From the NCBI GenBank assembly GCA_964019335.1, contig OZ025761.1, positions 130,595-194,594 on the forward strand: 64,000 nucleotides of DNA, in the 5' to 3' direction. Source of the stretch: Diplonema japonicum. Lineage: Eukaryota > Protista > Euglenozoa: Diplonemea. The notes below the pieces were generated by a model that saw only the letters and a program-made list of their open reading frames with translations, was not told the DNA's origin and searched no databases. Numbering within the stretch: the stretch's first letter is position 1; each line of letters begins with the position of its first letter. Of the stretch, positions 1 through 64,000 are shown piece by piece. Both the position numbers and the translations under genes were made by a program.

Positions 1-330
1 ATCCACACCAGTAAGGGCATAGCGCCCCTCATCCCAGCTGCGTCAGTAGTTTCTGTCCACTCCCTACACACGTTGGGTTACTACAACAGCTCCGTAAGGG
101 GCTACTCCTCTAGACCGGTATTCGCCTCCCCGGCGACCCGCCACATCCTTGAGAAACAACTGTACAACTATTGTGTCCTTACCAACTCGGTTGAGGGTTT
201 TATACCTAAGGTACCGAGGAGGGTGAACGAGGGGCCGAAGGCCACACCACAGCAGAAAGGTTCGATCAAGAGATAGATTGAGACTCTTCAGGCGTCCTGC
301 CACATACCGCAGGTACCCTTAAATGTCTCT
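1..330 (+). mobile_element. 3' end of a non-LTR retrotransposon (ORF end plus 3' hairpin and T-tract), related to the family at 36479/59010
   Basis: Frame 1 reads ...APLIPAASVVSVHSLHTLG...YSSRPVFASP...QKGSIKR*. This parallels ...AFPAQSCKNVRSLRSIG...FDRRALFASG...QKGSIIR* at 37476. It is followed by the hairpin cctgc-cacatacc-gcagg, then cccttaaa and poly(T). Confidence 0.6.
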
Positions 331-694
331 TTTTTCTTTTTTTTTTTTTACCCCTAGTTTCTCAACTGCAAGTTTAAAAGCGTCCATTTTTGGAACCCCC
401 CCCCCCCCCCCTCTTTTTCTGAAGTTGTTTAAAGTGGGAAAGCCTATTTTTGGAACCCCCCTCTTTTACTGAATTTATGCAAAGTGAAAAAACCCATTTT
501 TGCCCCTAGGACTGAATTTTTTGGCTACTAGTAACACTCACTTTCCAATTTTATGGGGTGTTTTTTTTTCCTAACCTGGGCTGGGAAAGTTGTAGAAATT
601 TTTTTCTTTGGGAAAAAGTACTTAGAGAAATATTGAAAGTGTCAATTGGCCTCATTTTGGGGGGGTTTTTTTGAAACGATGCCATATATTATAG

Positions 695-1437
695 TGCGAC
701 ATGATCAGACTGGAACGGCCGCCCCGGGGCATCCTCTGCTCAACCGAGAGAAAGAAGACATAATTGCTGGTTTAAAGAAGGAGAGGACATGCTACAAGTG
801 GGCAGGGAAGACAGAAGCACCCCAAAAAGATGGAAGGGCTCAGCAGAAAAGAAGAGGTGATGATGGGGAAGTCCGGGCATCACGAGCTGTTGAAGAAAGA
901 CTTCAAGCAACGCATTTGCGAAGGATGCGGACCCGCAACAGAGAGAACGCTCAAACACCTCCTCCTGAAATGCCCTGCTACCAAAGCGGCCAGGGCTAAA
1001 CACTTCGACACCCTGACGCTAAAGCACATCCTTGGGAAAGACCCCTGAAAAGCGATCCTATTCCTTGAAGAGACCGAAAACCTACCCCCCAAACCACCAC
1101 AGCAACCGACTAACCCGCCGACGTAGCAAAGCCGATCAAGGCAGCTGAGCGAATTGAAAGAGTGAAAAAAAAAGAGCCCCCCCCCCCCCCCCCCCAAACC
1201 CACCCCAATATATTTGAAAAAAAAAAAAAAAAAAAAAGAAAAAAAAAATAAGAAGATGCTGAGGACCGGCACCCTCAGTAGCCTTCAAAAAAAAAAAAAA
1301 AAATGCCAAACAACCAGCAAAGCTTGTGGGTAGAGAACACCAGTATGGTCATGAGTACTCGGGCAACCGGGTGAGCGTCTCGAGACACTTCCAACCCACC
1401 TAGTGGGTACGGCCTTAGCAAGTCGAAAAGGAAGTGG

Positions 1438-1472
<35 letters not shown>

Positions 1473-1590
1473 CCGGCGGACGTGGGAGGCCCTTCTTCGG
1501 AAGGTGCCAGTCGCTTGACCAGTGTCGTCGAATGCGCGCTATATTTTATAAGTTCGCATAACAATCGAAAGTAAAAGGACGTATACCAAG
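695..1590 (+). repeat. Structured non-coding repeat (copy of the 43434 element), split at 745/1471 by a LINE insertion
   Basis: 695-745 (tgcgacatgatcagactggaacggccgccccggggcatcctctgctcaacc) and 1471-1590 (cccggcggacgtgggaggcccttcttcggaag...) are contiguous at 43434-43607. Confidence 0.85.
746..1470 (+). mobile_element. 5'-truncated ingi/I-type LINE fragment (zinc-finger C-terminus, 3' UTR, poly(A))
   Basis: Encodes EGLSRKEEVMMGKSGHHELLK..CEGCGPATERTLKHLLLKC. The 3' UTR is nearly identical to 27765-27983 and ends gaagtggaattt(A)n. Confidence 0.85.
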
Positions 1591-1941
1591 GGGTTGGCCC
1601 AGAATGTCAGTTTTCTTTTTTTCTTTTCTTTTCTTTTCTTTTTTTAAGGTGGTGGGTCATTTGTTGGGGAGGGTCATTTGTTGACATTCTTTGCCTTAGC
1701 AAGCAAAAAGAAGTGGAATTTAAAAAAAAAAAGGAAAAAGTGAGAGCGAGCACCCCATGCACACTGAAACTTTATCGAATTTCTTTTTGAATACTCAATT
1801 TCCCCCCTTGTAGACATTGTTTATAGGGCATGTGACCCTCCCCCAAAAAGGAGATACTCTCACTTTGTTTCTATTAAAGATCTATGACTTGGTCCAACTG
1901 TCACCTCTATCACAGGAACAGCTTTTTACAAAAGAAATAAA

Positions 1942-3009
1942 ATGAGCCTGACGGTGTTCATCAAGATAGAGAACAAGGAGACGCACGAGGTGGAGCTGGG
2001 AAGCCATGACACGGTGAAGGACCTGTACAGGAAGGCGGGGGAGGCTGCTGGGGTGGAGGAGAAGACTTTTCTTTTACACTTCGAAGGTGAGGAACTGGAC
2101 GAGACTCTCGGTGGGAATGAGATACAGCACCTTGGGATGTGGGAGGGGTGCGAGCTCCTTCTCTGCTGCAATGTCCGCAACACGATGTGTGTCCTTTCAC
2201 AGGAGCTGTCTTCAGAAGAGACAAGGAAGGCAATAGAACGGCGTTTGGAGGAGGACCCTGACCTTCTTCTTCAGGTGGAAGTATCGGGTGTGGGCTCGTG
2301 TTTTTGGCTGTGTGAAGAGGACTTCCCTTCTGGCCTTCGTCATCTCAAAGTGACGGACCCTGGGCAGTGTGTGACCTCCATTGGCGATTGCTTCTTGGCT
2401 GAGTGCGTGTCCCTTGTCACCCTTGATCTCACCTCCCTGCGGGGTGTTCAGAGAGTCAAAGATTCTTTTCTTTTCGGATGCAGGTCGTTGCAGGCTGTTG
2501 ACCTTACCCCCTTTTGCAACATCAAAAAAATCGAATATCGCTTCCTCAATTACTGCGAATCCCTGACAGAGTTGGATCTGGGACCCCTTCAGAACGTGAC
2601 GGAGGTGGATTTCTGTTTCATGTCAAATTGCACGTCTCTGCAGACCCTTGATGTGGGTCCCCTTCGAAATGTCACGGTGATTGATGGCCAGTTTCTCAGC
2701 TCTTGCAGTTCCCTCACTTCTGTGGATCTTGGCCTTCCTCATGTGGTGTTGGTGGGCGACAACTTCCTCGGTGATTGCAGCTCTCTCACTTCTGTTGACC
2801 TCAGCGCGATGCGGAACTTGTCGCGGTTGGGATATGATTTTCTTTCCGGCTGCAGTTCTCTGACCACTGTTGACTTCGGGTATCTGAGGGAGAGGGTCAA
2901 AGTTGTTAAAAATGGCTACATGGCCCACTGCGACAATGTCCCTTTGGAGGAACGCAGGAAGCCATCGCCAGTCACACCCCGGCGCAAGAAGTGTTGTTTT
3001 GTGTGCTGA
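1942..3009 (+). CDS. Ubiquitin-like domain + leucine-rich repeat (BspA/TpLRR-like) protein with C-terminal CaaX (copy 1)
   Basis: N-terminus MSLTVFIK..THEVEL..DTVKDL..LLHFEGEEL fits a ubiquitin fold. Repeats of type LxxLDLxxLxNVxxIGxxFLxxCxSL follow. Ends RRKKCCFVC. Confidence 0.85.
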   Translation: MSLTVFIKIENKETHEVELGSHDTVKDLYRKAGEAAGVEEKTFLLHFEGEELDETLGGNEIQHLGMWEGCELLLCCNVRNTMCVLSQELSSEETRKAIERRLEEDPDLLLQVEVSGVGSCFWLCEEDFPSGLRHLKVTDPGQCVTSIGDCFLAECVSLVTLDLTSLRGVQRVKDSFLFGCRSLQAVDLTPFCNIKKIEYRFLNYCESLTELDLGPLQNVTEVDFCFMSNCTSLQTLDVGPLRNVTVIDGQFLSSCSSLTSVDLGLPHVVLVGDNFLGDCSSLTSVDLSAMRNLSRLGYDFLSGCSSLTTVDFGYLRERVKVVKNGYMAHCDNVPLEERRKPSPVTPRRKKCCFVC

Positions 3010-3091
3010 CCCCTCTCGTGGTGTGCGGGGAACCTTCCAGTATTTGAGAACTTGTGGAATGACACACTCGTTCCCTTTCTGTGTGTGTGCT

Positions 3092-3238
3092 TTTTTTGTT
3101 ACATATATTTATCTTTCAAAAAATGATTTTATAACTATATGCAACTTGTGCCGAGCATAAAACTTTCGCAGCTTTTTGTTAAAAACCTTTTTTGCTCGTG
3201 CGAACAACAAAGACATATAGTCATAAAGAATTATTTTA
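3092..3238 (+). repeat. Solo copy of the VIPER-like element terminal repeat (SIRE-like)
   Basis: Reverse complement of 7128-7273 and 10241-10360; near-identical to 40475-40623. Confidence 0.8.
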
Positions 3239-3738
3239 CTAGACTGTGGGAACAAACCCTGGGTCGAACGCGGACACAGTATTAACAGATAGACCCCCCC
3301 CTACCCCCCCTCCCATAGGGCGGCCCTCTAGCGCTGCTGTCCTGTACTTTGAGTTTTCTTTTTCTTTTTCTTTCTTTTTTTTTGAAACACTTCTATTGCT
3401 GATTTCGTCCTGCCTCTTTTTGCAGCCTGTCACAAGGTGGCTCAGGGTGCGGTGTTTCACTACACAGCAGCATTGGCTTTCGGCTTTCGGCTTTCTGCTT
3501 TCGTACCATTACCTAGCTTTTGCCTTTGTGCTTCTTCACTCCGTTATCTCGCACCCCTCTGTTTTTCTACCTTGATAAGGATCTCGCTTCCCTGCTTAAT
3601 CTAAAGGGGGCGTCGTTCGTCATAACCACCAACATCACATCCCCAAAGGGCACGGTCCAGGAGTATTCTCAAGGGAAAGGGGGACAACCAATACCACCTT
3701 TACGTCTACGGAGACGTCGCATGGTGTTGCGTGGGGAT

Positions 3739-3784
<46 letters not shown>

Positions 3785-3849
3785 AAATACCATCACAGGA
3801 ACAGCTTCTTGCAACTGTATCTTTTCACACACCCCTTTTTTTTTTGAAA

Positions 3850-6534
3850 ATGCTCACCAACGACCATGAGGTGTGTCTTGTGACACTTAGAAAGGGCGGC
3901 GACCCCATCGTAGGCGCCGTGAACATGCTGCACAAGTACGGGAGCCAGGTGAACATCTGGAGGCACAGCGAACCTGTGCCTTCCAGCGACGTTGCGACAA
4001 TTAAAGTACTTGACAACAAAGCAAAGCAGTGGGTGAACAGTGTAGGAAAGTACAACTTCTACCGAAACATACAACTTGGCAGTGGCGGGCAGGGTGGGGT
4101 GTACCTCGGCAGGCATTCAGAAACCAGGACATTTGTTGCGGTAAAAGAACTCGAAGGAAAAGGGAGGGAGTGCGAGCACGAAGCCCTCGCCGCCTTCGTG
4201 AACCACGAAAACGTCATCAAGCTGCTGACACATTCTGGGAAGATCTTCGTTCTGGAGCTTCTCGAGACAAACCTTACACAGATCCCCATCACGACCTTCC
4301 AGCACGTCTTTGACTTCACACTACAAATACTGCGCGGGCTTAAGGCCATCCACGAAAAGGGGTTAGCACATCGTGACATGAAGCCAGCAAACATTATGTA
4401 CAAGGAAGGCGTGCTTAAGATATCTGACTTCGGTGCAGCCACCAACGACCTGACTGGCATTAACACCGTTATCTCCACACCGAAGTACGAGCCTCCTGAA
4501 TTGGGACCACGCATGGACCACCAGAAGGGTGATGTGTTCAGCACAGGGGTCATCATCGCCGATATGATCGCTGACTGCAAGCAGGATACGATCCCGTTTA
4601 CCCTGGACCGCCTGTGCACCCTCATGACCCAGCGCGATCCCGAAGCAAGGCCCAACGTGGGATCGGCCATCGAAATCCTGCAGCAGCAGCGCCTGTGGAA
4701 GGTCGACGATATCATCCACGTGTACCTGCGACACACTGCCAGATGCCCTGGCGAACCGTTGGAACTAACTGGTAAGAAGCGGACAGTAGATTGCGACATG
4801 TCTGTCTGTACTGACATGGTGGAAGGAGACTACCGTGGGAGGTATTGGTTCACGCGAAATGGGTCAAACGCACCTGCGGTTCTCCTAGAATGCTCGGTGG
4901 AAGGTCCGAATAACGCTTTCACCGCTAGCAGCGTGGTCGGCACGATGAAGCTGGGGGAGAGGGTCAGCTGGGATGCAAAGAACACTGAAACGTTCGAGAA
5001 GCACTTCATGCCAGCACCGCAGAGGCTTGTCGAACAGCACAAAGAGAACAGCACCACGTACCCACGGAGGGATAAGAGAGAAGTGGAACCCAACGTTGTT
5101 TCAGCGGCCACCTTTGTCGCCTTCATCACGGAGCCCGTCAGCATTACTGAAGGCAAAGAATACAAACTATACCCCTGGGGTGCTGTGGTGCTTCTTTACG
5201 GGAGCTTGAAAGCCTCTACCACCTACGACTGTTGCTACCCCTTCAAGGAGCCGCAATTCTTATCAAAGGGACAGTTCAGCCCATTCGACCAGCTTGTCAG
5301 TACGGCACACTCCCAACACATGTTACGAGTGCCCATGGACTTGCATGTGTACAACCCTCTGTGGTCCGAGCTGGAAAAAAGGGAATGGAAGGTTCCGCAC
5401 CACAAAGCCGCAGCCCTGCTCGATCACGTGGAACGCGGGGGCACAATGAGCAACGACGGTCTCTTCGAAGGTACAGAAGCAGGTCTATGGGACACCATCG
5501 AGAAGGAGGAAGGGATGACGGAGCTCCTGTCTGACGAAAAAACAGCGCAGTTCCTCCTCCCGCACTTGGTACTGAGCGGTTTGCGCAAGGCAACGAAAAA
5601 ACGCACACCGGGGGCAGAGAGCACACCCGATGCAATGCAGTACATGAAGAGCGTAGAGCACATAGCAAAAGGGAAGAAGCAGGGGATAGCAGCTCCGGAC
5701 AAGCTCGACTATCTTAGTTGGAATACGTTGTACACAAAGGTCACGTCGCTGTGCGAGTACCTCCAAGCTCCCATTATGAACGAGATGAGAGGTGAGATGA
5801 TGATGCCAACAGGACTGCCTGTACACGAGAACGACATCGAGGTAGAAACCATATGCGACGGTTGGAAGACGGTGACGGTCAGAAAAACTGGGCAAAAGAT
5901 GGACTTCAGAATGGCGGAGGGGGATGTACAGAGCAGGGTGAAGAAACACGTGATGATGAGCCACTTTATCGCATACATGCAGACCGTGCTGGCGTGGCAC
6001 GGGCTGGACATAGGGTTCGTGCCGAACCTTGCCGTTCCAGTTATCACAAGTGGGTTCTATTTGTTCGTACCGGTTTTGGTAGAGCAGAAGGTGCAATCTT
6101 GCGACCATTTGCCGAATGCAGTGCACGCATTAGCTGGGCTTGCTGTGCTGGACCTGCTAGGGTTCGGGGAGTGGGGTAACTTTTTACATGTGACCTCTGA
6201 CCACAGATTGATCTTCCGTCCAGCAATCTCGGAGAACAGTGTTGAGCTCAAGTACAAGCTGCTGAAGACTGTCAACTCTCTAGAGTCGCTGCACCGTGTA
6301 AAGGCACTCGCCTTCTTGGCGGTCAAGATACTCAGCACCTACAACATGTTCAAGAGTTACGTCAAAGCAGCCTCCGGTTCAAGCCTTGCCCTACCCCCTC
6401 ACGACGCCGGCATTAAAACACAGATCTCCACCTTCATCAACAGGAGCGTCCAGGAAGCCAGCGAACGGCCCGCAGCAGCGCACAGTCCTACCAATGTAAA
6501 GAAGTCTGGGGGGTGGCTTTCCTTGTGGAACTAG
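3850..6534 (+). CDS. Ser/Thr protein kinase with a C-terminal degenerate PI3K/PI4K-like domain
   Basis: Kinase motifs GSGGQGGV, VAVK, HRDMKPAN, DFG, TPKYEPPE and DVFSTG are present. The C-terminal QFLLPHLV and AGLAVLDLLGFGEWGNFLHVTSDHRLIF resemble PIK helical and catalytic segments. The start is set at ATG 3850 because the upstream ORF extension runs through poly(A). Confidence 0.85.
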   Translation: MLTNDHEVCLVTLRKGGDPIVGAVNMLHKYGSQVNIWRHSEPVPSSDVATIKVLDNKAKQWVNSVGKYNFYRNIQLGSGGQGGVYLGRHSETRTFVAVKELEGKGRECEHEALAAFVNHENVIKLLTHSGKIFVLELLETNLTQIPITTFQHVFDFTLQILRGLKAIHEKGLAHRDMKPANIMYKEGVLKISDFGAATNDLTGINTVISTPKYEPPELGPRMDHQKGDVFSTGVIIADMIADCKQDTIPFTLDRLCTLMTQRDPEARPNVGSAIEILQQQRLWKVDDIIHVYLRHTARCPGEPLELTGKKRTVDCDMSVCTDMVEGDYRGRYWFTRNGSNAPAVLLECSVEGPNNAFTASSVVGTMKLGERVSWDAKNTETFEKHFMPAPQRLVEQHKENSTTYPRRDKREVEPNVVSAATFVAFITEPVSITEGKEYKLYPWGAVVLLYGSLKASTTYDCCYPFKEPQFLSKGQFSPFDQLVSTAHSQHMLRVPMDLHVYNPLWSELEKREWKVPHHKAAALLDHVERGGTMSNDGLFEGTEAGLWDTIEKEEGMTELLSDEKTAQFLLPHLVLSGLRKATKKRTPGAESTPDAMQYMKSVEHIAKGKKQGIAAPDKLDYLSWNTLYTKVTSLCEYLQAPIMNEMRGEMMMPTGLPVHENDIEVETICDGWKTVTVRKTGQKMDFRMAEGDVQSRVKKHVMMSHFIAYMQTVLAWHGLDIGFVPNLAVPVITSGFYLFVPVLVEQKVQSCDHLPNAVHALAGLAVLDLLGFGEWGNFLHVTSDHRLIFRPAISENSVELKYKLLKTVNSLESLHRVKALAFLAVKILSTYNMFKSYVKAASGSSLALPPHDAGIKTQISTFINRSVQEASERPAAAHSPTNVKKSGGWLSLWN

Positions 6535-7337
6535 AAAGAACTAAGAAGGAAAAATAAAGTGTTTTTTTGGGGGGGGTAAAACGGTACAAGGTACACGAGC
6601 ATATAACCCACAAGAGAGGTTGTGTGTTCCTCAAGTGAGTTACTTTTGGGTCTAGCCCGTTCTCTTTCTTTTTTTCTTTTATCTTAGGGGGCAGCAGGGA
6701 TCAAGGTCTTCGGGTCTCAGGTGTGTGACGGCACCTCCCCTTACGCGAGTCAAGGTGATTAACAGAGGAAGGCAAGGGTGAACTCAAATGATGTGTTTTC
6801 CGATGCTTTTCCAGGTGGGCAGTGCAGGACCTGTTCACTCCCAAGAACCCCCCCCCCCCCCCCCCCCCCCCAAGAAATACTTCTTTTTTTTCATGTTTTA
6901 AAAAACATATGCACTTTTTTTCAGGGGCTCCTGGACCGTCCTCGTTATTACCCCGAGCCTCCCAGGAACCTTCTTCCCTGTGCAACTCTCTGTTCACGAT
7001 GCGGTCGTCGAAATCCTGCACCGTGCGTGGCTGGGCGGTAGCGAGGGGCTCGTCATATTCACCACAAAAAAAAAAAACAAAAAAAAAAAAAAAACAGCGT
7101 CTTGTTGTCGTCCTTCGCCCAAAGTACTTTTTTGTTGTTCGCATGAGCAAAAAAGGTTTTTTAAAAAGCTGCGAAAGTTTTTTGCTCGGCACAAGTTGCA
7201 TATAGTTATAAAATCATTTTTTGAAAGATAAATATTTGTAACAAAAATAATTCTTTATGTCTTTGTTGTTCGCTTCAGGACCCTCTGGGACCGCGGAACG
7301 CAGTGCCGTAACGGCGGGGCCGTGGAGGCGTCTCACA

Positions 7338-8308
7338 CTACAGGAAGTGGCCTGATCTTGCCCCCGGGTGCGTAACGCCCCGCGTGAATGGGTCTGCCTT
7401 CTGCTCGTGTGTGGAAACCCACTGGGCGTGGAGATTTGCCTGACGCTCCTCTACGAGAGTGTATATGTCAGCAATTATCTTATTTCCCATGAAGCCGAAC
7501 TCCTGGTTTGGCACGCCCGCACCAGCCTCGTCGAAGTGCAGGTCCACCCCGACCTTCTCGCACCTCTGCAAAAAGCAACCGAACCTCCCGAGAGCTGCCT
7601 CGCGGCTCTGTGCTAGGACGAAGAAGTTGTCAATCCAGCACACACCCTGCTCCTCCGGCAGCAACACCGCGGTCCTCTGCGCGATAGCTGGCGCCCAACT
7701 CCACCCCATCGCCATCACGTCCATCACCACGGTGCTGAACTGAAACTCTCGCCCCGAAGAACTTCGCTACCGCGGGTGACAGCGGGAAATGGTAAAACCA
7801 ACTCCTCGCATCTGCCGTCACAACATACCTTGCGCGTAGGAAGCGCTCGATCACCTCCAAGATCGGCGGCAAAAACATCTGGGGGGGTGGCTTCATCAAG
7901 AGGTTCAGCTTCCTGCCGTCCTGAACCAGACGGAGATCTCCCGACTTCTTTGGCACGGTGAACAGGGGGAGGATGACCTCCGGGTGGCGCGTCGGGAGGT
8001 GGCGAAGCATGCCCCGCGATGTGCCCCTCAAGTACCTCGGAGCCTCCATCTCTGTCAATGCCCCTTCCTTCAGCGCACCCAGCATGTTCACAGCAGATGA
8101 CATCGACGACACCGTCAAGGATCCCACGCTCGTCCAACTCTTTGAGGGCAGGGACACTGATCCTGCTTCTCGATATCGCCGCGATGTCGCCGTCTGAACC
8201 CCGCTGGGCGGGGCGAGACACCAAACAAACGCGGTTCTGCGTCATATCCAATGAAGGGATCAGCCGAGGGGAAAGTCTCGAAACCGTCCAAAGGGTCGTA
8301 GTCAGCAC
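7338..8308 (-). pseudogene. Reverse transcriptase / RNase H of the YR retrotransposon (frameshifted, internally deleted)
   Basis: Motifs LFTVPKKSGDLRLVQDGRKLN, ADARSWFYHF, MGWSWAP, WIDNFFV and the RNase H tail WVSTHEQKADPFTR are spread over several frames. Confidence 0.85.
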
Positions 8309-8353
8309 CCTGGCTGACCTTGGCGGAACTGCGGAAAAAAGAAAAACGGAATT

Positions 8354-9331
8354 TCACCTGAGCAAAGAAGAAGTCTTTGCAGTCGCCCTCACTGTGTGTA
8401 CCTCGGCCTGGGGGAGGTACCGCATCAATGCCGTCGTCGATGAGTGACGGGAGACAGCCCTCAATTCTTCCAGCGCAGCCCCCCTGCGCATTAGCGTGTG
8501 GAGCGCGCCCCTGCGGATGGAGTGGGCCGTGAGGCCTTTCGAAGCTTTGCCCATTGCTCTGTTCACGTGGGGGTATTTCACACCTTCGAACAGGAGGTCG
8601 TCCGGCCCAGCCTCCAGCAGCGTGCGTCCGATGTAAAGTCTGGCCCTCTCCGAGACGGCCACCCCCGTCGTGATGCCCAGTCGAAAAGGGTCCGACTTGG
8701 TGTTGGACCAGTTCACGGCGATGTGTCCCGGCATGACCGTCACGTCCTTGCACTTCAGGCGGATGACATCCGAGCACCTGGCCGCCCCATACCAGGCGAG
8801 TTCGAGGACGGTTCGAACCTTCTCGCTCGATGTCTTGCGCATTGCCCTCCGAAGCTGTATGGGAGTAGCAGGAATCGCCTGCTTCTGTGGCCGCAAAGCC
8901 CCTTGGCGCCGGAGGCTGCGTTCGAAATCTCGGAGCGCTCTGCTCTGAACGGGGCCCTGTCCATACCTGGCTTCGGCTGCCCTGATGTTCACGCAGTACT
9001 GTAGCGCCGACTGCACCTTCAGGTCGTTCAGTGTCATCAACTTGGTGACGAAAAGGATGATGGCCCAAGGAGTGGAGGGGACGTCCCAGTGCTTCCTGAA
9101 CTCCAGGAAACGTCTGTAGACCGACGTGATGCTGGCCCAGTACTGCTCGCTGAGGGCGCTCCTCATGTGCCGGCCGGCTTCCCGCGAGACCTGAGCGGGA
9201 ATTCGGTGACTTTCGGCCTTCCTAACAACATTGTTTGTTTGTCGAGAGGGAGAGAGAGGAAGAAAATGTGAGTTTGGATAAGGGGCGTGGGGTACGTGGG
9301 GTGCAGGGGGAGAGGCTGTCAACGCTGTCAT
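8354..9331 (-). CDS. Tyrosine recombinase (integrase) of the retrotransposon, ~325 aa
   Basis: Catalytic R-K-HxxR-H-Y set is intact: AARCSD, TKSD, HSIRR, RHSS, MRYL. The likely start ATG 9331 overlaps the ORF1 stop. Confidence 0.9.
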   Translation of the reverse strand: MTALTASPPAPHVPHAPYPNSHFLPLSPSRQTNNVVRKAESHRIPAQVSREAGRHMRSALSEQYWASITSVYRRFLEFRKHWDVPSTPWAIILFVTKLMTLNDLKVQSALQYCVNIRAAEARYGQGPVQSRALRDFERSLRRQGALRPQKQAIPATPIQLRRAMRKTSSEKVRTVLELAWYGAARCSDVIRLKCKDVTVMPGHIAVNWSNTKSDPFRLGITTGVAVSERARLYIGRTLLEAGPDDLLFEGVKYPHVNRAMGKASKGLTAHSIRRGALHTLMRRGAALEELRAVSRHSSTTALMRYLPQAEVHTVRATAKTSSLLR

Positions 9332-10212
9332 TTCCTGCGCCGATCCCTCGATCCAGACCTGCCTCCTCTGCGGGATCTGCCCTCGTTCTCCCCGGACGCC
9401 CTGCCTTCCCTGCGGCTTTTGCCTCCCCTCGTTGTAGCGCTGTCCGTGAGCTTTCGCTTCCTGCGTCGACGGGTGAGCTCTTCGGCCAGGCGTTCTCCCT
9501 TTCTCAAAAAAGTAGGGACCGACTGCCCGTCGAACGCCTGCTGGATCGCGTCGGCGGCCTCCCAGTTGTCCCTGCTGCCCCTCTCTAGGGCCTGCAGGCG
9601 GACGATGGCTCGCTCGGCGAGGCGGACAAGCGTTGAGTTTAGCTCCACCGGGTCTTGACAGCCAATGGCCATTACGATCTCCTGCAGGTCCTTGACCCGC
9701 ATGCCTGCCTCCCAAGCGTGGGGCCCGACGGTCAGCTGCCTGAACTGCATGGCGATGTTGGCCACCACCATGGGGCGCTCGCCCGGCTCTAACCACGCCC
9801 ACTTCGACGGCTCTAAGGCTTGCAGACCCCATAGCGGTGGGGGAGCCTGAGTGTCGGGGTTGTCCTGTGGTGAGTCGTCGGCGCTTGGCTCGTCGCGAAA
9901 ACCCTCCGAGTCCGCGGAAGACTGCGAGGCTAGGCGTCTGCGCCTTCCGTCGCGAATTCCGGGGAGGTTGACCCCAGTCGTACCCTCGGCGCTTGGCCCT
10001 CGATCAGCTCGGTCGGCTGAGAGTTCCAGCCGATGTCCCGACCCAAGGTGCGAACTCTCCACCCGGTCCCTAACCGTGGGGAGCAGCTCGGAGATAGCCC
10101 TTTGAACGGCCTGCTCGACGAGCCGGTCGACCCTGGTTCTCTTAGGGGTCGCCTCACTCCGGCCTGGCGTCTGGCACGGAGGCGGGGAGGTGGGATCCAA
10201 CCCTCTCTCCAC
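9328..10212 (-). CDS. ORF1 (gag-like) of the YR retrotransposon
   Basis: Open 294-codon frame upstream of the recombinase, with a helical core and Arg-rich basic C-terminus. The gag call rests on position only and the start is uncertain. Confidence 0.55.
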   Translation of the reverse strand: MERGLDPTSPPPCQTPGRSEATPKRTRVDRLVEQAVQRAISELLPTVRDRVESSHLGSGHRLELSADRADRGPSAEGTTGVNLPGIRDGRRRRLASQSSADSEGFRDEPSADDSPQDNPDTQAPPPLWGLQALEPSKWAWLEPGERPMVVANIAMQFRQLTVGPHAWEAGMRVKDLQEIVMAIGCQDPVELNSTLVRLAERAIVRLQALERGSRDNWEAADAIQQAFDGQSVPTFLRKGERLAEELTRRRRKRKLTDSATTRGGKSRREGRASGENEGRSRRGGRSGSRDRRRK

Positions 10213-10470
10213 CCGCTTTGGCAGTCTTCGGCGGCATTTTACTTTTTTGTTGTTCGCACGAGCAAAAAAGGTTTTTTAAAAAGCTGCGAAAGTTTTTTGC
10301 TCGGCACAAGTTGCATATAGTTATAAAATCATTTTTTGAAAGATAACTATTTGTAACAAAAAAAAAAAAAAAAAAAAAAAAAACAACGTCTTGTTGTCGT
10401 CCTTCGCCCAAAGTACAAATGTGCAGAGGGAGGGTCACAAAAAAAAAAAAAAAAAAAAAAAGAAAGAAAC

Positions 10471-11412
10471 ATGGAAGGAACGAAAAAGGAAAAGCAGTCC
10501 TTGCTGCGAGCCGCGAAGCGCGACAGGCCGGAACCCTACAGCATGCTTCTATTCACCAGCTGTGTCGTGATGACCGTGTATCTATCGATGTTGGTGGTGA
10601 GCTTGACGTGCCTCTATGGTGACCCTCCAAAAGATGTTTGGGCAGGGAAACGGGGCGGGACGTGCTGGGCCCCACTACCAGGCACTGCTGCACTCGTAAC
10701 GGTAACATGGTTGCTCATGTTTTTCACAATGTGGGCCAACCCAGAGGTGAGGGCATGCGCTGTGAAACACGTTTCTGCCGAAACTTGCATCGACGAAGTG
10801 ACATCCTGGAAGGCTGCCGTACCAAAGGTAGTCATGTGGGTGAAATGTTATCACGAGGCAAAGTTCCACCGCCACGGACAGGGCCATGAAGGGAACAAGG
10901 CGTACACCCATGAAGCGATGAAAGCTGTCTTTTACGCATCCCACAAGGATGTTAGCCATGAATTCGTTCCCCCAGACCGTCCCACTATCGTGTCGTTCAA
11001 AACAGAAGTTGCGTATGAGGATGATGCAGCTAGGGTAGATATTGAAGGCCAGTACCTACGCTTTTTAAAACGAAATGAGAAGGATGTTTTTCAAGACCAA
11101 GGTGTTCAGGTGCGGCTTCACGGGTTCAAGCCTGCCATGCTGGTCATCCCGAATGTGAGCAGCTGTGTGCTGCCTAGTGCGTTTGCATTTTATGCGGTGG
11201 CTACCTTGCTTGGGATTCTGCCTGTTTGCCATCATGTTGTCATGACGAACATTGCAAAAACGGATTTCGTTCTTGTAAAAAGCCTCGCTGTTAGTCCTGT
11301 ACCCACTGCCCCTCCGAGGCGCAGCCTCCGTTCTCAAGCTCCTGCATCCCCACTTGCCAACCCTATACTTCCAATACGTGCTGAAGATAACTCAGCCTTA
11401 GATGTTTTGTGA
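10471..11412 (+). CDS. TMEM151-like transmembrane protein
   Basis: Two N-terminal TM segments, PKVVMWVKCYH...AYTHEA...YASHKDVS, RFLKRNEKD and a C-terminal TM. The pattern is recalled from the TMEM151 family. Confidence 0.65.
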   Translation: MEGTKKEKQSLLRAAKRDRPEPYSMLLFTSCVVMTVYLSMLVVSLTCLYGDPPKDVWAGKRGGTCWAPLPGTAALVTVTWLLMFFTMWANPEVRACAVKHVSAETCIDEVTSWKAAVPKVVMWVKCYHEAKFHRHGQGHEGNKAYTHEAMKAVFYASHKDVSHEFVPPDRPTIVSFKTEVAYEDDAARVDIEGQYLRFLKRNEKDVFQDQGVQVRLHGFKPAMLVIPNVSSCVLPSAFAFYAVATLLGILPVCHHVVMTNIAKTDFVLVKSLAVSPVPTAPPRRSLRSQAPASPLANPILPIRAEDNSALDVL

Positions 11413-12006
11413 TATCTTGAGCAATTCCCTCCCCCTCCCCTCTCTATTTTGTTTTTTTTTTCTCTTTTCTTTTTTCTTTCCTCCCTCTCTTTTCTACTTA
11501 TATAAAAAGTAAAACCTTCAAAAAAAAAAAAGAGATAATAAAAACAGACGACCCCCCCTTCATGTTTTGTTTTTCCCCAAGTAAAAAAAAAAGGGGGAGG
11601 GGTTGGTTTCTAGCATTTTGTTTGTGCGCACGCTATATAAACTGGGATAAATACTGCACAGTGCATTAGAAAAAGAAAATGGTAGTCCTTGCAGTGGTGG
11701 TGCCAGCCGGCATGTCAGCGAACGAGGTGTTTGAGGGCATGCTCCTCTTCTTGACAACAAGGGAGCAACATTGTAGATGATCTGATACCCTCCGTGTCAT
11801 TGGCCAGGCGATGTGGCCCTCAAGGGGCACGTGCGGAGAGAGGTCGGGTGCCTCCTGTGGCTGACTGGCAACGTGAGCAGCGGAGTTGCAAGCCGCAACC
11901 GGGAACATGCCCCGCCCGCTCCCCGTCCCCCAAAATAAGAGACCCTCAGCAGTGTTTAGCAACGCTATCACAGGAACAGCTCTTTGTCTATAAGAAAATA
12001 AAAAAA

Positions 12007-13046
12007 ATGAGCCTGACAGTGTTCATCAAGATGGGGAACAAGGAGACGCACGAGGTGGAACTAGTAAGCTATGACACTGTGAAGGACCTGTACAGGAAGG
12101 CGGGGGAGGCTGCTGGAGTAGAGGTGGGAACCTTCCTCTTGCACTTCGAAGGTGAAGAACTGGACGAGACTCTCGGTGGGAATGAGATACAGCACCTTGG
12201 GATGTGGGAGGGGTGCGAGCTCCTTCTCTGCTGCAATGTCCGCAACACGATGTGTGTCCTTTCACAGGAGCTGTCTTCAGAAGAGACAAGGAAGGCAATA
12301 GAACGGCGTTTGGAGGAGGACCCTGACCTTCTTCTTCAGGTAGATGCATCGGGTGTGAGCCGTCTTCGGCTTCACGAAGAGGACTTCCCTTTTGGCCTTC
12401 GTCACCTCCGAGTGACGGACCCTGGGCAGTGTGTGACCTCCATTGGGGATGGCTTCTTACGGACATGCGAGTCCCTTGTCACCCTTGACATCACCTCCCT
12501 TCAGGGTGTCCGGGAGGTGGGATGTGAGTACCTTAACCGTTGCAGGGCCTTGCAGGCTGTTGATCTTACCCCCTTTCGCAACATCACAAAGATTGAATAT
12601 AATTTCCTCGCTGACTGCGGATCTCTGAGGTTGATCTGGGACCCCTTCAGAACGTGACGGAGGTGGGTTGTAATTTCATGTTTAATTGCAAGTCACTGCA
12701 GACACTTGATGTGGGCCCCCTTCGAAATGTCACGGTGATCGGTGGCTGTTTCCTCAACTCCTGCAGTTCCCTCACTTCTCTAGATCTTGGCCTTCGTGAC
12801 GTAACGGCGGTGGGAGACTGGTTTCTCTGCAACTGCACCTCCCTCACATTTGTGGATCTCAGCGCGATGCGGAAGCTGCAAATGATGGGGCATGGTTTCC
12901 TCTCATACTGCTGTTCTCTGACCACCGTTGACTTCGGTACCCTGAGGGAGAGGCTGACATCTGTCGGGCTTGACTACATGGTTGGCTGCCACAAGGTACC
13001 TTATATGAAACGCAAGCGGCCAGGGACACGCTGTGCTGTGTGTTGA
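12007..13046 (+). pseudogene. UBL-LRR-CaaX protein copy 2 (frameshift near 12627)
   Basis: Paralog of 1942. A small deletion at ...tctctga|ggttgatctg splits it into two ORFs. Ends RCAVC. Confidence 0.8.
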
Positions 13047-13476
13047 GCCCCCCCCGAAAAATGACACAAAAAAGTGCTAATTTATTTCCTCCCAAAAAAT
13101 AGACTACGCATAACCCTGTAAAAATGTCTTCCTGTCGGGAGAGTACCCTACTTTTGTCTAAGGCACTTGAAACCAATCTTAGACCGTTGTAAAGAATATG
13201 CTCCCACACACGGTTTAAGTGGGACAAACTGTGTGTATTTTTGACTTATGTGGTGCTCAAGCTTAGACGACACAAAGTGCGCTATATTTTATAAGTACAT
13301 ATACAATCAATTGAAAGAAAAAGAACGCATACCAAAAGTGTTGTTAAATTACTGGAAGCCTCACAGGAGGGGCTTATTTATTGAAGTCATTACTAGTTGG
13401 CCAGGGAAGACAAGTTGTTCTGTTTGCTGAGCCTTTTTTTCCTTTCTGAGATTTCTTTCCGCACTCACAACAGGCA

Positions 13477-15186
13477 ATGAGATGCACGCCACTGCTTTGC
13501 TTCATCCTGCCGACGGATGACGCTGCAACTATCTTCGTGAAGAAGCTGATCATGATTTCAGTGCTTTCATGTATGGTTATGATTGGTTTGAGCATCATAT
13601 CAGTCGGTGGGAACACGTTCATTCAGGCAAGGAGGGTAGCAACTGTTGTGATCGCGGCGTCCGTGGGGGCGCAGCTCGTGATCGAGAAGAAGGTACGGTT
13701 TGGAGTACTCGAGGCTTTTCTATACTTTATGGGTGTCGTGTTTTGCATGGGGGACCTTGTAGTAATTGCAGCGATGGTTGGGGAAAGGAAGTGGCCTTTC
13801 TTCATACTGATGATTGATGTGTGCCTCGTGTGCAAGATGCCCACACGAGTCAGCACTATCCTCATAGCCATGCTCCTCACATGGCACCTTGTTGTTACAG
13901 CCGAGAGCTCTTTCCGCTTTGGGCTCTTCGACCTCTTCTTCCTAGCCAGCCAAGAGGACCGCTTCGAGGCTGTGGACTGCACTGAGCTCCCCTGCAAGGT
14001 ACCTGTCACTCAAGCATGTATCGGTTTCGCTTCCAAGTCCATGATCTTCCTCCTGGACTTCTATTTCACCCGTGGCTTTGCATACGACCTCCAAAAGGAG
14101 CACGACAAAATGAACAAAGTTATCACGGCGGCCGAGCAGATCTCCACCTCCCTCTCCCGCTTCGACCTCACCGCTGCTGAGTCTGTCATCAACGACGCCT
14201 CCCTCCCAGACCCCCTCTACGACTCTTTCAACCGCATCCTCTGCAACCTCCACATCTACCGTCCCTACCTTCCCCAGTCCTGTTTCCAGGGTGAAGACTT
14301 CACTGATTCCTCTGAGTGTGGAGGGGAAAAGTCGCCCAGCGACTCGGATTCCTTTGCATCTACTAAGTCATTTGACTCCTCTGTAGCGTTCTCAGAAAAC
14401 AAATTAGAATCCACGAAAGCACTCGAAGCCACGAGAGCACTCGAAAAGAAGCGATGTACCTTCACTGTGGCGAACATGCTTGGGTCACACAGCGAAGCAT
14501 CGAGGGACATCGTGGCATACCAAGTGAGGTACAAGGAGTTCATGGAGGAAGTCCTTTCCTGCTACTCCCGTGTGTCAGGTGTTGTGAGTGTTGTGGTTGG
14601 GGACCATGTGCATGTTTCCTTCAATGCTGTGAGGAGGTGTGTAAGCCATGCTGTGAGTGCGATACAGGGGACAATGGATCTGCACACTGGGGCCCATGAG
14701 AAGGGGATCGATGTGGTGACAGGGGTGGCGAGCGGGACAGCTTTCTGCGGCCCATTGGGATGTGCTGAGCTCATGTCGGTTGGAGTGATCGGACCCTCTG
14801 CTGTGGTGGCTTCTGTGGTTCAGGACTTTGCAAGGGCGCAGGGACTGAAGGTAGCCTGCAGTGGCAGTGTGTACAGCGAGGTGTCTCATGCCTTCACAAT
14901 GCGGATCGTGTTGGAAACGGTGGGGGTGGTGGGATCGAAGGCTGTTGAGCTTGGGTACGAGGTACTGGTGGAAAGCAATGACAAGGAGAAAGTCGAGGAG
15001 GAGTGGATGTACCAGCTGGAGGAGCGTCCGTGGGATTCCTACAACACAGCAGGGAAGCAGTACCTCCTTGGGAACGTTGAGGAGGCCCTTCGTGTTCTGA
15101 GGATCGAACGGGTGAGGAGTGAAGAAGTTCTGGTCGCAGAGACCGTTTTGGTGAAGATTATTGAGAGAGGCATAACATGGAACTAA
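13477..15186 (+). CDS. Multi-TM (about 6) protein with degenerate class III nucleotidyl-cyclase domain (copy 1)
   Basis: About six hydrophobic segments, then an RPYLPQS linker. The cyclase-like core reads RCTFTVANM...VVGDHVHVSFN...GVASGTAFCGPLG...VIG, followed by EEEWMYQL. Confidence 0.8.
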   Translation: MRCTPLLCFILPTDDAATIFVKKLIMISVLSCMVMIGLSIISVGGNTFIQARRVATVVIAASVGAQLVIEKKVRFGVLEAFLYFMGVVFCMGDLVVIAAMVGERKWPFFILMIDVCLVCKMPTRVSTILIAMLLTWHLVVTAESSFRFGLFDLFFLASQEDRFEAVDCTELPCKVPVTQACIGFASKSMIFLLDFYFTRGFAYDLQKEHDKMNKVITAAEQISTSLSRFDLTAAESVINDASLPDPLYDSFNRILCNLHIYRPYLPQSCFQGEDFTDSSECGGEKSPSDSDSFASTKSFDSSVAFSENKLESTKALEATRALEKKRCTFTVANMLGSHSEASRDIVAYQVRYKEFMEEVLSCYSRVSGVVSVVVGDHVHVSFNAVRRCVSHAVSAIQGTMDLHTGAHEKGIDVVTGVASGTAFCGPLGCAELMSVGVIGPSAVVASVVQDFARAQGLKVACSGSVYSEVSHAFTMRIVLETVGVVGSKAVELGYEVLVESNDKEKVEEEWMYQLEERPWDSYNTAGKQYLLGNVEEALRVLRIERVRSEEVLVAETVLVKIIERGITWN

Positions 15187-15379
15187 TCACTTTGTGGCGA
15201 TTGTCTTTGAAATGATTGGTTTCCACCAGTTATCAAATGACACCAGCCTGCTTTTGGTCTCTGGTATGACGTTATACTTCATCCGTCGACGCTTCTGGCG
15301 ACCAGGCCGTCTTTTCTCCTTTTCCTTTTTCATTTCGTTCTGTTATTTTCATTATTCTTTTCGGCAACAGACTGATACA

Positions 15380-15797
15380 GATCATCTCTGAGTACTCCTG
15401 CGGTATAGTGTCCTGCACAACACCTGAAGCATGAGATCAGAGCGCTGTTGAGGGACAAGCTAGGCGAGCTCGCGCTGGGCGTGAGATTTTTGGAGGGATC
15501 GAGACGGGCATTGACGAGGAGAGGACGAACCTCTTACACAACGAGATGGCGCGAGGAAGAAGCTTGCGCAATTGCTCCTACATCCCAGAGCCTACGGCGA
15601 CTTGTCAGGCACACGTGCCATTTGGCATTGCCCAGCCAACGCCGACCGCAAGTGGCTAGTGCAAGAACACAGGTCACCCACCCTATCCTAGAGGAACAGT
15701 TATGAACGCATTGCATCCTCAACAACTCGCTAGTTGGTTTCAACGCCTAAGCTGCTGAACCTGTCACATATTGCAGGTTCCCTTCAAAGACACCTTT
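15380..15797 (+). mobile_element. 3' fragment of a non-LTR retroelement ending in the shared hairpin
   Basis: Decayed coding-like sequence ending aacctg-tcacatattg-caggtt cccttcaaagacacc. The same motif occurs at ~296 and ~46454. Confidence 0.45.
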
Positions 15798-16035
15798 ATT
15801 ATTTTTTCAACTCTCTGTTTTCGTATGCAGTATGTATTCACCAGCTTTTTTACTTTTTCGCTTTATAGTGCACAAGCCTTCGCGTCCCGGTCCACAACCC
15901 TTTTCCTGTCTATGTCATGTTCACATCCCTGTCCCCGTCCTGTGGTACGCGTCCCGTCCCTACGCGGTACCTGTCGTTTGTAAACTTTCAAAAAAAAAAA
16001 AGAAAAAAAGAAACCACACACACACACACACACAC

Positions 16036-19000
16036 ATGGACCGTATTCTAGGAGTTCTGGGGAGGACAGCGAAGTACGTGGGTATCCAGTCCACCCTCTT
16101 AGTGGGAAGCTGGACGCCTCACAGAGAGTTCCTGGAATACCTCACGGACGGCGGCATCGACACGGATAAGCTGAAAACAAAGCTGAGCGGCCTCCTGAAA
16201 GACCAGAAGGGCATAGACCTGTACTGCAAGGACATCACATGGGAAGGGGGGACACTGTCCATCCTGCTGGGGAAGATACCTGAAGGCGACGACACCGAGA
16301 TCGAGGTGAGCGTGGCAGAGCTAACATGGCAGAGAAGCAACGAGTCGAAAGGAGGAGACACAATGGAAGAAATCGCCACCGGGTGGGCACAGAGTCTATG
16401 CTCCATCTCCTTCAACCTCACTGTGACCGTTCGTCGGGACAATCAGACGTTGCTGCACCTGACAACCCCTGGCACTACTAAAGACGACACCCTTGAGAGC
16501 ATGACTTGCGAGCTCAAAGATTTGTCCGTCTCCTGCAAGGGTGCTCCGGCCTTCTCAATCCAAAATGTGTTCTGTTCCGTCAGCAAGAACCCCACAGTCG
16601 AGGCGAATGTCATATCTGCCACGGTGTCCCCTGCGGCCGTCAACACGATCTTCGAAGTTGTCAGGATTATCTTACCCGATTCCTGCCTCAACCCTCTTCC
16701 CTTGTCCGACTCTGATGTTGTCTTGGGGCTCACTGTCGAAAAGCTCAGGGCAGACAAGATGCAAAGGTTCACCGCCACCAACGCCAAGATCACCCTCACG
16801 TCCAACGGTGAGAGCCACACCGTACTCGACTCTCCTGGTGAGCTGACCGTCGACGTGTGTAAGAAGGAGGTGACCGCCAAGGGGAAGAAGTCCAGCACGC
16901 AGTTGGTCGCAGGCATCTCTTCGAGTAGCCACGTTTCTGTTGTGCTGCCGAGTGAAATGCTGAGACGGGTGGCCATCAGCGCCACTGACGCTGTATGAAA
17001 GAAAATAAAAATTTGGGGGGGGGGGGGAAAGAGAAAACCATGCTTCGGGGGGGGGGGGTGAAAAGAAAAAAATAGAAAAATCCCTTTTTTTCCCACTACA
17101 GCTTATCGCTCAATCTTATAAGGTTCTCTCGCTGGCTGCGTGTTGCATGATGGGGGGCTGGGAGGTGAAGAAGGAAAGTATGCGTGGGTGGTTCAAAAAA
17201 AAAAAAAAAAAAAAGTCGGTTTCGATCGTGAGGAAGTCTACAACACTTACACATCCGCAGAGGATGAAGCATCCCTGTCGTCAGATGACGAGCCCGAGAC
17301 TGTTGTTCAAGTCAAGAGCTGTTTGAACTCCGCCGTGCGTGGGTCGTCACAGAACTTCCATTCATGCCTTAGCTTACAAGACTGCTCCAACGGAAGCCAG
17401 TTCCAGTCACTCAGATCATCACGGAGGGTGACCGTCATATCCCCCCGGAGCATCAAGAAACAATACCTCCCACCAAGTATTTCATTAAGCCCGGGCAGCA
17501 ACGCTCCAATCCTAGATCTATCGCTTCCCTCCGTGACCTTCACCGTTGTGTCTTCACAGGACGAAGTCACACTAAAACTCCACTCCGTATCTGTGAAATC
17601 CTTCACATACATCACCGAATTATTCTGCGAGACGTCCACCGTGGTCCTCCCTAGAAACGCAAACCACACGCTCATGAAAATTACAGAGTGCAGCTTCAAA
17701 CAGTCTGAATCGGGACATCAAGAGCTGAACATAAACAACGTCACCGCAAACCTTTCGAATCCGGGTCTAGTCTGGGCAACACGTGTCTTCTTTGAGCAGG
17801 TTCTTCAGGATCTTGCCGCGGTGGAACGTGCTGTTACACTGTACACGAAGGTCAGCAAACCGCCTCCAAAGGAGAAGAGCTTCTCGCACCGCATAAAGAA
17901 GATCAAGGTGAAAACACCGTCCAATTGCGGGCTGAGCTGGAGAATGGAAGAGTTCAAGGCTTCGATCGGCGGGCTGTGCGTCGAAAACATCACGATCAAG
18001 GACATGGAAACAAACACTGATCTGGTAAAAGCCACATACGCCGAGGCTGCCAAACTGGACGGCTACAGCGTCAGTCTCAACGAGCTGCGTGTCAAGGAAA
18101 CACTGGATTTGAAACTCCTGAAGCTGATCCCTGTTGTGAAGACGATTATAGCAGTCAATTACAAGAACGAGTTCACGCCATGTGAGACCACCACCACCAC
18201 CACTAGTAAGGAACCATCACAACCGACTCCCATCACCATCAACCTCCCGAACAACGAGATATCTGTGGAGGATCTCCGTATCGACGTCCCATCGTTCAAG
18301 GGCGAACTGACCGCTGATGGTGATATCGAATTCAAAATTGATTCGGTGTCCATGGCGGGGATGGCTGAGACTTTCTACAATGCAGTCGAGAAATCGCAGA
18401 AGTCAATAGACACATCACTGTTGCTCCCAGAGGACCACCCTAACGCCTTTCCTACTATGAGTGACACAGTCGAACCTAACGGCCCGGCCGACATCTTTAA
18501 AAAACTCATTTTCGAATGCAATGCGGTAAGCCTGCGGTTGGACAATGCAGTGGATTCGGAAACCGTGCCGGACGCGGTTCTTCTCGTTCCGAAGGTGCGT
18601 GTTGAATGGTTGGAGTCCTTTAGGGGCGAGGCGAGCATTAGTTTTCAAGACTTCAGCCTTCAAGGAGAAGGCCCCTCCGTCACAAGGAATTACGTCGGGG
18701 CGTACAGCGAAACTGAGGCAGGGTTCTACATAAACTTCACGAAGAAGAGCGGGAACAGGTGGAAGGTAGGAATTGTCACCCCTAAGATGTACGTTCATAA
18801 GGATGCCTTCTACGTCGTGAAAAAGATTCAATCTGAAGTCCTGTCAAGAATCTCAAGTGACGATGCTGTTGACGTACGGCCTGCTCCTTCTGTGCGAGGT
18901 GATGAGCTGCTTGTTTATCTCAAGTTTGATCCTATCGTTTTCTGGTACGTGCTCCTTGGGGAGCCTGATTCTACGATGCAGGTCAGCGTGCCTTTTGTGA

Positions 19001-19191
19001 TACGGATGCCCGGTGCCCTTCGCAAATTCGTACCCGTTACCGATCTGTTCTGGCCTTTGTTGGGGGCCGTGATTTACGGCCTCGCCACCACGTGGTTGAG
19101 CAATTGCGTGAAAAAAGTGATCGGCCAGGAACCGACAACGAAAAAAGAATTTTTGAAACTGGCCACCACGGTGGTCCAAGGGAAAGAATAA
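16036..19191 (+). CDS. ~1002-aa beta-rich protein in three exons (16036-16992, 17102-17177, 17216-19191); possibly VPS13/ATG2-type bridge-like lipid-transfer family
   Basis: Removing GT-AG introns 16993-17101 and 17178-17215 joins the two ORFs in frame (...ATDA|LIAQ...KKE I|GFDREE). Alternating hydrophobic beta-strand pattern throughout. The family call is weak. Confidence 0.7.
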
Positions 19192-19410
19192 AAAATGGGG
19201 GAGGAGTGAACGCCCCTCATTTCTTTTTTTGTTTTTGTTTTTTTTTTTGCTTTGAACATATTGATTTAACGAATTGTTATTAAAAAAGAGTAGTGGCACA
19301 AACAATCAACCGACTTGCTTTTTTCTCTTTTTTCTCTTTTTTTTTTTTTTTTTTCTTTTTTTTTTTTTTTATGGGGTGATCCCCTTAAGCATCGCCTTTT
19401 TTTTTTTCCA

Positions 19411-19723
19411 GGTGGTGGGGATAACATGGAAATATAAAGAAGTACATCAGATGTGTTGTTCACTGTTGACCTCCTCGTCGGTCATCACCGGTAGCGCCCA
19501 AGTGGAAGAAGCAGATGCTCTGGGTGGCGAACAGGCAGCAAACTACACGGGCTCAGAATCTTGGTTACCCGGGGCGCCCCGGCTGGGGTTGAGCTGCACA
19601 CCGCACGCATTAAGGACACGACGCGGAACGCAGAAGAAGCTACAGCTAGGCCGAGGTGCGCCCCCTGTAATCAAGTAGATGGTGCTTGTGCAGGGTGCCC
19701 CCACCGGCTTCCTTTAAATCATC

Positions 19724-19726
<3 letters not shown>
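19411..19726 (+). mobile_element. Short non-coding retroposon with 5' HDV-like ribozyme (copy 1; ribozyme 19411-19539)
   Basis: P1 ggtggtg/catcacc, P3 acc/ggt, L3 tcctcgtc, P1.1 gg, P4 cgccca/tgggtg, J4/2 gcgaa. One of five dispersed copies. Confidence 0.85.
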
Positions 19727-19758
<32 letters not shown>

Positions 19759-20599
19759 GGTGGTCCTCAAGTGGGATTTGTCCTTAAACATCGCCTTTTT
19801 TTTTTTAAAACTGGGCGAGGCTTTCCAGAAGGGGTGCATTAAAGAAACTAACAGATGTTCACTTTGCAGCCTTCACACCCACGAACAGTGCAGTGGGAGG
19901 AACACTGTGCCGCCCCTTTTCTTTCCATGTCTCTCTTCTTACAAGCCCTTGTTACATTTTTGAGGGAGCTGCCCAGCGGTAGGTGCAACGATTTGTTAAA
20001 TTTAAAAAAAAGCTTTTTTTTTTTTTTTTTTTTTTGTTCTAACCCGGGTTTTACTTGTTAGGTGAACCCCCCAACAGCGATCCCTTCTACGATGCCTTTT
20101 TTTCCCCTTCTTCTCTTTTCTTTTTCTTTTTCTTCTGAGGCTAGGGTGGCACCTATGTTCTAACCGTACTCTGTGCTCTCTTGTTATTTTTTATTATTAT
20201 TATTTTTTTTTTTAGTCGTGTCGCTTCATTCGGTTGATTGCCCCCCCCCCCCCACCCCTATTTAGTGATTTCCTTCTTTTCTAAATGTGTGATGATGATA
20301 CCTTTGATAAGCCAACATTTTCTTTTTACCAAACCAAGAAGCAGCAGTTTCCCATTTGGCCTCGGCCTCGGCAGCCATTTACGAGAAAGCGATTCTTTCC
20401 CCTAAAGGACCAGAATTGCTCACGGAGAAAACCAATGTCTCCTCTTTCCTGCCAATCTGACATGGGGGCCGGTACATAGCTATGCCAAGCCGTAAATCAA
20501 TGGAATGGGTTTGCGGGTCTGCGGTTGGTGTAGTTGCCTCTGTTACACAGGTTAACGTTCTTTTTTTTTTGCATCTCAATCTTCACAGTTTTCATAAAA

Positions 20600-21689
20600 C
20601 GATTATGTTGCTCAGGGGGCTTAGCCACCATGGCTGGGCTGCAGGGTGCGACGACTTCGACGGCAAGTGGCACGACAGTGCTTCGGATGCCCTATGACGG
20701 TGACAAGCACAGGCTGACGCAACAGGCTGACGCAACAGGCTGACGCAACAGGCTGCGTGCTGGCTTCGAAGTACGGCACTGTTCACGTGGACGGCGACGC
20801 TGTGGCACCTGTGGGCGGACTTCTGCAGGCTCTAGACATGCACGGGAAGTCCTTACCTTGGCATGGAGACGGAATGATCAGCTGGAGCAACAGGATAACG
20901 TGGACGCGGACGAAGAAGGACAGCGCGACGACAAGCCCACAGGTGCTCGACCGTCTTGGTGAACTAGAAAAAATGCGGGCTCAAAGAGCAGGTCGCCAAC
21001 TTGACCCTGCAGTTGGAGAACGTGACTGCAACGTGCTGCGGGGGAGCAGGCGGAGTCCCTAATGGCCAGCAGGACGAGATCCAGCAACTCCGAGAAGAAG
21101 TGGCAAACGGGACTGCAGGCCCCCGGTCGGGACGGCTATTGCACCATCGCACCCAACGTGACGTCTGTCTACGTCCCCGTGACACGATACGTGTACAAGA
21201 ACGCCGGGAAGGCCAACAACAGGCGCGTGGTCGGGGGGACTGCGATCCGTGCCGGTAGCTCGAGCGGGAACCCTTCGATGCAGACACACCACCATCACCG
21301 ACGATGTAACAACATGTACAATGTGCGATGTATTCCTACTTTGGGAACGAGCTGGTGTTCTGGCGTGCAAGATGAATTTGTTGAAATTCAAAGATGAGAA
21401 GGCATTCGAAGAATGTGACTTCGACCGTGCGGACCTGCTTGTTGGGAAGTTGGATTTCGATGGACTGGAATTAGCAGGGAAGAACTTCAGCTTGGAACTT
21501 AAGACAATTGGCAGTCACTACTTTGGATCAACATCCTTGGGAAAACCTGACCCCGACAGGAGGGAGCAGTGCTGGGACAGTAAGGTAACGCTCGATGCCA
21601 AAGGGATGGGGCAGAACGTGAGGCTTGAGGTGCAATTGCAGGCTGAAGGGGGCGGTGGCCGCCATGGGAAGACAGCTGATCTCTTATGA
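20600..21689 (+). pseudogene. Decayed coding region of unknown function, possibly cargo of a DNA transposon
   Basis: Consecutive GC-rich + strand ORF fragments in shifting frames, containing a 13-bp tandem repeat. The 3' flank 21792-21855 matches 635-690. Confidence 0.35.
20710..20756. repeat. 13-bp tandem repeat (caggctgacgcaa) x ~3.5
   Basis: Read directly from the sequence. Confidence 0.85.
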
Positions 21690-22017
21690 AACCAGAATGC
21701 AAACCACTAAAACCCGATTTTGACCCTAAAACTGAATTTTTCATAGGTCAAAAAAGCGATTTCTGACCGAGGTTCATGAGAATTCTTTTTTGAAAGTGTC
21801 AATTGGCCTCATTATGAGGGTTTTTTTTTTTTTTTTGAAATCGACCCATATATCTCGTTAACTATTTATGATTACCTGATTTCAAGGTAAATGTTTATGG
21901 TGCACAAGCTTACGCCCCCGCAACCTGCTCCCACGGCGCCTTCCGGAACCTCATCGAACTCCAGTCGTTCTTCTTTTTTTTCTTTTCTGAGACTTCTTTC
22001 CGCGCTCACAACAGGAA

Positions 22018-23727
22018 ATGAGATGCACGCCACTGCTTTGCTTCATCCTGCCGACGGATGACGCTGCAACAATCTTCGTTAAGAAGCTGATCATGATTTC
22101 GGTGCTTGCCACTTTCGTTTTGGTTTGTACGAACCTCATAACAGTCGGTGGGAACGTTGTGATTCAGGCAAGTAAGGTAGCAACTGTGGTGGTCGCGGCG
22201 TCCGTGGGGGCACAGCTCGTGATCGAGAAGAAGGTGCGGCTTGGAGTTTATGAGGCTTTTCTATACTTTATGGGTGTCGTGGTTTTCAAGGCGGACCTTG
22301 TAGCAATTGCAGTGATGGATGGGGACAGGATGTGGCCTTTCTTCGTAGTGATGATTGATGCGTGCCTCGTGTGCAAGATGCCCACGCGAGTCAGCACTAA
22401 CCTCATAGCAATGCTCCTCACATGGCTCCTTGTTGTTGCCGCCGAGAGCTCTTTCCGATTTGGGCTCTTCGACCTCTTCTTCCTACCTAGCCAAGAGGAC
22501 CGCTTCGAGGTTGTGGACTGCACTGAGCTCCCCTGCAAGTTACCTGTCACTCAATCATCTGCTGGTTACGCCACCAAGAGCATTATCTTCCTCCTGGACT
22601 TCTACTTCACCCGTGGCTTTGCATACGACCTCCAAAAGGAGCACGACAAGATGAACAAAGTTATCACGGCGGCCGAGCAGATCTCCACCTCCCTCTCCCG
22701 CTTCGACCTCACCGCTGCTGAGTCTGTCATCAACGACGCCTCCCTCCCAGACCCCCTCTACGACTCTTTCAACCGCATCCTCTGCAACCTCCACATCTAC
22801 CGTCCCTACCTTCCCCAGTCCTGTTTCCAGGGTGAAGACTTCACTGATTCCTCTGAGTGTGGAGGGGAAAAGTCGCCCAGCGACTCGGATTCCTTTGCAT
22901 CCACTAAGTCATTTAGCTCTTCTGTAGCGTTCTCAGAAAACAAATTAGAATCCACGAAAGCACTCGAAGCCACGAGAGCACTCGAAAAGAGGAGATGTAC
23001 CTTCACTGTGGCGAACATGCTTGGGTCACACAGCGAAGCATCGAGGGACATCGTGGCATACCAAGTGAGGTACAAGGAGTTCATGGAGGAAGTCCTTTCC
23101 TGCTACTCCCGTGTGTCAGGTGTTGTGAGTGTTGTGGTTGGGGACCATGTGCATGTTTCCTTCAATGCTGTGAGGAGGTGTGTAAGCCATGCTGTGAGTG
23201 CGATACAGGGGACAATGGATCTGCACACTGGGGCCCATGAGAAGGGGATCGATGTGGTGACAGGGGTGGCGAGCGGGACAGCTTTCTGCGGCCCATTGGG
23301 ATGTGCTGAGCTCATGTCGGTTGGAGTGATCGGACCCTCTGCTGTGGTGGCTTCTGTGGTTCAGGACTTTGCAAGGGCGCAGGGACTGAAGGTAGCCTGC
23401 AGTGGCAGTGTGTACAGCGAGGTGTCTCATGCCTTCACAATGCGGATCGTGTTGGAAACGGTGGGGGTGGTGGGATCGAAGGCTGTTGAGCTTGGGTACG
23501 AGGTACTGGTGGAAAGCAATGACAAGGAGAAAGTCGAGGAGGAGTGGATGTACCAGCTGGAGGAGCGTCCGTGGGATTCCTACAACACAGCAGGGAAGCA
23601 GTACCTCCTTGGGAACGTTGAGGAGGCCCTTCGTGTTCTGAGGATCGAACGGGTGAGGAGTGAAGAAGTTCTGGTCGCAGAGACCGTTTTGGTGAAGATT
23701 ATTGAGGGAGGCATAACATGGAACTAA
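22018..23727 (+). CDS. Multi-TM degenerate cyclase copy 2
   Basis: Intact 569-aa paralog of 13477; the C-terminal two thirds are almost identical. Confidence 0.85.
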   Translation: MRCTPLLCFILPTDDAATIFVKKLIMISVLATFVLVCTNLITVGGNVVIQASKVATVVVAASVGAQLVIEKKVRLGVYEAFLYFMGVVVFKADLVAIAVMDGDRMWPFFVVMIDACLVCKMPTRVSTNLIAMLLTWLLVVAAESSFRFGLFDLFFLPSQEDRFEVVDCTELPCKLPVTQSSAGYATKSIIFLLDFYFTRGFAYDLQKEHDKMNKVITAAEQISTSLSRFDLTAAESVINDASLPDPLYDSFNRILCNLHIYRPYLPQSCFQGEDFTDSSECGGEKSPSDSDSFASTKSFSSSVAFSENKLESTKALEATRALEKRRCTFTVANMLGSHSEASRDIVAYQVRYKEFMEEVLSCYSRVSGVVSVVVGDHVHVSFNAVRRCVSHAVSAIQGTMDLHTGAHEKGIDVVTGVASGTAFCGPLGCAELMSVGVIGPSAVVASVVQDFARAQGLKVACSGSVYSEVSHAFTMRIVLETVGVVGSKAVELGYEVLVESNDKEKVEEEWMYQLEERPWDSYNTAGKQYLLGNVEEALRVLRIERVRSEEVLVAETVLVKIIEGGITWN

Positions 23728-23976
23728 TCACTTTGTGGCGATTGTCTTTGAAATGATTGGTTTCCACCAGTTATCAAATGACACCAGCCTGCTTTTGGTC
23801 TCTGGTATGACGTTACTTCATCCGTCGACGCTTCTGGGCCAGCATTTTCTGCCGTCTATTCTCCTCTTCCTTTTTCACTTCGTTCTGTTATTTTCATTAT
23901 TCTTTCCGGCAATAGACTGATACGGGCCATGGAAGCAACTTCTGCTTAATTACTGGATGGTTCCTGTTTTCGCGGG

Positions 23977-24276
23977 ATCCTCATAGCAATGCTGCTCACA
24001 TGGCTCCTTGTTGTTACTGTCGAGAGCTCTTTCCGCTTCGACCTCTTCTTCCTAACCAGCCAAGAGGACCGCTTCGAGGTTGTGGACTGCACTGAGCTCC
24101 CCTGCAAGGTACTTGTCACTCGGTATCAGCTTCGTTACTAGGTCCATGATCTTCCTCCTGGACTTCTACGTCACCCGTGGCTTTGCATACGACCTCCAAA
24201 TGGAGCACAAGATGAACAAGGTTATCACGGCGGCCGAGCAGATCTCCACCTCCCTCTCCCGCTTCAACCTCACTTC
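23977..24276 (+). pseudogene. Internal fragment of a multi-TM degenerate cyclase gene
   Basis: Matches the ILIAMLLTWLLVVTVESSFR...STSLSRFNLT region with small deletions. Confidence 0.8.
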
Positions 24277-24327
24277 TGATCCAACTTTTGTTTGTACCCA
24301 TATAATAAAGGTTGGGGGTTTTTTTAA

Positions 24328-27300
24328 CCATCTACCAACGGACCATTTTTGCCCACCAGGGGGTAAATTTTCAAAACTTCAAAAAAAAAAAACTATTCTA
24401 GCGCAACGCCGGGGCTATATGCCCCCGGAAATGCCTCCAGATGTCCCGATTCTAGAGAGTGGGTGCCCACAGCAGGGCCCGCCCCCACAACATTGTCAAA
24501 AATATCGTTCCTGAAGTACTCGAGAGGGGGTACAAAAAACAAGTCAGCATCAGCAAGCTACAAGAGTCATGAAAACACAATGTTCCAGCCCCGATATTGT
24601 GATCGGACAAACGAAGTGCCCCAGGAGCTGGAAGCTGTTAGAAGACTGGAACTCTGATCACTGGCCGATTTTAACAAAAGTCCCATACGAAAAAGCAGCG
24701 CAAAAAAGGTGCTACAATTGCAATGGCGAAGGGCGAACTGGTAGAAGTACACTGCGGACCTCGAACAGAAAACCCCGAAGGTCAAGAAATGCAAGGATCC
24801 CGAAGAAGCAATAACGAGAATGACCGCACACCTGAAGATTGCGGCAAAGGCGAACATCCCCCTCATTCCGCGAAGACCAGTAGAGCAGACGAAGCTATGG
24901 TGGACGGAAGAGGTGAAAAAGCTGCAAGAGAAAGAAAACAAATTGAAAATGAAAATTGGGACTGAAGGAGGCACAAAGGAGGAAGGAGAGAAACTGCAAC
25001 GATTAGTGCAAGAGCTCAGAGAACAAGAGAGACAAGAAAGAGAAAGAGCCTGACAGAGAATCTCGGAGAAGCTGGGAAGTATCCGAGGAACCCGTCGAGG
25101 GGCCCGTCTTCAAGCTAGTAAGGGCGATGGACGGAAAAAAGACGAGAAGCAGCGCAGATCAACCATTAGTCATGGAGGGCAAGGTAATACATGACAAACT
25201 ACAGAAGGCGGAAATCCTTGGGGAATACTTTGCATCGATAAGCAAGACCACCCAAGCGCACCACTTCAACCCCGACCACATCCAGCACCCCTTGACCGAC
25301 TCCGAACAGCCATTCAACAACGAAGAATTAAAGAATGCCCTCCGAGAAACCCAGTCCCACAAAAGCCCTGGCATTGATGGCTTGCATAACGAGATGCTAA
25401 AGCAGCTAGGCCCAAAAGCAATGGATGCTCTACTACATGTCACATGGCAAGAAAGCTGCATACCCCAACGCTGGCGCGACGCACTCACGAAGCCCTTACC
25501 CAAACCGATGAAAGACCACACGGAACCAAGCAACTACCGTCCCATTGACCTCACCAGCAACCTGTGTAAGCTGGTCGAAAAGATGATAAAAACGCGGCTT
25601 CAATATCTGCACGAAGACGGGTTAACACACAAGCGGGCTTCCAAGCAGGCAGGTCGACCGTGGAGCAGATAGCAGCGCTAACGCAACACTGAAGGACGGG
25701 CAAGCAGACAAAAAGGTAACCTTCTCGATATTCTTAGATTTCGAGAAGGCCTTTGACACAGGACAAAAGACACGATTGATGGAGAAGCTGGTAGATATGA
25801 ACCTTCCCCCACTGTACCTGAACTGGATTGGGGCATTCCTGCTCAACAGACAAGCAGCAGTGATCATGGACGGGGTGAAGGGAACGAACCGCTACAAAGA
25901 GGAAGGGAACGGCTCTCACCACTGCTGTTCCTCTACTACGTGGACGACATTGCAAGGACGCTGGAGGCAGAAGGACACGGTGTCCTGGCATCTCTGTACG
26001 CGGACGACATGGCGGCAGTTGTCACAGGAGACAACCTAGAAGAGGCACAGAAGAAGGCACAAGAAGTACTCGACAAGATCGATGCATGGGCCAAAAGCTG
26101 GGGACTGAAACTGTCGCGCAAGAAAACCTGCTTCATGACAACCGGCACCACGGACAAGAACAAGGAGCGCTGTTCTTCAAGGAAGGCCCGCAAACGACAA
26201 CCGTGCAATACAACGAAAACCCCATGTTCCTGGGTGTGATCTTCGACGAGAAGATAACCTTCAAAGCCCACATGAGGTACGTAAAAACACGGCTCAAAGA
26301 AAGGATCAGGGTGATGTGGGCGCTGTCAGGCACGGAATGGGGGAGCATGGCATCCACCCTCAGGGCGGTATACCTGACCTTCGCCCAGTAGTGACCTACG
26401 CTCTGGGAATCTACGGACCAATGCTAACTGACAAGGACATGACGGATCTCCAGAAAATCCACAACACCGCAGCCAGGTGCATCACAGGCTGCCACCCCTC
26501 GACCCCCATCGAATCCCTTTTGAGGATAGCGCGACTCTGGCCGATCAAGAGTCTAATCCGCAACGAGACCTCCATCTGGTACGAACGGTTCCAACGGATG
26601 GAAGGAACAAGCGGGTACAAGGCGGCACAGGGGACAGGGAAGGACAAGTCGTGGCTCTACAACGCACGAGAAAGGGAAAGAGCACTGAAGATGAACGAGA
26701 GCGAACGAGCACCGCTCCACAGGAAAGCGGCCATCCCACCTTGGGAGTGGGGAGTACTTGAAAGGCTTGAAATAAGAACAGAAGGTAGTGGTACAAAGAA
26801 GCTGGAGAAGACAGAGCTGCCCTCCAAACGATCGCCAGACTACCGAAGGCCGACATCACTGTGTACACCGACGGGTCGGTCGCAGAAGGCAGGGGTGGAG
26901 CAGGGATCCTGATCGAGCGGGTCGATGGAACAACGGAGCTCAGCACAGGAGTTTGCACCCACTGCGACAGCTACCAGGCGGAGATGTCGGCGATCAGCAC
27001 TGCACTCACAAAGCTGAACGGAGAGAACACACAGGACAAGCAGATCAACCTCCTGACGGACTCGATGTCTTGCTACAGAAACTAAAGCAGGGCCCCGCAA
27101 GGCAACAAGAGGACATGGTGGTCGAAGTGTGGCATGGCATACACACACTGAGAGGGAACCAACTCACTGCTGCTACATCCCGGGCCACTGCGGGCTGGAA
27201 GGAAATGAGAAGGCTGACGACCTAGCCGGACGAGGCAGGGACGAAGAGGCAACCCGAAAGATCAGCATGAGCGCAGCAAAGAACTACCTATTACAATCTG

Positions 27301-27724
27301 AGAAAAGAGAGTTTCTAGCAGGCTTGGACAAAAAGAAGACCTACTTCAGATGCGCAGGGAAGCACCCAAGAGGATGGAGGGACTCAGCAGACGAGAGGAA
27401 GTACTCATCAACCGACTGAAATCCGGGCACCACGAACTGTTAAAAGAGAACTACAAGCCACGCACTTGCGAAAGCTGCGGCCCCACAACAGAGAGAACAC
27501 TCGAACACCTCCTCCTAAAGTGCCCTGCAACCGAAGCGGCGAGGGCGAAGCACTTCGACACCCTGACGCTGAAGCACGTCCTAGTGGAAGAACCCCGAAA
27601 GCGATCCTGTTTCTCGCCGAAACAGAGATGCAACCCCCCAGCACAGCAGCCGACCGAACAGACGCAGCAGTGTGAAGAAAATAGAAAACCCCCCAACGAA
27701 CTTTTCCCCACCCCATAACGTGAT

Positions 27725-27768
<44 letters not shown>

Positions 27769-27798
27769 TACTGAGGTCCGGCACCCGCAGTAGCCAAG

Positions 27799-27829
<31 letters not shown>

Positions 27830-28924
27830 GTAAAGTGCCAAACAACCAGCAAAGCTTGTGGGATGAGAACACCAGTACGGTCATGAGTACCCGGGCAACC
27901 GGGTGAGCGTCTCGAGACACTTCCAACCCACCTAGTGGGTGCGGCCTTAGCAAGTCGAAAAAGAAGTGGAATTTAAAAAAAAATTCTCTTTTGGCCGACA
28001 CGCCAAATTTGACTTCACCAGAACATCCAACGTCGACAGAAAGCGCACAGGCTTGATGGCATGCCACGTTGTGGTGCAAAGGATGCTCACGTGCTGGTGG
28101 AACTGGGTGTCCCCACAGGGTGCGCGTCCTTGGGCTTGCGGACTCGCTTCTTTGGGGCATCCGTGATCTCCGGGAGGCCTTCGCGATAGGTAGAAGTCAG
28201 CACACTTGTTTGTTTCGCTGTGGAAACACAGATTTCCCAGAATAGTCAAAAAGCGGTCTCTTGACATGACGGTGGCCCAGGGGTGTGGTTGAGAGGCGTG
28301 GAGCCAGTGCACCAGTAGTCAGAATAATCTGGCTTGATATCCAAGTCCATCGACAAAAGGGCACCTAGGAAGGTACGCAGAGAAGCAGCATCGAGATCAG
28401 GGAAACACCTTTTTTAGCCGCATTTGCCACATTGTTCGAAGTTATGACCTAAATAACGTTTGGGACGAGCATTTGGGAGAATATATGGCGTTGAGCCTCT
28501 GATGTCAAAACAGGGTCCACAAGGATTCCGATCTTCACGAAACCGGATGCCTTCCAACCGCTCCGGCTTTGCTGTCCAATCACCCTGCTGTGACTCGGAA
28601 TCGGTCGAATTCGAATCAGAATCACTGCTCGTATCAAAATTGCATAATAGGGATGAGCCATCAGTGCTGCCATCACTCATAATGTCCTCTTCCGGCCTCT
28701 TTCTGGGTGCCCTTTTTTGAAGTGATTTTTAAGGGTAAATTTGGGCTGGCGTTTCTTTTATTTTTCGTTTTCTTGCAAAGTTAGGGCACATTTAGTTTAT
28801 ATTTTTCATATTTTCCGCGCAGGACCCCGGATGCGAGAAGTAGCCGGGCTGTATTGCATTGAAAGCCCTTTGCGCAAAATATTTTTTCCAAATCGTCTCT
28901 ATATAGACGCTCGTTGGTAGATAG
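24328..28924 (-). mobile_element. piggyBac-like DNA transposon (defective) interrupted by a LINE
   Basis: TTAA at 24324 and 28925. TIRs ccatctaccaacg / cgttggtagatag. Segments 24328-24477 and 27984-28924 are the reverse complement of the 32813-34303 element. Encodes VMSRDRFLTILGNLCF. Confidence 0.9.
24478..27983 (+). mobile_element. ingi/I-group LINE (5'-truncated, frameshifted): APE end, RT, RNase H, zinc finger, poly(A)
   Basis: APE: SPDIVI..DWNSDHWPI. RT: KSPGIDG, NYRPIDLTS, DFEKAFD, LYADDM. RNase H: YTDGS, AEMSAI, LTDS, IPGHCGLEGNEKADDLA. Zinc finger: CESC..TLEHLLLKC. Confidence 0.92.
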
Positions 28925-28934
28925 TTAAAAAGAA

Positions 28935-30092
28935 ATGAGCCTGACGGTGTTCATCAAGATGGAGAACAAGGAGACGCACGAGGTGGAGCTAAAAGGCCAT
29001 GACACTGTGAAAGACCTGTACAGAAGGGCGGGGAAGGCTGCTGCGGTGGAGGAAAAGACTTTTCTTTTGTATTTCGAAGGTGCAGTACTGAACGAGGAAC
29101 TGGACGAGACTCTCGGTGGGAATGAGATACAGCACCTTGGGATGTGGGAGGGGTGCGAGCTCCTTCTCTGCTGCAATGTCCGCAACACGATGTGTGTCAT
29201 TTCACAGGAGCTGTCTTTTCAAATGGGGGCGATAGAAAGGCGTTTGGAGGAGGACCCTGACCTTCTTCTTCAGGTAGATACGTCGGGTGTGGGGAACGAC
29301 ATGCACCTATACATATCCCAGTACAGTCTTCATAAGAATCTTCGTCACCTCAAAGTGACGGACCCTGGTCAGTGTGTGACCCACATTAGGGATGGCTTCT
29401 TACGGGAATGTACATCCCTTGTGACCGTGGACCTCACCTCCCTTCAGAGTGTTCGAGAAGTTGGAAATAACTTCATGACGAGATGCACTGCATTGCAAAG
29501 TGTTGACCTCACCCCTTTCCACAGGGTCACGTCTGTGGGAAGGCCGAAGACCTACAGGAACAGCTTGCTGTGTGAATGCGAGTCTTTGACAGAGGTGGAT
29601 TTAAGCCCTCTTCGAAATGTAGACACCATCACTGACTACTTTCTGAGTGGGTGCAAGTCTTTGAAGGTTGTTGACCTGAGCCCGCTTCGCAACGTTAAGA
29701 CAATTGGTGTATACTTCCTGGCTTACTGCTCGTCCTTAGAGAGAGTCGATCTGAGCCCGCTGAGTAAGCTGACTACACTGAACGGAGGGTTCATGACAGG
29801 CTGCACGTCTCTGAGGACGCTCAACGTTAACCCCCTTCGAAACGTGACAATAATCGACCATGATTTCCTTGCGCACAACGATTCTCTAACCTCTGTTGAG
29901 CTCGGTCGGTTGCGCTTGAAGTGTGCAGGTTGGAAGTTTCTCGCACACTGCCCTTCCTTGACTTCGGTCGACCTTACCAACCTTAGAAAATGCGTAACGA
30001 TGGTCGGGTGTCACTTCATGGAAGGCTGCGATAGCATACCCGAAGAGGATCGCAGCACGCCGCAAGAGAACTGTGGTTGTGCTGTGAGTTGA
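28935..30092 (+). CDS. UBL-LRR-CaaX protein copy 3
   Basis: Intact 385-aa paralog with a divergent LRR block. Ends NCGCAVS. Confidence 0.85.
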   Translation: MSLTVFIKMENKETHEVELKGHDTVKDLYRRAGKAAAVEEKTFLLYFEGAVLNEELDETLGGNEIQHLGMWEGCELLLCCNVRNTMCVISQELSFQMGAIERRLEEDPDLLLQVDTSGVGNDMHLYISQYSLHKNLRHLKVTDPGQCVTHIRDGFLRECTSLVTVDLTSLQSVREVGNNFMTRCTALQSVDLTPFHRVTSVGRPKTYRNSLLCECESLTEVDLSPLRNVDTITDYFLSGCKSLKVVDLSPLRNVKTIGVYFLAYCSSLERVDLSPLSKLTTLNGGFMTGCTSLRTLNVNPLRNVTIIDHDFLAHNDSLTSVELGRLRLKCAGWKFLAHCPSLTSVDLTNLRKCVTMVGCHFMEGCDSIPEEDRSTPQENCGCAVS

Positions 30093-30182
30093 ATCCTAAC
30101 CCCCCCCCTCAACCATCCCTTCTTTTCCTTCCATTTAGGGAAACAGCTCTTTAGCCTTTTTTTCAACAAAAAGGTAGGTGAA

Positions 30183-31229
30183 ATGAGCCTAACGGCGTTT
30201 ATCAAGACGGAGAACAAGGAGACGCACGAGGTAGAGCTAAGAGGCCTTGACACTGTGAAGGATGTGTACAGGAAGGCGGGGAAGGCTGCTGCGGTGGAGG
30301 TGGGAACCTTCCTCTTGCATTTTGATGGTGAAGAACTAAAGATCGACACCTTCGGTGTGAATGAGATACAGCACCTTGGGATGTGGGAGGGGTGCGAGCT
30401 CCTTCTCTGCTGCAATGTCCGCAACACGATGTGTGTCCTTTCACAGGAGCTGTCTTCAGAAAGAGACAAGGAAGGCAATAGAACGGCGTTTGGAGGAGGA
30501 CCCTGACCTTCTTCTTCAGGTGGAGGCAAATGATCTACATCTTGACTTCTCCTCTGAAGACGTCCCTTCTGGCCTTCGTCACCTCCGAGTGACGGACCCC
30601 GAGCAGTGTGTGACCTGCATTCCGAATCTCTTCCTAAATAGATGCAAGTCCCTTGTCACCCTTGACTTCACCTCTCTTCAGAATGTTATGGAGGTGGGAT
30701 ATTGTTTTCTTTTTGGATGCAAGTCATTGCAGGCTGTTGACCTTTCCCCCTTTCGCAACATCACAAAGGTAAGACCTGGTTTCTTTCTGACTGCGAATCC
30801 CTGACAGGAGTGGATTTAGGACCCCTTCAGAACGTAACAGTGGTGGGCTGTTGCTTCATGTCTCACTGCATCTCTCTGCAAACCCTTGATGTGGCCCCTC
30901 TTCGGAATGTAACGACGATCGGCCACAATTTTCTCAGCTCCTGCAGTTCCCTCACTTCTGTGGATCTTGGCCTTCGTGATGTGGCGTCGGTGGGCGATAA
31001 GTTTCTCAGCTGTTGCAGGTGCCTCACTTCTGTTGACCTCAGTGCGATGCCGAACTTGACAAAGTTAGGGGGTAGGTTTCTTTCTGACTGCAGTTCTCTG
31101 ACCACTGTTAACCTCGGTACCCTGAGGGAGAGGGTTACAGATGTCGGGTATCGCTACATGGCTGGCTGCAACAAGTTACCTTCCACGCAGCGCAAGAGGC
31201 CAGGGAAGACTAGCTGTTCTGTGTGTTGA
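30183..31229 (+). pseudogene. UBL-LRR-CaaX protein copy 4 (two frameshifts, near 30460 and 30790)
   Basis: Three consecutive ORF fragments rebuild the paralog. Ends TSCSVC. Confidence 0.8.
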
Positions 31230-31365
31230 GCCCCTTCCGGAACCTCAGCGGCAACACCCGTCTTTCTTCTTTTTTTTCGGGCGGCCCTCCATGGGGTTTG
31301 TCCTGCACTTTGAGCCAGTCGTTCTTCTTTTTTTCTATTCTGACTTTCCACACTCACAACAGGCA

Positions 31366-32656
31366 ATGAGATGCACGCCACTGCTTTGCTTCATCCTGCC
31401 GACGGATGACGCTGCAACAATCTTCGTTAAGAAGCTGATCATGATTTCGGTGCTTTCATGTTTGGTTGTGCTTGGTTTGGGCATCATAACAGTCGGTGGG
31501 AACACGTTCATTCAGGCAAGGAGGGTGACAAGTGTGGTGGTTGCGACGGCCGTGGTTGCATACGGCCTCCAAAAGGAGCACGACAAAATGAACAAGGTTA
31601 TCACGGCGGCCGAGCAGATCTCCACCTCCCTCTCCCGCTTCGACCTCACCGCTGCTGAGTCTGTCATCAACGACGCCTCCCTCCCAGACCCTCTCTACGA
31701 CTCTTTCAGCCGCATCCTCTGCAACCTCCACATCTACCGTCCCTACCTTCCGCAGTCCTGTTTCCAGGGTGAAGACTTCACTGATTCCTCTGAGTGTGGA
31801 GGGGAAAAGTCGCCCAGCGACTCGGATTCCTTTGCATCCACTAAGTCATTTAGCTCTTCTGTAGTGTGCTCCGCAAACCACCAACTAGAGTCCACGAAAA
31901 GCACTCGAAGCCACGAGAGCACTCGAAAAGAAGCGATGTACCTTCACTGTGGCGAACATGCTTGGGTCACACAGCGAAGCATCGAGGGACATCGTGGCAT
32001 ACCAAGTGAGGTACAAGGAGTTCATGGAGGAAGTCCTTTCCTGCTACTCCCGTGTGTCAGGTGTTGTGAGTGTTGTGGTTGGGGACCATGTGCATGTTTC
32101 CTTCAATGCTGTGAGGAGGTGTGTTAGCCATGCTGTGAATGCAATGCAAGGGACAATGGATCTGCACACTGGGGCCCATGAGAAGGGGATCGATGTGGTG
32201 ACAGGGGTGGCGAGCGGGACAGCTTTCTGTGGCCCATTGGGATGTGCTGAGCTCATGTCGGTTGGAGTGATCGGACCCTCTGCTGTGGTGGCTTCTGTGG
32301 TTCAGGACTTTGCAAGGTCCCAGGGACTGAAGGTAGCCTGCAGTGGCAGTGTGTACAGCGAGGTGTCTCATGCCTTCACAATGCGGATCGTGTTGGAAAC
32401 GGTGGGGGTGGGATCGAAGGCTGTTGAGCTTGGGTACGAGGTACTGGTGGAAAGCAAGGACAAGGAGAAAGTCGAGGAGGAGTGGATGTACCAGCTGGAG
32501 GAGCGTCCGTGGGATTCCTACAACACAGCAGGGAAGCAGTACCTCCTTGGGAACGTTGAGGAGGCCCTTCGTGTTCTGAGGATCGAGCGGGTGAGGAGTG
32601 AAGAAGTTCTGGTCGCAGAGACCGTTTTGGTGGCGATGATTATGGAGGGGGCATAG
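31366..32656 (+). pseudogene. Multi-TM degenerate cyclase copy (TM region deleted; +1 frameshift near 31900)
   Basis: TM2 is joined directly to AYGLQKEHDK. An extra A in acgaaaagc shifts the frame. Confidence 0.85.
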
Positions 32657-32812
32657 CATGGAACTAATCACTTTGTGGCGATTGGCTTTGAAATAATTGG
32701 TTTCCACCAGTTATCAAATGTCTTAAGAAATGAGGGTCGATTTCATAGGAATGAAAATAAGAAAAAAGAAGGAAAAAAAGAAAGGAAACCAACAAATATG
32801 AGTAAATGTTAA

Positions 32813-34303
32813 CCATCTACCAACGAGCGTCTAAATTTAGACGATTTGAAAAAAAATCTTTTACGCAAAGGGCTTTCAATGCAATACGGCCCGGCCCTTT
32901 CTTGCCGGCGGGGTCCTGCGCGGAAAATATGAAAAATATAAACTAAATGCTGCCCTAACTTAACAAGAAAATGAAAAAATAAAAAAAAACGCCAGCCCAA
33001 ATTTACCCTTAAAAATCACTTCAAAAAAAGGCGCCCGGAAAGAGGCCGGAAGAGGACGTCATGAGTGATGGCAGCACTGATGGCTCATCCCTAAGATACG
33101 AATTCGACCGATTCCGAGTCACAGCAGGGTGATTGGACAGCAAAGCCGGAGCAATTGGAAGGCATCCGGTTTCGTGAAGATCGGAATCCTTGTGGACCCT
33201 GTTTTGACATCAAAGGCTCAACGCCATACCATATATTCTCCCAAATGCTCGTCCCAAACTTTATTCGGGTCATAACTTCGAACAATGTGGCAAATGCGGC
33301 TAAAAAAGGTGTCTCCCTGGATCTCGATGCTGCTTCTCTGCGTACCTTCCTAGGTGCCCTTTTGTCGATGGACTTGGATATCAAGCCAGATTATTCTGAC
33401 TACTGGTGCACTGGCTCCACGCCTCTCAACCACACCCCTGGGTACGCCACCGTCATGTCAAGAGACCGCTTTTTGACTATTCTGGGAAATCTGTGTTTCC
33501 ACAGCGAAACAAACAAGTGTGCTGACTTCTACCTATCGCGAAGGCCTCCCGGAGATCATGGATGCCCCAAAGAAGCGAGTCCGCAAGCCCAAGGACGCGC
33601 ATCCCGTGGGGACACAGTTCCACCAGCACGCGAGCATCCTTTGCACCACAACGTGGCATGACATCAAGCCTGTGTGCTTTCTATCGACGTTGGATGTTCC
33701 AGTGATGTCAAATTTGACCGTCCGCCAAAAGAGAATGAAAGCCGGAAAGGACATCTTGTTCCCCACCAAGTGCATATTTACAACACCGCAATGGGCGGAA
33801 CCGACGCTGGGTGACGCTGTGACAAAACGCCATAAACGCACCCTTATGACTTAAAAGTGGCCCCTAAAAGTATTTTCGTACTTGTTAGGTAAATCTCTGG
33901 CGAATGCTTGGCTTGTTTGGAAAGAAGCCTTGCCCCCCAACACCCTGAGTACGAACGACAGTGTATTGACGCCTTTCAAAGAGGCAGTCATCGAAGGGCT
34001 ACTAGGGAGGTCAACTACAGAGCAGGCTGCCCCAATACCATGCCCCGAAACACAGAACGAGTGCTCTGAGACCCCAATGCGCCGTGACAGTACCTTCTGG
34101 GACCATTTCCCCGAAAAAGTAGTGCAACGTGCGGTGCAAGCATTGCAAGTCGAAAAGACCCCTGCTGTGGGCACCCTCTCTAGAATTGGGACATCTGGAG
34201 GCATTTCCGGGGGCATATAGCCCCGGCGTTGCGCTAGAATAGCTTTTTTTGAAGTTTTGAAAATTTACCCCCTGGTTGGCAAAAATGGTCCGTTGGTAGA
34301 TGG
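32813..34303 (+). mobile_element. piggyBac-like DNA transposon, internally deleted
   Basis: TTAA at both ends and a perfect 13-bp TIR ccatctaccaacg/cgttggtagatgg. Transposase remnants: LRTFLGALLSM..DYW, MSRDRF, WHDIKPVCFLST, KWPLKVFSYLL..ANAWLVW. Confidence 0.92.
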
Positions 34304-34442
34304 TTAACTTACATTCCATTTTCCGCTTCATGCAGAACTCGAAAGACGCCGTGGATGCTCCGAAGTTGAAGGAGTACAGGTTTGCGACAGCTTAGTTCCT
34401 ATCAAAATGAATTTTTAAATCTTTTGGTACCCACAACAGGAA

Positions 34443-36119
34443 ATGAGATGCACGCCACTGCTTTGCTTCATCCTGCCGACGGATGACGCTGCAACAATCT
34501 TCGTTAAGAAGCTGATCATGATTTCGGTGCTTTCAGGTCTCGTTGTGCTTGGTTCGAACCTCATAACAGTCGGTGGGAACACGTTCATTCAGGCAAGGAG
34601 GGTAGCAACTGTTGTGATCGCGGCGTCCGTGGGGGCGCAGCTCGTGATCGAGAAGAAGGTGCGGCTTGGAGTATTTGAGGCTTTTTTATACTTTATGGGT
34701 GTCGTGTTTTGCATGGGGGACCTTGTAGCAATTGCAGCGCTGGATGGGGAAAGGATGTGGCCTTTCTTCATACTGATGATTGATGTGTGCCTCGTGTGCA
34801 AGATGCCCACGCGAGTCAGCACTATCCTCATAGCCATGCTCCTCACATGGCTCCTTGTTGTTACCGTCGAGAGCTCTTTCCGATTTGGGCTCTTCGACCT
34901 CTTCTTCCTAACCAGCCAAGAGGACCGCTTCGAGGTTGTGGACTGCACTGAGCTCCCCTGCAAGTTACCTGTCACTCAAGCATCTGCTGGTTTCATTTCC
35001 AAGAGCGTTATTTTCCTCCTGGACTTCTACTTCACCCGTGGCTTTGCATACGACCTCCAAAAGGAGCACGACAAGATGAACAAGGTTATCACGGCGGCCG
35101 AACAGATCTCCACCTCCCTCTCCCGCTTCGACCTCACCGCTGCTGAGTCTGTCATCAACGACGCCTCCCTCCCAGACCCCCTCTACGACTCTTTCAACTG
35201 TATCCTTTGCAACCTTCACATCTACCGTCCCTACCTTCCCCAGTCTTGTTTCCAGGGTGAAGGGTCGAACAGCTCCTCTGCTTCCTTCATCAGCAAGGAA
35301 GCGTCTACAAAATCACATCTCTCTTCTTCGGCTACCTTCGGAGAGTCTTCTTTACATTATCAACCAGAATTCACGAGAGCACTCGAAAAGAGGAGATGTA
35401 CCTTCACTGTGGCGAACATGCTTGGGTCACACAGCGAAGCATCGAGGGACATCGTGGCATACCAAATGAGGTACAAGGAGTTCATGGAGAAAGTCCTTTC
35501 CTGCTACTCCCGTGTGTCAGGTGTTGTGAGTGTTGTGGTTGGGGACCATGTGCATGTTTCCTTCAATGCTGTGAGGAGGTGTGTAAGCCATGCTGTGAAT
35601 GCAATGCAAGGGACAATGGATCTGCACACTGGGGCCCATGAGAAGGGGATCGATGTGGTGACAGGGGTGGCGAGCGGGACAGCTTTCTGTGGCCCATTGG
35701 GATGTGCTGAGCTCATGTCGGTTGGAGTGATCGGGCCCTCTGCTGTGGTGGCTTCTGTGGTTCAGGACTTTGCAAGGTCCCAGGGACTGAAGGTAGCCTG
35801 CAGTGGCAGTGTGTACAGCGAGGTGTCTCATGCCTTCACAATGCGGATCGTGTTGGAAACGGTGGGGGTGGTGGGATCGAAGGCTGTTGAGCTTGGGTAC
35901 GAGGTACTGGTGGAAAGCAAGGACAAGGAGAAAGTCGAGGAGGAGTGGATGTACCAGCTGGAGGAGCGTCCGTGGGATTCCTACAACACAGCAGGGAAGC
36001 AGTACCTCCTTGGGAACGTTGAGGAGGCCCTTCGTGTTCTGAGGATCGAACGGGTGAGGAGTGAAGAAGTTCTGGTCGCAGAGACCGTTTTGGTGGAGAA
36101 GATTATTGAGGGGGCATAA
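34443..36119 (+). CDS. Multi-TM degenerate cyclase copy 3 (intact, different Ser-rich linker)
   Basis: 558-aa paralog. Confidence 0.85.
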   Translation: MRCTPLLCFILPTDDAATIFVKKLIMISVLSGLVVLGSNLITVGGNTFIQARRVATVVIAASVGAQLVIEKKVRLGVFEAFLYFMGVVFCMGDLVAIAALDGERMWPFFILMIDVCLVCKMPTRVSTILIAMLLTWLLVVTVESSFRFGLFDLFFLTSQEDRFEVVDCTELPCKLPVTQASAGFISKSVIFLLDFYFTRGFAYDLQKEHDKMNKVITAAEQISTSLSRFDLTAAESVINDASLPDPLYDSFNCILCNLHIYRPYLPQSCFQGEGSNSSSASFISKEASTKSHLSSSATFGESSLHYQPEFTRALEKRRCTFTVANMLGSHSEASRDIVAYQMRYKEFMEKVLSCYSRVSGVVSVVVGDHVHVSFNAVRRCVSHAVNAMQGTMDLHTGAHEKGIDVVTGVASGTAFCGPLGCAELMSVGVIGPSAVVASVVQDFARSQGLKVACSGSVYSEVSHAFTMRIVLETVGVVGSKAVELGYEVLVESKDKEKVEEEWMYQLEERPWDSYNTAGKQYLLGNVEEALRVLRIERVRSEEVLVAETVLVEKIIEGA

Positions 36120-36478
36120 CATGGAACTAATCACTTTGTGGCGATTGTCTTTGAAATGATTGGTTTCCACCAGTTATCAAATGACTCCAGCCTGCTTTCT
36201 GCCTTCTGTCGCTTTCAACAACATTTCAGCACCTGCTTTCAGATGGGTTAACCTGTATTCTTATTTCTCTTCTGCGAGGCCTTTTTTTCTCTTTTAATCT
36301 TTGTGAGAGCACAGGCTGCTAGCTAGACCCCAAGTTTGGATAGCGGTTTGGGGAGGTGTATTGAGCATTCTTTGAGGACCGAGAGTTTCGGCATTTTTTA
36401 CCCAAGGGGCTAATTTGAGCATTGAGAAGCTTTGGACATTTTGGAAGATTAGGGGGTTAGCATCCCCCCCCTTTATTT

Positions 36479-37530
36479 CGCAGACCGCTCGAAGCGTGGC
36501 GGGTGAGGAGGATAATCGCCGGGGCGGTGCCGTACCTCAGCCCGTATGCGAAACAAGTTTTACTCTCCCCTCCTGAAGAACCTGATGAGGAGGGAGGTGA
36601 AGGGAGCGAGGAAGAAGCCGACCACCTGGGTAGGGGGAGGACGGACAAAGCAGCGGGAACGCTCAATTGCGATGTTTGTGATGCTGCGAAGGGCAGCACA
36701 GTTAGGTTGCTGCGACACCAGCTTTGGGAGTGCGAGGTCGCATTGGAGGTGCAGAAGAGGAGGTATATACCGGTCTGGTCAGGAGCGAAAGGTGGCCGGT
36801 CTGTTTGGAGCTGCACGGGATTCTCCCGAGGAAGGTCGTGTTCCGCGGTTTGGAGAGGCTGCAGAGGTATTTGGCAGAGGTGGTGAGGCGCAGGGACGAT
36901 GCTCTGGCGGTGAAGCGGTTCGCGGTTGAGAAGGAACCGCCGTGGATGGTGACGACTCAAGGAAGGCGTTTCGAGGCGCCAAAGGTTGTGGAACTGTACA
37001 AGCTCAAGCTGACCCCGCAGCTCAGGGAGTATGGTGATCAGGTGCTGAGATGGCTGGCTGCGCTGCGGTGGGCGGAGGAGGGAACGTCCGTGTCGGCGAT
37101 CAAGCTGGCGATTGACTTCGAGTGCTACACGAAGAAGACGCTGGGGGTTAACATCAACACGACGATTGACATCGACACGAAGGCGGTGAGGGTCAAGCGG
37201 ATCCTGGATACGCTGCAAGCGACATGGATGAGGGAGAAGAGGAGACGCGCTTTTCCGGCGCAGTCATGCAAGAACGTGAGATCACTACGATCCATTGGCC
37301 GCGACCACGTCGTTGGCTTTGATAGGAGGGCCCTGTTTGCATCGGGGCTGACGGCGACCAAGCTGAAAGGACTGAGAGAAGATTACCGGAAGGAAAGGAT
37401 TGGAAGATATAAACGACAGCTAGGCACTACGGTGGGTAGCAGGGAACGACCCCAAAAGGGGAGCATCATAAGGTAGGCACGCCACCGCGGCGGGCCGTTG
37501 CTAACCACTTCGTTCCTATCATAGTGAATT
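36479..37530 (+). mobile_element. 5'-truncated non-LTR retrotransposon (CCHC knuckle + C-terminal domain)
   Basis: Encodes CDVC...LRHQLWEC and RWPVCLELHGILP. Near-identical to 59772-60740, with the shared 3' end ccacttcgttcctatcatagtgaatt(T)n. Confidence 0.8.
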
Positions 37531-37556
37531 ATTTTTTAGTACTCACAAAAAAGGAA

Positions 37557-40230
37557 ATGAGATGCACGCCACTGCTTTGCTTCATCCTGCCGACGGATGA
37601 CGCTGCAACAATCTTCGCAAAGAAGCTGATCATGATTTCGATGCCGTTGATAACAATTTACTTTGTTTGGAACTTCGTAGTAGACGGTGAGAACATGTTG
37701 CTTCAAACAAGGAAGGCAGTAAGTGCAGCATCCGCGGCGGCCATGGTGGCGCAGCTCGTGATCGAGAAGAGGGTGCGGCTTGGAGTACTTGAGGCTTTTT
37801 TATACTTATTGTGTGTCATCTTCTGTACGGGAGACCTTGTAGCAATTACCAAAATGTATGGGGACAGGATGTGGCCCTACTTCGTAGTGTTAAGATGTGT
37901 GCCTCGTGTGCAAGATGCCCACACGAGTCAGCGTTAACCTCATCGTCATCCTCCTCACATGGCTCCTTGTTGTTACCGTCGAGAGCTCTTTCCGCTTTGG
38001 GCTCTTCGACCTCTTCTTCCTAACCAGCCAAGAGGACCGCTTCGAGGTTGTGGACTGCACTGAGCTCCCCTGCAAGGCACCTGTCATTCAAGCATTTAGC
38101 GCTTTCATTTCCAAGAATATTATTTTCCTCCTGGACTTCTACTTCACCCGTGGCTTTGCATACGACCTCCAAATGGAGCACGACAAGATGAACAAGGTTA
38201 TCACGGCGGCCGAGCAGATCTCCACCTCCCTCTCCCGCTTCGACCTCACCGCTGCTGAGTCTGTCATCAACGACGCCTCCCTCCCAGACCCTCTCTACGA
38301 CTCTTTCAACCCGTCCCTACCTTCCCCAGTCCTGTTTCCAGGGTGAAGACTTCACTGATTCCTCTGAGTGTGGAGGGGAAAAGTCGCCCAGCGACTCGGA
38401 TTCCTTTGCGTCCACTAAGTCATTTAGCTCTTCTGTAGCGTTCTCAGAAAACAAATTAGAATCCACGAAAGCACTCGAAGCCACGAGAGCACTCGAAAAG
38501 AGGAGATGTACCTTCACTGTGGCGAACATGCTTGGGTCACACAGCGAAGCATCGAGGGACATCGTGGCATACCAAGTGAGGTACAAGGAGTTCATGGAGG
38601 GAGTCCTTTCCTGCTACTCCCGTGTGTCAGGTGTTGTGAGTGTTGTGGTTGGGGACCATGTGCATGTTTCCTTCAATGCTGTGAGGAGGTGTGTAAGCCA
38701 TGCTGTGAGTGCGATACAGGGGACAATGGATCTGCACAGGGGCCCATGAGAAGGGGATCGATGTGGTGACAGGGGTGGCGAGCGGGACAGCTTTCTGCGG
38801 CCCATTGGGATGTGCTGAGCTCATGTCGGTTGGAGTGATCGGACCCTCTGCTGTGGTGGCTTCTGTGGTTCAGGACTTTGCAAGGTCCCAGGGACTGAAG
38901 GTAGCTGAAATGGTTTTAAGTTAGGATGAAGAAGCGAAGAAATAGATAAAAAGGGGTGGGAAAGAATAAATACTGCATACGAAAACAGAGAGTCGAGTAA
39001 AAAAGGGAAAAGGTGACTGACATCCTCAAGAGGAGCCTCCCACGTACCAGGAATTAAGCAGAGGTTGCTTCCATGGCCCGTATCAGTCTATCGCCAGAAA
39101 GAATAATGAAAATAACATAACAAAGAGAAGGGGAGAAGAAACGGAAAAAGACGGCTTGGTCATCAGAGAATGTTGACCCAAATGCGTCGGCGGACGCAGT
39201 TTAACGTCATACCCGGGACGGAAACCATGTTGGGAAAGCAGAAGGGAAGTTAAAAGACAAGAAGTGGAAAAGGAAAAGGTGGAAACTAAAATCATAGGGT
39301 GCGAGGTCTGTGAGACCCTGCATAGCCTATCGCCCTCGTAGCACGCCGGGCCGGCACTCCTACATTGCGTAGGGTCGTCTCCAGTAGTTCCTAGTTGTAG
39401 GAGTTCAGCACAGTCGACCACTGTGACTCGCTGTAGTAGAGGGTCCCTGCCCCCACGAAGTCAGCGAGTAGGGCTGCCACAGTCGGATACGACTTGTCCT
39501 TGAACCCTTGGGTCTGCAACCGAAAGCCCTGTTCCTGGCGGGAAGCGTAGAGCCACGTCGATAACAGACCAGCAGACACGGGATCGCGACGCGTGTGTCG
39601 AGGGGGACCGTGACCATGGGGGTCTCACCCAGGAAGTGTGTGCAAGCCCTGGACATGCAGCTGAGGTCAAAGACGGCCTCGCCCTGGGAAAGGAAGCCCA
39701 GGTGTCGAAGCTCATCCAGGTCCTCAGGGCCGTCGACGTCTGCTTCCCTGGTGAGCCTCTTAAGGGCGACAAGTCCAGTGACTCTGGTGTTCGGCCTCGT
39801 CGCGGCGAGATCCCGTTTGGCCGCGGGAAGGGCGGGGCCGTCTTCGGGTTCCGGGCGTTTGTTCCTCTGCCCGTTGTAGGTGAGCAGGAGAGGGGTCCTC
39901 CCTGGAGTCCTAGACTCGTCACCTCTTGGGGCCTCGGAACCGAAGAGTGGGTGTTTCCAGCCGCCTTGGGCGAAGAACTCCGACCACCACTGTTGCTGTA
40001 CCGCGGTGTTCAGCCCCGAGTGCCATTCGTGAGACAACCGAAGACGTTCGGTGGTAGGCAACGCCTTGTGCGCAATCAGAAGAAGCTGTTCCTGGTTGGC
40101 GACGGTTGCCTGTTGGTCGGCAGTTCTATCCGTGTCACGGGCCTCGAGCAGCAGTTGATGTGGAGAGGTGTCCAGGTGCATCGGGAGGGGACCGACCGAC
40201 AGGTAGCCTGCAGTGGCAGTGTGTACAGTG
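37557..40230 (+). pseudogene. Multi-TM degenerate cyclase pseudogene (frameshifts, insertion at 38905, 3'-truncated)
   Basis: Several frameshifted fragments. Coding sequence resumes at 40201 after the insertion for only about 30 nt. Confidence 0.85.
38906..40200 (-). mobile_element. 5'-truncated retroelement of unrecognised family with 7-bp target-site duplication
   Basis: aggtagc is duplicated at 38899-38905 and 40201-40207. A minus-strand ORF tail ends at 39391, followed by a ~490-nt 3' UTR containing a structured motif. Confidence 0.75.
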
Positions 40231-40474
40231 AAGCACTCGAAGCCACGAAGACGAAAACAGCTAAACAAATTCACGACGGAACCATTACCAGAAAACCACA
40301 GAGGCGGTGGCGCTACCCGTACCTCCTAAGGGATTCACCGAAAGGCCGCACCGACAGCGCTTATTGAGTACCTGTTATTAATCACTTCAGCCATCTACCG
40401 GTCAGCCAAAGCTTAGCGGGAGAGTTAAGTTTTACCTGTATTCTTATTTCTCTTCTGGGAACCGTTTTTCCTCC

Positions 40475-40623
40475 TTTTTTTTTTGTTACAAATATTTATC
40501 TTTCAAAAAATGATTTTATAACTATATGCAACTTGTGCCGGGCAAAAAACTTTCGCAGCTTTTTAAAAAACCTTTTTTGCTCGTGCGAACAACAAAGACA
40601 TATAGTCATAAAGAATTATTTTT
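40475..40623 (+). repeat. Solo copy of the VIPER-like terminal repeat (SIRE-like)
   Basis: Near-identical to 3092-3238. Confidence 0.8.
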
Positions 40624-40672
40624 ATATTAAACCCACAAAAAAAGGCAATATGAGATGCACGCCACTGCTTTG

Positions 40673-41358
40673 TTTCTCCCAAACACCAGCACCCCCCTAC
40701 AATGACCTCGATCCTTCACCAAATGGGAAGGTAATATGCCAAGTGCTGAGATACCTCACATCGGGGTCCACAGTGCTGTGTTTGATTGCTTTCACGCTTT
40801 TACAATGGTAACTGTCGACCGGTAATCTTTTATGCCAGCCTTGCGGATGATGTCCATGAGCACCCACAAGGCCAGAAACTGATAGATATCGTCCACAGTG
40901 AAGTCAAAGTCGGGGTTGTGGTACTTGCAAACGGTGCAAAGAGATTTCACAAACCCCATTGAGATGAACAGCTTGGAAATCCTTGATGCACTCATGTGGG
41001 AAAAGGGTGATTTCTGCCCCCCCTGTGCCCTGTCACTTCTTACGCGTAACCTGCGTAATATCGCTCTCCCATGGCATATTTTCACTCTTCTCGTCACTAC
41101 TGGCGGTGAGAATGTCCCCTTGGGCACTCCCGAACTCGTCTGAATCAGTACTGCTCATATGAGCTTTCGTGCCACCAAAAACTGGTTTCGAGGGTGTTTT
41201 TGGAGGTTAATCTAGGGGCCAAAAGTGATTTTCGATGGAAAAGAAATCGCGGAACTAGGTCATTCTGTACAAGGGTAAGGGTCTATGGTACTTAAAATGC
41301 CTATACAAAAATTTTATTTTTTTGATCGCTAGATATCTAGCGCTTCGTCCTTTAATGG
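40673..41358 (-). mobile_element. One-ended piggyBac fragment (second family)
   Basis: Ends gtcctttaatgg|TTAA. The minus strand encodes FTVDDIYQFLALWVLMDIIRKAGIKDY, resembling a piggyBac transposase N-terminus. Confidence 0.7.
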
Positions 41359-41381
41359 TTAAACCCACAAAAAAAGGCAAT

Positions 41382-43079
41382 ATGAGATGCACGCCACTGC
41401 TTTGCTTCGTCCTGCCGACGGATGACGCTGCAACAATCTTCGCCAAGAAGCTGATCATGATTACAGCGCTTGCAACATCCATTGTCTTTAGTTTGAACTT
41501 CGTAATAATTGGTGGGAACACGGTCTTTCAAACAAGGAGGGTAGTAATTGCAGTAATCGCGACGGCCTTGGGGGTGCAGCTCGTGATCGAGAAGAGGGTG
41601 CGGTTTGGAGTATTTGAGGCATTTGCATACTTTATGGGTATTGCGTTTTGCATGGGGGACCTTGTAGCAATTACCAAAATGTATGGGGAAAGGATGTGGC
41701 CTTTCTTCATACTGATGATTGATGGGTGCCTCGTGTGCAAGATGCCCACACGAGTCAGCACTAACCTCATAGCCATACTCGTCGCATGGCTCCTTGTTGT
41801 TACCGTCGAGAGCTCTTTTCGATTTGGGCTCTTCGACCTCTTCTTCCTAACCAGCCAAGAGGACCGCTTCGAGGTTGTGGACTGCACTGAGCTCCCCTGC
41901 AAGATACCTATCGGTCCTGCATTTAGTGGTTTCGCCACCAAGAGCATGATCTTCCTCCTGGACTTCTACTTCACCCGTGGCTTTGCATACGATCTCCAAA
42001 GGGAGCACGACAAAATGAACAAGGTTATCACGGCGGCCGAGCAGATCTCCACCTCCCTCTCCCGCTTCAACCTCACCGCTGCTGAGTCTGTCATCAACGA
42101 CGCCTCCCTCCCAGACCCTCTCTACGACTCTTTCAGCCGCATCCTCTGCAACCTCCACATCTACCGTCCCTACCTTCCCCAGTCCTGTTTCCAGGGTGAA
42201 GACTTCACTGATTCCTCTGAGTGTGGAGGGGAAAAGTCGCCCAGCGACTCGGATTCCTTCAACAGCAGGGAAGTGTCTACTAACTCATATCGCTCTTCTA
42301 CAGTGTGCTCCGCAAACCACCAACTAGAGTCCACGAGAGCACTCGAAAAGAGGAGATGTACCTTCACTGTGGCGAACATGCTTGGGTCACACAGCGAAGC
42401 ATCGAGGGACATCGTGGCATACCAAATGAGGTACAAGGAGTTCATGGAGGAAGTCCTTTCCTGCTACTCCCGTGTGTCAGGTGTTGTGAGTGTTGTGGTT
42501 GGGGACCATGTGCATGTTTCCTTCAATGCTGTGAGGAGGTGTGTAAGCCATGCTGTGAGTGCGATACAGGGGACAATGGATCTGCACACTGGGGCCCATG
42601 AGAAGGGGATCGATGTGGTGACAGGGGTGGCGAGCGGGACAGCTTTCTGCGGCCCATTGGGATGTGCTGAGCTCATGTCGGTTGGAGTGATCGGGCCCTC
42701 TGCTGTGGTGGCTTCTGTGGTTCAGGACTTTGCAAGGTCCCAGGGACTGAAGGTAGCCTGCAGTGGCAGTGTGTACAGCGAGGTGTCTCATGCCTTCACA
42801 ATGCGGATCGTGTTGGAAACGGTGGGGGTGGTGGGATCGAAGGCTGTTGAGCTTGGGTACGAGGTACTGGTGGAAAGCAAGGACAAGGAGAAAGTCGAGG
42901 AGGAGTGGATGTACCAGCTGGAGGAGCGTCCGTGGGATTCCTACAACACAGCAGGGAAGCAGTACCTCCTTGGGAACGTTGAGGAGGCCCTTCGTGTTCT
43001 GAGGATCGAACGGGTGAGGAGTGAAGAAGTTCTGGTCGCAGAGACCGTTTTGGTGGCGATGATTATGGAGGGGGCATAA
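41382..43079 (+). CDS. Multi-TM degenerate cyclase copy 4 (intact)
   Basis: 565-aa paralog starting MRCTPLLCF. Confidence 0.85.
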   Translation: MRCTPLLCFVLPTDDAATIFAKKLIMITALATSIVFSLNFVIIGGNTVFQTRRVVIAVIATALGVQLVIEKRVRFGVFEAFAYFMGIAFCMGDLVAITKMYGERMWPFFILMIDGCLVCKMPTRVSTNLIAILVAWLLVVTVESSFRFGLFDLFFLTSQEDRFEVVDCTELPCKIPIGPAFSGFATKSMIFLLDFYFTRGFAYDLQREHDKMNKVITAAEQISTSLSRFNLTAAESVINDASLPDPLYDSFSRILCNLHIYRPYLPQSCFQGEDFTDSSECGGEKSPSDSDSFNSREVSTNSYRSSTVCSANHQLESTRALEKRRCTFTVANMLGSHSEASRDIVAYQMRYKEFMEEVLSCYSRVSGVVSVVVGDHVHVSFNAVRRCVSHAVSAIQGTMDLHTGAHEKGIDVVTGVASGTAFCGPLGCAELMSVGVIGPSAVVASVVQDFARSQGLKVACSGSVYSEVSHAFTMRIVLETVGVVGSKAVELGYEVLVESKDKEKVEEEWMYQLEERPWDSYNTAGKQYLLGNVEEALRVLRIERVRSEEVLVAETVLVAMIMEGA

Positions 43080-43433
43080 CATGGAACTAATCACTTTGTG
43101 GCGATTGGCTTTGAAATGATTGGTTTCCACCAGTTATCAAATATGATTTAAGAAATTGAAGGAGGAAATAGGAAATAAAAAGAATAAAAGGAAAAACTAC
43201 AAGCACTGCGGGTAAATTTGAGCAGTTCGGGGCTGTGGATTCTTGCAACACCGGGGATTGTACCTCACATTACTGTTTTTTTTTTTTTTCTTTTTTTTTC
43301 TTCTTCTTATTCTTCCCTTTGCAATATTACAACGACCTTGGGTCTTTTCTTTAATATACTACGGCCTGGGGTGTCGAGACGGGTTCTGCTACTCGGACCA
43401 GACTGCTGTGACGACTAGTTGTTTTATTTCTTA

Positions 43434-43607
43434 TGCGACATGACCAGACTGGAACGGCCGCCCCGGGGCATCCTCTGCTCAACCCGGCGGACGTGGGAGG
43501 CCCTTCTTCGGAAGGTGCCAGTCGCTTGACCAGTGCCGTCGAATGCGCGCTATATTTTATAAGTACGCATAACAATCGATTGAAAAAAAAAGAACGCATA
43601 CCAAGGG
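43434..43607 (+). ncRNA. Conserved structured RNA-like repeat (multi-stem, c(UUCG)g hairpin, putative pseudoknot)
   Basis: Stems gactggaac/gtgccagtc, ccgcc/ggcgg, gggca/tgctc and cttc-ttcg-gaag. A homolog with compensatory changes lies on the minus strand at ~39014-39090. Confidence 0.55.
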
Positions 43608-44107
43608 AGTAGTTTTATTTCACGACTCCATGAAATTGGAACTGAGCCTAGAGCTGAACCTGGGGGGAGAAATTGGCAGACGGAGAGGAAAAAGTTGCCC
43701 CACTGGGAACTGAACCGAGGCAAAAGTTTGGCAACTGAGGCATATTATTTACCGGAAACCCCTGTTACACTTCCCCGTGAAGTAAAGAGATTTGAGTAAT
43801 GAGCCGGCGATGCTGCACGAAACGAGGAAAAACGTTTCCGTTTCCTTATTTTTCAGATACTTAAGGCGTGTTCCTTTCTTAAGGAAACGGCCCCAAGGTA
43901 AGGAAACGTTTCCGTTTCCTTATTTTCAAAAAAGAGGCTTGGAAACGTTTCTTGCCAGCATAGCCCCCCCCCCCCCCCCCCCCCCCCAAGCAATTTCAGA
44001 AAGAAGTGAAATAGAGGGAGAGCAAAAGCTGACCCGACAGTAGTGTGTCGTACCACCCTTGGAAAAAAAAAAAAAAAAAAAAAAACCAGTAAAAAAAAAA
44101 AAAAGAA

Positions 44108-44845
44108 ATGTTGCTCAGCGCTGTGCTGCCCTATGGGAAGGAGCTCACCATCCCCGCCAGAGGAGATCTTTCGATAAGCGACCTGAAGGCGGAAATATCT
44201 TTGGAATGCAATCTGCCCGCCGACAGCTTTGTGTTGTCCCGCAACAACGAACAGTTGGAAGAGGAGAAAACAGTTGCCGACTACCCCTTGCGCAACAGAG
44301 ACAGCGTGCATGTTGAGATGAATAGAGTTGAAACAGCGGCCGAGTTTAAAGAACTGTTGAAAATGATAACGAAAGGGGAGGAAGAGGATCTGTGTGTGGA
44401 GGCCATTGAGGCTCTCGAGGACCTGTTGTGTGGACAGGTTGAGACAAAAGATGTAGAAGTGCTGATTGCCTGCGTGGATCACGGATACGCTCATTGTGCC
44501 AAGGCACTCATTGAAAGCAACATTTCTGATGTAAACGGGACGGTGAAATGGCCGTGGATAACGTTGACCCCCTTACGTCAGGCCGCCAGTAGGCACCATC
44601 TTGAGATTGCGCACCTCCTACTCGATAACGGAGCCGATCCCGATTGCGGTTTCCCTTTGCACAAAGCTGCTTGCGCAGGTGACGCCTCTATGGTAAATCT
44701 TCTGTTGTCTCACGGTGCCTCTGTTAACCTTAAAGACACTTATGACAGAACACCCCTCAGCTGTGCATGGAGTAACGGTATTATACAGCACATCTTGAAG
44801 GAGCACGGTGCCGTGGCTTCGAAGAAAGGTGGTAAAAAGAAATAG
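44108..44845 (+). CDS. Ubiquitin-like domain + ankyrin repeat protein
   Basis: SISDLKAEI...QLEEEKTVADYPLRNRDSVHV fits a UBL. TPLRQAA..HLEIAHLLLDNGAD, PLHKAA..VNLLLSHGA and RTPLSCA are ankyrin repeats. Confidence 0.85.
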   Translation: MLLSAVLPYGKELTIPARGDLSISDLKAEISLECNLPADSFVLSRNNEQLEEEKTVADYPLRNRDSVHVEMNRVETAAEFKELLKMITKGEEEDLCVEAIEALEDLLCGQVETKDVEVLIACVDHGYAHCAKALIESNISDVNGTVKWPWITLTPLRQAASRHHLEIAHLLLDNGADPDCGFPLHKAACAGDASMVNLLLSHGASVNLKDTYDRTPLSCAWSNGIIQHILKEHGAVASKKGGKKK

Positions 44846-45434
44846 GGGGTATTCTCTTTTTTTTGTTTTTTTTTTTTATTAATCGTGTCGGACCGCGAAG
44901 CGACCCCCATGTCTAATAAAGTTTAGCTCCCCCCCCCCTTTTTTTTGACCTTAACTTCCTCTCTCTCTCTCATTTTTCTCACTTTTTCATCTTTCTCCAG
45001 GGTTTGTTTTTTTTCTTTTTACCCGGCGCGTACCAACAACGGACAGTGTTCCTTCTAACGGACAGTGTTCCTTCTTTTTTTTTTTCCATCTCTCTAGGTG
45101 TGGCGAGGATCTGCAACACATCACATGGATGCACATTAAAAAAAAAACGTTCCCCTTTTGTTTAGACAAGTCAAAGACTCGTTCTTGCAAAAAAGAAAAA
45201 AAAAAAAAACACATCTCTTTTCAGTTGTTTGTTTCTCTTTTCTTTTTCATGTGGGGTGTCTCAAAGACCACCTTTCAACTCATATATTCTATTTTTCTTT
45301 TTTTTTTTCTTTTTTTTTTTTGTCTTTCTTTTAAACAATGCTGAGGCGCCGGGTAAAATGGACCAGACTGTGCGCATTCTGTAAAATAATCACCAGAACC
45401 AAGAGGTGGGAGGGGAAAAAAAAAAAGGAACAAC

Positions 45435-45809
45435 ATGGCAGTCACTTATGTATTTGTGGCAATCGGTGTGACTGTAGCAGTTTGCATATATTTCTATTAC
45501 TTGAGGTGGCGGCGAGCCCGTTCTCAGAATGTTGTAATCACTACAGCTGTGGTGGTGCCGTTTGCACGTCAGGAGGCATGCCCCCCTGCTGCACCTGCAT
45601 CCCCCCCGCATGTTGTTCAAGCTCCCCCCCCTGGGCCTTATCAGTATGCGGCACCTTCTAACCCATATGGCGCGCAGCAACCTCCTGTTGTAGAGCAGTA
45701 TGCTCCACCTCCGTGTGCTTACGCCGCGCAACCAATACCTGAAGCTAAGCCTGAACACTACCCTGAGGAACACTACCCTGCCCCCTCCGCTCCACCCCTC
45801 GCGACATAG
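45435..45809 (+). CDS. Small single-pass membrane protein with Pro/Tyr-rich tail and PSAP motif (paralog 1)
   Basis: N-terminal TM followed by basic residues, with tail ...EEHYPAPSAPPL. Paralog at 48718. Confidence 0.75.
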   Translation: MAVTYVFVAIGVTVAVCIYFYYLRWRRARSQNVVITTAVVVPFARQEACPPAAPASPPHVVQAPPPGPYQYAAPSNPYGAQQPPVVEQYAPPPCAYAAQPIPEAKPEHYPEEHYPAPSAPPLAT

Positions 45810-45911
45810 GCAGTCGCACGTCTGCTGCCTTTTACTGCTTGATTGCACTAGTAAGGAAGTGAGGGAAAACAGTTTGTTTTTCTTCTTTTTTTTTTTTTTT
45901 TTTCTTTCCAA

Positions 45912-46045
45912 GGTGGTGGGGATAACATGAAAATATAAGAAAAACATCAGATGTGTTGTTCGCTGTTGACCTCCTCGTCGGTCATCACCGGTAGCGCCCG
46001 AGTGGAAGAACATAATGCAGATGCTCAGGGTGACGAACAGGCAGC
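45912..46045 (+). ncRNA. HDV-like self-cleaving ribozyme
   Basis: P1 45912-18/45983-89; P2 45962-68/46038-45 (one bulge); P3 45969-71/45980-82; L3 tcctcgtc; P1.1 gg 45990-91; P4 45995-46003/46023-32; J4/2 acgaa with the putative catalytic C at 46034. Confidence 0.85.
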
Positions 46046-46232
46046 AAACTGCACGAGCGCAGAAACTTGGTTACCCGGGACGCACCGGCTGGGGTTGAGC
46101 TGCACACCGCACGCATTAAGGACACGACGCGGAACGCAGAAGAAGCTGCAACTCGGCCGCGGTGCGCCCCCTGTAATCAAGTAGACAGTTCTTGTGCAGG
46201 GCGCCGCCAACACCGGCCTCCTTTAACTCATA
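45912..46232 (+). mobile_element. Short retroposon with 5' HDV-like ribozyme (copy 2)
   Basis: See the ribozyme at 45912-46045. Followed by a long stem region, a 3' hairpin and a T-tract. Confidence 0.88.
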
Positions 46233-46279
46233 TTTTTTTTGCTCGAATCGCCCTGTTTTTTTTTTTTTTTTTTTTTTAA

Positions 46280-46445
46280 AGACTGAGAGAAGATTACCGG
46301 AAGGAAAGGATTGGAAGATATAAACGACAGCTAGGCACTACGGTGGGTAGCAGGGAACGACCCCAAAAGGGGAGCATCATAAGGTAGGCACGCCACCGCG
46401 GCGGGCCGTTGCTAACCACTTCGTTCCTATCATAGTGAATTTTCT
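46280..46445 (+). mobile_element. Very short 3' fragment of the 36479/59010 non-LTR family
   Basis: Matches 37370-37530. Confidence 0.85.
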
Positions 46446-46773
46446 TTAGGCGATCCTGTCACATACTGCAGGTTCCCTCAAAGACATCTTTTTTTTTTTT
46501 GCAGGAACGAGTCTTTGACTTGTCTAAACAAAAGGGGAACGTTGGCAACGTGTTTCGGGTTGACAAACTTCTCCAGGTTTTACCCGGCACGCGTTTTTTA
46601 TATGGACCGGCACGTACAAACAACGGCCAGTTCCTCTTTTTTTTTTTTTTTTTTGTTTTAACAATATTATTGTCGAGACTAAAAACTAGTTGATGGCAGC
46701 GTAATGAGCTATTTTATTAGGTAAAATTCCGCTCGTGCGCACAAACAAATGGAGCGCCAAACTAGTTTTTTAA

Positions 46774-47190
46774 CCATTAAAAGGACCATTACTAAGACCT
46801 ATTGTTTTTCCCGTGATTTTTTCTTCTTTTTTTTTTTATATCTGAAATACCCCCTTTTTTTTTGCGCGAAAAGAACAAACAAACCCCCCCCCCCCCCCCC
46901 CCCGTTCTGCGCAACAGCAAATACATCCCCGGTGGCACGGTTCAACTCCGGAAGACGACAGTGGGCAGGAAGAAAAACGACATCTGTGAAGAAAAAAAAG
47001 CAAGTGAGGGAGTACAGTGTCGCGTAGCTGCCTTAGCATGTCGAAAAAGAAGTGGAATTTAAAAAAAAAAAAAAAAGAAAAGAAATAGTGTACTTTCCTA
47101 TGGTTAAATTCTCGCATTTCTTTTTTTCCAGGATCATAAATAGACGGGTTCTTGGAACTTTTTTGGCCAAAACCCTCGGTCCTTCAATGG
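46774..47190. mobile_element. piggyBac-type MITE containing a LINE 3'-end fragment
   Basis: TTAA|ccattaaaaggacc ... ggtccttcaatgg|TTAA, with the TIR shared with the 41358 end. Contains internal gccttagcatgtcgaaaaagaagtggaattt(A)n. Confidence 0.7.
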
Positions 47191-47308
47191 TTAAAAAAAA
47201 AGGGGGGGGGGAGGCTCTCTTCAAGTGTTTAATTCTCTTTTTTCGAGCTGATCGTCGTGCGCCAAAAAAAAAAGCTTTTTTTTTAAAAAAAAAGAGAACA
47301 CGAGGAAA

Positions 47309-48427
47309 ATGAGCCTGACAGTGTTCATCAAGGTGGAGAACAAGGAGACGTACGAGGTGGAGCTGGGAAGCCATGACACTGTGAAGGACCTGTACAGGAA
47401 GGCGGGGGAGGCTGCTGGAGTAGAGGTGGGAACCTTCCTCTTGCGATTCGAAGGTGAAGAACTGGACGAGACTCTCGGTGGGAATGAGATACAGCACCTT
47501 GGGATGTGGGAGGGGTGCGAGCTCCTTCTCTGCTGCAATGTCCGCAACACGATGTGTGTCCTTTCACGGGAGCTGTCTTCAGAAGAGACAAGGAAGGCAA
47601 TAGAACAGCGATTGGAGGAGGACCCTGACCTTCTTCTTCAGGTGGAGGCAAGTGATGTGTTTCTTGAACTTTGTGAAATGGATCTCCCTTTTGAACTTCG
47701 CCACCTCAAAGTAACGGACCCTGGGAAGCGTGTGACCGCCATTGGGGAAGGCTTCCTGGAAGGATGCGAGTCCCTTGTCACACTTGACCTCATCTCTCTT
47801 CAGAGCGTTTGGGGGATTGAAAGTAAATTTCTTTATGGGTGCAAGTCATTACAGACTGTTGACCTTACCCCCTTTCGCAACATAACAAGGGTAACCTTTG
47901 CATGCCTAGCTTACTGTGAGTCCCTTACACAGGTCGATCTGGGGCCCCTTCAGAACGTGACGGATCTTGAATTCGGTTTTATGGAATCTTGCAAGTCACT
48001 GCAGACGCTTGACGTGAGCCCACTTCGAAATGTTAGGGTGATCGGTGGATGGTTCCTCAGCTGTTGCTCCTCCCTCACTTCTGTGGATCTCAGCCCTCTT
48101 CGTAACTTAACGGTTGTTGGCGACTCGTTCCTCAGCGACTGTAGTTCACTCACTTCTGTGGATCTTGGCCTTTGTGACGTGGTGTCTGTGGGTGACTACT
48201 TTCTCAGAGGGTGCGGGTCTCTAACTTCAGTTGATCTACGACCGATGCAGGACCTTCGCAGTATGGGGCGCAGCTTTCTTTCTGACTGCAGTTCTCTGAC
48301 CACCGTTGACTTCGGGCACCTGAGGGAGAGGGTCGCAGATGTCGGAGAGGGTTTCATGCACAACTGCAACGAGATACCCATAGAGGAGCGACGACCGCCG
48401 TCTCGCGTTCGTTGTACTGTGTGTTGA
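47309..48427 (+). CDS. UBL-LRR-CaaX protein copy 5
   Basis: Intact 372-aa paralog. Ends RVRCTVC. Confidence 0.85.
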   Translation: MSLTVFIKVENKETYEVELGSHDTVKDLYRKAGEAAGVEVGTFLLRFEGEELDETLGGNEIQHLGMWEGCELLLCCNVRNTMCVLSRELSSEETRKAIEQRLEEDPDLLLQVEASDVFLELCEMDLPFELRHLKVTDPGKRVTAIGEGFLEGCESLVTLDLISLQSVWGIESKFLYGCKSLQTVDLTPFRNITRVTFACLAYCESLTQVDLGPLQNVTDLEFGFMESCKSLQTLDVSPLRNVRVIGGWFLSCCSSLTSVDLSPLRNLTVVGDSFLSDCSSLTSVDLGLCDVVSVGDYFLRGCGSLTSVDLRPMQDLRSMGRSFLSDCSSLTTVDFGHLRERVADVGEGFMHNCNEIPIEERRPPSRVRCTVC

Positions 48428-48717
48428 ACCGAACAGAAAAGCAACAGTGATTATGTGTGTGGGTTAAGTCGGAAGTCTCAGAGGCTGAGCGGCGCTCGAC
48501 CCCTAAGAATCGACGACCGACGCTTTGAAAAAAAAAATCTTCGTGAGTGAATAAAAAAAAAAAAAATAAATAAAAAAAAGATCCGGTTTCCCTTAGAGGC
48601 TACCGGGTACTTTTTTTTTTTTTTTTTTTTGAGTTCTTTCTTTTTCTTTTTCGTTCGGAAAAAGAAGATACAAAAAGGGGGGGGGGGGGGGAAGGGGGAA
48701 AAGAAAAGAAAAGAAAA

Positions 48718-49035
48718 ATGCAACCTGCTATAGCGGTAGGCATCGCTGTGACTGTGGCCTGTGCACTTTATATGTATTACAGGCACTGGCAAAGTGTGCG
48801 TCATCGGGATCTAGATGATTCCGAAGGTGTTTGTTCCCCAATAGTATCCCCCCCGCCGCTTCCTTCGGGTCCTCCTGCTGGGCCTTATCAGTATGCAGCC
48901 GCTTCTAACCCATATGCCGGGCAGTATGCTCCACCTCCGTGTGCTTACGCCGCGCAACCGGTACCTGAAGCTGCGCCGCAGCCCTACCCTGAGGAACACT
49001 ACCCTGCCCCCTCCGCTCCACCCCTCGTGCAGTAA
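48718..49035 (+). CDS. Small single-pass membrane protein with PSAP motif (paralog 2)
   Basis: TM, then GPYQYAA..NPY..QYAPPPCAY..EEHYPAPSAPPL. Confidence 0.75.
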   Translation: MQPAIAVGIAVTVACALYMYYRHWQSVRHRDLDDSEGVCSPIVSPPPLPSGPPAGPYQYAAASNPYAGQYAPPPCAYAAQPVPEAAPQPYPEEHYPAPSAPPLVQ

Positions 49036-49186
49036 GCGGGGGTTGTGCGAGAACGTACATTTATTCTCCTCCCTCTTTTTCATTTCTTTTTTTTTTTCTT
49101 TTTTTTTTTTTCTATCTTCTCCCATTGATGTAAGGGTCTTGTGTTAACATGTGTTGAGGGCAAACCTAAACAAAAAGAAAAAGAAA

Positions 49187-49491
49187 TTCGATAATTTAAA
49201 GGAAGCCGGTGGGGGGCGCCCTGCGCAAGCACCATCTACTTGATTACAGGGGGCGCACCAGCTTCTTCTGCGTTCCGTGTCGTGTTCTTAATGCGTGCGG
49301 TGTGCAGCTCAACCCCAGCCGATGCGTCCCGGGTAGCCAAGATTCTGGGTCCGTGCAGTTTGCTGCCTATTCGTCACCCTGAGCATCTTCTTCTCCACTC
49401 GGGCGCTACCGGTGATGACCGACGAGGAGGTCAACAGCGAACAACACATCTGATGTACTTCTCTTTGTATTTTCATGTTATCCCCACCAAC
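49187..49491 (-). mobile_element. Short retroposon with 5' HDV-like ribozyme (copy 3, antisense; ribozyme 49362-49491)
   Basis: Reverse complement of the family. P1 5' strand is gttggtg (one mismatch), and there is a small internal deletion. Confidence 0.85.
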
Positions 49492-49627
49492 TGAAAAAAA
49501 GAAAAAAGAGAAAAGAAAAAGAAAAAAAGAAAAGAACCTTTTTTTACCGTGTTTGTTTTTCCAGACCACGTAATCTGCCTTGAAAAAAAAGAAGGGAATG
49601 TTTCTCATTCATCCGCCCCTGAAAACT

Positions 49628-49662
<35 letters not shown>

Positions 49663-49779
49663 AGATTTTTGAACATCATTCCCCCCGCACTCTCTTCCCT
49701 TCCTTTTTTTTTTTTTTTTTTTTTTTGCTCTCGCCAAATATAATAAAAAGGAGAAGAGAAAAAAAAAAAAAAAAAGTTA

Positions 49780-51435
49780 ATGCGAGCCTGCTTCGCAATC
49801 GCCTGCCTGGCAACAGCCACGGCGGAGCTGCTCGGTGAATGTAGCAATGACGATGTGGTCCATTTCACAATCAGCCTGCGACAGGGAAACATGGAGTGGT
49901 TGGCACGAGAATGGTCTGAAGTGGTAGAAGACGTTAAAGGCCCTAGGTGGAGGGACTTTCAAACTATGGCTAAGATAAACGAGAAAACAGGTGCTTCTAA
50001 GCCGGACATGAGCTCCGCAAAAGAATGGGCCCGCACACATGGGTTCACGATCGTGTCCTCCCACCCCGACACCCTGAATATGCTCGGGAGCATATCAAAC
50101 ATTAAAACCGCTTTACAACCCAGCGAAACCTTCCACCGCTACTCGCTCCCTGGAAGACGCATTGTTCCCACAACGATTAAAGAACCGCACCTCAAACAGC
50201 TACCAGAGTTCATAACAGCTGTTCATGGATTGTTCAAATACCCGTTTTTGACGAGAACAAGACGCAACAAGGCACAGGCCCCGCTCAAGGCGTCCATTTC
50301 CCCGCAAACAATTCGCCAGCAATACAACATTACTGTGCAGAATTCGGTGATGGGAAACATTAGTGTAGGACAGATGTCGTTCTGCCCGGTGGGGATCAAC
50401 GACTGCAACCAGTTCTGCAAAGATGGGAATTTAAACTGCGAGCTGAAGGCGTCGGATGTAAAGGGACCCTCGAGCGAGGTCAAGCCCTGCGATGAAGCTG
50501 ACATGGACGTTCAAATGAGCTTTGCAGCAGGACCCGGCTTGCCTGTTACTGTAGATGGAGGGTTCACAAACCTTGTAGAGTGGGCGACAAGCTGGCTCAA
50601 CGACCCCAACGCCGCGCTGGCAGAATCCCTAAGCTACGGAACCCCCGAATCGACAAAATCTCAAACAGACTCGTTAAACACCGTTCTGATGAAACTCGGA
50701 GTTGCTGGGAAAGCGGTTTTCGTGTCGTCCGGCGACGCTGGCGCAGCAGGCGCGTCTGGTTGCAACGGAAAGTTCAACCCTGACTGGCCTGCCACGTCAC
50801 CTTATGTAACGGCTGTCGGTGCCACGCAGTCCACACCCGGTTCAGCTTCCCCGCTTAAAAACCCCTCCAACCTCTGCACTAACGAAGTTGGCCCTTGTGT
50901 TGGATCCGGTGTTGAAGAAGCTGTTTCGACCAATCTTTCAATGTTTACGTCTGGCGGAGGTTTCTCAGATGTGTACTCGCCCCCTTCCTGGCAGAGTGAT
51001 GTTGTGATGGGCTATTTGTCGAGCGGTGTCCGCCTGCCTCCTGCGGGCTTGTGGAACAAGAACGGTCGGGGGTACCCTGATATCGCGGCATTCGGCGGGC
51101 AAAACCTCGTTATCAACGAGAAGAAGGTCGGTCAGGATGGGGGCACCTCAGCATCGTCACCCATTTGGGTCGGGGTGTGGGGGCTTCTTAACTCCGCGGC
51201 TTTGAAGAAATCTGGTAAACCGCTGGGCCCTGCAGCGCCTTACCTTTACTACATGCACGGAAAGGCACCCCATTGTTTCAATGATATTGTGACCGGTGAC
51301 AATATGTGTCCCTTCGAGGGGGCTGACTGCAGGGCGTGCAACGGCTTCGTCACCACTAAAGGGTGGGATCCTGTTACCGGGCTGGGGACGCCCAATGTGC
51401 AGTGCATGCTGTCCTTTGTGGAGAGTGATCTGTAA
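49780..51435 (+). CDS. Sedolisin / tripeptidyl-peptidase I-like serine-carboxyl peptidase (S53), secreted
   Basis: Signal peptide and prodomain, then EADMD (Glu/Asp), SSGDAG, WPATSPYVTAVG, GRGYPDIA, GGTSASSP (Ser) and GWDPVTGLGTP. Confidence 0.93.
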   Translation: MRACFAIACLATATAELLGECSNDDVVHFTISLRQGNMEWLAREWSEVVEDVKGPRWRDFQTMAKINEKTGASKPDMSSAKEWARTHGFTIVSSHPDTLNMLGSISNIKTALQPSETFHRYSLPGRRIVPTTIKEPHLKQLPEFITAVHGLFKYPFLTRTRRNKAQAPLKASISPQTIRQQYNITVQNSVMGNISVGQMSFCPVGINDCNQFCKDGNLNCELKASDVKGPSSEVKPCDEADMDVQMSFAAGPGLPVTVDGGFTNLVEWATSWLNDPNAALAESLSYGTPESTKSQTDSLNTVLMKLGVAGKAVFVSSGDAGAAGASGCNGKFNPDWPATSPYVTAVGATQSTPGSASPLKNPSNLCTNEVGPCVGSGVEEAVSTNLSMFTSGGGFSDVYSPPSWQSDVVMGYLSSGVRLPPAGLWNKNGRGYPDIAAFGGQNLVINEKKVGQDGGTSASSPIWVGVWGLLNSAALKKSGKPLGPAAPYLYYMHGKAPHCFNDIVTGDNMCPFEGADCRACNGFVTTKGWDPVTGLGTPNVQCMLSFVESDL

Positions 51436-51947
51436 GGAGGGAAAAGAAATTGTTGTTGTGATTTTTTCGACTGAATATCAACTCCATTGCACCCCCCCCC
51501 CCCCCCCCCCCGACAGGATTAAGCGTTACAATGATTCCTGATTCTCTGTCCTCTCTCTGATTCTTTATCTACCAATTTGCATGTTTCATTTTTTTTTTTT
51601 TTTTTAATTCAGTCGAAAAAAAAAAAAAAAGCGGGGGATTTTTTTTGTCTTTTCTTTTCTTTGCTTTATTGCGGGGGGAGAAAAAAAAAAATCCCCCTTT
51701 CCCCAAGAGTGCATTTTTTTTTTTCTTTTTCTTGTTTTCTTTCCACCCCTCCCCTCCCTCCCACTTCATGTTTATCCTCAAACAGCGCGCAGATGTTATA
51801 TGTTCGCCTTTTTTTCCTTTTTTTTTTTTTTGGAATAAACTTATTTACCCGCCCCACCCCTATCAATTCTACTCCATTGCGCAACACGCCCAACAGGTGT
51901 GGGTGCGGGGAGGGGGGGGTCTTGAACCCGACGGAGGGCCTGTCTGC

Positions 51948-52859
51948 ATGGTACGCGTTGGTGTGTCCATCCCGGTAATAGGCGATGGGCGGTTCGTGGT
52001 TGCGCGAAAGCTGGACGAAGGCGCATTCGGTGACATTTTCGTGGGGCACGACAACTCGAGGCAGAAAGAGGTTGCCATCAAGATTGAGCTGGCGCGGTCC
52101 AAACACCAAATGCTGAAATCTGAGGTCAAGGTTTTCAAAATGCTCGGAAACAGCGAGAAAAAAGGCTTCCCCGAGATGCTCTACTCAAACTTCGGCTCAG
52201 AAATCAACGTCCTCGTAATGAGCCTCATGGGCCCCAACATCGAAGTCCTATTCTGCTACTGCGGGAAAAAATTCTCGTTAAAAACAATATGCATGCTCGC
52301 AGACCAGATGATTCGCCGCGTAGCAGCGTTGCATTCCATTGGGATTTTGCACAGAGATCTTAAACCGGAAAACATGGTGATGGGAATAGGAAGATGCGCG
52401 CACCGGTTACATCTCATTGACTTCGGGCTTGTAAAAAGCTACCAGGACTCCAAAAAACGTCATTTACCCTACAGGGACGGACGGCCATTGATAGGAACAG
52501 CTAGATACTGTTCTCTATGGACGCACGAAGGTATCGATCAGTCTAGAAGAGACGATTTGGAATCGATTGCTTTCATTGTTCTTTATTTGTACAGTGGGAA
52601 GTTGCCGTGGATGGGTATACCGGCTACGTCGGAGGACCCTAATATGCTGATTTGGAGGAAAAAGCAGACGTCCCTCGAGACGCTGTTTGCCGGGACCCCG
52701 CAATGCTTGAAGAACTTCGCCACTACCGTCCGAAAGCTTCGCTTCGACGCGGCCCCCGACTATCTGGCGCTCCGCGAACTGTTCTCGGAGAATTTTACCT
52801 CTTACGACTGGGCCTACGACTGGCGGGTTCACTACGAAAGAAGTCGGGAGGATAAATGA
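51948..52859 (+). CDS. Casein kinase 1 family protein kinase
   Basis: VAIKIE, LMGPNIEVLF..CGKKFSLKT, HRDLKPEN, LIDFGL, IGTARYCS and QSRRDDLES. Confidence 0.92.
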   Translation: MVRVGVSIPVIGDGRFVVARKLDEGAFGDIFVGHDNSRQKEVAIKIELARSKHQMLKSEVKVFKMLGNSEKKGFPEMLYSNFGSEINVLVMSLMGPNIEVLFCYCGKKFSLKTICMLADQMIRRVAALHSIGILHRDLKPENMVMGIGRCAHRLHLIDFGLVKSYQDSKKRHLPYRDGRPLIGTARYCSLWTHEGIDQSRRDDLESIAFIVLYLYSGKLPWMGIPATSEDPNMLIWRKKQTSLETLFAGTPQCLKNFATTVRKLRFDAAPDYLALRELFSENFTSYDWAYDWRVHYERSREDK

Positions 52860-52895
52860 TGGGGGGACTTTTACAAGCCCCTGTTTTTTTTTCTT

Positions 52896-52954
<59 letters not shown>

Positions 52955-53002
52955 CTGTTCCCCAAGCATATGTAATCTACAAGTAAGAAGGTACGTCAGT
53001 TG

Positions 53003-53056
<54 letters not shown>

Positions 53057-53577
53057 CCAGCGCAGAGAAAAGAAAAGGGTGGCCCGACCCCCTTCGTTGC
53101 CTGACTACGTACCCGCAGCACATGCAACCAAAGATTGACATTATTCTTTTCTTTTCTTTTTTTCTTCTTATGATCAAAAAAAGAAAAAAATGTTGGGCAG
53201 CTATGCATTACAAATAATAATCTCTTTTGTAAGGAAGAATATTTGTAGGCAACCTATAGGTTTTATTTAGGATTCTTTTTAGGATGCCCTTGCTCCAAGG
53301 ATCTGGGTTGAAATTGAAGTGGTGACATGACCCCTCTCCACTACCCAATGTGGAAGCAGGTTGCCCAGTTGCATACTTCATCATTTTCGACACTCTCGTT
53401 TTTGATTCCCAAAAGCTCCTAAGAAGTAAGCCTTAAAAAAAAAAAAAAAAAATTGTAGGTACATACATTACGGGGAAAAAAAAATAAAATTACCCCCCCC
53501 CCCCCCCCTTCCGTTTTCATTTCTTTGAAAAAAAGTTCAAAAACTTTTATTTTCAACAAGGGGGGGGGAGGAAAAAA

Positions 53578-56500
53578 ATGGATGTTGAAGGCGCGTCCCT
53601 CACCGGATCGACGAGGCAGGGCAGGGTCAAGCGGCTTTCCCAGACGAGAAATGTTAGTGCGAGCACAGCTGGGCAGAACGACGAGGAAGAGAACACCGTT
53701 CTGAGGAGGATGATGTCCGTGCAAGTGGTTGTGACGCTGCTGTGCCTCGTGAGCATAGTGGCGAGCAGTACCTCTGCAACGTTATTCATGATGCAAGAAA
53801 GCGAGAGCGCAGTGGAGCTAACGCGCGACAGCGGCGACAGGGCCACGAACAGTTGTTTCGAAAACGCGGAGAGCAGCTTGCACGAGGTGTCCGATTCGCT
53901 ATTGGCTGCGAAGTCAAACGCTGTGCTGTCGATGGTCCGCGACTTCACCCACCTTACGCTTTTTGAGACCACTAGGATACGAACGCTTCTTGCGACGACC
54001 TTCCGTGGGCAGGACACATCTATATGGAGTGTTTTGTCACAATTCTCCCCGCAGTTATATACGGCGCTTGTCACCCAGCTTCCTCGGGGCCTCGCTTTAG
54101 CGGGAATCGGTAGCAACAACGACAAGCTACTTCTCTTCGCGAGCGTTCAAAACTTCAACTTCGCCATTGTCAACAACGGTTCACAGGGTAGTTCCACCCA
54201 ACACCTCTTGGACCACGAGACGGGGTATTACGACGGCAGGGTTCTGCGAAACTCCTCCTTGGCGCCGAATACAGTGTCGGGATATCTGTTGGCGTCAAAC
54301 AACATTGTTGAGCTGAACGAGTCAAAGTACGGCAGTGTCATCCCGTTCGGGAATTATGTAGGGTGCATGCTTACCACGCATGTTCAAGATAACCTTGGGA
54401 ACAAGCTGTATTTGTATTTTTCTATTACGCTTCCGAAGATTTCGAGCTTTTTGAAACAGCTCGTGCAGGATGCGAGGGTGTCCGGGAGTGAGATGAGGAT
54501 GTACACGTGCACTTCCACCTCGTGGATCCCACCAGCGATGAAGGCGAAGAACGTAACGTTCAACATTATCGGCGACGAGGAGCGCATTTTAACCGGCGTG
54601 TCGGACGGCGAAGCCAGCGGTCTAGTCGGCAGTAGCTTCCGGTACCTGTACGACCACGAGGCAACGGATCCCCTAATTCAACGTATCGCTACGAAAATAT
54701 CAGGCGAATACGAACGTGTTGAAACCATGAAACTTGTCACCTACCACATAGCTAGAAACGAGTCAACAAACGACACAGAAAGGCATCTCGTGAGGGTTAA
54801 GCAAATCTCCGACGCGGCCATCGGGATAAACTGGTGGTTTGTCATCAGCATCGATGCTGAAAACGTTTTTGGGTCCATCGAACAGCACGCGCTGCAGGTG
54901 CAGCTTGCCATCGAGGATGATAAAGCACACGTTCAGGACGAAGTCGACGAGAAATTGTTGATCACGGTGATGGTCATATTGGGTATCGCCGTGTTTTTGA
55001 TCTTCCTGTCAGCCGGTGTTACAAAGGTGATCCTCAACCCGCTGTTGGAACTTGTTGAGGACATGCAACACGTCTCACAAATGAGCCTTGACAAACAGGT
55101 TTCCAACGGGCTCTCATCGCTGTTCGAGGTTCGGAAAATGCAGCGCAGCTTCAACAGAATGAAGCGAAACCTGAAAGACTTCAAGGCGTACGTCCCGAAC
55201 GCGTTGCTAAACAGCAACAACGATGTCTCACCCGTCGAGCCCCCAACAGGCATCGTGTCGGTTGTATTCACCGACATTACCAAATCAACCGAATTGTGGG
55301 AACTCTCTGTAACTGGTATGAACATAGCAATGGAGCTTCACAACGAAATAATGCGTTCAGCGGCGGGCGACTTCGATGGATATGAGGTTAAAACAATCGG
55401 AGATGCCTTCATGGTGACCTTCAGCGATCCATTCGACGCTCTACAATTCTGCTTCACCGTTCAGTCGCTCCTCTCAACTCAAGAATGGCCCGCTGAACTG
55501 TGCCTGGACGCCAACGGTTTAAAAGTCAGAATGGGCTGCCACATAGGCCACACCATTCCCGAAGAAAACCCTTTAACAGGAAGGCGCGACTACCGAGGGC
55601 CAGCAGTGAACATAGCATCTCGATGCGAGGGAAAAGCAGCGCCTGGAACCGTTTGCATAACCCAGAACATGCTTAACTCAGTACAAGACGGCCTCGCATC
55701 ACTCGGACCGACAAAGGTAGAAGACATCGGACTGCAAAAACTGAAGGGAATCGATGGGGAAAACAGGTTGTTCCTCGCGGTACCCGCGTCGCTAGGCGAC
55801 AGGTTGAAATCGAGTAATGTTCGACAAATGGCGTACGAACTGGATGTGGTGGCAGAAGCGTCGCCACACTCCGGAGGGATCTCACACAATTCATCGGGAA
55901 ACTCTGGATTTACCCATGGAAACATGCTTCCCGCTGCACGAGCATCGATTCCTTTAAAAAAAACCGGTTTAACTCTGGTGAGCGGGCAGGCAACCATTGC
56001 AGTGTGCAGCATTGATGTGAAAGAGGAAAATGAGATCTTCGATGGGTGTAATGCTATGATTCGGTCGGTCATAGAGGCAGCAAGCCAGACGGACGGTGTA
56101 CTCGGTTTTGTAACAGGTAGGGAGATGACTGTCTCATGGAATACTTCAAAGGGGTGTAAACTCCATGCTACTGCAGCGTTGAGGTTTGCTTCGCAACTAC
56201 ACCGCAGGGCATCGCCCTACATGACCGTTGGCCTCGCTACCGGAGACATCCTTTACGGGAATGTGGGGACGCAGACAAGACGGTTCAACATAATATTCGG
56301 GAGGACGCTGCATGCAGCTTCGTCTGCATGTTCGCTCGCCAGGCATTTCGAGGCGTTTTGTATTTTCTCCGACTGCACTTCCGATGGGAGGTGCAATGCA
56401 AATCCTGCCATTTCCCCCTTCGTACGGCTTTTGGATATTTGGTTCGACACCAGCACCTCGACAGTCATCCCTTTTTACGAGCTGCTCAGCGAAAAGCTGA

Positions 56501-56876
56501 TGACGCAGCTTGAGGATGCTTGGGGGACAATTTCCGGGAGGTGTGTTGATTTTTTTTTTTTTTTTTTTTTAAATTAATACCTACCCAGTGATGCTGCTTT
56601 GGATGAACATAATCAAGTTATCCGGGAAGCTATTCAAGGCCTGCCTGGTGCGTTCGAAAAACTGAGCGTTATATTCACATTGAACACTGAGGACAAACCT
56701 CTGGCGGTATGGGGAAGGGGATAATAAAAAAAAAAAAACTATCACAGAAACTTATCAAGCTCCTCTCCAAGGTATCCAACAAAACCCCAGAGGTGGGCAA
56801 GTGCTATCGAACCAGGGTTAGTTTCAACTATGATTTACCTGCTGGCGCTCTTGATTCTGAGGATGTGGGTTTGTAA
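53578..56876 (+). CDS. Receptor-type adenylate/guanylate cyclase (TM, extracellular sensor, TM, HAMP-like, cyclase, degenerate cyclase); exons 53578-56540, 56589-56706, 56748-56876
   Basis: Cyclase motifs VFTDITKST, YEVKTIGDAFMV, VRMGCH and DYRGPAVNIASR. A second cyclase-like domain lacks the catalytic Asp residues. Two GT-AG introns restore an open frame to TAA at 56874. Confidence 0.88.
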
Positions 56877-57302
56877 GGGAATGTCTATCTCTTTTTGTTT
56901 CTTCCTTTTTTTTTTTTTGCAAATAACAATGGACCCACCCGTGCGAAACCAGGGGGAAGAAACTAAAGGGAGGAGGATATCGGGGTGCACGGCGGAGTGA
57001 ACAAGGGACGGGAAAGGCTTTTTTTTTTATTTACTTTCGTTTCTTTCATGTTCACTGGGAACCACGGAGAGGTAGGGGGAAAAAGAGGTGAAAAGAAATT
57101 CAAGAAAGTGGGGGGGGAGGGAGGGCTATTAAAACTTGAGAGGAAGAGTTTTTTTTTTTTTTTTTTGACTTTGTCAAACAAACAAAAGGGGGAATATGCT
57201 TTTTCGGGTTATAAACTACTCCAGGTTTCTACCCGGTCTTTTGTGTATGAGTTAATCTGAGGTGTGTCTTGATCTCTTTTTTTTTTTTTTTTTTTTTTTT
57301 TT

Positions 57303-57625
57303 GGTGGTGGGGATAACATGAAAATATAAGAAAAACATCAGATGTGTTGTTCGCTGTTGACCTCCTCGTCGGTCATCACCGGTAGCACCCGAGTGGAAGA
57401 ACATAATGCAGATGCTCAGGGTGACGAACAGGCAGCAAACTGCACGAGCGCAGAATCTTGGTTGCCCGGGACGCCCCGGCTGGGGTTGAGCTGCACACCG
57501 CACGCATTAAGGACACGACGCGGAACGCAGAAGAAGCTACAACTCGGCCGCGGTGCGCCCCCTGTAATCAAGTAGACAGTTCTTGTGCAGGGCGCCGCCA
57601 ACACCGGCCTCCTTTAACTCATATA
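57303..57625 (+). mobile_element. Short retroposon with 5' HDV-like ribozyme (copy 4; ribozyme 57303-57436)
   Basis: All pairings intact; the P4 variant caccc/gggtg is fully Watson-Crick. Confidence 0.88.
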
Positions 57626-58013
57626 TTTTTTTTTTTTTCTTTTCTTTTTTTATTTAATTCCGCAAAGTTACATGAGGGGAAAAAAAGTGCCGTAAATACG
57701 AAGTTCAAAAAAAAAAAAAAAAAAGATTCGCTTTCCAGTACTTGAACCGGCGTAGAGAAACGAGTGAGACAACATAGCCACTTCTTTTTAAAGCGTTCAA
57801 AACATAATTCAGCATTGCGCCGATAATTGTAGTCAATTAGAAAATTTAGCCTTTTTTTTTGCAGCAGTTTTCTTGGTGTCCGAATTTCCCTCATTTAACT
57901 TTACAAAAAAATTAAATAAAAAAATATCTACTAAAATAAAAAAATCAGTTAGATTTCTTTTACTCGGAATGTTTTTTTTTTTCCCACTCGCTTCGCAAAT
58001 TAAACTACTCGTG

Positions 58014-58049
<36 letters not shown>

Positions 58050-58708
58050 ATTCCTCGTAAGAAAATCAGGTAATCTGATTTTTTATTTAGTAAATAGTCA
58101 TACTTATAATCCTCCCCCCCCCCCCTTTTTTTTCGTGCGAAACAACTAAAAAGGAGACTTTTTTTTTAAAAGTTTTTGTTACCCATATTTTAAAAAATGG
58201 TTCAAAATGCATGATGAAAAAAAAATTTTTTTTTTTTTTTTTTTAAAAACCTGAATTCGTTTTTCTTTTTTTTTGGCGCATACGAACCGTTTGGAAGAGT
58301 CATCGAGAAGTTAATGGACGTGGCCAAGGCACACGCACTAAGGGTTGGGCCTAGTAGGCAATCATTTTATGACCGACATATAGTAGAAAAAAGTTGCGAA
58401 AAGAAAAAAGAAAAAAAGGAACTATGAGGCCGAAGCCTTATAAACTAACGAACCCACTGACGGGGAGGGGGGAGAAGGAAACGAAACGAGAGGAAGAAAG
58501 CGAAGAAATGGTCCAACAATTTTGCGCAAAAAACCTGAATGGGACCTGCGCGAACAGTTCTGTCCTTGTGGTGCCAATATTTCCGACTCCCCCCTCTCCC
58601 TACCCCGGAAAACTCTCTCTCTTTCTCTATTTCATATTTTTCTTCCTTTTTTTTTTAAAAGAAAAAAAAGTTTAAACAAGCGACGATCTCTTTCTCCTTG
58701 ATATCTGC

Positions 58709-58743
<35 letters not shown>

Positions 58744-59009
58744 GGTTATTAATAAGCCATAATGTAACTCGAGTTTCCGGACCTTGTGATGACGAGTGTT
58801 AAATTATGGCTCAAAGCAAGAAAAAAAAAAAAAAAAAAAAAAAAGAAAGAAACAACAAACACTCCTGTAGTGGAGTTTCCTCCATGTCACATCCTTGCTC
58901 GGCTGGAGGGGACATTTTTTCTTTTATTTTCTGTGTTGGAAGCGCCACGAAGCAAGAAAGAAAATAGCGTAACTGAATGGAAAGAAGTTCTTTTTTTTTT
59001 TTTAACAGG

Positions 59010-60740
59010 CATGGAGTTGAACCTCCGGAAGACGGTGGTTATCGGGAAGTGTGCGATCCACGTCGGTAGTGAGGTGGACGGAAGAAGAAGGAAGGTGCGG
59101 CTCAGCACAGTCTGCAAGCATAAGGCCTTGGGCACTATGCTGAATACAACGGCATGCGGCACGATTTGGAATGACGCTGCGGTCGCAGCGAGGCAGAAAG
59201 TGGACAGGCTGGCTTCGACCCGGCTGTCTTTCCGGAGGAAGGAAAGTCTCATCAGAACTCATATTATGCCGGGCCTGTTGTACAGCTCGAGTTTCTCCCC
59301 ACCGAGTGACTGGAGCCTCAGTCAGCTTAAGGGCTCGGTCGTGAAATGCCTGTGGGGCCCACTATAGGGGAAGGTCTCCGGACGTGGTACTGTCGATCCT
59401 GGCGCGAGCGCACCGTGTAGACCCGCTGTGTGCCGTGGTGTACAGCGCCTTGATGATGCTGAGGAGGTGCTGGCTGAAGCGAGACGGGGCAATGGCGGCA
59501 TGGACGCAGTTGGCACAAGCGTACGGGACTTCAGGGCAGGTGAAGCCGAGGGGGGTCGTAGGAAATGTGCTCCTGAGGTGTCTCCCGGCGATCGGTTGGA
59601 AGTGGGAGAGGCTGGCGAGCTGGCACAAAGGAGGGAACCCTGGGCATGACCTCAGGGAGGCTCTACGGAGGATGAGGACATCGGGAATCGTGAAGGCGCG
59701 AAGCACAATGGCCGGGCTAGGGTTGGGCGCGGCCCCTACAACGAACGCTTACTGGATGAAGTGCTGCGCGCGCAGGCCGATCGAAGTGTGGCGGGTGAGG
59801 AGGATAATCGCCTGGGCGGTGCCGTACCTCAGCCCGTATGCGAAACAAGTTTTGCTCACCCCTCCTGAGGAGCCTGATGAGGAGGGAGGTGAGAGGGACG
59901 AGGGAGACGACCATCCGGGTAGAGGGAGGACGGACAAAGCGGCGGGTACGCTCAATTGCGACGTTTGTGATGCTACGAAGGGCAGCACGGTCAGGCTGCT
60001 GCGACACCAGCTATGGGAGTGCTTTGGAGGTGCAGAAGAAGGAAGCGTATACCGGTCTGGTCAGGAGCGAAAGGTGGCCGGTATGTTTGGAACTACACGG
60101 GGTCCTCCCGAGGAAGGTCGTGTTCCGCGGTTTGGAGAGGCTGCAGAGGTATTTGGCAGAGGTGGTGAGGCGCAGGGACGATGCTCTGGCGGTGAAGCGG
60201 TTCGCGGTTGAGAAGGAACCGCCGTGGATGGTGACGACTCAAGGAAGGCGTTTCGAGGCGCCAAAGGTTGTGGAACTGTACAAGCTCAAGCTGACCCCGC
60301 AACTCAGGGAGTATGGTGATCAGGTGCTGAGATGGCTGGCTGCGCTGCGGTGGGCGGAGGAAGGAACGTCGATCGAGCTGGCGATTAACTTCGAGTGCTA
60401 CACAAAGAAGACGTTGGGGGTCAACGTCAACACGACGATTGACATCGACAAGAAGGCGGTGAGGATCCTGGATACGCCACAAGCGACATGGATGAGGGAG
60501 AAGAGGAGACGCGCTTTTCCGGCGCAGTCATGCAAGAACGTGAGATCACTACGATCCATTGGCCGCGACCACGTCGTTGGTGTTGATAGGAGGGCCCTGT
60601 TTGCATGGATTGGAAGATATAAACGACAGCTAGGCACTACGGTGGGTAGCAGGGAACGACCCCAAAAGGGGAGCATCATAAGGTAGGCACGCCACCGCGG
60701 CGGGCCGTTGCTAACCACTTCGTTCCTATCATAGTGAATT
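59010..60740 (+). mobile_element. 5'-truncated, frameshifted non-LTR retrotransposon (RT thumb to 3' end)
   Basis: GMELNLRKT..KALG..LIRTHIMPGLLY resembles the RT C-terminus. Also CDVC..HQLWEC and the same 3' end as 37530 and 46445. Confidence 0.8.
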
Positions 60741-60936
60741 TTTTTTTTTCCTTTTATCTTTCCACACTTTCAGTTACAGAAAACTGCATTATGTTCCGTG
60801 TGTGTAGACAACAACAACAAAACAAAAAAACAAAAAACTCTCTTCTTTTTTTTTTTTCTCGCCCATTCTACCATATATATGCCTATTCTGATGTAGATTT
60901 TCTCTTTTTCCTTTTTTCTTTTTTTTTTTTTTTTTT

Positions 60937-61250
60937 GGTGGCGGGATAACATGAAAATATAAGAAAAACATCAGATGTGTTGTTCGCTGTTGACCTCCTC
61001 GTCGGTCATCACCGGTAGCGCCCGAGTGGAAGAACATAATGCAGATGCTCAGGGTGACGAACAGGCAGCAAACTGCACGAGCGCAGAATCTTGGTTGCCC
61101 GGGACGCACCGGCTGGGGTTGAGCTGCACACCGCACGCATTAAGGACACAACGCGGAACGCAGAAGAAGCTACAACTCGGCCGCGGTGCGCCCCCTGTAA
61201 TCAAGTAGACAGTTCTTGTGCAGGGCGCCGCCAACACCGGCCTCCTTTAA

Positions 61251-61253
<3 letters not shown>
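60937..61253 (+). mobile_element. Short retroposon with 5' HDV-like ribozyme (copy 5; ribozyme 60937-61069)
   Basis: P1 5' strand is ggtggcg (one mismatch). Followed by (TA)n and poly(T). Confidence 0.85.
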
Positions 61254-61298
<45 letters not shown>

Positions 61299-62051
61299 TT
61301 TCAAAACAGAATTATTTCAGTCCGAAGAAATAGATTGCACCAATCGTCCACAATAGCGCTGATACAGCATCCGAAGCGGAGGCGAAGCTCCAAAAAGGGA
61401 GCATTCTTTTTTCTCTCTTTCTTTTTCTTTTTTTCTTTTTTCTTTTTTTTTTTTGGGGCTGAAAAAACATTGAGTGAAAACGGGTTTGCGAAATGTAGGT
61501 ATCCTCTCTATTCTTCTTTTCTTTTCGTATTTCTTTCTTCAACCCTGCAGGGAAAACCAGGTTTATAGTTTTTTTTTTTTTTTTTTCTTTTCCCTGCTCC
61601 GTCCAAAGTGCATTGTGTACTTTCTATTCACCCTCCCACCATATAATATTTTTATAATTTTATATTTTTGAAAAAAGCAAAAACTACGGGGGGGGGAAAA
61701 AAAGGTAACCCCTTCCTCTTTGTTTTTTAACAAAAACAAGAGAAAGGAGGTTCATCAAAAAAAGGGGGGGGGGGGAGATGACTTATATTGACAAAAAGAA
61801 TGGCAGAAGAAACATCGACTTAAAGATGCCTGGATCATGAAAGAAAAAAAAAGAAGAGGGGATGGGGGGGGGGGGGGGGGTTAACGACGCAGAACTGTAA
61901 TTATTGTCATGGCTCAGCACAAGACAAAAAAAAAAATTGATTTTGCACGAGGGTAAGGGTATCGTTGCATTCCGTGAATCCCCAGGTAGTCAAACAACTC
62001 CACAAGAGTGTTGCTTTCTGGATTGCCATGTGTGGCCTACATTTAAGAGGT

Positions 62052-62090
<39 letters not shown>

Positions 62091-62435
62091 AAAAGGAAAA
62101 ATGTTTAAATGTAAGTTTCTTTGTTTGTAGAGATCCTCTCTTTTACTAAAAAATCTTACACAACTGGGAGCCCCTACAAAGGGCCTCCTTTTTTTGTTTC
62201 CCCCCCCCCTTTTTTTTCTTTTCTTTTTTTGTTTTCTGTTTTTCTGTTTCCATTTTTCGTCTGGTCTGTAGGTGAGACTGTCCAACAGGGCGCCAGTGTC
62301 CCTTCTGCGGAACTACTCTAGCTACGATCCGAAAAGAGGAAAGAAATTAAATTTCTGATGATGGTCAGGAGAAAACTGTAAACCGGTTCAAAAAAAAAAA
62401 AAAAAAAAAAATAGCTATTTATTGCTAACAAATTA

Positions 62436-62473
62436 TGAGCCATTATTTAAGTCGAGTTAAATAATGGCTCATT
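62436..62473. repeat. Perfect 16-bp inverted repeat (hairpin), probably part of a MITE-like element spanning ~62410-62880
   Basis: atgagccattatttaa-gtcgag-ttaaataatggctcat; related motifs at ~58755-58812 and ~62770-62830. Confidence 0.6.
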
Positions 62474-63217
62474 TGGCGGCAAGTAAGTCGTTTTTTTACT
62501 CTTCATTTGAGTCACTCACTCTTCACTGCTTTCACTGCTGTTTTTTTGCATGGCACCACTAAAATCGAGACAACTTTTTTTTTTCACGCAGCTCAGCCTT
62601 TTTTTGGGGTTGCTATTTCGCCGTGGCATTTTAAGGGAAGTAAAGCACTTATTCCCACTTTTAAGGGCCGGAATGGCCAAAAATAGTCAAAATACCCCAA
62701 AAAAAAAACTTTCAGGGGGTTGGGTACATTTCTTTCCACGACAGGACCCATTTTTTCACTCTGACGCCCCATAATTTAACTCCAAAATCTCATAATTTAA
62801 ATTATGGCCGTTTCGCGTTAAATTATGAGGCCCCTAGTGAGTGAAGAAAATGACGAAGAGTGAAATAAAAAAAAAAAACCCCCACTTAGTGTTCAATCAA
62901 AGCCCTATTTTTTTCTTTTTTTTCTCCCCCCCCTGTATCACAAACAAACTGTGGAATTCTTTTTTTTTCCCCCCTCTTGTCTGCGGCAGTCTATAATGCC
63001 AGTTATTGTGATCGATTACTTCTTTTGTTTTTTTTTTCTTCCCCCCTCCCGCAGCGAAAATCTTTTTTTAAAAGATCTTCCCCTCCCTTTTCTTTTTTTT
63101 TTTTACTTTCTTGTTCGTTTCTGTTGGCACTCTTTTTTGTTTTTATTTTTTTTATTATTATAAACAAAAAAAAGGAACAATTATTTTATTTTCACTTCAC
63201 GCACACGCCACACAAGT

Positions 63218-63257
<40 letters not shown>

Positions 63258-63483
63258 ATATTCAACAACTGAGACACACTATTGTACCGGGGGCATTAAG
63301 TAAATTAGTTTCTCCAAAAAAAAAAAAAAAAAAAAAGGAGACGCGCTAACCATAAGCGTTCCCGTTCGCAATAGAGTCTTCGCTTTTTTTTTCTTTTTTT
63401 CTTTTTTTCTTTCTCTATTTCCCTCCTCTTTTTTTTTTTTTTTTTTTCCTACCTTGGCCCTCCTTCCTATATTTCTTGTGTTT

Positions 63484-63515
<32 letters not shown>

Positions 63516-63532
63516 TTTTTTTTTTTTTTTTA

Positions 63533-63830
63533 TAGCATGTTTTCGGTTTTAAACACTTCTCACGGGGTAATGTCCACCGGGCATGTGTGGGATGCGGAAC
63601 GAATGGCCTCTCTTGCGACCTTATTTGACAAAGCTGATTCTCTTGTCAGAGATATAATTCAGGTCAAACTCTAATTCAGCTGCACGCTGTTTGTGTGAGA
63701 CTACGATGTTGGAAGACCTGCAGGGTGACAAAGGACGTCTGATCGAGACTTGAATCGGGTGTAAAAGTATTTGCGTGACGCAACGAAAGCACTTTTCCAG
63801 ATTTTGCTGCGTACGCTTACGAAGCTCTGG
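63533..63830 (-). mobile_element. Probable 3' fragment of a poly(A)-tailed retroelement
   Basis: A minus-strand ORF tail stops at 63701, followed by a short UTR and a long poly(A) (poly(T) on the + strand). Confidence 0.35.
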
Positions 63831-64000
63831 GGGGGGGGTAGGGGGGGGGGGTCATAACGGGGTCGTTTTTTGCCCTTTTTCAGGCTCTTCGCCAAGGGCA
63901 TTTTGGGCCCTTAAAAAAACTGTAACCACCCCAAAAGTGCCCACAAATCACCCAAACCCCCGTTTCCCGATGGTTTCCGGCAGAAGTGCCCAGAATCATG

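What the first reader, a model, noticed from the sequence alone, without database searches (positions are those of the whole stretch)
45912..46232. Non-coding ~320-bp retroposon family headed by a complete HDV-like ribozyme (5 copies)
Seen: five copies at 19411+, 45912+, 49491-, 57303+ and 60937+, whose homology starts exactly at ggtggtg. That 7-mer pairs with catcacc (P1). The rest reads P2 gctgttg, P3 acc, L3 tcctcgtc, ggt, P1', gg (P1.1), tag, P4, then RCGAA and P2'. P4 varies compatibly between copies (cgccc or caccc with gggtg; cgccca with tgggtg). J1/2 carries a ~43-nt insertion that can form its own hairpin. Established: this is the HDV nested double pseudoknot (HDV L3 UCCUCGCU, J4/2 GCGAA), and such ribozymes define the 5' ends of R2, L1Tc/ingi and related short retroposons. 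Inference: this is a SINE-like element that excises its own 5' end from read-through transcripts. I know of no description of this family in this lineage, but cannot check that.
Basis: partly seen in the sequence, partly recalled or inferred. Interest (0 to 1): 0.92.

Follow-up and report, generated by a model that had tools for sequence, protein, structure and literature searches.

The report
Ribozyme-headed SINE with T-tailed LINE partner
A ~320-bp high-copy mobile element in what is probably a diplonemid genome starts exactly at a complete hepatitis-delta-like self-cleaving ribozyme fold and ends with the same terminus and T-rich tail as a reverse-transcriptase-encoding LINE that carries its own version of the ribozyme; this is a new family and lineage for a known trick, not a new kind of system.

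Summary
All five window copies are real. The genome holds 486 exact copies of the 23-nt ribozyme core and 1,300-1,500 first-look candidates.

- Every defining sequence feature of an HDV-like ribozyme is present, starting at the element's first base: P1, P1.1, P3/L3 with U...G, J4/2 C-N-A-A, P2 and P4.
- The last 17 nt plus the (AT)n(T)n tail match the 3' end of an APE+RT LINE ("LINE-T"). LINE-T has about 439 tails but only 29 heads, so most copies are 5'-truncated.
- LINE-T and a second, poly(A)-tailed LINE family each begin with their own HDV-like fold. Helix sequences differ but stay complementary, and the core is conserved.
- In 37 of 39 flanks the SINE lies in the same sense as the neighbouring ORF, inside T-runs. 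This fits co-transcription with the host gene clusters followed by self-cleavage.

Not shown:
- Cleavage itself and the RNA 5' ends. Only assembled contigs were served, and none is on record as RNA.
- Any Rfam match, covariation within the family, or target-site duplications.

The concept is already known from L1Tc/NARTc and from R2 with its SIDEs. The lineage, the sequence family and the T-tail are new. First-stage notes on other pieces of this genome had already flagged the same system.

The parts
45912..46233 (+). SINE copy, subfamily A (the finding): ribozyme head, body and LINE-type 3' terminus
45912..45918 (+). P1 5' strand GGTGGTG; the predicted cleavage site is 5' of G45912
   Evidence: 7 bp with 45983-45989 (6 Watson-Crick pairs + 1 G.U)
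45919..45961 (+). J1/2 insertion of 43 nt, able to form a 9-bp hairpin (P1.2-like peripheral domain)
   Evidence: -4.7 kcal/mol against -3.0+/-2.0 for shuffles, so not significant. Compare the P1.2 helix in the J1/2 linker of the Agam-2 ribozyme, PMC4908430
45962..45968 (+). P2 5' strand GCTGTTG
   Evidence: 7 pairs with 46038-46045, one bulged G
45969..45982 (+). P3 ACC / L3 TCCTCGTC / P3' GGT
   Evidence: invariant in all 9 aligned copies
45983..45991 (+). P1 3' strand CATCACC followed by the P1.1 GG (pairs with C45973-C45974)
45995..46032 (+). P4 stem-loop (CGCCC...GGGTG, extended inward)
   Evidence: compatible variants in copies 57303 and 19411
46033..46037 (+). J4/2 ACGAA with the candidate catalytic C46034
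   Evidence: C-N-A-A is kept in SINE A, SINE B (GCGAA), LINE-T (GCAAA) and LINE-pA (ACCAA)
46038..46045 (+). P2 3' strand CAGGCAGC
46046..46216 (+). SINE body: no ORF, no Rfam or tRNA match, no blastn similarity to the LINE loci
46217..46240 (+). 3' terminus CCTCCTTTAACTCATAT (16 of 17 nt match the LINE-T 3' end) followed by a T-run
19411..19755 (+). SINE copy, subfamily B (tail ...TTTAAATCATCGAG + T29; J4/2 GCGAA)
49187..49491 (-). SINE copy, B-like and degraded (G2->T in P1, 13-nt internal deletion)
57303..57638 (+). SINE copy, subfamily A (P4 variant CACCC)
60937..61301 (+). SINE copy, subfamily A (P1 damaged: T6->C and a 1-nt deletion), long (AT)n(T)n tail

Best explanation
This is a non-autonomous, non-coding retroposon (a SINE-like element of about 322 bp plus tail).

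Its first 134 nt fold as an HDV-like double-pseudoknot self-cleaving ribozyme with a large J1/2 (P1.2-type) insertion.

Inferred mechanism:
1. Copies lie in the sense orientation inside the T-runs between genes of unidirectional clusters, so they are transcribed as part of host read-through transcripts.
2. The ribozyme cuts 5' of G1 and so defines the RNA 5' end.
3. The 3' terminus ...TCCTTTAACTCATAT(AU)n(U)n is recognised by the APE+RT protein of the T-tailed LINE-T family.
4. That protein nicks A-runs on the opposite strand, primes on the U-rich tail (target-primed reverse transcription) and so inserts new copies into T-runs in the sense orientation.

LINE-T uses its own version of the same ribozyme. 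There the start codon lies in J1/2 and helices P2-P4 overlap the first codons.

Shown: the motif anatomy, copy number, shared 3' end, LINE 5' truncation, orientation bias and conservation across families.

Inferred: catalysis, co-transcription, which LINE mobilises the SINE, and the priming details.
For: - Five window copies and 486 exact core copies genome-wide.
- The strict descriptor hit only SINE 5' ends and one LINE 5' end in 657 kb. The relaxed descriptor gives about 1 chance hit per 115 kb, yet hits fall on the first base of three independent element families.
- Per-family helix tables. P1 is GGTGGTG/CATCACC, GGGGCT/GGCCCT or GGTAGGG/CCCTACC. P2 is GCTGTTG/CAgGCAGC, CTGGGGA/TCCCCAG or GGCGGGC/GaCCCGCC. 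P4 is different in each family and paired in each.
- Conserved in all families: the L3 pattern U-C-C-N-N-G..., the P1.1 GG:CC pair and J4/2 C-N-A-A.
- LINE-T1 against T2: ribozyme 83-100% identical, downstream ORF 63-67%. P4 carries a C-G to U-A double change.
- Shared 3' terminus plus (AT)n(T)n tail.
- The LINE-T ORF has APE and RT domains and is 100% identical to a protein from a transcriptome assembly.
- 439 LINE tails against 29 heads.
- Flanking ORFs are co-oriented in 37 of 39 flanks, and strands cluster by contig.
- Truncated LINE copies also sit in T-runs.
Against: - No Rfam HDV-type family matched the SINE, LINE-T or LINE-pA heads, even at E<=10.
- Minimum-energy folds are no better than shuffles, z from 0.3 to -1.2. 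These folds cannot model pseudoknots.
- Within the SINE family there are no double-sided changes, only three one-sided compatible ones.
- P1 starts with G-C, not the G.U of HDV, and P2 needs a bulge.
- Position -1 is A in about 28 of 34 SINE copies and in 3 of 3 full-length LINE-T copies. In several loci that A is not part of the duplicated target, so the RNA 5' end could lie one base upstream.
- Target-site duplications cannot be shown statistically in T-rich targets.
- No RNA reads were available.
Confidence: 0.8

Rival explanations
1. The fold is real and conserved but does not cleave. Instead the 5' module serves as an internal promoter, a translation element or a protein-binding element, as Pr77 does in part for L1Tc. 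The 5' end would then be set by transcription initiation at or next to G1.
For: - The Pr77 region of L1Tc is both a promoter and a ribozyme (PMC3383444).
- A at -1 in most copies hints at a 5' end one base upstream.
- In LINE-T the fold overlaps the start codon.
Against: All catalytic-core hallmarks (C-N-A-A, L3 U...G, P1.1) are kept in four diverged families. A promoter alone would not require that. The strong sense co-orientation with genes makes an own promoter unnecessary.
Confidence: 0.1
2. It is a Pol III-type SINE. An internal promoter starts transcription at G1, and the downstream T-run is the Pol III terminator, which would also supply the U-tail.
For: Every copy is followed by a T-run. 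A loosely box-A-like AGTGG motif lies in P4; this is my reading and it is weak.
Against: - No tRNA, 5S or 7SL similarity.
- The protein-coding LINE-T has the same tail and the same kind of ribozyme head.
- Some copies have no T-run beyond the (AT)n (L003).
Confidence: 0.06
3. The resemblance to an HDV ribozyme is a chance feature of an ordinary repeat.
For: No Rfam hit, no thermodynamic signal and no covariation within the family. The relaxed descriptor does give chance hits.
Against: The match falls on the first base of three unrelated element families, where the chance rate is about 1e-5 per position each. The core is conserved while helices covary between families.
Confidence: 0.03
4. The element lies on the opposite strand: a poly(A)-tailed SINE whose tail is the upstream T-run, so that GGTGGTG marks its 3' end.
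For: T-runs flank both ends.
Against: - The downstream terminus and tail equal the 3' end of LINE-T on its coding strand.
- LINE truncation polarity agrees.
- 0-5 variable bases separate the upstream T-run from G1.
Confidence: 0.01

Closest known systems
L1Tc/NARTc and ingi/RIME/SIDER of trypanosomatids (Pr77 hallmark with the L1TcRz HDV-like ribozyme; PMC3185411, PMC4035085)
   Same: - Euglenozoan hosts with polycistronic transcription.
- An HDV-like ribozyme at the very 5' end of a LINE and of its short non-autonomous partners.
- Release from co-transcripts is the proposed role.
   Different: - No deletion-derivative relationship: the SINE shares no blastn similarity with the LINE loci, only the core motif and 17 nt of the 3' end.
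- The tail is (AT)n(T)n, not poly(A).
- J1/2 is a 43-65-nt domain, and the whole ribozyme spans about 116-134 nt rather than 77.
- The host appears to be a diplonemid.
- Sequence homology to Pr77 could not be tested.
R2 elements and their SIDEs (PMC3414825, PMC3774820)
   Same: Promoter-less LINE co-transcribed with a host gene, 5' end made by an HDV-like ribozyme, and short non-autonomous derivatives that keep the ribozyme and the 3' end.
   Different: - R2 is site-specific (28S rDNA) and uses a restriction-like endonuclease. LINE-T has an APE endonuclease and inserts genome-wide in T-runs.
- SIDEs are internal deletions of R2. This SINE is not one.
Large HDV-like ribozymes with a P1.2 peripheral domain in J1/2 (Agam-2 ribozyme; PMC4908430)
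   Same: A long J1/2 that can form its own helix between P1 and P2.
   Different: Here the hairpins are weak and A/U-rich. In the LINEs J1/2 holds the start codon (LINE-T) or a 27-nt A-run (LINE-pA). Any activating role is untested.

Membership tests
HDV-like self-cleaving ribozyme | P1 helix of 6-7 bp whose first nucleotide (G) is the cleavage site, with its 3' strand directly after P3' | tested here: met
   7 bp in the SINE, 6 bp (with a G1.U pair) in LINE-T, 7 bp in LINE-pA
HDV-like self-cleaving ribozyme | 3-bp P3 closing a 7-8-nt L3, plus a 2-bp P1.1 between L3 C-C and the GG that follows P1' | tested here: met
   ACC/GGT or GCC/GGC; L3 is UCCUCGUC, UCCACGU, UCCAAGU or UCCAAGG; GG follows P1' in every family
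HDV-like self-cleaving ribozyme | Catalytic C in J4/2 followed by N-A-A, between P4 and the 3' strand of P2 | tested here: met
   ACGAA, GCGAA, GCAAA, ACCAA. That HDV itself reads GCGAA is from my memory
HDV-like self-cleaving ribozyme | P2 and P4 helices that complete the nested double pseudoknot, supported by covariation | tested here: met
   Present in all families with different sequences. The covariation is between families. Within the SINE there are 0 double changes
HDV-like self-cleaving ribozyme | Match to a curated covariance model (Rfam HDV, CPEB3 or drz families) | tested here: not met
   No such family even at E<=10. The models lack pseudoknots, and J1/2 here is 43-65 nt
HDV-like self-cleaving ribozyme | Mg2+-dependent self-scission that needs the J4/2 C | not testable with these tools
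   Needs an in vitro assay
LINE-dependent non-autonomous retroposon (SINE in the broad sense) | 3' end shared with an autonomous LINE in the same genome | tested here: met
   16 of 17 terminal nt plus the (AT)n(T)n tail are shared with LINE-T (L049, L050, L054)
LINE-dependent non-autonomous retroposon (SINE in the broad sense) | Dispersed high copy number, non-coding, tail of variable length | tested here: met
LINE-dependent non-autonomous retroposon (SINE in the broad sense) | Target-site duplications | tested here: inconclusive
   Longest shared word between up- and downstream flanks is 8.6 nt within a locus against 8.1 nt across loci. Clean single cases: CTATTT (L003) and ATTTTA (L009)
Canonical Pol III SINE (tRNA, 7SL or 5S head) | Head derived from a Pol III gene | tested here: not met
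   No Rfam or ARAGORN hit
Pr77-hallmark elements (ingi/L1Tc clade) | Homology to the 77-79-nt Pr77 signature, a poly(A) tail, and short partners that are truncated LINEs | tested here: not met
   T-rich tail, and the SINE is not a LINE deletion. Pr77 sequence similarity itself was not tested because no reference sequence was at hand

The most novel reading that the evidence does not exclude
This (probably diplonemid) genome hosts a promoter-less LINE/SINE system that runs poly(A)-type priming in mirror image. U-tailed RNAs prime on A-runs of the opposite strand. Insertions therefore land in the sense orientation inside the polypyrimidine tracts of polycistronic units, are co-transcribed by the host, and free themselves with HDV-like ribozymes. 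One ribozyme-plus-body module swaps 3' tails (types A, B and C) to exploit different T-tailed LINEs.
Probability: 0.4. Interest if true: 0.72.

Novelty: new variant of a known kind. Interest (0 to 1): 0.58.

Why it matters
- It extends ribozyme-processed retrotransposition to what looks like a diplonemid. I found no report linking HDV-like ribozymes with Diplonema or diplonemids in the searchable library.
- At least three element families in one genome use the device, which gives a natural covariation set for large J1/2-bearing HDV-like ribozymes.
- It exposes an unusual LINE with a (TA)n(T)n tail and T-run targeting. Together with the strict sense orientation, this offers a simple model for how promoter-less elements parasitise polycistronic transcription.
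- With hundreds of potentially self-cleaving sites between genes, the family may also affect host mRNA 3'-end fate. That is untested.

Tried and rejected
- Rfam at gathering and at E<=10 on the SINE, LINE-T and LINE-pA heads: no HDV-type hit.
- Minimum-energy folding against shuffles: no signal.
- MAFFT across families does not bring the helices into register, so formal pair counting was possible only within the SINE, where it is uninformative.
- Sequencing runs: only Logan contigs, none on record as RNA. They show that the repeat is also abundant in two related organisms but say nothing about RNA ends.
- A metagenome pattern scan returned 7 unrelated chance matches.
- The minus-strand poly(A) SINE reading was rejected on LINE polarity.
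- A tRNA-derived SINE was rejected.
- A literature search for poly-T-tailed non-LTR elements found nothing.

Full report
**Observation**

A 15-mer from the core finds five exact copies in the window, where 1.0 match (at up to 3 mismatches) was expected by chance. Aligning the five copies with their flanks shows that homology begins at GGTGGTG and ends at ...CCTTTAACTCATAT or ...TTTAAATCATCGAG, followed by (AT)n(T)n. T-runs lie on both sides.

In the whole assembly (62.5 Mb, 132 contigs) the first look finds 1279-1563 candidates, and the 40 that were scored are 96-100% identical. The 23-nt P3-L3-P1' core occurs 486 times exactly, against 0 for the reversed control.

**Ribozyme anatomy**

In copy 45912 the parts are:
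- P1 45912-18 with 45983-89.
- J1/2 45919-61.
- P2 45962-68 with 46038-45 (one bulged G).
- P3 ACC/GGT, L3 UCCUCGUC.
- P1.1 GG 45990-91 with C45973-74.
- P4 45995-46032.
- J4/2 ACGAA with C46034.

A strict HDV-like descriptor that I wrote matched only SINE 5' ends and one LINE 5' end in 657 kb, both strands. A relaxed version also picked up the LINE-T heads and one likely false hit. It gives 12 hits per 1.37 Mb of random sequence.

Three tests gave no support:
- Rfam has no match, even at E<=10.
- Minimum-energy folds are no better than shuffles.
- Within nine distinct SINE heads, 97.9% of cells pair, against 29-57% in slid registers, but there are no double-sided changes.

That last result is expected for a young family whose copies decay neutrally.

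**Orientation and partner**

The flanking T-runs raised the possibility of a minus-strand poly(A) SINE. An RT-domain search of the genome and 12 fetched LINE loci settled this.

A LINE family with one ORF of 2036-2185 aa ("LINE-T": L049, L054 and the 77%-identical subfamily L050) carries APE and RT domains. On its coding strand it ends with ...CTTCCTTTAACTCATAT(AT)n(T)n. That is the same terminus and tail as SINE subfamily A. The rest of the SINE has no blastn similarity to the LINE loci.

The LINE-T tail occurs 439 times, but its ribozyme head only 29 times. This is the classic 5' truncation of LINEs. Truncated copies also sit in T-runs. The LINE-T ORF is 100% identical to a protein from a EukProt transcriptome assembly, and its next relatives are Diplonema papillatum LINEs at 35-45% identity.

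Two further observations point to the host. A spliced-leader-like sequence (...CAGTTTCTGTACTTTATTG) lies upstream of two LINE copies. A GTATGT...CAG intron is present in a Fe-SOD gene.

**Ribozymes on the LINEs**

LINE-T begins with GGGGCT... preceded by a T-run plus 3-4 bases. It folds the same way:
- P1 GGGGCT/GGCCCT, with a G1.U pair.
- J1/2 of 46 nt that contains the ATG.
- P2 CTGGGGA/TCCCCAG.
- P3 ACC/GGT, L3 UCCACGU, P1.1 GG.
- P4 of 8 bp, J4/2 GCAAA.

Subfamily T2 keeps the fold. Its P4 shows one C-G to U-A double change and two wobble changes, and its P2 register is shifted. Between T1 and T2, P1 is 100% identical, the core 83% and J1/2 76%. The next 1.2 kb of ORF is 63-67% identical.

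A second, poly(A)-tailed LINE family (L044, "LINE-pA") starts with a third version:
- P1 GGTAGGG/CCCTACC.
- P2 GGCGGGC/GaCCCGCC.
- P3 GCC/GGC, L3 UCCAAGG.
- P4 CGGG/CCCG, J4/2 ACCAA.

Homology of the neighbouring upstream repeat ends 5 nt before its G1.

So three unrelated element families place the motif on their first base. Helices differ but stay complementary. The L3 pattern U-C-C-N-N-G, the P1.1 pair and the J4/2 C-N-A-A are invariant. This between-family covariation is the main evidence for function.

The long J1/2 with its own hairpin resembles the P1.2 domain described for large HDV-like ribozymes (PMC4908430). The hairpins here are not significantly stable.

**Genomic behaviour**

In 37 of 39 flanks the longest ORF lies on the SINE's strand. 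The strands of both SINE and LINE-T cluster by contig, typically a run of minus followed by a run of plus.

Between the upstream T-run and G1 lie 0-5 variable bases. Position -1 is A in about 28 of 34 copies.

Target-site duplications cannot be proven, because the targets are T-rich. Single cases such as CTATTT and ATTTTA look clean.

The same head and body occur with three tails, A, B and C. Partner LINEs for B and C were not found in the DNA I hold.

**Mechanism**

The best-supported reading has four steps:
1. Sense-oriented copies are co-transcribed with host gene clusters.
2. The ribozyme cleaves 5' of G1.
3. LINE-T protein recognises the shared 3' terminus.
4. The protein primes on A-runs of the opposite strand using the U-rich tail.

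This regenerates sense insertions in T-runs. Catalysis, co-transcription and priming are all inferred.

**Comparison and novelty**

HDV-like ribozymes at the 5' ends of LINEs and their short partners are established for L1Tc/NARTc, ingi/RIME and SIDER (PMC3185411, PMC4035085) and for R2 and its SIDEs (PMC3414825). The kind is therefore known.

New here:
- The lineage. No paper in the library links HDV-like ribozymes with diplonemids.
- The sequence family.
- A SINE that is not a deletion derivative of its LINE.
- The (AT)n(T)n tail with T-run targeting.
- A ribozyme that overlaps the LINE start codon.

Several first-stage notes on other pieces of this genome describe the same system. I used them as leads and tested them.

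**Limits**

- No RNA reads were served.
- The metagenome scan gave only chance hits.

Noticed in passing
L049:771-6960; L054:712-7021; L050:782-6998: LINE-T: a single ORF of 2036-2185 aa with APE and RT domains, no RNase H domain detected, and a (AT)n(T)n tail on the coding strand. T-rich tails are unusual for LINEs. About 439 tails against 29 heads genome-wide.
   Followed up: yes
L044:1177-1308: A second, poly(A)-tailed LINE family (ORF1 plus a 1444-aa ORF2 with APE, RT and RNase H) also starts with an HDV-like fold. Its 65-nt J1/2 contains a 27-nt A-run and ATG triplets.
   Followed up: partly
L017:2174-2515; L023:2027-2368; L016:~1990-2060: SINE subfamily C has the same head and body up to nt 283, then a different tail ending ...GCAATCAAAGCCCCA(T)n. 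That tail also occurs in other upstream contexts, so it may belong to another T-tailed LINE or be a minimal mobile unit.
   Followed up: partly
window 46278-46500 (copies at 37367-37539 and 60607-60746); flanks of 19411 copy (19340-19400, 19760-19830): Other short interspersed repeats that also end in T-runs are stacked next to the SINE. My descriptor finds no HDV-like motif in them. They may be further passengers of the T-tail machinery.
   Followed up: partly
L054:422-7370: A full-length LINE-T sits in the sense orientation inside the polypyrimidine tract of a GTATGT...CAG intron of a Fe-superoxide-dismutase gene. The 2185-aa 'ORF' is exon 1 read through into the LINE.
   Followed up: partly
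L050:~640-700; L048:~880-930: A spliced-leader-like sequence (...ACCAACGATTCTAAAGCTACAGTTTCTGTACTTTATTG) lies directly upstream of two LINE copies. It is either an SL-RNA gene used as a target or SL-carrying retrocopies.
   Followed up: no
genome-wide: On most contigs the SINE and LINE-T copies form a run of minus-strand copies followed by a run of plus-strand copies. This mirrors divergent unidirectional gene clusters.
   Followed up: partly
position -1 of SINE and LINE-T copies (e.g. window 45911, 19410; L049:770): A precedes G1 in about 28 of 34 SINE copies and in 3 of 3 full-length LINE-T copies. In several loci it is not part of the duplicated target. Together with G1 it forms an AG after a polypyrimidine tract. 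It could be an untemplated addition, an RNA end one base upstream, or a splice-acceptor-like feature; which is unresolved.
   Followed up: partly
L044:~7365-7440; L053:~7310-7385 and ~7450-7530: tRNA-like genes (read by eye) lie immediately downstream of A-rich ends of repeat or LINE sequences.
   Followed up: no
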